This document shows, piece after piece, positions 1-64,000 of a stretch of 64,000 bases of DNA (positions within the stretch are counted from its first letter, which is position 1; every line of letters begins with the position of its first letter). Both the position numbers and the translations under genes were made by a program. The notes below the pieces were generated by a model. It ran no database searches and was not told the DNA's origin. It saw only the letters and a program-made list of their open reading frames with translations. The stretch is taken from the NCBI GenBank assembly GCA_951406725.2, contig OX597839.1, positions 40,114,001 to 40,178,000 of the forward strand, given 5' to 3'. This stretch comes from Octopus vulgaris. Taxonomy: Eukaryota.

Positions 1-196
1 ATCATAAACATCCGTATATACACACCCATATATTTACCTCTCTATTTAACTGTCTAGCGATCTGACTAGCTATCGATCATTCTATCTGCATATATTTTTA
101 CTCTCCTTACAAAAAGAAAAACACTTCTATGTGCGCATCCGTTCACATACATTGTTACATAACAAGAAACACAGAGTCAGACACAGACATACATCA

Positions 197-238
<42 letters not shown>

Positions 239-359
239 GCCCTCCAATCTATCCAGCCATTCATCTGTCTGTCTCTCACTCTCTTTCTTACTGTGTCTGT
301 CATCCTTCCTTGCTCATTCTATCCACCTCTATCTCTGTCACTCTTCCTCTCTCTATCAA

Positions 360-392
<33 letters not shown>

Positions 393-417
393 TCCTCTCT
401 CTGTACATATGCATACC

Positions 418-637
418 TACGAAAGGGTGCTGGAAAGTTCTTTGGTTTAAGGGTGTCGCAAAAGGCCTGCTCGGAGGCCCAAATTTAGAGTTCCTTTCCA
501 GAACTTAGAAAACTGAAGGATCGCTGCAAAAATGTGTGAATCGGAGAGGGGAATATATTGAATAAAATCTTAATTAACTTATCTTCGTGTATTTTATTTT
601 ACGCAAACACAGGAACTTTTCTGCACCACCTCATGTA
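418..637 (+). mobile_element. Internally deleted mariner-type element (MITE-like)
   Basis: The ends are imperfect inverted repeats bounded by TA: left tacgaaagggtgctggaaagttc, right gaactttttctgcaccacctcatgta-like. The interior reads approximately KLKDRC.KCVNRRGEYIE* (with a frameshift), matching the mariner transposase C-terminal pattern LxxRWxKCVxxxGxYIE*. Confidence 0.7.
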
Positions 638-669
638 TGTATGTGTGTGTATACATACATACATATACA

Positions 670-751
<82 letters not shown>

Positions 752-1682
752 CAAACATATATATATGTATATACATACATATACAAATATACATTCACAG
801 CAGACAAACACAAACATGATGTTTATAGAGTCAATCACTGGTAACTTTCATACACCTGTATAAGCATATATACGCTACTAGATATGTACATACATGCAAA
901 TATACATTCATATATTTAGCCACCTATCTATCTATACTATCTCTTTGTCTGTCCGTCTGTCTGTCTATCAAAATATCTGCATATCTAGCTATCCACACAC
1001 TGCTGTAAAGTCGGACGCATCCACAAACATACGCACGTACATACGAAATCTCATGCATTTATGCATACACATAGCTAGAAAATATTGAATTGACTAGAAG
1101 CGATGGTTAAATTTGAAGCCATTAGAAACAGGCCGTTAGCAATTAAACGCCGCCGCCATATTTTCTTATATTTTCTTCATTATATTTCTCTTTCTTTCTC
1201 TCACATATTCACATCTTTCTGCTGTTTCGTTTTATTGTTTTCCCCAGTTTGTGTATTTGAACAAATATGAGTTAAGATCAATTTAGAAAATTAATAATAA
1301 CACGACATCTTTTCCTCTTTATCATCACCTCCACCATTTTCGATTAAATTATTTGAAAAATGAAAACTTGAAGTATAACAACCCATCACCGCACACCTCT
1401 CTCTCCGTTATCGCCACCTTCTCCGGCTTCTTACCCTCTCCACACATCCTCATATCCTCCAGCTCTTCATCTCCTTCAGCTTCTCTTCCACCTCTCGTCT
1501 TTGTTTATTCGCATAATTGTATCGAATTTTTATTTCATTTAGAAATTTCGTAACAACATAAAATGTAAATATTTTGAATAATTTACCTTTGTTTGAGAAA
1601 TACTTACATACACTCGTTCGCTTAAACAAACACTGCCCCTAGAAACGTGTGCACACTCACATACACAGCCACACATATATGC

Positions 1683-1731
<49 letters not shown>

Positions 1732-2059
1732 TTCATATATGTATATCAATATATGTCTATATCTATAAATATAATATATATATTATGCATATATATATAT
1801 ATGTTATATATATATATATATATACATACGAAAACATAAAGATATATGTATAATATACATATGTGTAGAAACGAGACTTAAGTTATACAAATATAACATA
1901 TCTCCTTCCTAGCATATCCTCACATACACACACTAACATGCACACACACACACGCGCACACACAGCATATAATCGGCCTATATATTTCTCTTTATTCTTC
2001 TTTGATAAAGGATTTAAATCCGAAAGGTCAAAACTCATTCTTTTCTCCTTTAAAACCTG

Positions 2060-2675
2060 AAATATATACCTTATCAATTTTGTGTTGCGTTCATAACTCT
2101 GTTTGGTGTTTCTTTCACTAATCGAGAAGATTTATTCCGTAATATTCATTTTCATTTTCCCGTGCATAGCGTATCTCAAGCCTTCTGTAATCCTGACGAG
2201 AGTACATCTTCCTCATTCGGGTTTCCATTCATGCGTCTTCCTGATACTTGGTAATTTCACACCATCCACTTACTGAAATTTATCTCTTTTTAACAACAAT
2301 ACATTCTTTATCCCAAATTCCATTTTAATGTCCTTGTTTGAAGAATTCACAGATTGAATCAATGAGTTCAGCTGTTTTTTCGTCATCCCCACAAAACTTC
2401 AAGTCCTCCTTAAAAAAGTCGATGCTTGATCCTGTCTTTCATTTCTTTGAATTCTTACCAAACTTTCGTTACATACACAACAGAAAAATCAATGTTAAGC
2501 AAAGAATCTTTTGGAAAGATTCCATGTTTGATTTTCACTCCCTTTCGAATTCGTTTGCTTTTCTGGCGAAAGAGTCGCACTTTCCGGAAGGCTATATTTT
2601 ACATCCGCTCCGAGGCCAGCTAATAATTTCCAGAGTTAAGTTCCGCACGAGTTAGGCATGTAATTACGGACATCC
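2060..2675 (-). pseudogene. Decayed R4/Dong-type non-LTR retrotransposon reverse transcriptase fragment
   Basis: Manual minus-strand translation gives ordered motifs RNYMPNSCGT*LWKLLAG (cf. NYRPITCL..WKLLTG), VKIKHGIFPKDSL (cf. IKRGIFQGDSL), RIKHRLF..EDLKFCG (cf. INHLLFMDDLKL) and QLNSLIQSVNSSNKDIKMEFGIK. Stops, frameshifts and an internal deletion are present. Confidence 0.7.
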
Positions 2676-2907
2676 CTCTCTTTTATTAGTCTATCTGTAT
2701 TAGGACTGTCTTTGTATTTGTCATACATGTTGGTGTTCCATTTTCTATATAGTGAGTTAGAGACCGAGATATCTGGCCGAGTATACTTGAGAGATTTTAC
2801 TTTTTTAACCAGAATCCCGGTATATAATCTGGGTCAAAGGGTTTTCGGTTTGGTATTTTGGTAAGCATATTTTTTCTATCATCATCATCATCATCATCAT
2901 CATCATT

Positions 2908-3118
2908 AAGGCGGTGAACTGGCAGAATCGTTAGCACGCTGGGCGAAATGCTTAGCGGTATTTCGTCTGCCGCTACGTTCTGAGTTCAAATTCCACCGAG
3001 ATCGAATTTGCCTTTCATCCTTTCAGGATCGATTTAAATAAGTACCTGTTACGCACTGGAGTTGATCTAATCGACTTAATCCTCTCCCGCAAGCTGCCCT
3101 TGTGACAAAAATTTGAAA
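2908..3118 (+). mobile_element. tRNA-derived SINE, family B
   Basis: Head ggcggtgaactggcagaatcgttagc (A-box-like), gagttcaaattcc (B-box-like), body gcctttcatcctttcaggatcgat...aagtacc. Many homologous copies occur in the window. Confidence 0.85.
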
Positions 3119-3124
3119 TTATTA

Positions 3125-3182
<58 letters not shown>

Positions 3183-3212
3183 CATTATTATTATTATTAT
3201 TATTATAATTAA

Positions 3213-3252
<40 letters not shown>

Positions 3253-3776
3253 GATATTATCGTTATTATGACCAGTTGTCATTATGTTTAATGACATTGT
3301 TTCCATGTCTTTAAATTCCGAGTTCAAATCACGCAACGGCCGACTTTATACTTTTATCGTTTTGGGTGCGGTAAAATAAAGTGTCACTCAACTACAGGAG
3401 TGAAAGTAGAAACCTCGTCATTGTTGCAGTTGTTGTTTATTTTAAAACCAAGAGTGTCCTAGCAGCCTTCGATCATCTATATATGATGCTATGGTGTGAT
3501 TTTAGCGAATTTGGTCACTATGTCTAACATATCTAAAGCTTAAATCGAGACTAACAGCGTTGTTATTGATAAAACTGTGGCTGGCGTCGCTGTTTTTGTT
3601 GTAGTTATTGAGGCAATTGTTATTTTCAAAATAAACTGCAGAAAAAAAATGTTTTACACAACTGCCTCTAATCGGATGGCGTGTTAATTGCCTTCCCCTG
3701 GTTGTGTGGCGGAAGTGGCGGTGGATATGTTCCTACAGTTGTTGTTCGTGTTGGAGAACAAGGTAGAAGCAACTGG

Positions 3777-3846
<70 letters not shown>

Positions 3847-3920
3847 CATATATATATATATATATATATACATATATATACTTATATACATATATATACT
3901 TATATTCATATATATATACT

Positions 3921-3989
<69 letters not shown>

Positions 3990-4081
3990 CGTTTCCATAC
4001 ATACATATATTTATATATATGTATGTATATATATAAAACTGGTATATATGCATACCTATATATGTATATATAAAGATATGT

Positions 4082-4131
<50 letters not shown>

Positions 4132-4688
4132 GTATGTATATATGGATATATATGTTTTATTTCAATATTCATTCGTTAATATAAATTATAGTTCTCACTG
4201 ATGTATATATACGCCAGAGGGGGATGATGATAGGGTGGAGGGTGGCAAACGGTGGGGATTGTTGTTGGTGGGGTGGAAAGGGACACGGCAATGGTTATGC
4301 CAAACGCTTTGCAATCGGTGGTGTTGGTGAAGGTGCTGGTGGTTTTGTAAGGGGCGGATCAGAAGGGAAAAAAGGAAACGAAGGGAGAGTGCAAAGAAGG
4401 GGGCGGAAGTGTTGGTGAAATAAAATGACAGGGAATAAAGTCTGCTGCAAGGATGTAGAAAAAAAAAGAGAAAATTATTTTTCCTTTTGTATGTTGACAT
4501 CGTAGTCTTTTATATACACTCACCGATTCTAATCAATGCTAAATCATGGCAGCTAGAGTATAGGCAAAATTACAATGATTCGAGGGTGTGTGTGTGTGTG
4601 TGAGATGGGTGTGGGCGTGTGTGTATGCTTGTGCATGTGTGTGAGTGTGTGTTTGTATAAATATGCAAGTGTGAGCTATATGAGATAC

Positions 4689-4732
<44 letters not shown>

Positions 4733-5276
4733 TATGTACAGATATATATACATACATATATACATAAACATACACAAATTTTAAAATATGTATGTATATA
4801 CATATATATATAAACATATATATATATATGTATATATATATTAATATTTATATACATATGCATATATACATGCAGATACAGAGATATAACAGACATATAG
4901 AAGCAGCTGTCTATCAATCTATCTATCAATCTATCTATCTATTTATCGATCTATCTATCTATCTAATTATTTATCTATCTATCAAACTCTCTATCTATCT
5001 ATCAGTCAATCTTTCTCGGTATCTATATGTCTGTCTGTCTCTCTCTCATTCAGACATATACATATACATACATATGTATGTATATGTCTGAATGTGTTGT
5101 TTGTACAGGCATTTCAATATTACATTGCGTAGGTAAGGGTGTATATAAATATATAGATAACATATCACTCTTTGTATACTTCTGTGTGCGTGCGTGAGTT
5201 TCTAAGACTGTGTAAGCATATGTGCATACCAGTAAGTATGAGTGTGTGTCTGTTTATACACACAAAAACATAGACG

Positions 5277-5327
<51 letters not shown>

Positions 5328-5336
5328 ATATATATA

Positions 5337-5428
<92 letters not shown>

Positions 5429-5754
5429 GTATATATATACATACTCACACCTATGCATATATGTGTGTTTGTGCCTTTGGGTGTTTCTGAGAACGTGTAG
5501 TGCAATATGTGTATTTGTGTATCAATATGTAAATTTACATGTACACATCAAATATGCATCAGTGTTGGATATAGGACAGCGTGTGTATAAGTGTGTATAA
5601 GTGTGTGAGTTCCATGAAGAGGAGGGTGGCCGTGTAGGTGGGAGGAGATGTATGCATGTCTGCGGGATATTGAAAATCTATCGATCTATATATTCATTTT
5701 ATACTTAACAATATACGCAATATGGATATGATCAGAACATAGAAAATGTATGTG

Positions 5755-5917
<163 letters not shown>

Positions 5918-6302
5918 CATATATATATATATATGTGTGTATATATATATATGAATATATATATGTATATACGTACATATGCATATATATATATATGGAT
6001 ATATATATATATATATATATAACACATAACAAGACATACAAGTGTATATCTATGATTGCAGTCACAATGCTATGTTGCATTTTAGGGCGAATAATTAGAC
6101 CTATACACTCACTCACGAAAATTTATGCAGTTAAATGTCCATATAGGACACACAAAAACACACACACACACAAACACAAACACACACATGCACATACAAA
6201 TACATACATAAAAACAAACAGAACACTCATATACAACACAATTTTGCACAAACTCGTGTCTAGCACAGGTTGTATGTTGCGTGTATATACATACATACAT
6301 AT

Positions 6303-6383
<81 letters not shown>

Positions 6384-6545
6384 TACAAATGTATATATAT
6401 ATGTATGCATACATATATATACATATGTATATATATATATATATATAAATATTTATATACATAGACATATATATTTATATAAATTCACATATATACACAC
6501 ATATATATATATACATATGCATACATATATATATATTTAGATATG

Positions 6546-6585
<40 letters not shown>

Positions 6586-6878
6586 CAGAAAATTGTATAT
6601 GAGTTTGAAATTTGAATACACGTACACAAATAGGCATGCGTATATACGTGAGCGTACAGATATATAATATCTATAAACATACATAAATAAGTAAAGAGAA
6701 AGAATATACACATATACATATATATGCGTGTGTGTGTTTGTGTGTGAGTGTGAGTGCGTGGATATGTGCGTTTCGGGGGTGTGTGTTTGGGTGCATGTAT
6801 AGCTCACTAGCGCATAGTGATAATGATAAAGCTGACTAAAATTTCACACATTTATATCCCATGCAAACAGATACTTCA

Positions 6879-6927
<49 letters not shown>

Positions 6928-6971
6928 ATGCATACATACAATTGTGCATACTCAGATTCATATATATATCT

Positions 6972-7024
<53 letters not shown>

Positions 7025-7558
7025 GTATGTATATATATATCGTGTATTTAAATATCTATATCTGCATATATTTACATGGACTCACATTCTCACATGTCTA
7101 TGCATAGAGACATTAATATATAAATACACACTCACGCACAATCACACACATGTATATAATATACATGTTTAAGTGTGCATGTTTGTATGCGTATGTGAGA
7201 GTATGTCTATCTATTTATCTATCTTTATTTATCTTATCTAAGCATATACACACTCACACATTTATATACATATACATATATATATATATAGGTGTGTGTT
7301 GGTGTGTGTGTATGTGTATACGTTTGTATATATATGCACATACACAGGAATGTATGTATATCGCCACAAATATATTGGTATTGCTTGAAGGTAGAATGGA
7401 AAGCAATTATGAGATATTCTGTATAGTCCATTTCTACGTGGTCTATAATATAAACTTATCTTTTGTGATACATGTAGTGTGGATGTGGGGGGATCAGTGC
7501 AGAGCGGTGTGGTGCAATTATGGCAATACAGCTTCTATGCTACATACATACGTGCATC

Positions 7559-7606
<48 letters not shown>

Positions 7607-7785
7607 GGCACATAAGAGCTTGAACATTTTACCACTATCATCTCGATTATAATCAATAATATGCAAACCTATATAGTTATATACATCCACAAATCAATCT
7701 GTCTATCTGTCATTTATCTATCAGTCATCTATCTATCTATTCGTCTATCTGCCCATCTGTCTATCTGTGTCTCTATCTAACTGCA

Positions 7786-7832
<47 letters not shown>

Positions 7833-7872
7833 ATATCCATATACCTGTTTATCCATTTTATCTACTTTATCC

Positions 7873-8016
<144 letters not shown>

Positions 8017-8080
8017 ATGTGTCTATCTATCCAATCTACCTATCTATATGCATGTTTGAATGAAAAGTTACATATTTTTA

Positions 8081-8625
8081 TACCGTGTATCCCAAAAGTC
8101 AGTGATGGGTTTCAATGCCTAATAACTTCCTTAACGTTACAGAAAATGCATGAAATTTTGTTACAGTATAAAGGATATAATGGACATTAATAGAAAGTCA
8201 AATTTTGCAAGACCATTACATCACATATGAAAAAGGATATCGCTTAAATGGCAGCCATTTTAGGCTTCGCACGTTCGTGCTCTTTCCAAAACTTACTCCA
8301 TAACAACCTCAAGAGTTTCAGACCCCGCTTCTCTGATTTCTCTATTGACTTTCTCCTTCAGTTGCACCAAGGTCTCCGGTTGTTGACATAAACCCTCTCT
8401 TTCAGGTATCCGCAAAAGAAAAAATCTGGGCTAGTTAAGTTTTGGGTAAGTGAAGGCCAGTTGACATTGCTGTAGCGGTAGATTAGTCTCACTCGAAAGC
8501 AGTGCTGTAGCAACTGCATTGTTTCTCTTGCGGTATGAGCAGTTGCCCCATCTTGCTGGAACCATGTGTGAGGTCTACTTTGAATGACCGGGCGCAACAG
8601 GGTCTCAATCATGGATACCTGAAAG
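8081..8625 (-). mobile_element. Tc1/mariner-superfamily transposon 3' fragment (transposase catalytic region plus probable terminal repeat)
   Basis: ORF 8358-8657 contains WFQQDGATAHTARETM and NWPSLTQNLTSPDFFFCGYLKERVY (cf. WPPRSPDLTPxDFFLWGYLKERVY). TA followed by ccgtgtatcccaaaagt at 8081 looks like a TIR end. Confidence 0.85.
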
Positions 8626-8653
8626 AAAGGGTTTACGTCTATATATATATATA

Positions 8654-8825
8654 TCACTTCACTTCACTTGACTGACCAGTCAGTCAGGCATCCATTTGAC
8701 ACCACTGGTCACAGTACGCTCTCCACTCCTCTCTGGATCGCGCCTTTCTCATCCACGTGATCCCAATCGCCCTCCTGAGGTCTTCCGGGTGGTCTTTTCC
8801 GCTCGCGCGGGTATCACTCGACAAC
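8654..8825 (-). mobile_element. RTE-clade LINE 3' terminal fragment with (aagtg)n tail
   Basis: Minus strand reads E*YPRERKRPPGRPQ then AIGITWMRKARSREEWRAYCDQWCQMDA*, the typical RTE C-terminus, followed by a short caagtgaagtgaagtga tail. Confidence 0.7.
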
Positions 8826-8868
8826 TGCGTGAAGCGGGGTGTGAAACTCTTGAGAAAGTTATGGTGTA

Positions 8869-9257
8869 CTAGCAGTATCGCCCGGCATTGCTCGGGTTTG
8901 TAAGGGAAATAACTATATAAACATTTTTAGAGAGTTATAGCCAAAAAATAACAAAAAAATGCATTAAAAATGGAAACAAAATGATGGTAAATTTTTTTTA
9001 AATCGTTGACTCATCGTAGACATTTTAAGAGAGTTACTTCCCTTTTTTAATAGCGAAAAAATGCATTAAAATGGAAAAAAATGATGGTAGATTTTTTTAA
9101 AAATCGTAAACTCATCGTACACGCGCGCTAATACCCAGAAGGGCTCGATATGAATCACGACTATAAGATACCCGGTTTTGGTTAAACTGCACCGCAAAAT
9201 GTGGGAGTTGTTAGGAATCTAAATCGTAGGAGACAGACACACAACTTGACTTTTATA
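8869..9257 (-). mobile_element. Non-autonomous Helitron-like element, copy 1
   Basis: Minus-strand 3' end is a GC hairpin cccgagcaatgccggg followed by CTAG|T. Homologous to 24270-24565 and 48430-48934, with an internal duplication of roughly 100 bp. Confidence 0.75.
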
Positions 9258-9820
9258 AAAATCGAAGTCAAGAAAGATTTAAACAAAATAAAAACGTTTT
9301 ATACGCCATCTTGCCAAACTCTGTGTATGTATATGTTTCTTTAGATACCGAAGGAACATGTTCTTTATAGAACAATTTCAAATAATCAGAGAGAAACAGA
9401 CGATAGAAAGGAAACATGAAGAAACTTTAAAAGCCAAAATATGTTAATTATTACAGCAACAGCATTATGTAAAATATCAGAAAGAAAAAAAAAAGAGTTT
9501 AAACGAATAAAACAATAAATGAACACTATTAACAGCTGTTGTAGTAGCAGCAGTAGTAATAGCTGTAGTGGTAGTAGTAGTGATACTACTAGCATATTTG
9601 ATTTAATTTTATAACCAGCAGATCTGTTAGTATCGGGGAAGTTCTTCAGTTCTTTATGGTCTCTCCGATATATTGGTTTAGATTATTGGCACAAGGTTGT
9701 GGCAGCCTTTGATTTTCGTTCCGATAATTTTGTTTATTGCTTGGTTGAATGTTGAAGGTTAGACAGTATTCAATCGATCCCCCAGTTCTTCACTGGTACA
9801 CTATTATTATTATCATTGTA

Positions 9821-9888
<68 letters not shown>

Positions 9889-9914
9889 CATCATCATCAT
9901 TATTATTATTATTA

Positions 9915-10002
<88 letters not shown>

Positions 10003-10072
10003 GTAATTATTATTATTATTATTATTATTATCTTATTATTATTATTATTATTATTATATACTATCATCATCA

Positions 10073-10103
<31 letters not shown>

Positions 10104-10129
10104 CATCATCATTACTATTATTATTATTG

Positions 10130-10197
<68 letters not shown>

Positions 10198-10737
10198 ATT
10201 ATTATCATTATTATTATTATCATTATTATTTTAACAATCTTATCGAATCTTTTTTGTTTCTTAGTATGATTTTTCAAGTGAAGAAAGGCAAAATAAATAT
10301 TGAAAAACGGAAAAGAAAAAAAAAATTAAAAAAAAAAAAATCAATCAATCCTTTAAGATTCGAACTCAGAAGTGTAAAATGAACATAATTAATTATCGCA
10401 AGCCATTTAGACGGATGCTCCATCGATTTTTGCCATTCCCTGCCCTTCCTGTTCCTTCTTTACTTTGATATATTAAAGTAACATGAAACGAAAACTAAAT
10501 GTATTGATATTTGTTTAGCTCACAGGTCAGGCCCCATCGAGCAGGCAAGTGATCAAAGATGTTACACCCTACACAATCGGTTTTACTGGTTCATCTGTCT
10601 ATCTATCTGTCTATCTATATATCTGTCTGTCTGTCTGTCTATCAATCTCTCTCTCTCTTCCTATCTCTGTCACTGCCTGTGGGCGAAAGCGAATATCATG
10701 TCGAAGTACAGGCCAACATAGGGATTTCGAACCACGC

Positions 10738-10793
<56 letters not shown>

Positions 10794-10794
10794 T

Positions 10795-11007
10795 ACTTTT
10801 CCACTCTAGGCACAAGACCCGAAATTTTTGGGAGCTGGCCAGTCGATTAGATCGACCCCGGAACGCAGCTGGTACTTAATTTATCGACCCCGAAAGGATG
10901 AAAGGCAAATAGACCTCGGCGGAATTTGAACTCAGAATGTTAAGACAGACGAAATACCGCTAAGCATTTCACTCGGCGTGCTAACGATTCTGCCAGCTCG
11001 CCGCCTT
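10795..11007 (-). mobile_element. tRNA-derived SINE, family B
   Basis: Reverse complement of the family-B head (aaggcggcgagctggcagaatcgttagc) and body. Confidence 0.85.
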
Positions 11008-11041
11008 GCGTGCGTGTGTGTATGTGTGTTTGTGTATTGTA

Positions 11042-11086
<45 letters not shown>

Positions 11087-11165
11087 ATATGAAACGCAAA
11101 GAACGTATTTTGTAATTTTGCCTTCTATATTACACACATACACAAACACGTTACTACGACACACA

Positions 11166-11223
<58 letters not shown>

Positions 11224-11639
11224 CATATGACTTACATTATCTACAATATGAAATCTCAAGGGTAGAATTAGCTGCCAGTATATGAGGACATGCGACCGCG
11301 TGAAGATTCCATCACCATAAATCTACGCACGTGTGTGTGTGTCTGTGTGCGCACGTGTGTATGATTACGTGTATGTATGTATACAATAAAGTTTTATAGG
11401 ACACATTTTAATAACGAACACTATCGTTTGTGATGATGTTTCTCGAAGAAACAATGGACGATTGATGCAAAATAAGAGACGAATAAATACTACGAGTTTG
11501 TGTTTCACTCCAAGAAGCTAATTTTAATAGTTTCTTGGCCAGTGTGGACATCTTTTCTTTTTCTGGAGAGCAAAACCACGCATTTATACACGCCGGCATA
11601 TATGCACACACCCTTATAACATATGAGTATGTATATTTT

Positions 11640-12354
11640 TTTTCTTTTATTTGTTTCAGTCATTTGACAGCGGCCGTGCTGGAGCACAGCTTTTAGTCGA
11701 ACAAATCGACCCCAGGACGTATTCTTTGTAAGCTTAGTACTTATTCTATTGCTAGGTTACGGGGACTAAGTTAAGGAATTTTGCCTACTGGAATTAAGTA
11801 TCAGTTGTGTACTGGGGTTGATCTAATCGACTGGCCCTCTCCCCCAATAATTTCGGGTCTTCTGCCTAGAGTAGAAAAGAATATATGTATATATATAAAT
11901 ATAGGCTTCACCGTATATTGTTTTCTACTCTAGGCACAATGCCCGAAATTTAAAGGGAGGTTGGGGACAGTCGAATAGATCAGCCTCAGTACGCAACTGG
12001 TACTTAATTTATCGACCCCGAAAGGACGAAAGGCAAAGTCAACCTCAGCAGAATTTGAACTCAGAGCGTAAAGACAGACGAAACACCGCTAAGCATTTCA
12101 CACGGTGTGCCAACATTACTTATTTCTTTATTACCCACAAGGGGTCTAAACATAGAGGGGACAAACAAGGACAGACAAAGGGGTTAAGTCGATTACATCG
12201 ATCCCTGTACGCAACTGGTAGTTAATTAATCGACACTGAAAGGATGAAAGGCAAAGTCGACCACGGCGGAATTTGAACTCAGAACATAAAGACAGACGAA
12301 ATACTGTTAAGGATTTCGCCCGGCGTGTTAACGTTTCTGACAGCTCGCCGCCTT
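11640..12354 (-). mobile_element. SINE cluster: family A 3' fragment, a plus-strand family B tail and two head-to-tail family B copies
   Basis: ttgtttcagtcatttgac...gctggagcac (A tail) near 11650, a B tail at about 11790-11880, and B copies at about 11920-12115 and 12120-12354. Confidence 0.8.
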
Positions 12355-12457
12355 GGTTTTTCCATATATTGAAAGAGGGCTTATAAGCCACTCCATCTCG
12401 TATATCTTCGTGATAAGTGTTCTGACTGATTAAATTTAGAAATTATAATTTCATAGT

Positions 12458-12839
12458 GGAAGCACTCCGTCGGTTACGACGACGAGGGTTCCGGTTGATC
12501 CGATCAACGGAACAGCCTGCTCGTGAAATTAACGTGTAAGTGGCTGAGCACTCCACAGACACGTGTACCCTTAACGTCGTTCTCGGGGATATTCAGCGTG
12601 ACACAGAGAGTGACAAGGCCGGCCCTTTGAAATACAGGTACAACAGAAACAGGAAGTAAGAGTGAGAGCAAGTTGTGGTGAAAGAGTACAAGCAGGAATC
12701 ACCACCATCCCCTGCCGGAGCCTCGTGGAGCTTTAGGTGTTTTCGCTCAGTAAACACTCACAATGCCCGGTCTGGGAATCGAAACCGCGATCCTATGACC
12801 GCGAGTCCGCTGCCCTACCACTGGGCCATTGCGCCTCCC
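12458..12839 (-). mobile_element. Full-length tRNA-derived SINE, family C, with 11-bp TSD
   Basis: Minus-strand head ggaggcgcaatggcccagtggtagggcagcggactcgcgg...ggtttcgattccc (A and B boxes). Direct repeat aatttcatagt at 12447-12457 and 12840-12850. Confidence 0.85.
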
Positions 12840-13229
12840 AATTTCATAGTATTAAGTGTATAAACATGAGCATATCCTGCGTATGTTCTTTGTAATTGTC
12901 AGTACACAATGAATCCTTTTATTATACTTTCAGTCGTCGGCGTTTCTTAATTTACGCAAGATACACGTATATGTGTGTATGGGAAAGGCGTTTTCCGAAG
13001 AGCATTGTGCAATATGGAAACAATTAGAGTGTTACATAAAGCCATTGAAATTTAAATAAACTTTAGGCGTCGAAAATAACCAAACAAAGAGAGCCTAGTG
13101 TTAACTCTGAAATATACTCCAGAGATTTCTGGTTAGGAACACTTTAAAGATACTTCAACTTGAAACCGTGACGCTCAACTGTAATAAGTAAATCTTCAGC
13201 CTTTGAAGTTGCTTCTATCTCTGTCGTAG

Positions 13230-13915
13230 CCGACGAGCTGGCAGAAACGTTAGCACGCCGGGCGAAATGCGTGGCCGTATTTCGTCTGCTGTTATGTTCT
13301 GAGTTCAAATTCCACCGAGGTCGACTTTGCCTTTCATCCTTTCGGAGTCGATAAATTAAGTACCAGTTACGCACTGGGGTCGATGTAATCGACTTAATAC
13401 CTATGCCTGTCCTTGTTTGTCCTCTCTGTGTTTAGCCCCTTGTGGGTAGTAAATAAATAGAAATAGGTATTTCCGTTTGCCGTTACGTTCTGAGTTCAAA
13501 CACCGCCGAGGTCGACATTGCTTTTCATCCTTTCGGAATCGATAAATTAAGTAGCAGTTACGCACTGGGGTCGATGTAATCGACTTAATCCGTTTGTCTG
13601 TCCTTGTTTGTTCCCTCTGTGTTTAGCCCCTTGTGGGTAATAAAGGAATAGGTATTTCGTCTGCCGTTACGTTCTGAGTTCAAATTCCGCCGAGGTCGAC
13701 TTTGCCTTTTATCCTTTCGGGGTCGATAAATTAAGTACCAGATACGCACTGGGGTCAATATAATCGACTTAATCCCTTTCTCTGTCCTTGTTTGTCCCCT
13801 CTGTAGGTAGTAAACAAATAGGTATTCCGTTTGTATGCCCTTGTCTGTGTGTAGCCCCCTGGTGAGCAGTAAAGAAATAAGAAACGCTAGCACGCCGGGC
13901 GAAATGCTTAATCGG
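13230..13915 (+). repeat. Tandem concatemer of SINE-B bodies (one head plus about 3 units of about 185-190 bp)
   Basis: Head gagctggcagaaacgttagc at about 13235. The body restarts at ggtattt(c)cgt after the A-rich tail near 13467, 13651 and 13821. Confidence 0.8.
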
Positions 13916-14388
13916 CATAACACTCATAAGGGTTTACTTGGTCCGGAGTTATAGTAGAATACGTAGAATACAGTCACCCTAGTTGGCACGCCGTGGCACT
14001 GACCCCGGAACCTTCTTGTTAGGAAACAAACCTCTTACCACGTGGCTACGAATGTACCTATATGCACCTGTACGTATATATGTGTGTGTGTGTGCGTATG
14101 TGTGTTGTGTGTATTACCTTTGTGAAGTAGTCATTTACAAGAAATAGTTCCAATTTCATGAGACTCATTTAATATATCAGTGTATTGATATCTTTCTTTT
14201 CTTAGATAATTCGTGTCGTATTTGAATTGTTGTTTCCTTCGCAATTATTTTATGCAAAAAATAATGTCTGGCTATTATTTATGTGGTTGTGAGACTATAG
14301 GTACGCGCCTATTCTTATTTGTGTATAGATATATCATCGGATATATTTTTTTATATAGCTCTATATATACAGAAATACGTATATACAC

Positions 14389-14441
<53 letters not shown>

Positions 14442-14486
14442 ATATATATATGTATATATACTTAGAGATATATATGTAGATATATT

Positions 14487-14524
<38 letters not shown>

Positions 14525-14534
14525 AGAATATATC

Positions 14535-14572
<38 letters not shown>

Positions 14573-15346
14573 TATATATACACGATATGTATATAGATAT
14601 ATATACCCATACAAACACACACACACACACACATATATGCATTTAAAAATGTATATACACATATATATATATACGTATATTTACAGGCATATATATATAG
14701 GTATATATACACATACAAACACACACACACACATATATATATATATATGCATCTATATATATATATGTGTGTATATATACATATATATGCATATATATAT
14801 ATACGTATATATGCATATATATACGCATATATATATATATATAAACACATATGCGTGAATATATGTATATATATATGCATCTGTACTCGCACGCACGCAC
14901 ACACACGCACTCACATACATAAATCGAAAACACACACATACACAGACATACACACATATATCTAGCTGTACGATTGTATTCGTAAACGTGTTAAGAATCA
15001 CAGCGTTCAGGAACTGCAAATGAATCAGGACAAGATGGAGGCGAACGTCTGAATGAGAACCGTATGCAAAACGTGATTTTTACTGTTATGACAAGCGAGG
15101 CTGAATGTGTGACTATAAAATTTATGAATTTAAGTGAATTTAAATGACTGTGTATATTATGAATGCGAGGATTACTAAATAAGCAGCCAGAGAGATAGCC
15201 TGGGCTTGTTGCATGCTAGGTGAATAGAATAGATAAGCACATATGTGCTTATATATGGAATGAGGCAAATGGTTTGATGTGCAGATATGAAATCAGATAG
15301 ATAGAAAGACAGATAGAGACAGCCAGTTGTATAGATAGACAGATGG

Positions 15347-15493
<147 letters not shown>

Positions 15494-15539
15494 TACATAT
15501 ATATATGTGTGTATATATATTTCTATCTATCTATCTATC

Positions 15540-15648
<109 letters not shown>

Positions 15649-15704
15649 TGTATGTATATTATATATATATATATATATAAATATACATACATATATGTAT
15701 ATAT

Positions 15705-15742
<38 letters not shown>

Positions 15743-15810
15743 GGATAGGTAGATAAATAGGTAGATAGATAGATATGTATATATATATATGAGTATATAT
15801 GCATGTATAT

Positions 15811-15850
<40 letters not shown>

Positions 15851-15986
15851 AGAGAAAGAAATATACATGTAGTGATACATAAACAGACAGATATATGAAT
15901 AGACATACACACATACACACAAATATACAAAGTGAGATAAACATACGTATATACATACACACACAGACGTATATATGTATATAGAT

Positions 15987-16055
<69 letters not shown>

Positions 16056-16091
16056 TGTAGATAGATATAGATAAATAGATAGATAGATATG

Positions 16092-16125
<34 letters not shown>

Positions 16126-16634
16126 TGTAGATAGATAAAAGAATTTTTATAACAAAGACACTTAGAAGAAAAGATCCAATCGGGAGATAGATAATGAATT
16201 GACATCGTAAAATCTTGGGGAAATTCTTAAGAATCTTCTTCCGAATGCGCTCTATTGTAACGAATAAATAAATAGTGTGGAAATGTGTGAAGCTATTGCG
16301 GTATTAAGATTGGAGAAATCCCATCATTCCATTTAGAGTAATGTCTTGGGAAATATAACGATACTTAAAATGGTTGACATCTTCTATTCTGCATTTTCAT
16401 CAAGAATCTCAATACAACAAAATGGCGGACGGTGTTTGTGGTGTTTCGATTTTATTGAATTAAATGTGAAATGTATAATGTATAACATTGTACAGTTCTG
16501 TGTCCTTATCTGTTTCTGTGATTGTGTGTGTAAATGAGTGGGCCTTGTGTATGTGTGTGAATGTGTGGGCCTTCTGCATGTGTGTATGTGAGTGATTTGG
16601 CTGATTTATGCTGCGTGTGTATATATATGTAATA

Positions 16635-17268
16635 GGCGCAGGAGTGGCTGTGTGGTAAGTAGCAGGCTACTTACCAACCACATGGTTCCGGGTTCACTCC
16701 TAGTGCGTGGCACCCGCGTGTCTTCTACTATAGCCTCGGGCGAACCAAGACCTTGTGAGTGGATTTGGTAGACGGAAACTGAAAGAATCTCGTCGTATAT
16801 ATTTATATGTATATACGTATATGTGTGTATATGTTTGTGTCTCTGTGTTTGTCCGCCCCAACATCACTTGACAACCGATGCTGGTGTGTTTACGATAAAA
16901 AGGAGTGGCTGTGTGGTAAGTAGCTTGCTAACCAGCCACATGTTTCCGGGTTCAGTCCCACTGCGTGGCACCTTGGGCAAGTGTCTTCTACTATAGCCTC
17001 GGGCCGACCAAAGCCTTGTGAGTGGATTTGGTAGACGGAAACTGAAAGAAGCCCGTCGTATATATGTATATATATATATGTGCGCGTGTGTGTGTGTTTG
17101 TGTGTCTGTGTTTGTTCCCCTAGCATTGCTTGACAACCGATGCTGATGTGTTTACGTCCCCGTCACTTAGCGGTTCGGCAAAAGAGACTGATAGAATAAG
17201 TACTAGGCTCACAAAGAATAAGTCCTGGGATCGATTTGCTCGACTATAGGCGAGTAAGAAGCATGCTT
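16635..17268 (+). mobile_element. Two fused tRNA-derived SINE family A copies
   Basis: ggcgcaggagtggctgtgtggtaag head at 16635. A second head aggagtggctgtgtgg starts at about 16900, directly after the first copy breaks off at ggtgtgtttacg. Confidence 0.85.
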
Positions 17269-17454
17269 CCCAGTGACATGGCTCCAGATTATTATTATGT
17301 TTAGGGTTATCTTTATTTCTTGTTTTAGTATCGTATGTATTTTTGTTTAATTCCATATATATATTCATGTGTGCTTGTCTCCATATATTTATATACATAC
17401 GTACTCATATATTGACACACGCAGATATTATATACATACGTACATAAACACACA

Positions 17455-17825
17455 GCCACACACGTACACACACACACACATAATCACACACACAGACATA
17501 ATCACACACATACACACACACATAATCACACACACACACACACATAATCACACACATACACACACACAGACATAATCACACACAACACACACACACACAC
17601 ATAATCAAACACACACACACATAATCACACACATACACACACTCATAATCACACACATAATCACACACATGCGCACACACACATAATCACACACACACAT
17701 ATAATCACACACATACACACGCACACATAATCACACACATACACACACACATACACACACACATACATAATCACACACAACCACACACACACAATCACAC
17801 AGACACACAAAATCACACAGACACA
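17455..17825. repeat. (CA)n-TAAT compound minisatellite
   Basis: Repeated unit cacacacacataat of variable length. Confidence 0.85.
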
Positions 17826-18278
17826 CTTATGCAGAATATATGATCTTGGAGAAAGAAATACTGGTGTCCGAATGTGAAGAATAGACGGAACCAAAAGCAG
17901 AAACTAAGGAAAGAGTTGAAGGAAAGGCCACGAGATGAATTAATCAATTGTGTGTGAATATCACGTGCTATTTGGGTCTGGCTGGAAGCAAAACATAAGT
18001 CAAAATGAAAATATAACCAGCGATATAAAGGTGAGCCACAAAAATATATTAAACAGCAATTCTTGCAAAAAAAATGGCTAGACACGTAGAGTGCTGGGAA
18101 GGACAAGAAATATAAACGTTGGAGAGATAATAGAGACAGACAGTTATATATGCGTGTATGTCTTTGTTTCTGTGAGTGTGTGTGTGTGTGTGTGTGCGTG
18201 CGCATGGGCATCTCTCCTCTTCTCATCCCCCTCTCTCCCTCTCTCTTTCTTTGTCTAAATATATGTATGTGTATAGGC

Positions 18279-18333
<55 letters not shown>

Positions 18334-18354
18334 CATACATCCATCTATCTATTC

Positions 18355-18424
<70 letters not shown>

Positions 18425-18479
18425 GTATCTATCTTTCTATCTATCTATCTATCTATCTATTTCTCTCTCTTTATCTATC

Positions 18480-18516
<37 letters not shown>

Positions 18517-18696
18517 ATCTATCTATCTACATGTATATATGTTTAGACATCTAGACGTTCATAAATATAGATCTATATATTCACACGTATATTCATGTTA
18601 ATAAATATATTTTTGTGTCTGTATATATGTATATATGTACTTATGTGTGCGTGTGTGTGTGTGTGAAAATATTTATATGCATTTGAGAGTGTGTGT

Positions 18697-18740
<44 letters not shown>

Positions 18741-19032
18741 GTGTGTGTGTGTGTGTGTATTTTACTTACTGTAAAATATGTCGGAAATCACTGTGACTGC
18801 TACTCTTGTTGAAGAATAAGAAATCAGTACTCTATGGAATGTAGTGAGTAATCTTTTCATTTAATATAAAAACGCTATTAATATAACACAAAACAAATAT
18901 TATATACATGTATAAATATGTATATATATATACACATATACATATATACATGACCGCACCTACACGACTGAAACGGATAAAAGAATAAAATAATACATAC
19001 ATAGACACTTACATACATACATACATACATGC

Positions 19033-19056
<24 letters not shown>

Positions 19057-19063
<7 letters not shown>

Positions 19064-19116
19064 TCTGAGTTTCGGATGCCGAGGTGGAAACCCGCACTAC
19101 CACCTCATCAGTTATC
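19057..19116 (-). ncRNA. Putative type-I hammerhead ribozyme in a Penelope-like pLTR fragment
   Basis: Minus strand reads gAUAA-CUGAUGA-GG...GGCAUCC-GAA-ACUC-A-GAGU-U-UUAU, giving stem I AUAA/UUAU and stem III ACUC/GAGU. Stem II is partly decayed. A truncated homolog lies at about 49573-49610. Confidence 0.6.
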
Positions 19117-19225
19117 CGGATATCTAATTGTCACATATTACACTTACAGATAAATTCCTCTGCATAATATCGAAGTCTCTTTCTTTCTTTTGTTATCTTA
19201 CCGTATTTACAAATATATATATATA

Positions 19226-19638
19226 GGCGCAGGAGTGGCTCTGTGGTAAGTAGCTTGTTTGCCAACCACATGGTTCCGGGTTCAGTCCCACTGCGTGGCA
19301 CCTTGGGCAAGTGTCTTCTACTATAGCCTCGGGCCGAGCGAAGCCTTGTGAGTGGATTTGGTAGACGGAAACTGAAAGACGCCCGTCGTATATATGTATA
19401 TGTATATATATGCGTGTGTGTGTTTGTGTGTCTGTGTTTGTCCCCTAAAATTGCTTGACAATCAATGCTGGTGTGCTTATGTCCCCGTTACTTAGCGGTT
19501 CGGCAAAAAGAGACCGATAGAATAAGTACTGGGCTTACAAAAGAATAAGTCCCGGGGTTGAGTTGCTCGATTAAAGGCGGTGCTCCAGCATGGCCGCAGT
19601 CAAATGACTGAAACAAGTAAAAGAGAGTAAAAGAGAGT
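19226..19638 (+). mobile_element. Full-length SINE family A
   Basis: tRNA-like head, ccttgggcaagtg block, internal (TA)/(TG) microsatellite and tail gaaacaagtaaaagagagtaaaagagag. Flanked by (TA)n. Confidence 0.9.
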
Positions 19639-20171
19639 ATATATATATATATATTACCTGTAACATATGTACAACCCGGATGTGGATAATCTAGGACCTA
19701 GTTTTCGAAGTTTCCTAATTACGTTCGCTAACGTAAATTTGATTAGTTCTCTTCGGCTAGACTCACCATGACAAAATTTCCAATGTTGTTACACCAGCGC
19801 CAGTTTACTTCTTTGTTTTACTAGGAAACAATATTACTGTATTGCACAATTTGATAATTCTTTCTTTGAATACATACATACATACATACATACATACATA
19901 CATACATACATACATACATACATACATAGATTCATGCATACATACATACATATATATATATATGCATGAAACGTAAAAGACTTTCTCACCTCCTCGAGCG
20001 TCAACTTAATACACCTGCTTCGTCTTTTGTTTTTCTGTAAATTTCAATCACACACATATATATATATATATACCCACATTCGTACATACATATATACATA
20101 CATAGATGCATATATACAAAGTACACACACACACGCACAAACACAAACACACACACGCACACGCACACACA

Positions 20172-20228
<57 letters not shown>

Positions 20229-20235
20229 CTCTTTC

Positions 20236-20636
20236 TCTTTCTCTTTTACTTGTTTCAGTCACTTGACTGCGGCCAAGCTGGAGCACCGCCTTTAATCGAG
20301 CCACTCGACCCCGGGACTTATTCTTTGTAAGCCCAGTACTTTTTCTATCGGTCTCTTTTTTGCCGAACCGCTAAGTGACGGTGGTCGTAAACACACCAGC
20401 ATCGGTTGTCAAGCAATGCTAGGGGAACAAAGACAGACACACAAACAAACACATATATATATATACATATATACGACAGGCTTCTTTCAGTTTCCGTCTA
20501 CCAAATCCACTCACAAGGCATTGGTCGGCCCGGGGCTATAGCAGAAGACACTTGCCCAAGATGCCACGCAGTGGGACTGAACCCGGAACCATGTGGTTGG
20601 TTAGCAAGCTACTTACCACACAGCCACTCCTGCGCC
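20236..20636 (-). mobile_element. Full-length SINE family A
   Basis: Reverse complement of family A from the tail ctcttttacttgtttcag to the head cactcctgcgcc. Confidence 0.9.
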
Positions 20637-20648
20637 TATATATATATA

Positions 20649-21056
20649 CTCTTTACTCTTTTAATTGTTTCAGTCATTTGACTGCGGCCATGCTGGAGCA
20701 CCGCCTTTAATCGAGCAACTCGACCCCGGGACTTATTCTTTTGTAAGCCCAGTACTTATTCTATCCGTCTCTTTTGCCGAACCGCTAAGTAACGGGGACA
20801 TAAACACACCAGCATCGGTTGTCAAGCAATGCTAGGGGGACAAACACAGACACACAAACACACACACGCATATATATATATATATACATATATACGACGG
20901 GTTTCTTTCAGTTTCCCTCTACCAAATCCACTCACAAGGCTTTGGTCGGCCCGAGGCTATAGTAGAAGACACTTGCCCAAGGTGCCACGCAGTGGGACTG
21001 AACCCGGAACCATGTGGTTGGTAAACAAGCTACTTACCACACAGCCACTCCTGCGC
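20649..21056 (-). mobile_element. Full-length SINE family A, tandem with the previous copy
   Basis: Same structure, separated from 20236-20636 by about 12 bp of TA. Confidence 0.9.
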
Positions 21057-22077
21057 ATATACACAGTTTTAACAAATGAACTTTGTTAATCCTTGTTTGG
21101 TCTGGAATGTTATCTGCACATTGATATACTGGGCAAACAAGTGCTATGAGAGATTTAGTATTCGCGCCTTTGTCAGTATTTGAGAGTTTCTATCGACAAT
21201 TGCGTTCAATAATTCTAGGATACATACCAAAGTTTCAGCAGGAATTGAGTCTGTAAAGAGGCGTTCACACATGTATGCATATGTAAGAGGAGTTATGTTC
21301 GTATTCATACGTGCATTTTACACACCCAACCAAACATCCGCCCACACACCCACGCACACCCGCAAATACTCACAAACAAACAGATGAAAATGGGTAGGGA
21401 TATATATACACTCTATGCAGACAGGCAGCTATAAATGTATGTATATATATATGGATATGTGTCTGTATGAATTGAAACTCTCTATACATATATATATATA
21501 TATATATATACCATATATGTATGCATATATGCAAAGTTACTAAATCGTTCATACTCACACATACACACATACACACACACTCACACACACACATATATAT
21601 ATACATATATACATATCTGTGTATGTGTTTGTGTATCAGTGTATATATTGAACCATATGTATTGCAAAAATGAATTGATTTCATATATATACAGGTATAT
21701 ATATCTATATATATATACACATATATACATATACTTATTCACACACACACATATGTACCTGTATATACCTATATATATACATATATACATACACACACAC
21801 ACACACTCACACACACACATATATATATTTATATATATATACTTATAAACATATATATATATATATATATATATATGCCCGCGTATTTAGGTCTGATGCA
21901 ATGAATGAGTGTATATACTAATTAGAGGGAACGCATCTAACTTAAAATGTTCCAGATATTCTTTGTACCATTGAAAATACAGATTTTTGGGATAACTACT
22001 TTGTGTTGTAATGCTAGGTTTCTTATCGATTTTGCTTCTGTCACTTCCATCGCCGTTGTTGTTGTTATTATTATTAA

Positions 22078-22144
<67 letters not shown>

Positions 22145-22227
22145 GTTGTTGTTGTTGTTATTATTATCATTGTCATTATTATTATCATTATTATTATTAT
22201 TATCGTTGTCATTATTATTATTGTTGC

Positions 22228-22258
<31 letters not shown>

Positions 22259-22410
22259 GTTATTATTATTATTATTTTTATTATTATTATTATTATCGTT
22301 GTCATTATTATTGTCATTATTATTATCATTCTCATTATTATTATCATTGTCATTATTATTATTATTAATATTATTGTTACTATAATTGTTATTATTATTA
22401 TTATTATTCA

Positions 22411-22446
<36 letters not shown>

Positions 22447-23518
22447 CATTATTATCAGCATTACTGTTGTTGATGTTGTTATGATATCTGTTAGGGTACT
22501 GATGGTGGTGGCGGAGGCGATGGTGTTGGCGCTGCCGATATTACTTGGTGATGTTTCTCGCTTTCGTTTGAGGTTTTCCGTTGCTGGTGGCGCTAATAAC
22601 AATGGCGTTTCGTACTTTGGGCAATGCCTGTGGCTAGATCTGGTGTTGGTGTTGTTGATGGTATTGGTGGTAGTTTTAGTGGTTGCTTTAATGTTAGTGC
22701 TAATGGTTTTATTGTTTAGGCGTTAGTTGTGTTGTTAGTGGTGCTGGTGACGTTACTGGTGGTAGCTTAGTGGTTGCGTTGGTGTTAGTGGTAGTGGTTT
22801 GGTTGTTTAGACGTTAGCCGTAATGGTTACGGTTTTGTTGTTGTTGATATATGTAGTGGTATTATTTCTGTTTGAATCGTGTATGTAATGGCATCAGTGG
22901 TGTTTGTGACAGTGGTGTTTGTGATGGTATTGGTGGTGGTCTTAATGGTTACATTAGTGCTAGTGGTAGTGGTTTAGTTGCTTGAGCATTCATCCTGATG
23001 ATGTTCGTGGTGTTGTTGCTATATGTTGTGGTGCCATTTTGGTTTGAGTTCTGGATGTAGTGGCATTAGTGCTGTTCTTATTGTGGTGCAGGTGGTAGTA
23101 TTGGTGGTCGTGTTGCTGGTGTTTGTAGTGACGCTGGTGGTTTGATCTCGGACGAAATGCCCTGCAGCATTTCTTCCGGCGTTTTTACGCTCTGTGTTCA
23201 GATTGCGCTGAGGTCAGCTTTGCCTTATTCTTGTAATTAAGTAAATATTAAAAAAAATAATGAGAATACAAACGTTGTTGTATTAACGAGACTATACAGG
23301 TGTGTGTCCCATATTATTTTAAATCGAGGAGACAGACAGAGTAATTAAGGTAGGTATTCAAACAATTGACAGTGATATTACGGAGATGTACTCGCATAGC
23401 AAGTAATTTGATCTGAGATCGTGTGCTGAAACGAAAACAATTGTAGCGTGGAAGGTGTTTGAAGCCATTTAAGAAACACACAAAAGCCGTTCGATTCACT
23501 TCAACATTTAAGTTTAAT

Positions 23519-23566
23519 TTGTCAAAATATTTTCGTCGCTAAAATCCGCGACCTGCTCACTGACAA
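23519..23566 (-). ncRNA. Putative minimal type-I hammerhead ribozyme, G3:C8 core variant
   Basis: UUGUCA-GUGAGCA-G-GUCGC-GGAUUUUA-GCGAC-GAAA-AUAU-UU-UGACAA. Confidence 0.65.
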
Positions 23567-23744
23567 AAATCCGTACTGCATCTGAGAAAGTAACAGTTAG
23601 TTCATTATATATATGTACGTATGTATGTGTGTATGTATGTATACACGCATGCATGCATGCATGCATGCATACATGCGTGTATACATACATACTTATATAT
23701 ATATAACGAACTAACTGTTACTTTCTCAGATGCAGCACGGATTT

Positions 23745-23792
23745 TTGTCAGTGAACAGGTCGCGGATTTTAGCGACGAAAATATTTTGACAA
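23745..23792 (+). ncRNA. Putative minimal type-I hammerhead ribozyme, G3:C8 core variant
   Basis: UUGUCA-GUGAACA-G-GUCGC-GGAUUUUA-GCGAC-GAAA-AUAU-UU-UGACAA: 6-bp stem I, 5-bp stem II and a palindromic AUAU loop III. Confidence 0.65.
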
Positions 23793-23884
23793 ATTAAACT
23801 TAAATGTTGAAGTGAATCGAACGGCTTTTGTGTGTTTCTTAAATGGCTTACAAACACCTTCCACGCTGACAGTGATATTGTTTG

Positions 23885-24640
23885 ACGGCTAAACAAAGCA
23901 GTTCTAATTTAAATGAAATCTAGAAAGAAAAATTTAACATTAGCAAGGATAGATTGTAAGAAAGCATATGACATGATTCCACAGTGAACTTTCAAGCATA
24001 TTTCGTATCGCAGACAATATCAGAGAGTTAATTAGCTATTGCATGAAGAAATGGAAGGTAAATATTCTTCCCAGGTAATACAGCCTTCGGGGGAAGCTAA
24101 TATGAACAGAGTAATTTTCCAAAGAGACACGTTATCTCCTTTCATAATTGTGTCCTGTTTTATCCTCCTCATTATTAAGTGATGCAAAGTCGAGGTATAA
24201 GTTTAGAGATAGTAGGGGAAGGGTTAACCATTTGCTCTACATGAATGATGTGGTGCTTTTTAGTAAGAACTTGCAGTATCGACCGGCGTTGCTCGGGTTT
24301 GTAAGGGAAATAACTATATAAGCATTTTTAGAGAGTTATAGCCAAAAAATAGCAAAAAAATGCATAAAAATGGAAAAAAAATTATGGTAAATTTTTTTTA
24401 AAATCGTAGACTCATCGTAGACGCGCGCTAATACCCAGAAGGGTTCGATATGAATCACGACTATAAGATACCCGGTTTTGGTTAAACTGCACCGCAAAAT
24501 GTGGGAGTAGTTAGGAATCTAAATCGTAGGAGACAGACACACAAATTCACTTTTATATATAAAGATAAATAAAAAGAGATAGAACCCTTTATAAAATATG
24601 TAAGGGTCTTCACCGAAGATGTAAGTATGGAATTTGGTGA
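23885..24640 (+). pseudogene. Decayed R4/Dong-type reverse transcriptase fragment interrupted by a Helitron
   Basis: Translates to LNKAVLI*MKSRKKNLTLARIDCKKAYDMIP, VIFQRDTLSPF and VNHLLYMNDVVLFSK, then resumes after the Helitron as VRVFTEDVSMEFG. Confidence 0.8.
24270..24565 (-). mobile_element. Non-autonomous Helitron-like element, copy 2
   Basis: Minus strand starts TC(tttatatataaaa) and ends with the cccgagcaacgccgg hairpin plus CAAG. It sits between A24269 and T24566 without a TSD. Confidence 0.75.
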
Positions 24641-24714
24641 AGTCGACCTCGGCGGAGTTTGAAATCAGAGCGTATAGATGGACAAAACGTTACTAAGCAT
24701 TTTGCCCGGCGAGC

Positions 24715-29100
<4,386 letters not shown>

Positions 29101-29406
29101 TTATGCTAGAGGTAGTTTGGTGCCGAAGAGGCGAGAGCAACGGCAGTCGTGATGACGGTACTAGCAGTGGCGGCGGCTGAGGCGGCGGCAGCGGTGGAGG
29201 AGGAACAAAAAATGGAAACAGGAAATAAATACGTAATTGTATAAAAGGCGGAGAAGATTTTTTCCCTCCTCTTTTTTCCTTTTGGTCTTTTATACATGCC
29301 TTTCAAGTATTGATCATGGCGTTTAACAAAAGTACATTGAACCTAATATATATACATATATACATATATACATAAATATATATATATATATATGAGCTGA
29401 AACTAA

Positions 29407-29455
<49 letters not shown>

Positions 29456-30057
29456 TCCCCATATTTACACAAAAAATACAAATGTATTTATATTCATATT
29501 AGTATATATATATTTGTTTGAATTTGGTTTCAGTATCTTCTTTCCTTTCTCTCGTTATTTTCAAATCCATTCACTCTTTTTTCTCCTCTCTCGGAAAATT
29601 TTCTGTCTCTAATACTTGTTGATAACCCTTCCTCCCGTCTACTTCTTACTTCATCCATCTCTTAATTTCTTTCTCTCACTCTCTCTCACCCTCGCTCGCT
29701 ATTTTTCTTCGTTTTTTCAATAGCAATATAAATTTCCTGCAATAGTAGTTTTTTTTGTTTGTTTCATGATGAAGTATTTCGCTCCGAAACGTTAGATATT
29801 AGATTTTAATGCAATTCTTCTCCAATATATACTCTGATTGTTGAATGCTATGCACACACAAATATTGTTCCCCCTACACAGACAAACATACACAAACACA
29901 CACACGCATGCAAACACGTACAAAACATACTTACGTCTGTGTGCGCGTACATCTAACACACACACACACACACGCACACACACACACACACACACACACG
30001 TATATATATATATATTCTTTTATGTGTTTCAGTTATTTGATTTGCATCGCTTTTCAT

Positions 30058-30330
30058 TGAGTCGACCCCAGGACTTATTCTTCGTAAGCCCTATACTTAT
30101 TCCATCGGCTTCTTTTGCCGAACCGCTATGTTACAGGGACGTAAACGGACCGACATAGGTTGTCAAGAGATGGTGGAGGCAAGACACAGACACACAAGCA
30201 CACACATATACATACGACGGGCTTCTTTTAGTTTCCGTGTACCAAATCCACTCACAAAGCATTGGTCGTCCCGAGGCTATAGTAGAAGGCGCTTACCTTA
30301 GGTGCCACGCAGTGGGACTGAACTCGAAAC
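30058..30330 (-). mobile_element. Diverged, partial SINE family A
   Basis: gtcgaccccaggacttattc...ggtgccacgcagtgggactgaac homology. Confidence 0.8.
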
Positions 30331-30497
30331 CAGATAGTATTGGATAAACCTGTGGTTCTGGCCTATGATTGATAAGTATCAAATAGGACACTCCAGTTGG
30401 GTACCCAGAGAAAACAACCCTGTGAGTATTTTCTTTTTAAGATTATGTTTCATCCGATGATTACGGTCTTTTGTAATGAAGTAATGTTCTCATTCTT

Positions 30498-30874
30498 CTC
30501 TTTTACTCTTTTACTTGTTTCAGTCATTTGACTGCGGCCATGCTGGAGCACCGCCTTTAGTCGAGCAAATCGACCCCGGGACTTATTCTTTGTAAGCCCA
30601 GTACTTATTCTATCGGTCTCATTTGCCGAACCGCTAAGTGACGCGGACGTAAACACACCAACATACAAACATATACATACACATACATACATATATATAT
30701 ATACATATATACGACAGGCTTCTTTCAGTTTCCGTCTACCAAATCCACTCACAAGGCATTGGTCGGCCCGAGGCTATAGCAGAAGACACTTGCCCAAGAT
30801 GCCACGCAGTGGGACTGAACCCAGAACCATGTGGTTGGTAGGCAAGCTACTTACCACACAGCCACTCCTGCGCC
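30498..30874 (-). mobile_element. SINE family A with a small internal deletion
   Basis: Tail to head present; the segment after gtaaacacacca is missing relative to other copies. Confidence 0.9.
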
Positions 30875-30950
30875 TATTGAAAATTGCGTAAGAAACAGCT
30901 GTTATGACCTAACAATTATCCATCGTCTGTTATTATTCGCTTTATTATGC

Positions 30951-31015
<65 letters not shown>

Positions 31016-31182
31016 CTATTTAATTATTTACTTTTCATTGTTTGAGATTATAAATAATGTCCGCTTAAAGTTTGTTTTACCAGGCTATACCTAATACATA
31101 AATCCACCAGTGCGTCCTCAAGGCTATTTTTCTTCTTCTTCTTCTTCTTCTTCTTCTTCTTCTTCTTCTTCTTCTTCTTCTT

Positions 31183-31316
<134 letters not shown>

Positions 31317-31324
31317 TACTACTA

Positions 31325-31356
<32 letters not shown>

Positions 31357-31378
31357 ACTACTACTACTACTACTACTT

Positions 31379-31488
<110 letters not shown>

Positions 31489-31594
31489 GGATCCAACTTA
31501 ATCCTACAAATTCTAAGATATCTTCTTTAAAAATAAGAAAAAAATAAAATAAATATGAATATGTATATATTCATATATGTATATATATGTATAT

Positions 31595-31683
<89 letters not shown>

Positions 31684-31713
31684 TATACACATACACACAC
31701 ACACACACATACA

Positions 31714-31782
<69 letters not shown>

Positions 31783-31991
31783 TCTACGAAGTGATTGGTT
31801 GCAATTCATGTCATGTTCTGTTTAATGAGTTTCCGTTTGTTATTTTTGTGAGGTATTCTATTATTCCAGAGTCATGTTGAATTCCAAATATGGAAATATG
31901 AAAAATCCTTAATTAAGAAAATATAAATGAAAAACAAAGAAAACGAAAACTTAAACTAAGCGAAAACTATGTCATCCTATTCGTGATATCG

Positions 31992-32035
<44 letters not shown>

Positions 32036-32347
32036 AACACACACATATACACTAAAAATCACACAAATACAAACACAAGCATACCGACGCACACACACGC
32101 GTACATACAAACACACACACATACACACACTCACACACACACACACACACAACACAAACAAACATAAGCATACACAAACTACTGAAGCAGGAAAAACACA
32201 TATATACACATACGATATATAGCCACACGCGTAGGTGTACATACACACATGTCTCATATAATATTATATTATACAGTAATATATATAAGTGTATATATAA
32301 ATATATATTTATACATACACACATATACATATACTCTCTCTCTCTCC

Positions 32348-32417
<70 letters not shown>

Positions 32418-32529
32418 TATATCAATAATAAAGGGTGAAATTAATTAATCTATTTAATTTAGAAATAATCATTAATTTCACCAAGTAGCGTTCGGCATGT
32501 AAAAGCCCCATTCAAGGAAGGTTTAAGTA

Positions 32530-32790
32530 ATACTAAGTAATTAAGGGTTTAGCAACGATTTGCCACACCACACACCGAATTTAGAAATAGCAGTCAAAAA
32601 GTTTTGGCTATTCTTTCTACTTAAAAGGAGATCCCAGTAAAACCACAGCACTTAAAAAGCACTTAAAAGTGCTGTGGTTTTACTGGGATCCCCTTTTAAG
32701 TAGAAAGAATAGCCAAAACTTTTTGACTGCTATTTCTAAATTCTGTGTGTGGTGAGGCAAATCGTTGCTAAACCCTTAATTACTTAGTAT
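32530..32790. repeat. Long fold-back palindrome (arms about 124 bp, 13-nt spacer) within a TA-flanked insert starting near 32424
   Basis: 32530-32653 is the near-perfect reverse complement of 32667-32790. Confidence 0.9.
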
Positions 32791-32917
32791 ATATATATAT
32801 ATATGTATATATATTAATAACAGAAGGGTAAAATATATTAATTAATTAATCAATTAATTACCAATTTTACCAAGTAGATCGGTACGTTAAAATAAACTTT
32901 ATAGGTAACATTATCCA

Positions 32918-32981
32918 TATAATTATAATTAGGGATCAGCTAACTGCTTCACCAGTTAGCTGAACCCTAATTATCATTATA
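32918..32981. repeat. Short fold-back (29-bp arms) ending a related insert that starts near 32815
   Basis: tataattataattagggatcagctaactg-cttcac-cagttagctgaaccctaattatcattata. The leader aagggtaaaa...ttttaccaagtag resembles 32431-32490. Confidence 0.8.
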
Positions 32982-33019
32982 GGAAAGAGGGAGAACGAGA
33001 GAAAGACAGGAACGGGATA

Positions 33020-33420
33020 CTCTCTTTACTCTTTACTCTTTTACTTGTTTCAGTCATTTGACTGCGGCCATGCTGGAGCACCGCCTTTAGTCGAGCAAAT
33101 CTTATTCTTTGTAAGCCCAGTACTTATTTTATCGGTCTCTTTTGCCGAACCGCTAAGTTACGGGGACGTAAACACACCAGCATCGGTTGTCAAGCAATGC
33201 TAGAGGGACAAACACAGACACACAAACACACATACACACATATATATATACATATATACGACAAGCTTCTTTCAGTTTCCGTCTACCAAATCCATTCACA
33301 AGGCATTGGTCGGCCCGGGGCTATAGCAGAAGACACTTGCCCAAGATGCCACGCAGTGGACTGAACCCGGAACCATGTGGTTGGTTAGCAAGCTACTTAC
33401 CACACAACCACTCCTGCACC
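33020..33420 (-). mobile_element. SINE family A
   Basis: Tail-to-head homology with the other A copies. Confidence 0.9.
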
Positions 33421-33589
33421 TATAGATGCGGGAAACAATGAATGAGAGCGAAAGCAAAGTAAAATCAAAGATGAAAAAAAAAATAAGAAAATAGAAATAA
33501 AAAGAATTAAGATAGAGATAAGTTGCCAGTATTATTTTTCGCAAGTGTCGGACCGGTGTGAGAGGTCGGGGGTTAAGGTTTTGGTAACG

Positions 33590-33821
33590 AAGGCGGCGAG
33601 CTGGCTGAAACGTTAGCACGCCGGGCGAAATGCTTAGCGGTATTTCGTATGCATTACGTTGTGAATTCAAATTCCGCCGAGGTCGACTTTGCCTTTCATA
33701 CTTTCGGGGTCGATAAATTAAGTACCAGTTACGCATTGGGGTCGATGTAATCGACTTAATACCTATGTCTGTCCTTGTTTGTCCCCTCTGTGTTTAGCCC
33801 CTTGTGGGTAATAAAGAAATA
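33590..33821 (+). mobile_element. Full-length SINE family B with 18-bp TSD
   Basis: Direct repeat gttaaggttttggtaacg at 33572-33589 and 33822-33839. Head aaggcggcgagctggctgaaacg, tail taataaagaaata. Confidence 0.92.
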
Positions 33822-34118
33822 GTTAAGGTTTTGGTAACGTGGTGGTTGAAGGTGTTTATGTCTATTAAATCTAGGTTATGTGTCGGCATTGGTCAGTAGG
33901 GATAGCTAAAAATTGATGCCTAGCTCACGAGGATATATATAGGATAAACCTGTAAATAAATGGATAAAGGATATAAATTAGAGAATTAAAATTTAAAGTT
34001 AGAAGTTAAAAGTTAAATTAAAAAATTAAAAATTAGAAAAGTAAGAGAATTAAAGCTAACTAGCTTCTAAGGTACTTATGTAGATAGAGAAGAAAAAGAA
34101 AGAAAACACGTATATATA

Positions 34119-34282
34119 AGCGCAGGAGTGGCTGTGTGGTAAGTAGCTTGCTTACCAACCACATGGTTCCGGGGTTCGGTTCCACTGCGTGGTAACTTGG
34201 GTTAGTGTTTTCTACTATAGCCTCGGGCCGACCAAAGATTTTGAGTGGATTTGGTAGCCGGAAAGTGAAAAAAGCCCGTTGA
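34119..34282 (+). mobile_element. SINE family A, 5' half
   Basis: gcgcaggagtggctgtgtgg...aaagcccgt, ending at the internal (TA)n. Confidence 0.85.
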
Positions 34283-34296
34283 ATATATATATATGT

Positions 34297-34600
<304 letters not shown>

Positions 34601-34939
34601 CACATATACGTATTCACGCATACCCAGGCACATATATAGTGTGTGCTAGTCCAGACATAAGCTTCTTATAATATATATATATATTTAATACTTTAATATA
34701 GGTTGACACATTCTCACGCTGATTCAATCCAATAACACGAACACACGTTCGCACGCGCGCATACATGAACACACATACACACAGAGAAAAAGACACAGAC
34801 ACACACACACACACATACACAGACATTGCATTGTAGTGTGTATGCAGGTAAGAATCTCAATGTGTTAATCATATAAAATAATTGCAGACTAAAGCAAGAT
34901 CTCAGAAATTTACAATTTTCGTGTTTTCTCCATATAAAC

Positions 34940-35057
<118 letters not shown>

Positions 35058-35205
35058 AGTAGGTAAATGGTACAACAAGGCACCAATATATATATATATA
35101 ATATGTATGTATGCATATATATGTGTGTGTGTGTTTGTATGTGTGTGTGTATATCTATATATGTACATATATGCATACCTTTATATATGTGTGTATATAT
35201 ATAGA

Positions 35206-35242
<37 letters not shown>

Positions 35243-35399
35243 GGATATATATATATGGGGAGAGAGAGAGAGAGAGAGAGAGATGTATATATGTAAGTAC
35301 ATGTGTGTCTATATACATACATAATATTCATACATGTATGTGTATGTGTCATCCGATAGATGTATATTTGTATATATGTATATCTGTTTATGCGTGTGT

Positions 35400-35447
<48 letters not shown>

Positions 35448-35998
35448 CCTTGTGCGTATGTATTATATTCTTTGACGTCCAGAGTCCATTAATAAATGGA
35501 AATATTCGATATTTGGCAGCGACGAATTCCATGTGAATTAATGGATAAAAACTCGAAAAACAGACGAGAAAATACAGAAACGACAGCGAATGAGTGAGCG
35601 AATCACGATACCGGAAGCGATGAAATACAAAATGAAACAAAGATATATAGTCTCCATTTTGGTTTTACAAAATCGAAATAAAAACGAAACAAAATCACTT
35701 TAACATTACTACAACAACAACAATAATTGAACAAAAGATACAAAAGTTGTAGTGTCGAGTTTCACAGAATATTTTGTCCATACTGGCAGCTGGTGTCAAA
35801 TACACAGACTCAGACGTTTTATGCGACAAAATATTTTCGGCAGCCATCTTAGCAGTATGGAAATTATAGGAGAGACGCCGATTGTAAGTTTGTGATTAAA
35901 TATGGTATTGGCTAACCAGACCGACTGACCTATATAAAAAAAAATATTTATCACCTCAAAACCTACACATATATACTTACATACTAACATACATATAC

Positions 35999-36030
<32 letters not shown>

Positions 36031-36040
36031 ATATGTATAT

Positions 36041-36082
<42 letters not shown>

Positions 36083-36186
36083 CACATATATGTATATATA
36101 TGTTTATATTCATATATATATATGTATATATATATGTCGAAAGACACCTGTTGTTATGTCCTGTTATTATTATTATTATTATTATT

Positions 36187-36836
36187 ACTTTTTTTTTCTT
36201 CTTTCAAATTTGCTTCCATTTCTTGCCGAGTGTCTTCCCGACTCCTAGGGCAAAGAAACTCATAGTATACATTGGTAGGCCATTAAACCAAACTCAATAG
36301 TTCGTTCATTTAAAAAAAAATTTTTTTTTAAGTTAAATTAAAATACATGAGCAGCAACAGTTCTCACATCGACAATGCTCTTCTCAATACGTGTGATGTA
36401 CCAGTTAAGACAATCTTTTGCACTTCTTGCAGGGATGGTAAGCCAGGGATCATTCTCATATAATTTTCGGTTCCCTTCTTGATCATTCCTAGTGCTCCTA
36501 CGATCACTGGTATTGTAACCGCCTTGAGATGCCACATTTTCTCAATTTCAATGAGTAGGTCTTTATATTTTCTGAGCTTGTCAAACTCTTTCGCTGAGAT
36601 ATTATGATCACAGGGGATGCTCATGTCGATCAATAAGCAAACTTTATTGTTTTGGTCTTTCACAACAATATCTGGTTTATTGGCCTTGATGGTTCGGTCT
36701 GTATGTACTGGAAAGTCCCACAGAATGGTTACATTTTCTCCTTCAGTTACAGCCTCAGGGTGGTGATTATACCAATTGTCGGCAGTTTTGATATTGTAAT
36801 GCCGATTTATTAGCCAGTGTAGATATTGGCCAACTC

Positions 36837-36840
<4 letters not shown>
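36187..36840 (-). mobile_element. 5'-truncated R4/Dong-clade non-LTR retrotransposon (restriction-like endonuclease domain plus 3' UTR)
   Basis: Open frame 36840-36364: NRVGQYLHWLINRHYNIKTADNWYNHHPEAVTEGENVTILWDFPVHTDRTIKANKPDIVVKDQNNKVCLLIDMSIPCDHNISAKEFDKLRKYKDLLIEIEKMWHLKAVTIPVIVGALG...RRALSM*, carrying PD..D and KxxKY RLE motifs. Both flanks are (TAA)n on the element strand. Confidence 0.92.
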
Positions 36841-36912
<72 letters not shown>

Positions 36913-37071
36913 GTTGTTATTATTATTATTATTATTCCACCTCGGCGGAATTTGAACGTAGCCACGGGCGAAATACAGCTAAGTATTTCACCCGGCATGC
37001 TAACGGTGCTGCCAGCTTGACTCCCTCTCAAAAGCAACATCAGCATTAACAGCAACAACAATAATAATTAT

Positions 37072-38200
37072 TTCAAATTTTTGCCACAATGAAAGCTTGG
37101 TGGAGGTGGGGATGAGTTGATTACATCGACCCCAGTGCGTATCTGGTACTTAATTTATCGATCCCGGAAGGATGAAAGGCAAAGTCGACCTCGGCAGAAT
37201 TTGAACTCAGAACATAACGGCATACGAAATACCTATTTCTTTACTACCCACAAGAGGCTAAACACAGATAGGATAAACAAGGACAGATAAACGGATTAAG
37301 TCGATTACATCGACCCCAGTGCGTATCTGGTACTTAATTTATCGATCCCGGAAGGATGAAATGCAAAGTCGACCTCGGCAGAATTTGAACTCAGAACGTA
37401 ACGGCATACGAAATACCTATTTCTTTACTACCCACAAGGGGCTAAACACAGAGAGGATAAACAAGGACAGATAAACGGATTAAGTCGATTACATCGACCC
37501 CAGTGCGTAACTGGTACTTAATTTATCGATCCCGGAAGGATGAAAGGCAAAGTCGACCTCGTCAGAATTTGAACTCAGAACGTAACGGCATACGAAATAC
37601 CTATTTCTTTACTACCCACAAGGGGCTAAACACAGAGAGGATAAACAAGGACAGATAAACGGATTAAGTCGATTACATCGACCCCAGTGCGTAACTGGTA
37701 CTTAATTTATCGATCCCGGAAGGATGAAAGGCAAAGTCGACCTCGGCAGAATTTGAACTCAGAACGTAACGGCATACGAAATACCTATTTCTTTACTACC
37801 CACAAGGGGCTAAACACAGAGAGGATAAACAAGGACAGATAAACGGATTAAGTCGATTACATCGACCCCAGAGCGTAACTGGTACTTAATTTATCGATCC
37901 CGGAAGGATGAAAGGCAAAGTCGACCTCGGCAGAATTTGAACTCAGAACGTAACGGCATACGAAATACCTATTTCTTTACTACCCACAAGGTGCTAAACA
38001 CAGAGAGGATAAACAAGGACAGATAAACGGATTAAGTCGATTACATCGACCCCAGTGCGTAACTGGTACTTAATTTATCGATCCCGGAAGGATGAAAGGC
38101 AAAGTCGACCTCGGCAGAATTTGAACTCAGAACGTAAAGGCCGGGCGAAATACAGATAAGCACTTTTCTCCACGTGCAAAATTATTCTGCCAGTTCGCTG
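37072..38200 (-). repeat. Tandem array of 184-bp SINE-B bodies (5 full units plus a partial) behind a single SINE head
   Basis: ttacatcgacccc recurs at 37121, 37305, 37489, 37673, 37857 and 38041. A diverged head lies at about 38140-38200. Confidence 0.92.
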
Positions 38201-38421
38201 TCCTCACAGCAACAACAACAACAACAACAACAAGAACATCATTCGGCAATGAACACAGTCGGAAGAAATGCTTCAGATTTGCGGGCGAATGCCTAATTCC
38301 ATGTGACATTGGAACCAAACAAGAAAAGTTTTAATGGCGGCGATTATATGACGAAAACGACGTAGGCATATGTCACAGCCACACACTTTGTCTTCCATAT
38401 TTTCAAACCCCACCTCTTACA

Positions 38422-39370
38422 TTCTCCTCTCTCCCTCTCTGTCTGTCTGTCTCTCCCTCGCTCCCTCTCTGTCTGTCTGTCTCTTCCCCTCCCTCTCTCT
38501 CTCTGTCTCTTCCTCTCCCTCTCTCTCTGTCTGTCTGTCTCTTCCTCCCCCTTTCTCTCTGTCTGTCTCTTCCTCTCCCTCTCTCTCTGTCTGTCTGTCT
38601 CTTCCTCCCCTCTCTCTCTGTCTGTCTCTTCCTCTCCCTCTCTCTCTCTGTCTGTCTGTCTCTTCCTCCCCCTTTCTCTCTGTCTGTCTCTCCCTCTTAC
38701 CCTCTCTGTCTGTCTGTCTTTTCCTCCCCCCTCTCTCTCTGTCTCTTCCTCTCCCTCCCTCTCTCTCTCTCTCTGTCTGTCTCTTCCTCCCCTCTCTCTC
38801 TCTGTCTCTTCCTCTCCCTCTCCCTCTCTCTCTCTCTCTCTGTCTGTCTCTTCCACCCCCTTTCTCTCTGCCGCTCTCTATATTTATCGCCAAATAAACT
38901 CTTTTCTATCAATTCTTCTATATATTTCAAACAATTCCTATCTTCCATCTCTACCTTTCTTTTGTCTCCCATCAACACCCCTCTCTCTATTTTCACGTTC
39001 TCTTCCTTCCACCCACTTTATTACCGCTTTCTATTTCTCTCATATGTCAGCTCTCTCTCTCTCTCTCTCTCTCTGACTCTCTCTGTCTCTGCCTGTCTGT
39101 CTCTCTCTCTCTTTTCCACGTTCTCTCTTTCTTTCTCTCGTTTTCAGGTTTTGTCCATCTTTTACTATTTCATGTCTCTTTCTCTCTTCTTGTCTGTCAC
39201 ACATTTTTCTCTCTCATTCTGTCTCCCAATCTCTCTTCCTTTCTCTCCATGTCGATCTTTCACCTTTACTCCGCCTCCTTCCCTCTATATTCCTCTCTCC
39301 TCACCCCTCCCCTTTTTTCTCTCTCTCTGCCAACACATTTCTTTCCCACTTCTCTCTCCCTCTCATATTT
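38422..39370. repeat. Polypyrimidine (CT/CTGT) tract with a roughly 30-bp higher-order unit
   Basis: Repeats such as ctctctctgtctgtctgtctcttcctc(t)ccc. Confidence 0.9.
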
Positions 39371-39826
39371 TGTCGCCAACAAAATAATAATAATAAAATA
39401 TCTTTTAAAAATCCAAACTGAGACCTCCAGCACGTTAAAACAACTTGCAGCGTCTTACTTTTATTGGTCATACGACGTACGTAGGATGTCAAAATAAAAT
39501 ACGATAAAATTCGAATAAAAAATAAAATAAATACACTAAAGGACTATGGCAAAGACAAGCAAAATAAAAATTAAAATAAAAAAAGTCACCAAAAAACCTG
39601 CAAATAGACGCATCAACGTCAAAGCCACAAAAAATAAAAGCATTAAAGAATAAAAAAAAATCAACAGAAAAATTACAAAAATAAAAAGAAACTATTAAGA
39701 AAAAATCCGAAGAAAATATGTCAAAAAATACTGATATATACTACATATGTATTATATTATATCATCACACACACATACACACACTCACACACACACATAT
39801 ACACAAAGATATATATATACATATAT

Positions 39827-39870
<44 letters not shown>

Positions 39871-39963
39871 GTACGTGTATATATATATATAGATATATAT
39901 ATGCATATGTACACATATATACATATACTTACGCATATGCTTGTATATATAAATATATCTATA

Positions 39964-40006
<43 letters not shown>

Positions 40007-40009
40007 ATA

Positions 40010-40061
<52 letters not shown>

Positions 40062-40593
40062 ATTTGTACACTCACATACATTCACATTCATACATACGTA
40101 CATACATATATTTACATATAATATATATATATATATGTATGTATATATATATATATATATATACATATATATTTGTATATATAATGTATACGTTTGTATG
40201 TATGTGTACGTATATATTTTATGTATGTTTATATGCAAAAGGATAAAAGTACCAAAAACTAAAACACAAGCAAAGAAAGAAAGAAAAAAAAAGAAAAGAA
40301 AAGATAAGAAACAAAAAACAATGGTAAAATAAATATTGATGTGAAGATTTCGGAATGTGATTGGAATAAAGATTTGCTGAGTGAACATTGGTAAGGTGGC
40401 TGGTGGGGGGGGGGGTGTGGGTGGGGTGGAGTGGAAGAATGTCGTGGTGAGGAGCAGTGTGAGGAAATGAGGCGTGGTATGAGGAATAATACGGAACTGA
40501 TAATAGATAAGATACACATTGGAATATCTGGCTGAGAACAAGAATTAATTACACGCACAAACACACACAGATATATATATATATATATATATG

Positions 40594-40709
<116 letters not shown>

Positions 40710-41154
40710 CATTTATATATATATGCACAAATACACACACTCACGCACATGCATATATATATATATATGTACATTTATATATATATATATATATTTATAC
40801 ATATATATACATAGACACAAATACACAAATGTGTGTGTGTGTGTGTGTGTGTGTACACATAGATGCCAATACCTTATGGCTTCCCTTTGGTTGTGTCTCA
40901 TGAAATAAAGGAATGGCTAGAAAAAATTGCTAACTATATTGGTTTGTTTTCTAATGATCTCTATACTCCAGACTACCAAATGTAAGGTGTATAAATTCGG
41001 CTGACATAACCATTGAGTAAAAAGTCCACACATACATACATAAATACATACATACATGCACACATACATATATCTATTCATATATGGACGGACAGACACA
41101 TACACACGCGCACATATACATATACATACACACATATATATATAAAGATGTGTG

Positions 41155-41196
<42 letters not shown>

Positions 41197-41468
41197 CACG
41201 TATATATACATAAACATTTAGACATATATAGGTATGTGTGCATATATAAATATAAATATAAATAAATAAATATATATATATATATATATATGTATGTATA
41301 TATATGTGTATGTGTGTGTATATGTTTGTATGTCTGTGCTTGTCCCCCCAACATCACTTGACAACCGATCCTGGGGTCGAATTGATCGACTAAAGACGGT
41401 GTTCCAGCATGGCCACAGTCAAATGAGTGAAACAAGTAAAAGAGTAAAAGAGTATGTATATATATATA

Positions 41469-41512
<44 letters not shown>

Positions 41513-42037
41513 AACACACATATACATACATATAAAGTGGTGTGTGTGTGTATGTATATGTATGTATGTGTATATACGTTAAATCTAGCGTCGAAATTCA
41601 ATAATGACCGGAAGGTAACTTGATAACATTGTACTGGTACCGAAGTGCTATAATCAAATCTAGTCTTTGGCAGACGAAAACAGCATGGCACTGAATAATT
41701 CCACTCAGCAGAAACAAGAGATTAACTTGTTTATTACATCGCAGTTCTGGATAATATTCTAAATGCTAACACCATTCATTGCTGAATATTTCTTATTAAA
41801 ACATGACGAGCAATCATATTTTGCAATTTTTTACCTATTATAGATTTTTATGTACCAACATATTTTTACAGAAAGGAGAGAAAAAATAAGCGTAACCGTG
41901 TGGTAAGAAGCGGGTTCCCAACCACATTGTTCTGGTTTCAGTCCCAGTGCGTGTCACCTTGGGAAAGTATCATCTACTATATCCTCTGGTCGACCAAATC
42001 CTTGTGAGTGTTAGACGGAAACTGAAAGAAGCCCGTC

Positions 42038-42116
<79 letters not shown>

Positions 42117-42209
42117 CATATATATATATTTAGATATATATACATACACATGCATACATGCATACATACATATATATTTATCAAAAGAAAAACAAGATGC
42201 AAAGGGTTT

Positions 42210-42298
42210 TGCGGTACATATGTTTCTGGCTTTATTGAACAATTTAAATCAATGAATAATTGATATAACATGTAGGTCAACAGCCTTCTTCAGCCGCA
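42210..42298 (-). ncRNA. Putative type-I hammerhead ribozyme (GUA triplet, long stem II)
   Basis: UGCGG-CUGAAGA-A-GGCU-GUUGA...UCAAU-AA-AGCC-A-GAA-AC-AUAU-GU-A-CCGCA: 5-bp stem I and palindromic ACAUAUGU stem III. Lies in a TA-flanked insert at about 42180-42460. Confidence 0.65.
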
Positions 42299-42459
42299 TA
42301 CAATTACCACACCAAAGACATATATTACATTATAGCAGGTTTGAGAGGAAGTTTGGGAAAAAAACCGAGTTTCATTGGGAAGGCAAATCGTCATAGTCGT
42401 ATATGGCATAGCGAGACACCCAAAAAACAAAACGTCCATGCCGTTTTTCACTCGATAAA

Positions 42460-42504
<45 letters not shown>

Positions 42505-42508
<4 letters not shown>

Positions 42509-42870
42509 AAGAAAACAAAAAACGTAACAGGCGAACAGAATATTCAGACAGTTAGAGGATACAAAAAAAGGACAGGAAGAAAAACAAGGACGGGTTATTC
42601 AGCGCTTTCAGTCTTCAGTTGAGTACCAGATCGTCTTAGCAGTTTCGGACGGTTACTCTCAAGACTGCTCTAATGTTGCCGGCCCCAAGAATATGTAAGC
42701 TAAGAGCACTAAATTCTTTGGGAGAGAGCAAGCGAATGTATATCAAAACAAGGGCGAAAAACACACGGAGAAATGGTACAAAATTACAAATCCAAGTAAC
42801 AGGACATTAACAACAGGTGTTTTTGACTAAGGACGAATGAAAATTACGCTAGTGTGTGTGGAAATGAACG
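42505..42870. mobile_element. Unclassified TA-embedded interspersed repeat
   Basis: Homologous to 43845-44025 (tcttcagt...tttcgg...gcccca...aagct) and to a short inverted piece at about 36136-36170. Confidence 0.55.
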
Positions 42871-42975
42871 CACGCATATATATTATGTGTAAACATATAT
42901 ACACATACGATATATATGTTTGTGTGTGTCTATATGTATGTACACGCCTATATAGATACATATATATATATATAC

Positions 42976-43038
<63 letters not shown>

Positions 43039-43076
43039 TGTATATATATATATATGTATATATACCTATATATATA

Positions 43077-43281
43077 TGTGACATCGTGAGTACCGCTGGC
43101 GATTTCTTTTTCCTCTGTCTTCCCCTCTCGGGATCTTTCCTTCTCCTATGTTTCCGACGAAGAGCTCCGCTCGAAACGTTAAACCCTCCTCCTTCCCTTC
43201 TTTCCTGAGCGTCCAATAATACTTTAACTGTTCCACGTCCTCGCGTTGTTGTGTTTTCTGTGTTTTCTTGTTTGGATTAAC

Positions 43282-43282
<1 letters not shown>
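43077..43282 (+). mobile_element. About 205-bp hammerhead-like-motif repeat, copy 2
   Basis: Motif at 43150-43184: GUUU-CCGACGA-A-GAGC-UCC-GCUC-GAA-ACGU-U-AAAC. Flanked by (TA)n and (CA)n. Confidence 0.75.
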
Positions 43283-43372
<90 letters not shown>

Positions 43373-43536
43373 GGGTGTGTGTGATTGTGTATAGTAGAAT
43401 ATATTAATAAAAAGAATTCCAACCTTGTCTGATTTTCACGTTTTATTTACAATCTTATAATGATATATTATAAGATAATATATTATAATTGAATAAAATA
43501 AAATGAAATAGTAGAATGTTAAATATTCATTCTGAT

Positions 43537-43581
43537 TGAACTAGTACTTTCATGCATTGAATTCTGCAATCTTCGGGTTCA
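43537..43581 (-). ncRNA. Putative minimal type-I hammerhead ribozyme (U4C core)
   Basis: UGAAC-CCGAAGA-UUGCA-GAAUUCAA-UGCAU-GAAA-GUAC-UA-GUUCA: 5-bp stem I and a palindromic GUAC loop III. Confidence 0.55.
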
Positions 43582-43618
43582 TGAAGTAGTGGTGACAGTC
43601 ATGCTTCACAATTTTTGA

Positions 43619-43671
<53 letters not shown>

Positions 43672-44454
43672 TATACTTACATACACACACACACACACAT
43701 ATATATATATACATACACATACAAACACACACGCACATATACACATTTGTACGCTGAAGAAAATACGCATATATATGATGTGCAAACGTATGTACACACA
43801 CGATATATATATATATATAGGAATAAAAATTTATATATAAAGAACGTGAAATACACAAAAGGATGAACACGGAAAACAGACAAGTCATTCGAAGCCTTCA
43901 ATCTTCAGTCAGAAACCGAATCATCATGGCAACTTTCGGCTGTTTAATTCTGATATTTGCTCCAACTCGGCCAGCCCCAAGGAAAAAACTAAGCTGTGGG
44001 CATTAGATTTCTTGGTAGAAGGAAAATACATATACGCGTATAAATACATACATACACGCATGCATATAGACGCACACAAACACACACACGCACTTACGCA
44101 TCATTGAAGACCCACGTATAGACTGTAGAGAGATGAAGAGACGAAGGTTAAATTATATGTATTTAGTCGGTCTACAGACCTCGGCTCGTTAGTTTGGAAA
44201 ATATCGATAGAGTAAACACGAATGTGTAAATATTGCTGTGTAGTGTTTAAATATACTTTTCCTGTGTTGCATGGGTAGACACAGACATGCAGACAATCAG
44301 CCAGATTGATAGACAGGCTGTGTGCGTATGCGTGTGTTTATTTATATATGTGTGCGTGTGTGTGTGTACCTGTGTATGCATGTGTGTGTGCATTGACTTG
44401 TAGTGTGTATTTGGTTAAGTATGCACATGTGCATATGTTCGTGTGTATGTATGT

Positions 44455-44509
<55 letters not shown>

Positions 44510-44730
44510 GTGTGTGTGTGCGAAGGTAATTATATGCATATATATATATATATACATAAATATATATATATGTGTATATTTATATATATATATATATAGA
44601 AATATATATTTACATGTATATATATATATATGTGTGTGTAGATATATATATGTGTGTGTGTACATATATATATGTTTATATATGTGCATATATATATATA
44701 TATATATATGTATATATTTACATATATATT

Positions 44731-44781
<51 letters not shown>

Positions 44782-44853
44782 ACGTATATGTATCTTTATA
44801 TATGTATGCTTAGATTTTCAGCTATACATGCGTATAGATAGATAGCTATATAA

Positions 44854-44913
<60 letters not shown>

Positions 44914-45256
44914 TTAAATAGATAAATAGATGGACATATATGGATAATTAGACCGAGATTTGCAGATGGACAATTTAATAGATACATAAATAGACTGATA
45001 AATTATTTGATCGTTAAACAGCTGGTCATAAATTTCGGTCGATTGATCAATGGATTGTGAGACAGGTTGATGAAATTTTAAGATGTAGACGATTCTTGAG
45101 CCAAACGCACTGCCACGCTTTTGCTCTTTGAAACAGAAAGCAGCACATGAGAACAAACGCATTCACACGCAGACACACATACACTCATACACACACATGA
45201 ATATAATTCATGCAAAGACGCAAACACAATTATACACTTGCTTACACATTCATATA

Positions 45257-45596
45257 TGCGTGGCATCTTGGGCAAGTATCTTCTGCTATAGCCCCCGGGC
45301 CGACCAATGCCTTGTGAGTGGATTTGGTAGACGGAAACTGAAAGAAGCCTGTCGTATATATGTATATATATATGTGTATGTTTGTGTGTTTGTGTGTGTG
45401 TGTGTTTGTCCCCCTAGCATTGCTTGACAACCGATGCTGGTGTGTTTACGTCCCCATCACTTGGCGGTTCGGCAAAAGAGACCGATAGAATAAGTACTTA
45501 CAAAGAATGAGTCCCGGGGTCGATTTGCTCGACTAAAGGTGGTGCTCCAGCATGGCCGCAGTCAACTGACTGAAACAAGTAAAAGAGTAAAAGAGT
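45257..45596 (+). mobile_element. SINE family A lacking most of the head
   Basis: Starts at tgcgtggcatcttgggcaagt and runs to the aagtaaaagagtaaaagag tail. Confidence 0.88.
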
Positions 45597-46110
45597 ATAT
45601 ATATTGAATAAATTTAAAATCTGATATCTTTTTAACATCTCACGTGGTGAAGGTTCATGAGAGAGGGCTTTCCCAAAGGTAGTTGTTGCTAAAGCAGAGT
45701 AGAAGCCAAGGGAACACGCTAACATTCAATTGAAAGAAGGTGTCAGCGGTCTGTGGTTACTTGGTTGTCGTGGCGGGCGCCCCCAGGTGAGAAGCGGGTT
45801 GGTCCACTACTAATATATTGTGGTCAGACTCAGTTGGTAATGTGAGTGAGCGAGGTACACCGTACAGACCCAGTCACGCACATACCTACACATATAGAGA
45901 CGAACACATCAAAGTCACCAGCCCTCTTCCACACACAAATACATGCTCTCTTATACACACACACGCTAACCTTCATTTGGGATCACCACTACTTTATTAT
46001 CTCCCCTTCTTCCTAGCTCTCCTGTGTGACCCTTCTCTCTAGCATTCGCCATGATAGATCGCTAGCCACTACACATTCTTTATTTTCTCTCCTTATTTCT
46101 TTCTGCGTTC

Positions 46111-46146
46111 CTTTCTGAGGAAGAGCGTAGGCTTGAAACGTTAAAA
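46111..46146 (+). ncRNA. Putative minimal hammerhead ribozyme in a pLTR-like pyrimidine-rich segment (about 45880-46235)
   Basis: cUUU-CUGAGGA-A-GAGC-GUAG-GCUU-GAA-ACGU-U-AAA. A downstream piece of the same family occurs at about 19967-20045. Confidence 0.55.
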
Positions 46147-46233
46147 ACATTTTCACTGCCCGGTCGTTATACTAATATATCTAGCTGTTATCTACATCAC
46201 CTGTCTTCGTCTTTTGTTTTTTTCTGACTTCTC

Positions 46234-46319
<86 letters not shown>

Positions 46320-46809
46320 GTATGTATATACCGTTTACTAATCCAACAGAGGTAGAATCAACATATAAAGTACGTCATCTAGTGTGAGATAGATATCAAT
46401 TTTGTATACAACCGGAAGTGCTACTAATAGTTTCATGCTTTCATAATAGTTTAACAGACATATTTATAAAAGACATGTACTAAAGAATTCTTTCAGGTTC
46501 TGTTTATTCGTTATGTATATCATACACTGCTTTATTCGAGATATGAAATTTTTAGCAGGTGTAGACACATGGATAGGTTTCTTTGTCGAATCAGATGCCG
46601 CTACCAGCACCACCCGCCCGGTGTTATTTTGTTCTACACCAGTTGAATTAAAATATTTGCAACTACGGAAGACGAGGAGCTTTGTTTTCTTGATTTTGTT
46701 TCTTTTTTCTTCATTCATTTTTTTGCACCATCCTCCATGTTGATTTCACATTTTATTCTTACTTTCTTACTGTCTAGCTTCCATGCTTTTTGATTTATAT
46801 ACATACATA

Positions 46810-46904
<95 letters not shown>

Positions 46905-47055
46905 GATGAATAAGCACAGTCTGAAATATTGCTTTAAGATACACGCCTGTTCAAGTATCATGAAAGCATGGAACTGTTAGTAGATCTTTCGGTTATGTAT
47001 CTAAATTGATATTTATTTCGTTATCACACACACACAAACACACACACACATACAC

Positions 47056-47266
<211 letters not shown>

Positions 47267-47523
47267 GTGTGTGTGTGTATTTACAGTCTGTGCTTTTTTT
47301 TTGCGTGTGTGTTTGCAGTAATATTTGGAGAATGGTTAAGTTCAATGTGTCAACACGAAATGAATCATTTGAGGAATATTATTTCGTAGACGAAATTCCG
47401 ATGATAATATTACAAAATTGAAGAGGTGAAAAGTTAAACTAGGAATATGTTGGTAATACGTTAATTATATTGTGTATTTCTAGTTCAGGCCATCACTACC
47501 TATTTCTCCTTCCTCGCCCACAC

Positions 47524-47589
<66 letters not shown>

Positions 47590-48367
47590 TACACACACAC
47601 ACAAATACACACACACACACACACACACACAAATACACACACACACACACAACACACACACACACACACACAAACACACAGAAATACACGCACCGACACA
47701 CACATATTTATGAGGTTCGTATATGTGTATGCGCGTGTATGTATGGGCATATAATTATGCAATTATATGCAACACCGAACACACACCATTCATTCGTACA
47801 CAAAATAACTAATTATCCGGTCCTAATCAATAATAACTCAATATTCCTAAGCACGTACGACTATGAACCGAAAATGTACTCGCGCAAAGACCTACCTACA
47901 TACACACTCACGTACATACACACATCATATATAAATACATATATGTATACGTACGTACATACATACATATATACAAAAGTACGTGTGTGTAGCGTTACAT
48001 ACTAGCAGACTGTTCAATTCTGCCTCGTTGGCAATGTGGGCCTTCGTGACCTAAATTCTAAAGTGAAATCCTTAGGTTGAAAAGGGAGTCGATAAATAGC
48101 CTGCCATGTGTATATGATCGCTACCGAGAATTACAAGAGTGTGTTCGTGTGCCTGTGTGTGTGACTGTGTGTGTGTCCGTGTGTGTATATTCATACATCT
48201 ACACACAATATAGATATCATATATGTATTCATCCTTATCTTTGAGTATATATATGTATAGATATATATATACGCTATTATACATATGTGTATATATATAT
48301 ATATATATACACATATATATATACATATATATATGTATATATATATATATATATATGTGTGTATATG

Positions 48368-48429
<62 letters not shown>

Positions 48430-48934
48430 CTAGCAGTATCACCCGGCGTTGCTCGGGTTTGTAAGGGAAATAACTATATAAGCATTTTTAGTGAGTTACT
48501 TCCCTTATAAATTCGGGCTTTCTTAGCCATTTTTGTTTTGGTGTCTTCAAGCCATGAAGTCGTTGTTCTAAAAGAACGCTGGTTTCCTTCACAACGCATT
48601 ACGACGTTGATTTCTTTACACTCCCTTCCCCACAGCTTCACGAGGGAGGGAAGGGGGAGAAGCAAACAGGTGCAGTTGTGAGCGTGGACGCCAACTCCGC
48701 CGCCATCGACACACGATGCATTTTATGCATTAAAATGGAATAAAAAATGATGTTAAATTATTTTTAAAATCCTAGACTCATCGTTGACGCGCGCTAATAG
48801 TCAGACGGGCTCGATATGAATCACGACTATAAGATACCCGAATTTGGTTAAACTGCACCGCAAAATGTCGGAGGAGTTAGGAATCTAAATCGAAGGGGAC
48901 AGACACTCACACAAAAGAGTTTTATATATATAGA
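48430..48934 (-). mobile_element. Non-autonomous Helitron-like element, copy 3, with an extra internal segment
   Basis: Termini are TC and hairpin-CTAG within (TA)n. It shares both ends with copies 1 and 2 but carries a unique segment at about 48510-48715. Confidence 0.78.
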
Positions 48935-49332
48935 TATATATATATATGTATGTATACGTTATTATATATATTTCTTACGTTATATATTACATATATAAGC
49001 ATGTAAATGCGTATATATTTTCTACGCACACACAATGACTCACATCCACATATACTCATACATGCACCTACACACACACGTGTGTACTGTGTTTCACACG
49101 TAATATATATATATATATATATATATATATGCTATCATATTGGTGCGAAGTATATATACAAAGCGTTTGGGAACACAGGCGGAGCTGCCACATACACATA
49201 CATACAGACACACACAGAGTCACAAACACATGTGTATGTTTCTATAATCTTCCATAAGCTACGCAATCTGTCGTTACATTACCACTAATAGTTTCCCCAT
49301 AATATGCTTTAGTGTGCAATATTCTCTATATA

Positions 49333-49613
49333 GGCGCAGAAGTGGCTGTGTGGTAAGTAGCTTGCTTACCAGCCACATGGTTCCGGGTTCAGTCTTACTG
49401 CGTGGCACCTTGGGCAAGTGTCTTCTACTATAGCCTCAGGCTGACCAAAGCCTTGTGAGTGGATTTGGTGATAAAAATGGTAAGACAACAAAAGAATGAA
49501 AAAGACCTCGATATTATGTAATTAGAGGGATTTATCTGTAAATGGAATATGTGACAATTATTCGGTAGCCATGATAAAACTCCGAGTTTCGGATGCCGAG
49601 GTGGAAATCCTTA

Positions 49614-49649
<36 letters not shown>

Positions 49650-49890
49650 TGTATGTATGTATGTGTGTGTATATGTTTGTGTGTTTTCCCCCCAACATTG
49701 TTTGACAACCGATACTGGTGTGTTTACGTCCCCGTAACCTAGCGGTTCGGTAAAAGATTCCGATAGAATAAGTACTAGGCTCACAAAGAATAAGTCCTGG
49801 GGGTCGATAAGTTCGACTAAAGGTGGTGCTCCAGCATGGCCGCAGTCAAATGACTGAAACCAGTAAAGGAGTAAAAAGAGTAAAAGAGTA
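49333..49890 (+). mobile_element. SINE family A split by a pLTR-like fragment (about 49470-49610)
   Basis: A head at 49333-49469, then an insert homologous to 19057-19212, then (TATG)n and the A 3' half to aagagtaaaagag. Confidence 0.8.
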
Positions 49891-50633
49891 AGCTGGCAGA
49901 AACCTTAGAGTCTCAGACAGAAACGCCTTACAGTGTCTCTTCCGGCGCTTTGAGATCTAGTTTCGAATCATACCAAGGTCGACTTCCCAATTTCTTTCTT
50001 TCGTTGTCCAATAAAATAAAGTAGCTGTCAAATATTGATCCCGATTATAAATCGATCAATTCAATCCTCTCAAAATTGTTTACTTGTGTCTAAGTAAAAA
50101 AAAACAAAAAAAACAAAAAAAACAACTTTATTTACACAACTGAAAAATATTATTGATTTATTTTTATAACTGCTGGGGAAGTTTATTAGCGGAAGATTGG
50201 AAGTGTTTTAATTCATTTTATAAATTATTGGTTTTGTTAAACTTCACAAAAATATTTTCTGTATGTTCATTATTCTTTTCTTTATCTCCAATATGTTGTT
50301 TCTCCTTAAAGGATTTTTATTAGAAAATATTAGATATTTACTTTCACTTTTTTTAATCGTTACTATTTTAAAGACGTTCTTGAAATATTCGAGAAGGGAG
50401 TTGTTAGGAAGGTGGGTTTTTCCCTCTGGCCCTAAAACCAAATTTGAATATTTGAATTATCTTTTTAGTGATAAAAAAAGATGAACAGGAAAAGAAAGAA
50501 CGCCATCCATCCACATTCTTCCAAAGAAATCATTCGTATTTTAATAAAGTTTTATCGGATTCGATCTCTGATTCGGAATCAAGGACAATCTCTGAAGGCT
50601 CAATATTATGTGTGTATTTGTGTTTCTTCCTGA

Positions 50634-50699
<66 letters not shown>

Positions 50700-50896
50700 G
50701 TCTATCTATATATAGATCTACCTGTCTGTCCGTTTGTCTGTCATACACACACGCATACACACACACACATACTCTCTCTCTTTCTCTCTCCATATATACA
50801 TGTGTGGGTGTGTGCATATATCTATGTATATACATATATATACACAATATATATAAATAAATATATATTAGTAAATATATATACATACATATACAT

Positions 50897-50935
<39 letters not shown>

Positions 50936-51256
50936 AGGGTAAAGACCCCCCCTCGGTCATGAATGACCATGGGATTGCACCTAGAAAGTTACCCTCCTAG
51001 AAACAATTCCGGGCAAGGTTGTTTATGGAAGACCAGCAGTCGCCCATGCATACCGGCCTCCCCTCTCCACGCCACCAGTGTTATCCAAGGGAAAGACAAA
51101 GGTCGACACAGCTTGGCGCCAGTGACGTCGCAACCCATTTCTACAGCTGAGTGAACTGGAGCAACGTGAAATAAAGTGCCTTGCTCAAGAACACAACACC
51201 CAGCCCGTTCCAGGATTCGAGCTCACAACCTCACGATCGTAAGCTCGATGCTCTAA

Positions 51257-51260
<4 letters not shown>
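50936..51260 (-). mobile_element. tRNA-derived SINE, family D
   Basis: Minus-strand head ttggttagagcatcgagcttacgatcgtgaggttgtgagctcgaatcctgg, central gtgttcttgagcaaggcactttatttcac block, tail ggtcattcatgaccgagggggggtctttacc. Confidence 0.8.
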
Positions 51261-51297
<37 letters not shown>

Positions 51298-51301
<4 letters not shown>

Positions 51302-51484
51302 CATTTTATAGGAGGAGTTGTACAGGACTAGAACTGTTTCATTCAAAAGAAATCATCAGGATGATTTCTTTTGAATGAAACAGTTCAAGTCCTGTAGAAG
51401 CTCCTTCTATAAAATAAATTAATTTACTCTGCTATGTATTGAGTACCTTATTTACTGTGGTTAACCCCGACTCAACCCGGGGCT

Positions 51485-51488
<4 letters not shown>
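51298..51488. repeat. Fold-back insert whose turning point lies in a hammerhead-like core
   Basis: About 51305-51356 is inverted at about 51361-51415 with spacer cagg. The minus strand reads CUGAUGA-U-UUC-UUUU-GAA-U-GAAACAGUU. Confidence 0.7.
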
Positions 51489-51521
<33 letters not shown>

Positions 51522-51534
51522 TATTTTTTTCAAA

Positions 51535-51737
51535 ATGTGACCTCGTGTGTACCGTTGGCGATTTTTTTCTTCTGTCTTCATTTCTCTGGATCTTTCCTTC
51601 TCCTATGTTTCTGACGAAGAGCTCCGCTCGAAACGTTAAACCCTCCTTCTTTCCTTCTTTCCTGAGCGTCCAATAATACTATATTTGTTCCACGTCCTCG
51701 CGTTGTTGTGTTTTTTTGTGCTTTTTTGTTTGGATTA

Positions 51738-51740
<3 letters not shown>
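51535..51740 (+). mobile_element. About 205-bp hammerhead-motif repeat, copy 3 (canonical core)
   Basis: Motif at 51607-51641: GUUU-CUGACGA-A-GAGC-UCC-GCUC-GAA-ACGU-U-AAAC. Confidence 0.78.
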
Positions 51741-51789
<49 letters not shown>

Positions 51790-52957
51790 TATACACACAC
51801 ATATATGTACATACCTAAATGTCGAAAATGAGAATTTACAACAATATAGCTGTAACATCGCTCAGCACAATACGTATGAAACATAGGAAAGAGTTCCATG
51901 TTTAGAAAGGCATAAATAGCTCACAATGATCCGATGACCAAGTTTTCAGGATTTCCAATAGCGTGTTGTTTGATTACTATGTTTCTCTATATAGATTCAA
52001 AAGGTTACGTAGCCAAAGTCAATGTCTTCTTTTTCTAGTAAGTGTAAACACACACATACACATATACACACACATAAACACACACAAACTCACAAACACA
52101 CACACACACTCACATACTCAGGCACACACACGTGAACAGACATGAACATACACACGCACAGAGCAGCACACACACACACACACGTACATACAAATACACA
52201 TGAACACACACGCATCAACACGCACACAAACACACACACTAGCACATGCATCAAAACACACACAAACACACACACACACGCATCCTTAGCATTTATCCTC
52301 CAAATACAGTAGTCTGTGAATAGATGTACTTTTCCCTCGAATACGAAAACGGATCAAAGTATAAATAAAAGAAAAAATTATGAAGAATTACCAGCATCAG
52401 AACTGGTAAGGCTATCATAGGCATCAGCGAAACTTCGAAATACAAAATACAAAAAAAAAAAAAAAAAATTAAAAAAGACAATAAAAACAGAAACGAAATA
52501 AAAACTAAACAAAAAACAACTAAATAACCAAAACAAAATATAATAATAAAAAAAAGAGATAAAGTTGAAGAATTTCCAGTCAAATGATGCGTGCGTGATC
52601 TGGAAATGAATATTGATGTGAAATTCTCTGTAATAAATTCTTCTGCAAACGTTTCTCTCTGAAAATGGTTCTGCAGAAACGGTTATATAATCTAATGCTT
52701 AGTTAAAGAATTTGTTGTATCCAAAAAAAAAAAAAAAAAAAGAGAGAGAGAGAAAAAAAAAAAACAAAAAAAAAAACACAACACAACATATGTGAATGTA
52801 TTGATTAGGTGATTGGCTGATTGGTTGATTGGTTGATTGATTGGTAGGAGATTAATGGTTGATGGTTGATTGAGTGAGTGGTTGAGCGATGGATGGAGGG
52901 ATAACGGTGGAATTTCATTATGTAGGGCAGTAGTACTCTAATACAGACGCAATATCC

Positions 52958-52974
52958 ACGACGACGACGACGAC

Positions 52975-53040
<66 letters not shown>

Positions 53041-53102
53041 GGTGATGATGGTGATGATGATGATGATGATGATGGTGATGATGATGGTGATGGTGATGAT
53101 GG

Positions 53103-53133
<31 letters not shown>

Positions 53134-53135
53134 GG

Positions 53136-53170
<35 letters not shown>

Positions 53171-53817
53171 GTGATGATGGTGATGATGATGATAATGATG
53201 ATGATGATGGTGATGATGATGATGGTGATGATGATGATGAAGATGATGATGGTGACGACGATGGTGGTAGTGGTCGTGGTGGTTGTGGTGTTAATGTTGA
53301 TGACGGCGATGTTGACAATAGTGATGATGCTGCTGATGATGATGATGACGGCGATGACAACGATGGTTATGGGGATTATGTTGATGATGATGGTGATGAT
53401 GATGATGACGAGGGCGATGACAACGATGGTTTTAAAGATGATGATGGTGGTGGAGGTGACGCTACCGCTGCTGCTGCTGCTGCTGAAGTTGATGACGTTG
53501 ATGGTAGTGGTGATGATGATGATGATGTTGATCACGATATTGCTGGTGATGGTGGTGGTGATGATAATGTTGATGACAATGATGATGATAATGTGGTGGT
53601 GGCGGTTCTGGTGGTGGTGGTGGTGGTGCTGATGATGTTGACGATGATGATGGTGGTGGGGTGGAGGTGACGCTACCGCTACTGCTGCTGACGCTGATGG
53701 TAGTGGTGATGTTGATGATGATGATATTGATGACGACGCTGCTTGTGATGGTGGTGGTGATGATGTTGATAATGATGACAATGATGAGGTTTATGTCGTG
53801 ATGGTGGTGATGATGAC

Positions 53818-53864
<47 letters not shown>

Positions 53865-53865
53865 G
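52958..53865. repeat. (GAT)n/(GGT)n compound microsatellite
   Basis: Seen directly. Confidence 0.95.
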
Positions 53866-54184
53866 TTTATTTGTCACCGGGAGAGGAAGGTGACATAAGA
53901 TGAAAGTATAAATAGTGCAGAAGTTATGTGAAGATGTCCACAATGCCGACTTGTTGGAAGAATTTCCATCTGGGAATAATAGAGAAAACCGCGATAAATA
54001 TCAGAGGGAGGTGAAAAGAGAGAGAGAGGAAGAGGGCGGAGGAGAAAGAGGGAGTGATGGAGAGAGAGGAGAGGGAGGGAAAGAGGGAGAAAGAGAGAGA
54101 GAAAGAGAGATAGAGATAGAGAGGGAACGACAGAAATAGTGGCAGAGTAGTATACACATACATACATATATATATACATAAATG

Positions 54185-54298
54185 CGATGGGCTTCTTTCA
54201 GTTTCCGTCTACCAAATCCACTCACAAGGCTTTGGTCAGCCCAAGTTTATAGTAGAAGACACTTGCCCAAGGTGCCACGCAGTGGGACTGAACCCGGA
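54185..54298 (-). mobile_element. SINE family A fragment (an older decayed copy lies at about 54570-54690)
   Basis: gggcttctttcagtttccgtctacc...gggactgaacccgg. Confidence 0.8.
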
Positions 54299-54881
54299 GC
54301 CAAATAAATACCCAAATAAATATTTGGATATTAGAATAACCTTTCGCGGAATTAGTATGTTCATACAGAACGCATTCCGTACTACTCGAAATGTAGTTAC
54401 GATATTAAACCAACGCTGTAATCCAATATGGACAATCAACGCGGTCAACCACCGACAGTTCACACAGGTTTTTATTTTATTGAAATTGCGTAAATCTACT
54501 TTCAGTCACGTGAGGGTGGTCAGGATCCTTCCACAACAGATTCACACAGTTTTCGTCTTCCGAATTTATTCACGAAGCGCTTGTTCGGTCCGGAGTTATA
54601 CTGGAAAACATTTACCCAAGATGCTACAATGGCAAAATGCAATACAGACCCAGAAATTACAAGGCGAGATTCTTAACCAAACAGCAATGGTGCCGTTCAA
54701 GAATTTGGACCTGGAGATCTCCATTTCCAGCGACTTCGAGGGCCACCTGCCAGTGGTGTCGGGCGTCAACGAATTGCCCTCGACTACAAGACGACCAAAG
54801 AATTTTCTTTTTCAAGGTCTGGGGTCTCCAGCCCCTAAGCCCTAGACCATCACCTAATCACCCTTACCCGTCTTGTTGCTT

Positions 54882-54915
<34 letters not shown>

Positions 54916-54942
54916 GCAACAACAACAGCGACGACGACGACG

Positions 54943-54975
<33 letters not shown>

Positions 54976-55499
54976 CAGCAATTGTCGGATCAGCATTCCT
55001 TCAGCAAAACGAAATGTAGTTGAATCAATGTGAATCTCTCAAAAAGGAATTGAAACTGCATCGCAAAGAGACAAGCTTTTGATTTGGGTTGGGCTACCTG
55101 CCTCGGGACTATGTTTCAGTGCGGATACACTAGATGTAAAACGAGAGCTGACAATTGTTCAACTGACGCGGCATAATATGAGAAACAAGGAATAACACTA
55201 GACTACATTTAATGTTGGACATCATGTAATCGAGATGCTAACACCTGCTCACGAAGACTGATTTCTTCCTCCTTAATTAACAGAGAATTATGAAGTAGAT
55301 GCTATAGACGATTAGCTATTTCATTAAAATAACCACAACAGCAACAGCAACAACAACAACAACAGCAACGAACAACGAACAACAACAACTACAAAAACGA
55401 CAACGTAACAGAAAGATATTTATGTATTAATTTCTATGGTTGAGTTAGAGACAGTTGTAGAGTCACCGCCTCCATCTTACAACGTGTGGAGACAGCGGA

Positions 55500-56260
<761 letters not shown>

Positions 56261-56447
56261 GATAGGGATGATGAATATAATATGAAATGCTCGTCGTTTC
56301 TTTTGACTTATCCGGAGCAGATGTTTAGACCTGACAATTATCACACACACACACACACACACATATACATGTATGTATATACATATATACATATATACAT
56401 ACAAATATTATAGGTATATATACATATACAAATAAACATATACTTGC

Positions 56448-56589
<142 letters not shown>

Positions 56590-56679
56590 AATGTTTACTA
56601 TACATACATATATGCGTACAATATACATTCATGAATACATACATATATATATATGTATGCATATATATATGTATGTATA

Positions 56680-56712
<33 letters not shown>

Positions 56713-56729
56713 GTATGTATATATATATG

Positions 56730-56783
<54 letters not shown>

Positions 56784-57299
56784 TATGCGTGTGTGTGCGT
56801 GTGTGTGTGTCTAGATGTGATCAGCCGTGCTCTCCTACGGAAGACGAGTCTGTTGTTTCCTATCATCGAGATGAGTTTATGGTTGGGTGATTTTTCAACT
56901 TTGGTAAACCATAAATGATCGAACTGTTAATCAATGTCGTAACAGTAGCAGTTTAGCTTCACAAATATCAATCAGCTTTCCCCCATATTTCTATATTGCC
57001 TCTGATTAGGCCATATTGCTTCATATGAATAAACAACTTATTTCTTATAAGATATTTGTTATTGTAAGTGGAGACTATACGCGTATGTGAGTGCGCATGT
57101 GCGTCTATAAACACAAACATACGCAGATGTGCACGCTCGTACACACACGCACACATATACACATACACACACACACGTATATATGACATATTTATATAAA
57201 AACAAGTTTTTATATATTTATATTCTGTATGATATATATGTAAAAGCACAATTGTTTAGATATAGATATATGTATGTGGCTGTATATATATATAAATAA

Positions 57300-57353
<54 letters not shown>

Positions 57354-57443
57354 GTATTATATACATATCTGAATAATCTATATATAAGTGTATGTATAAA
57401 TTGTATATACACACATATATATATATATGTGTATATAAATATT

Positions 57444-57486
<43 letters not shown>

Positions 57487-57561
57487 GTATATATGTACAC
57501 ATACATATATACAGATATACGCACGCATAGATATACATAGCAATACCAACGTGTGTGTGTG

Positions 57562-57633
<72 letters not shown>

Positions 57634-58313
57634 GGAGTAAGACAGAGGGTGAGAGAGATGGTGATTATTGCTAGGTTCTAGAACCAATAACGCTTGTACC
57701 CTTTTTGCTCATATTGTGGTAATTTAGGTTCAGGTCAAAGCAGCTAAATAACCCCCAATATGAGCGAAACCGTGACCCAACACATGGCTATGATCAAAGG
57801 GCAGTTTCTCATCACCCCATCTTTAATATCTGATCTGATTCCAATATACTTAAAATGAATTTTTGATTAATCGATAAAAGATTGTAACTTCATCTATGTC
57901 ACTCTACAAAGGTTGTGGAGCCCCTACATAGACCCCCCACCAGCTAGAAATAGAAGTCAGTTTGCTTTATAAAAGGAAACAAAATGGATGATTTAGCACA
58001 GGGAAACCAATAATGCTGTGTCAGTCATGAGATATCATTCAACATAAATCTACTGGTTCAAAGTAACTCGTGACTGAACGCTAGTAAAAGCCGGTAGAGG
58101 GCGCTCGAGATTCCACAACCCTGGTAGGATCGAACTGAGAAATACATTATTTGGAAGGCGGTGCTCCAGTATGGCCGCAGTCAAATGAGTGAAATAGGTA
58201 AAAGTGTATTATGAGACTGTATCATCGAGAGACTCTATCATCGGTATAAAGATATTTTTTATAGAAATATTATTTCTAAGTCTCTCTAAAGGAGAGTAGG
58301 GCAACGGTACTGG

Positions 58314-58486
58314 ATATTAACAGTTATCGCCAAGTTAATATGGCAGTCCATAAATATAGGACTAAAGTTGCCGTTGTTTAGCTCCAAGAGGCTAGCTAGA
58401 GGCGATGGCCTCTTGGAGCTAATCAACGGCAGATTTAGTCTTATATTCATGGACTGCCATATTAACTTGGCGATAACTATTGATAT
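58314..58486. repeat. Long fold-back palindrome (arms about 80 bp)
   Basis: atattaacagttatcgccaag...ccaagaggc is inverted as gcctcttgg...cttggcgataactattgatat, with a loop of about 12-14 nt. Confidence 0.9.
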
Positions 58487-58819
58487 ATTTTATATTTCTT
58501 TGGTTTCCACTCGTTGACTGCAGCCTTGATGGAGCAAATTCTTGAAAGTGCTTTAGTTGAGCTAATAGTTGTAATACTTAAGATAGTGGTATTTTAATTG
58601 CGCAACCATCAGAGCTCGAAGCTCTCCTAAGAACGCTGCTCGTGAGATTGGTTGTCATCTGTAAAGAGTTTTGAGTAAAAAGAAGAATGAACGCGCAAGG
58701 CGCATGTGACCGCTGATTTCGTAAAACGGAAGAGAGAAGATTAACAATGTATATATATATATATATATATATATATGAATAAATGAAAGAATGGAGTCGA
58801 ACGAAGATGTTAACAAAAT

Positions 58820-58916
58820 TCCTTTACTCTCGACACATGTTTCGAAGACAGCATATTTTTATTCCGAAGGAATAAAGGGTGCATTATGCAATCTTCTCAT
58901 CAGGAAAGAAAAAGAG
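58820..58916 (-). ncRNA. Putative type-I hammerhead ribozyme with canonical core and GUC site
   Basis: CUUUC-CUGAUGA-GAAGA-UUGCAUA...UUUAUUCC-UUC-GGAAUAAA...UAUGC-UG-UCUUC-GAA-AC-AUGU-GUC-GAGAG. Predicted cut between 58832 and 58831. Lies in a TA-flanked insert at about 58777-59010. Confidence 0.75.
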
Positions 58917-59010
58917 CCTCTCTTAGCAACAAGACGAACAAAAATTTCGATGATTGCCTACATGGCAACCAAAGCGATAATGAGTGTTTTTTTTTAAAAA
59001 CCCGTTATAA

Positions 59011-59074
<64 letters not shown>

Positions 59075-59084
59075 ATATGCATAC

Positions 59085-59117
<33 letters not shown>

Positions 59118-59899
59118 TATATATATGTATATACACAGCCATGACAATCATCCGACTAATGAAAATGACAATCGTTAAAGCAGAAAAGCTTTAGTGCCCG
59201 CTGTGTTGGAAGACCATTGGCGATGAGGCATCTCTTAACTTTTGTGAAAGTATGTCTCTGAAACCCGCTTGAAAGTCTTTCGACCTCTGCTCCGATAATC
59301 GGCTGTGACTTGGTCAACGAATCCTCTGTGATGGTCAACAATGGACAGGAAGATGAACTGCTGTGGGGCACACCATCCCAAAATGTGCATGCAGGTAACC
59401 GAGGACCACCTGTGAATTTGTATTCCTGCTGAAACTCCGAACATGGACTCTACACCTCAACAGCGAATGACGACTACAACCGGTCGGCATTGAGAGGGAC
59501 ACGGTGAACTTGTTGGACGCCGCTGACCAGTACAAGAACAAGTACGAGTACTGCAAAGTGTGCAACACATTCATGACCACCTCCACTGAAGTGGTAGCAC
59601 ATGATATCATGTAGCTATAGAAATACTGTCATACAATATAAACGAGATTAAATTTCGAGTGTATTATATTAGAAGTCTCTTCAATCAGAGCTGACCTCAG
59701 GTTAGAGGCAACAAGAAGAACAACAACAGCTATTGTAAGAAAAAGAAGATGGAATACTCCAAATCATATCGTTAAGAATAAGAAGGAAAACTAAACAGGA
59801 AGAAGCGCTAAAAACGAGAACAACAACAAAAACAACAACAGCAACAACAACAGCAATGATAACAACAGCAATAGTAACTACATCAACAACTGAAGAATG

Positions 59900-59987
59900 A
59901 TGATAGTAATAATGATAATAATAAAAACAGTAATGATAATAATAACAGTAATAATAACAATAATATATAATAATAATGATAATAATG

Positions 59988-60051
<64 letters not shown>

Positions 60052-60180
60052 TAATAATAATAATAATGATAATAATAATAATAATGATAATAATAATAAT
60101 AATGATAATAATAATAATAATAATAATCAAATTAATAATAATAATAATGATAATAATGATATAATAATAATAATAATGAC

Positions 60181-60214
<34 letters not shown>

Positions 60215-60253
60215 GTAATAATAACAGTAATAATAATATTAATAATATATAAT

Positions 60254-60315
<62 letters not shown>

Positions 60316-60372
60316 TTAATAATAATAATAATAATAATAATATATAATAATAATATTAATAATAATAATAAC

Positions 60373-60448
<76 letters not shown>

Positions 60449-60450
60449 GT
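59900..60450. repeat. (TAA)n microsatellite field
   Basis: Seen directly. Confidence 0.95.
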
Positions 60451-60748
60451 GATGATAAGAGCAACGAAAGTAACACTAAGGACTAAACAGCAACAAAACA
60501 ATAACAAAACAATAACAACATTGACAACTAGAAAAGAAACGGTCTAAGTAGTAACAAGAAAAACAACATACATACAAGAAAACAATAAAAGCAACAACAT
60601 ATACACAAGGGAAAATATCAACAGCAATCACAATAATAATCATAACAACAATAAGAACAACAACAACAACATTGCTATAAACACCAAAATCAACGTTAAC
60701 AGTAACAGCAACAAATATTGCATCTAAGAAATACACATACACACACAC

Positions 60749-60781
<33 letters not shown>

Positions 60782-61016
60782 TGTATGTATATATAAGAAA
60801 AGGAAATAAATTTAAATGCGAAACTAAAATTTTTCCGACTAAATGTAGAAAAATAGATGAAAAAAAAATAAAAATAAAAAAGGAGAAAATAAAAAGATGG
60901 GGGTGTAACATGGTGGGTAGGTGGGTTGGTGGGGAATGCAAATATTAAATGACTTTTGTACTATAAAATGTCATTTTATTGTAATGGCGGTAAAACTACA
61001 CACACATTCAAATATA

Positions 61017-61067
<51 letters not shown>

Positions 61068-61121
61068 TTATATATATATATGCATATATACACGCAGACA
61101 TATATATATACATTCATACAC

Positions 61122-61162
<41 letters not shown>

Positions 61163-61187
61163 TATATATATATATACATACATACAT

Positions 61188-61227
<40 letters not shown>

Positions 61228-61336
61228 CTTGCACATCCATGTATTTTAATGTACGTGTACGTGTTTAAATATTACCTGTACGTCAATATTTCAAGATCTT
61301 ATATATATATATAAGATATATATATATATAAGATAT

Positions 61337-61408
<72 letters not shown>

Positions 61409-62313
61409 ATGTATGTATATATATTACTTACATTCATAGATACATTCATACAAATATACATACATACATACATGCATACATGCATAAATGTGTATTATGT
61501 ATGTATGTATGTATGTATTTATGTATGCATTTGTGTTTACATATCCGTGTGTCAAGAGATTTGCGGCAAAATCTCGATCTGCTGATGATAATGATGATGC
61601 TCATAACATTGATGAAGAGAGACAATGATCAAATATATATATGTGTGTGTATATATATATCTATGTATGTACGTATTTATGTATATACATAAGTATATAT
61701 GTATGCATGTATGCGTGTATACATAGCAAACGATCGGTATGAAGATATAATAACGAGTAACAAAGTAAAGGTTAGCCATTGTTGGTTAACAGTCGGCGTT
61801 ATTATCGGCGGCCATTGATATATGAATAGTTTGCCGGCATTCATCATAATCTACATAGATTGTCATGGAAGAATTTCTCTCATATGAATTAATCATTCCT
61901 CGCTGTGTTGTATCAGAGGTATCTCACGACAGTGTGATAAATGATCTGTTGAATGCGTCTTCTACACGTAAAGTTAGTTCAACTGCGCAGCTATGATTTG
62001 TAGCTCGTATTGTGATTGTAAGAATGGAAAGCAGGGTGGCTTGAGAGCGAAATAAAGCGAAAGTGTGAGCTTTTGTGAAAGTCCATAATGGCTATTCGTG
62101 TCGTTCCTGTTGTTGTTGTTGTTGTTGTTATTGTTGGTGTGGTGGTCATTGTCCTGTTGTCCAGCTGAGGTGACTAGTGTTACTGGAATATCTTCATGTG
62201 CACACACATGCAAACGCACACACATACACTCACACGTACATTCACACACATATTTATATGCATATATATCTATATCTATATCAATCTATCTATCTACCTA
62301 TCCACCTATACAT

Positions 62314-62392
<79 letters not shown>

Positions 62393-62777
62393 CATACATA
62401 TGTATAGATATACGTACGTTTATATATATATACATATATATTATTTTACATATATATATAGATATGCATGTGTGAATGTATGCACACATGTAATGCATGT
62501 ATGAATATTTGTACAGTTACTTCCATACGCATGCATACAAACGTACACACGCACACACACACACACACACACCCACACACATATATATGCATATGTAGAT
62601 ATCATCTCAAAATATATACGAATAATAACCACATGCACACAAATATACACACATATATATATGTATATATATATACATATGTTTCATGCATACATATACA
62701 CACGCATATGTATATATCCATGTATCACACCATATATCTATGCGTGTATGTGTGTGTGTGTGTGAGTGTGTGTGTGT

Positions 62778-62821
<44 letters not shown>

Positions 62822-63134
62822 TTGCTTGTTTGCTTGTTTGTTAATATATGCTTGCATTGAAAATTTACAGCGTTCGTTACTTCGAATTTCACGCTATATC
62901 TTGTCTCCACGGTTAATTTGTATTATCGCTTAAAAGCTGATATAAAGATATATAAGTCTGGTCAAACTGATGCTCATAAATACTAAGATTCTAACGTTTA
63001 TTGGTTAAATTTTAAACGTTTACCACCGTCAAGGGAAATAATAGAGATGAACTATAACTATAAATATAAAGGAAAAGAACTGAACTGTTAGACAAAGGTA
63101 AACATGGGGTGAAGGATGCAAATCACTATGTGCT

Positions 63135-63285
63135 TGGCTGTGTGGTTAAGAAGCTCAATTTGCAACCATGTGATTATGGAATCAGTTCCACTGCTCAGAA
63201 CCTTGGGCAAGTGTTTCCTGCTGTAGCTTCGGACCGGCCAGTACTTGTGAGTGAATTTAGACAGAAGCTATTTAAGCACATCGTA

Positions 63286-63370
<85 letters not shown>

Positions 63371-63675
63371 GCCTATCTATCTCTCTGTCTATGTGTCTGT
63401 GTGTCTGTCAGTCTGCCTCTGTCTGTCTGTCTCTCTCTCCCTCTCTCTGTATATTTACAAGTGTGTGTGTGCGCGCGTGTATGTGTGTGTATGTATTTCT
63501 TTGTTTGCGTTCACGTTTCCCCCTCCGCAGCACTTGACAACTGTCGCCTATTTGCTTGCGTCTCCGTAAGCTAGCGTTTCAGCAAAACAGAACAATTGAA
63601 TAAGCAGTTGAACCGACTAAACACTCCAAATCGATGCCCCAGCAGGGCCACGTTCTGATGACTGAAAGAAATAAA
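63135..63675 (+). mobile_element. Old diverged SINE family A with expanded internal (TATC)n
   Basis: tggctgtgtggttaagaagc, ccttgggcaagtg, cttgacaac, ccagcagggcc and gactgaaa landmarks occur in family-A order. Confidence 0.7.
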
Positions 63676-64000
63676 TGAAGGTAAAAGACGAAGGTGCTTA
63701 AATTCAATGTGATATTTTAAAGACAATAAATACAATAGCAAACATGGTCGTTTAACATTGTTGAATATTATCCATTAATTTTTTTAAAGTTCTTTACTCT
63801 GAATACTTTAGAGTCTGGCAACGATATATATTCCTCCATTAAGGATTTCATAGTGTTGGTAAACATACCGGGTAACATCGTTTTAAATATTCGGCTACAG
63901 ATTTAGATTTAAAGCTAATGGGCGTTAAGCTCCTTGATCACAAGATGAAGATAGGTTAAGTGGCTTGCAGGGAAATATATTTTACATTCACTACAAAGGG

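What the first reader, a model, noticed from the sequence alone, without database searches (positions are those of the whole stretch)
23367..23879. TSD-flanked inverted pair of hammerheads with a G3:C8 swapped core (GUGAnCA)
Seen: a 487-bp insert between 13-bp direct repeats (tgacagtgatatt), with two arms diverging from a central microsatellite. Each arm has a 6-bp stem I, 5-bp stem II, GAAA, AUAU loop and UU site. The core is GUGAACA in one arm and GUGAGCA in the other instead of CUGAnGA, and the two 48-nt motifs differ only at position 7, the freely variable core position. Known: C3 and G8 form a Watson-Crick pair in the active hammerhead fold, so G3+C8 is the exact compensatory double change, and standard CUGAnGA searches miss it. 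Inference: a natural variant ribozyme family that moved as one fold-back unit.
Basis: partly seen in the sequence, partly recalled or inferred. Interest (0 to 1): 0.85.

Follow-up and report, generated by a model that had tools for sequence, protein, structure and literature searches.

The report
Penelope hammerhead with swapped core pair
This is a back-to-back pair of cut-short ends of a very common jumping gene (a Penelope-like element), each carrying a hammerhead-type RNA in which two paired core letters are swapped (G3:C8 for C3:G8), a natural variant that standard searches miss and that is predicted, not shown, to cut itself.

Summary
In detail: a 487-bp insert between 13-bp direct repeats, with two opposite-strand hammerhead-like motifs (cores GUGAAC and GUGAGC). 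The insert is not a mobile fold-back unit. It is two 5'-truncated ends (pseudo-LTR plus ORF start) of a Penelope-like retrotransposon (RT, CxxxCxxC linker, GIY-YIG) with at least 3,500 motif copies in this genome. All 24 inverted pairs examined join one long and one short end, with centre spacing from 21 to 2,942 bp, as expected if each is made at insertion. The G3:C8 core is real and family-wide (1,934 of 2,010 copies in one subfamily). Related elements carry the same motif at the same place with C3:G8 (9 sequences) or U3:A8 (2), never a mismatch, and the sister family is C3:G8. N7 does not vary freely here; the left arm's G7 is a rare point change. The two arms are on opposite strands, so they cannot form a dimer in one transcript. 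Cleavage is untested, and nearly all copies come from uncut RNA. I found no natural G3:C8 in the searchable papers, but engineered C3G/G8C is known to be partly active, and this scan noted G3:C8 before in protist elements and phages. New variant of a known kind; interest 0.5.

The parts
23367..23379 (.). Left copy of the 13-bp direct repeat (target-site duplication; 8-13 bp allowing for overlap with the element ends)
   Evidence: similar 12-14-bp duplications at L031, L148, L151
23380..23655 (-). Left arm: 5'-truncated end of the Penelope-like element, with the long ('tail') end, stopping about 30 codons into the ORF
23380..23468 (-). Start of the element's ORF (ATG at 23468; 1-nt deletion in this copy); the last ~60 nt are the optional tail
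   Evidence: L044 shows motif, ATG and the ORF running on
23518..23567 (-). Hammerhead-type motif, core G3 U G A G7 C8; G7 is a rare point change; predicted cut between 23525 and 23524
23605..23706 (.). Central TA/TACA/TGCA microsatellite: part of the element's own 3' UTR, where the two truncated arms meet (junction near 23655/23656)
23656..23866 (+). Right arm: 5'-truncated end of the element, with the short end
23728..23728 (+). Preferred 5' end of many genomic copies, usually with an extra G in front; inferred transcription start with a cap-derived G (a 3' splice site is the alternative); mirror position 23583 on the - strand
   Evidence: 29 of 40 copies truncated here have a G in front; loose ends at 23728 in three runs
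23744..23793 (+). Hammerhead-type motif: 7-bp stem I, core G3(23751) U G A A7 C8(23756) A9, extra G, 5-bp stem II, GAAA, self-complementary AAUAUU stem III region, U17; predicted cut between 23786 and 23787
23843..23866 (+). ATG and first 8 codons of the element's ORF
23867..23879 (.). Right copy of the 13-bp direct repeat

Best explanation
The insert is two oppositely oriented, 5'-truncated ends of a high-copy Penelope-like retrotransposon, likely joined during one insertion event, and each carries the element's small hammerhead motif, whose G3:C8 core pair is predicted to keep weak, dimer-dependent self-cleavage. Shown: the element has one ORF (RT with YVDD, CxxxCxxC linker, C-terminal GIY-YIG); the motif lies about 1 kb behind the stop codon and about 90 nt before the next ATG; copies end at two fixed places in the ORF start; inverted pairs join one end of each kind; the core is G3:C8 throughout the family and C3:G8 or U3:A8 in relatives. 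Inferred: the endonuclease nicks both strands 8-13 bp apart, reverse transcription starts from both nicks at the two internal start sites, both cDNAs stop early in the microsatellite and join, giving the fold-back and the duplication. Inferred: two sense RNAs (tandem copies or two transcripts) pair through AAUAUU to complete stem III and cut after U17, slowly and perhaps with protein help. The G3:C8 swap likely arose once from C3:G8 in the ancestor of this family.
For: Linkage to the ORF: (L044: motif-ATG-ORF-motif tandem plus inverted copy). Counts: 1,927 G3/A7/C8, 7 other N7 with C8, 18 non-G3, 58 G3 without C8, no C3+G8; a second subfamily of 1,513 copies, 95 of the first 100 listed identical in the core. 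Loop II has at least four recurring versions while core, stems and AUAU/UU stay the same. Relatives: 13 of 13 parsed rows pair at 3:8 (G-C 2 rows, one family; C-G 9; U-A 2), with stem II covariation and mostly self-complementary loop 3. Tree: this family is sister to the C3:G8 family of the same genome (SH-aLRT 99; quick tree, midpoint root). 24 of 24 inverted pairs have one long and one short end, core distances 21-2,942 bp; in L151-L153 both arms share a rare core change, as expected from one template. Papers: inverted truncated copies and tails are typical of PLEs (PMC8557442); a PLE protein cuts and extends both strands from two start sites, and C3G/G8C partly restores cleavage of its hammerhead (PMC11167929); min-HHRs have the extra base, G10.1-C11.1 and palindromic loop 3 and cut weakly as dimers (PMC4209133).
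Against: No cleavage shown. At least 3,500 copies span the predicted cut, so they come from uncut or re-joined RNA; 5' ends at the cut are only about 1% and their excess is weak (33 against 13 at a control site; by eye 30 of the first 100 of 183 rows start at -2, -1 or +1 where 21 are expected; flat, 3 of 30 at +1, in the scripted subset). 29 copies have an unpaired G3-G8, and three loci (L082-L084) share linked changes but have different ends, so such a copy appears to have been mobilised. The designed double-hammerhead dimer (-27.2 kcal/mol) is less stable than two monomers (-29.4) or the best cofold (-31.3). The copies are young, so fixation inside the family partly reflects descent. Seven of 19 relative loci gave no motif. 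In vitro, hammerhead mutants did not affect insertion (PMC11167929).
Confidence: 0.7

Rival explanations
1. Same element and origin, but the motif no longer cuts usefully; it is kept as a structured RNA (binding site for the element's protein, control of the 5' UTR) or merely inherited, and G3:C8 is a tolerated change.
For: Nearly all copies come from uncut RNA; G3-G8 copies seem to have moved; the sister family has C at position 9, normally A; PMC11167929 found cleavage unnecessary for insertion and no reads ending at the cut site.
Against: All three changes at position 3 among relatives come with the complementary change at 8, a pair that matters only in the catalytic fold; loop II changes between subfamilies while the core does not; small excess of 5' ends near the cut.
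Confidence: 0.26
2. The 487-bp fold-back is itself a mobile unit (MITE-like or fold-back element) that carries two ribozymes and moves whole.
For: Long inverted arms and a target duplication; inverted pairs are common in the family.
Against: Arms are unequal and are ORF-start fragments of an autonomous element; centre spacing differs widely among 24 pairs (21-2,942 bp) and none repeats this one; most copies are single or tandem.
Confidence: 0.03
3. Chance resemblance of a hairpin-rich repeat to a hammerhead.
For: No Rfam hit; the core departs from CUGAnGA at two positions.
Against: Canonical cores at the same position in the sister family and in 10 distinct relatives, with the same extra base, stem II start and loop 3 layout; Rfam also misses those.
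Confidence: 0.01

Closest known systems
Minimal type I hammerheads (min-HHRs) in pseudo-LTRs of Penelope-like elements (Cervera and de la Pena 2014, PMC4209133)
   Same: Position in the pseudo-LTR; extra base between 9 and 10.1; G10.1-C11.1; short self-complementary stem III region implying dimers; thousands of mostly truncated copies; pairs on opposite strands 100-700 bp apart were noted there too.
   Different: Core is G3:C8; that paper reports C3:G8 and U3:A8 only, and its descriptor needs cuganga. Stem I is longer (7 bp); position 17 is U.
U3:A8 natural core variant (Perreault 2011, PMC3088659; S. mansoni Cercyon elements, PMC4209133)
   Same: Natural Watson-Crick covariation at 3:8.
   Different: Here a double transversion that puts a pyrimidine at position 8; U3:A8 keeps pyrimidine-purine.
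Engineered C3G/G8C double mutant (PMC11167929 on the Anolis Poseidon element; PMC8495972 citing Martick and Scott 2006)
   Same: Same two letters; partial rescue of cleavage.
   Different: Engineered there; here fixed in a natural family of at least 3,500 copies.
Neptune/Nematis-type EN+ Penelope-like elements (PMC8557442)
   Same: C-terminal GIY-YIG, CX2-5CxxC linker, partial tandems, inverted 5'-truncated copies, optional tail, (TA)n targets.
   Different: Tail is about 60 nt, not 30-40; 3' UTR about 1 kb and microsatellite-rich; clade not fixed against reference elements.

Membership tests
EN+ Penelope-like element | Single ORF with RT and C-terminal GIY-YIG endonuclease | tested here: met
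   1,025-aa open frame in L040 with YVDD; GIY-YIG PF01541 E 1.8e-5, above cut-off. Pfam gave no RT hit; RT is read from the motif and homologue labels.
EN+ Penelope-like element | Pseudo-LTRs from partial tandems; inverted 5'-truncated copy | tested here: met
   L044, L137, L138 tandems; 24 inverted pairs
EN+ Penelope-like element | Optional tail at one end, equal to the stretch between two RT start sites in the ORF start | tested here: met
   Ends at about +124 and +184 from the core; both lie in the first ~30 codons
Neptune/Nematis clades | CX2-5CxxC linker between RT and EN | tested here: met
   C-x3-C-x2-C before the GIY-YIG domain; definition from PMC8557442
Neptune/Nematis clades | Placement in an RT tree with reference elements | not tested
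   No named reference PLEs were on hand; the tree holds only unnamed relatives
Hammerhead ribozyme (type I, minimal) | Stems I and II around the core, G10.1-C11.1, A15.1-U16.1 | tested here: met
Hammerhead ribozyme (type I, minimal) | Literal CUGAnGA box | tested here: not met
   G3 and C8 in 1,934 of 2,010 copies; no C3+G8 copy
Hammerhead ribozyme (type I, minimal) | Watson-Crick pair between 3 and 8; U4 G5 A6, A9, G12 A13 A14; H17 | tested here: met
   G-C pair; all other core bases canonical; U17, as in 10 of 13 rows
Hammerhead ribozyme (type I, minimal) | Self-complementary stem III region for dimer formation | tested here: inconclusive
   AAUAUU is self-complementary, but the designed dimer is 2-4 kcal/mol above other folds
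Hammerhead ribozyme (type I, minimal) | Self-cleavage after H17 | not testable with these tools
   Only an indirect, weak excess of 5' ends near the site
MITE / fold-back DNA element | Same unit with matching terminal inverted repeats at many sites | tested here: not met
   Unequal ends and varying centres in 24 pairs

The most novel reading that the evidence does not exclude
An animal Penelope family has run for several subfamily generations on an active hammerhead with a pyrimidine at position 8, completing natural C-G, U-A and G-C covariation inside one clade; the copies that begin at the predicted cut, including seven identical fold-back joints there, are genomic records of in vivo cleavage; and such swapped-core ribozymes are a widespread class hidden from CUGAnGA searches.
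Probability: 0.35. Interest if true: 0.7.

Novelty: new variant of a known kind. Interest (0 to 1): 0.5.

Why it matters
It gives natural, high-copy support for the 3:8 pair of the active hammerhead fold with the rarest swap, and shows that standard descriptors miss whole families (here at least 3,500 copies). With a C3:G8 sister family in the same genome it is a ready pair for testing what Penelope hammerheads do, which is still open. The 24 of 24 long-plus-short inverted pairs also give a genomic match to the two-start-site, both-strand priming seen in vitro.

Tried and rejected
Rfam: no hammerhead hit on 20000-27000 at E up to 10 (only microRNA models on the hairpin) nor at gathering scores on the window and five loci; uninformative, since canonical relatives were missed too. 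MAFFT alignment of ten motifs did not keep the core in register and was dropped for a hand-specified parse. Empty site: not seen; contigs crossing a junction carry the insert in coded organisms A and C (right junction) and D (left junction), each with under 31 element letters, so this is a hint only; no contig spanned the site. Expression: no RNA holder listed. A search for more families in this genome with a distant homologue returned only the two known. NCBIfam gave nothing; PDB gave one weak RT hit. L103 has a possible A3:U8 look-alike that lacks a proper GAAA and stem I; left out of the count. The first script was too strict (5 rows) and was replaced. Four key papers were not held (Lunse 2017, Przybilski and Hammann 2007, Martick and Scott 2006, Hammann 2012).

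Full report
Observation. The 13-bp direct repeat, the 487-bp insert and the two opposite-strand motifs are as described. The 50-nt motifs differ only at position 7. Stem I is 7 bp, stem II 5 bp, and an extra G sits between A9 and G10.1. The predicted fold has both stems, with z of -3.4 and -3.1. The arms are unequal: the left runs about 60 nt further.

What the insert is. The right arm found 1,286 first-look candidates in the 2.8-Gb own genome; the 40 scored were 99-100% identical. Three widely spaced inverted pairs enclosed pieces of an ORF with a GIY-YIG end. A protein search gave a 1,025-aa frame with YVDD, a C-x3-C-x2-C linker and GIY-YIG (PF01541, E 1.8e-5). In L044 the order is motif, ATG about 90 nt later, ORF, about 1 kb of 3' UTR, motif again, with an inverted truncated copy in front. 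So the element's ends are the first codons of its ORF, and the window holds two 5'-truncated ends. This is the layout given for Penelope-like elements in PMC8557442 (passages). The nearest named homologue is labelled Octopus vulgaris and is 98% identical to the sister family, so the host is likely an octopus.

The fold-back. I examined 24 inverted pairs, picked from the hit lists because they were inverted pairs. All 24 join one long end (about +184 from the core) and one short end (about +124). Core-to-core distance runs from 21 to 2,942 bp and none repeats the window's. Most sit in (TA)n; those in other sequence show 12-14-bp duplications (L031, L148, L151). In L151-L153 both arms share a rare core change. 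PMC11167929 (passages) reports that a PLE protein cuts and extends both strands and starts at two internal sites whose spacing is the tail. I infer that each pair is made at insertion by priming from both nicks. The two motifs are on opposite strands; a read-through RNA would form one long hairpin, so this copy cannot supply a dimer by itself.

The core within the family. For a 30-mer around the core: 1,927 copies are G3/A7/C8, 7 have another N7 with C8 (including the left arm), 18 have non-G at 3 (none is C3+G8), 58 have G3 without C8 (by eye 29 G, 18 T, 11 A; four of these also have G7). So 1,934 of 2,010 are G3:C8, and position 7 differs in only 11. A second subfamily with another loop II has 1,513 copies, 95 of the first 100 listed with the same core. 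An older, more decayed subfamily has the same core in most of five loci shown. In 136 parsed copies (a sample enriched on purpose for core variants) loop II has at least four recurring versions, the loop 3/UU stretch is unchanged in 135, and the commonest stem I variant is a G-U wobble. In contigs of five coded runs no other letter reached 5% at positions 3 or 8.

The core among relatives. The sister family in the same genome (55% identical over the RT-EN part) has at the same place a motif with C3:G8, a compensated stem II and C at position 9. Of 38 metagenome loci, 19 were read behind the ORF; 12 show the motif (three near-identical, counted once, giving 10) and 7 do not, four of them with 153 nt or less to read. 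Eight of the 10 are C3:G8 and two U3:A8; none is mismatched. My first scan favoured paired cores, so I re-read the 3' regions without that rule; L100, L101 and L113 were found by eye and L103 was left out as unclear. L099, L100, L101 and L113 have other core deviations and may be damaged copies. A quick tree (careful search unfinished, midpoint root) puts this family sister to the C3:G8 family (SH-aLRT 99), among C3:G8 carriers, with the two U3:A8 loci apart. So G3:C8 is likely derived, and position 3 changed three times, each time with the complementary change at 8.

Does it cut? Not shown. For: the covariation; all other core bases canonical; C3G/G8C partly active when engineered, also in a PLE hammerhead. 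33 copies start at the predicted cut against 13 at a control site five bases on; eight of the 33 are explained otherwise (six stem I fold-backs, one duplication, one deletion). By eye, the first 100 of 183 rows start at -5:5, -4:6, -3:5, -2:9, -1:10, +1:11, +2:5, +3:5, +4:7, +5:7, +6:9, +7:2, +8:13, +9:6; seven share one symmetric joint that fits two cDNAs ending at +1 but also fits microhomology. The 30 rows checked by script are flat. This is a weak hint. Against: at least 3,500 copies span the site; G3-G8 copies with linked changes and different ends (L082-L084) suggest mobility without the pair; the designed dimer is not the lowest-energy fold; PMC4209133 found min-HHRs weak and PMC11167929 found cleavage protein-dependent and not needed for insertion. 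I put measurable cleavage at about 0.6 and an in vivo role at about 0.4.

A preferred 5' end lies at 23728: 29 of 40 copies truncated there have a G in front where the template has C or T, and three runs show loose ends there. I read it as a capped start; a branch-point-like and pyrimidine-rich stretch just upstream makes a 3' splice site the alternative (motifs recalled).

Literature. Searches: and supplement searches. None showed a natural G3:C8 hammerhead or this family. Seen: PMC4209133 parts 1-2 of 4 and passages of one of two supplement files (natural U3:A8; descriptor cuganga); PMC3088659 passages and section 8 (natural U3:A8); passages of PMC11167929, PMC8557442 (plus supplement search), PMC8495972, PMC3884650 (engineered G3-C8), PMC6765202, PMC10085705 and bioRxiv 10.64898/2026.07.22.740005. 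Not held, seen only as reference entries: Lunse 2017, Przybilski and Hammann 2007, Martick and Scott 2006, Hammann 2012. The Lunse 2017 collection of PLE hammerhead variants and the unsearched supplement file could hold G3:C8 cases. This scan's own unchecked notes list G3:C8 motifs in four protist PLE windows and three phage windows; none matches this DNA. I did not test them.

Verdict. Real feature, ordinary insertion structure, real and apparently unreported natural core variant with good comparative support and no activity data. New variant of a known kind; interest 0.5.

Noticed in passing
L137:2148-2197 (also L041, L042, L046, L138): The sister Penelope family's hammerhead has C at position 9, normally A; L095 has the same. 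Another natural core variant that descriptors would miss.
   Followed up: partly
G000, 29 places listed; L082-L084: C8G, a transversion, is the commonest core change (29 against 18 C-to-T); seven lie on contig C29, and three loci there share linked changes with different ends, suggesting a mobile G3-G8 source copy.
   Followed up: partly
window 23230-23379 and 23880-24310: The insert sits in a decayed non-LTR reverse transcriptase; the reading continues across the site. It resembles R4/Dong-type elements (family name recalled).
   Followed up: partly
window 36364-36978 (-): 204-aa open frame that looks like the restriction-like endonuclease end of a non-LTR element (identification recalled).
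   Followed up: no
window 37115-38141, 13277-13804, 20235-21061: Head-to-tail arrays of SINE-like repeats (184 bp x 5.6 at 98% match; 191 bp x 2.8; 421 bp x 2).
   Followed up: no
L046:780-1040: An unrelated inverted pair of CUGAGGA hammerhead-like motifs about 150 bp apart, beyond the end of the sister element; possibly another PLE family.
   Followed up: no
L137 ORF, residues about 250-500: The sister family has many intact 1,310-1,312-aa ORFs with a long Asn/Ser-rich insertion absent from this family; it looks very recently active.
   Followed up: no
window 58903 (-): Loose CUGAUGA hammerhead-like hit with a 40-nt loop II; probably chance.
   Followed up: no
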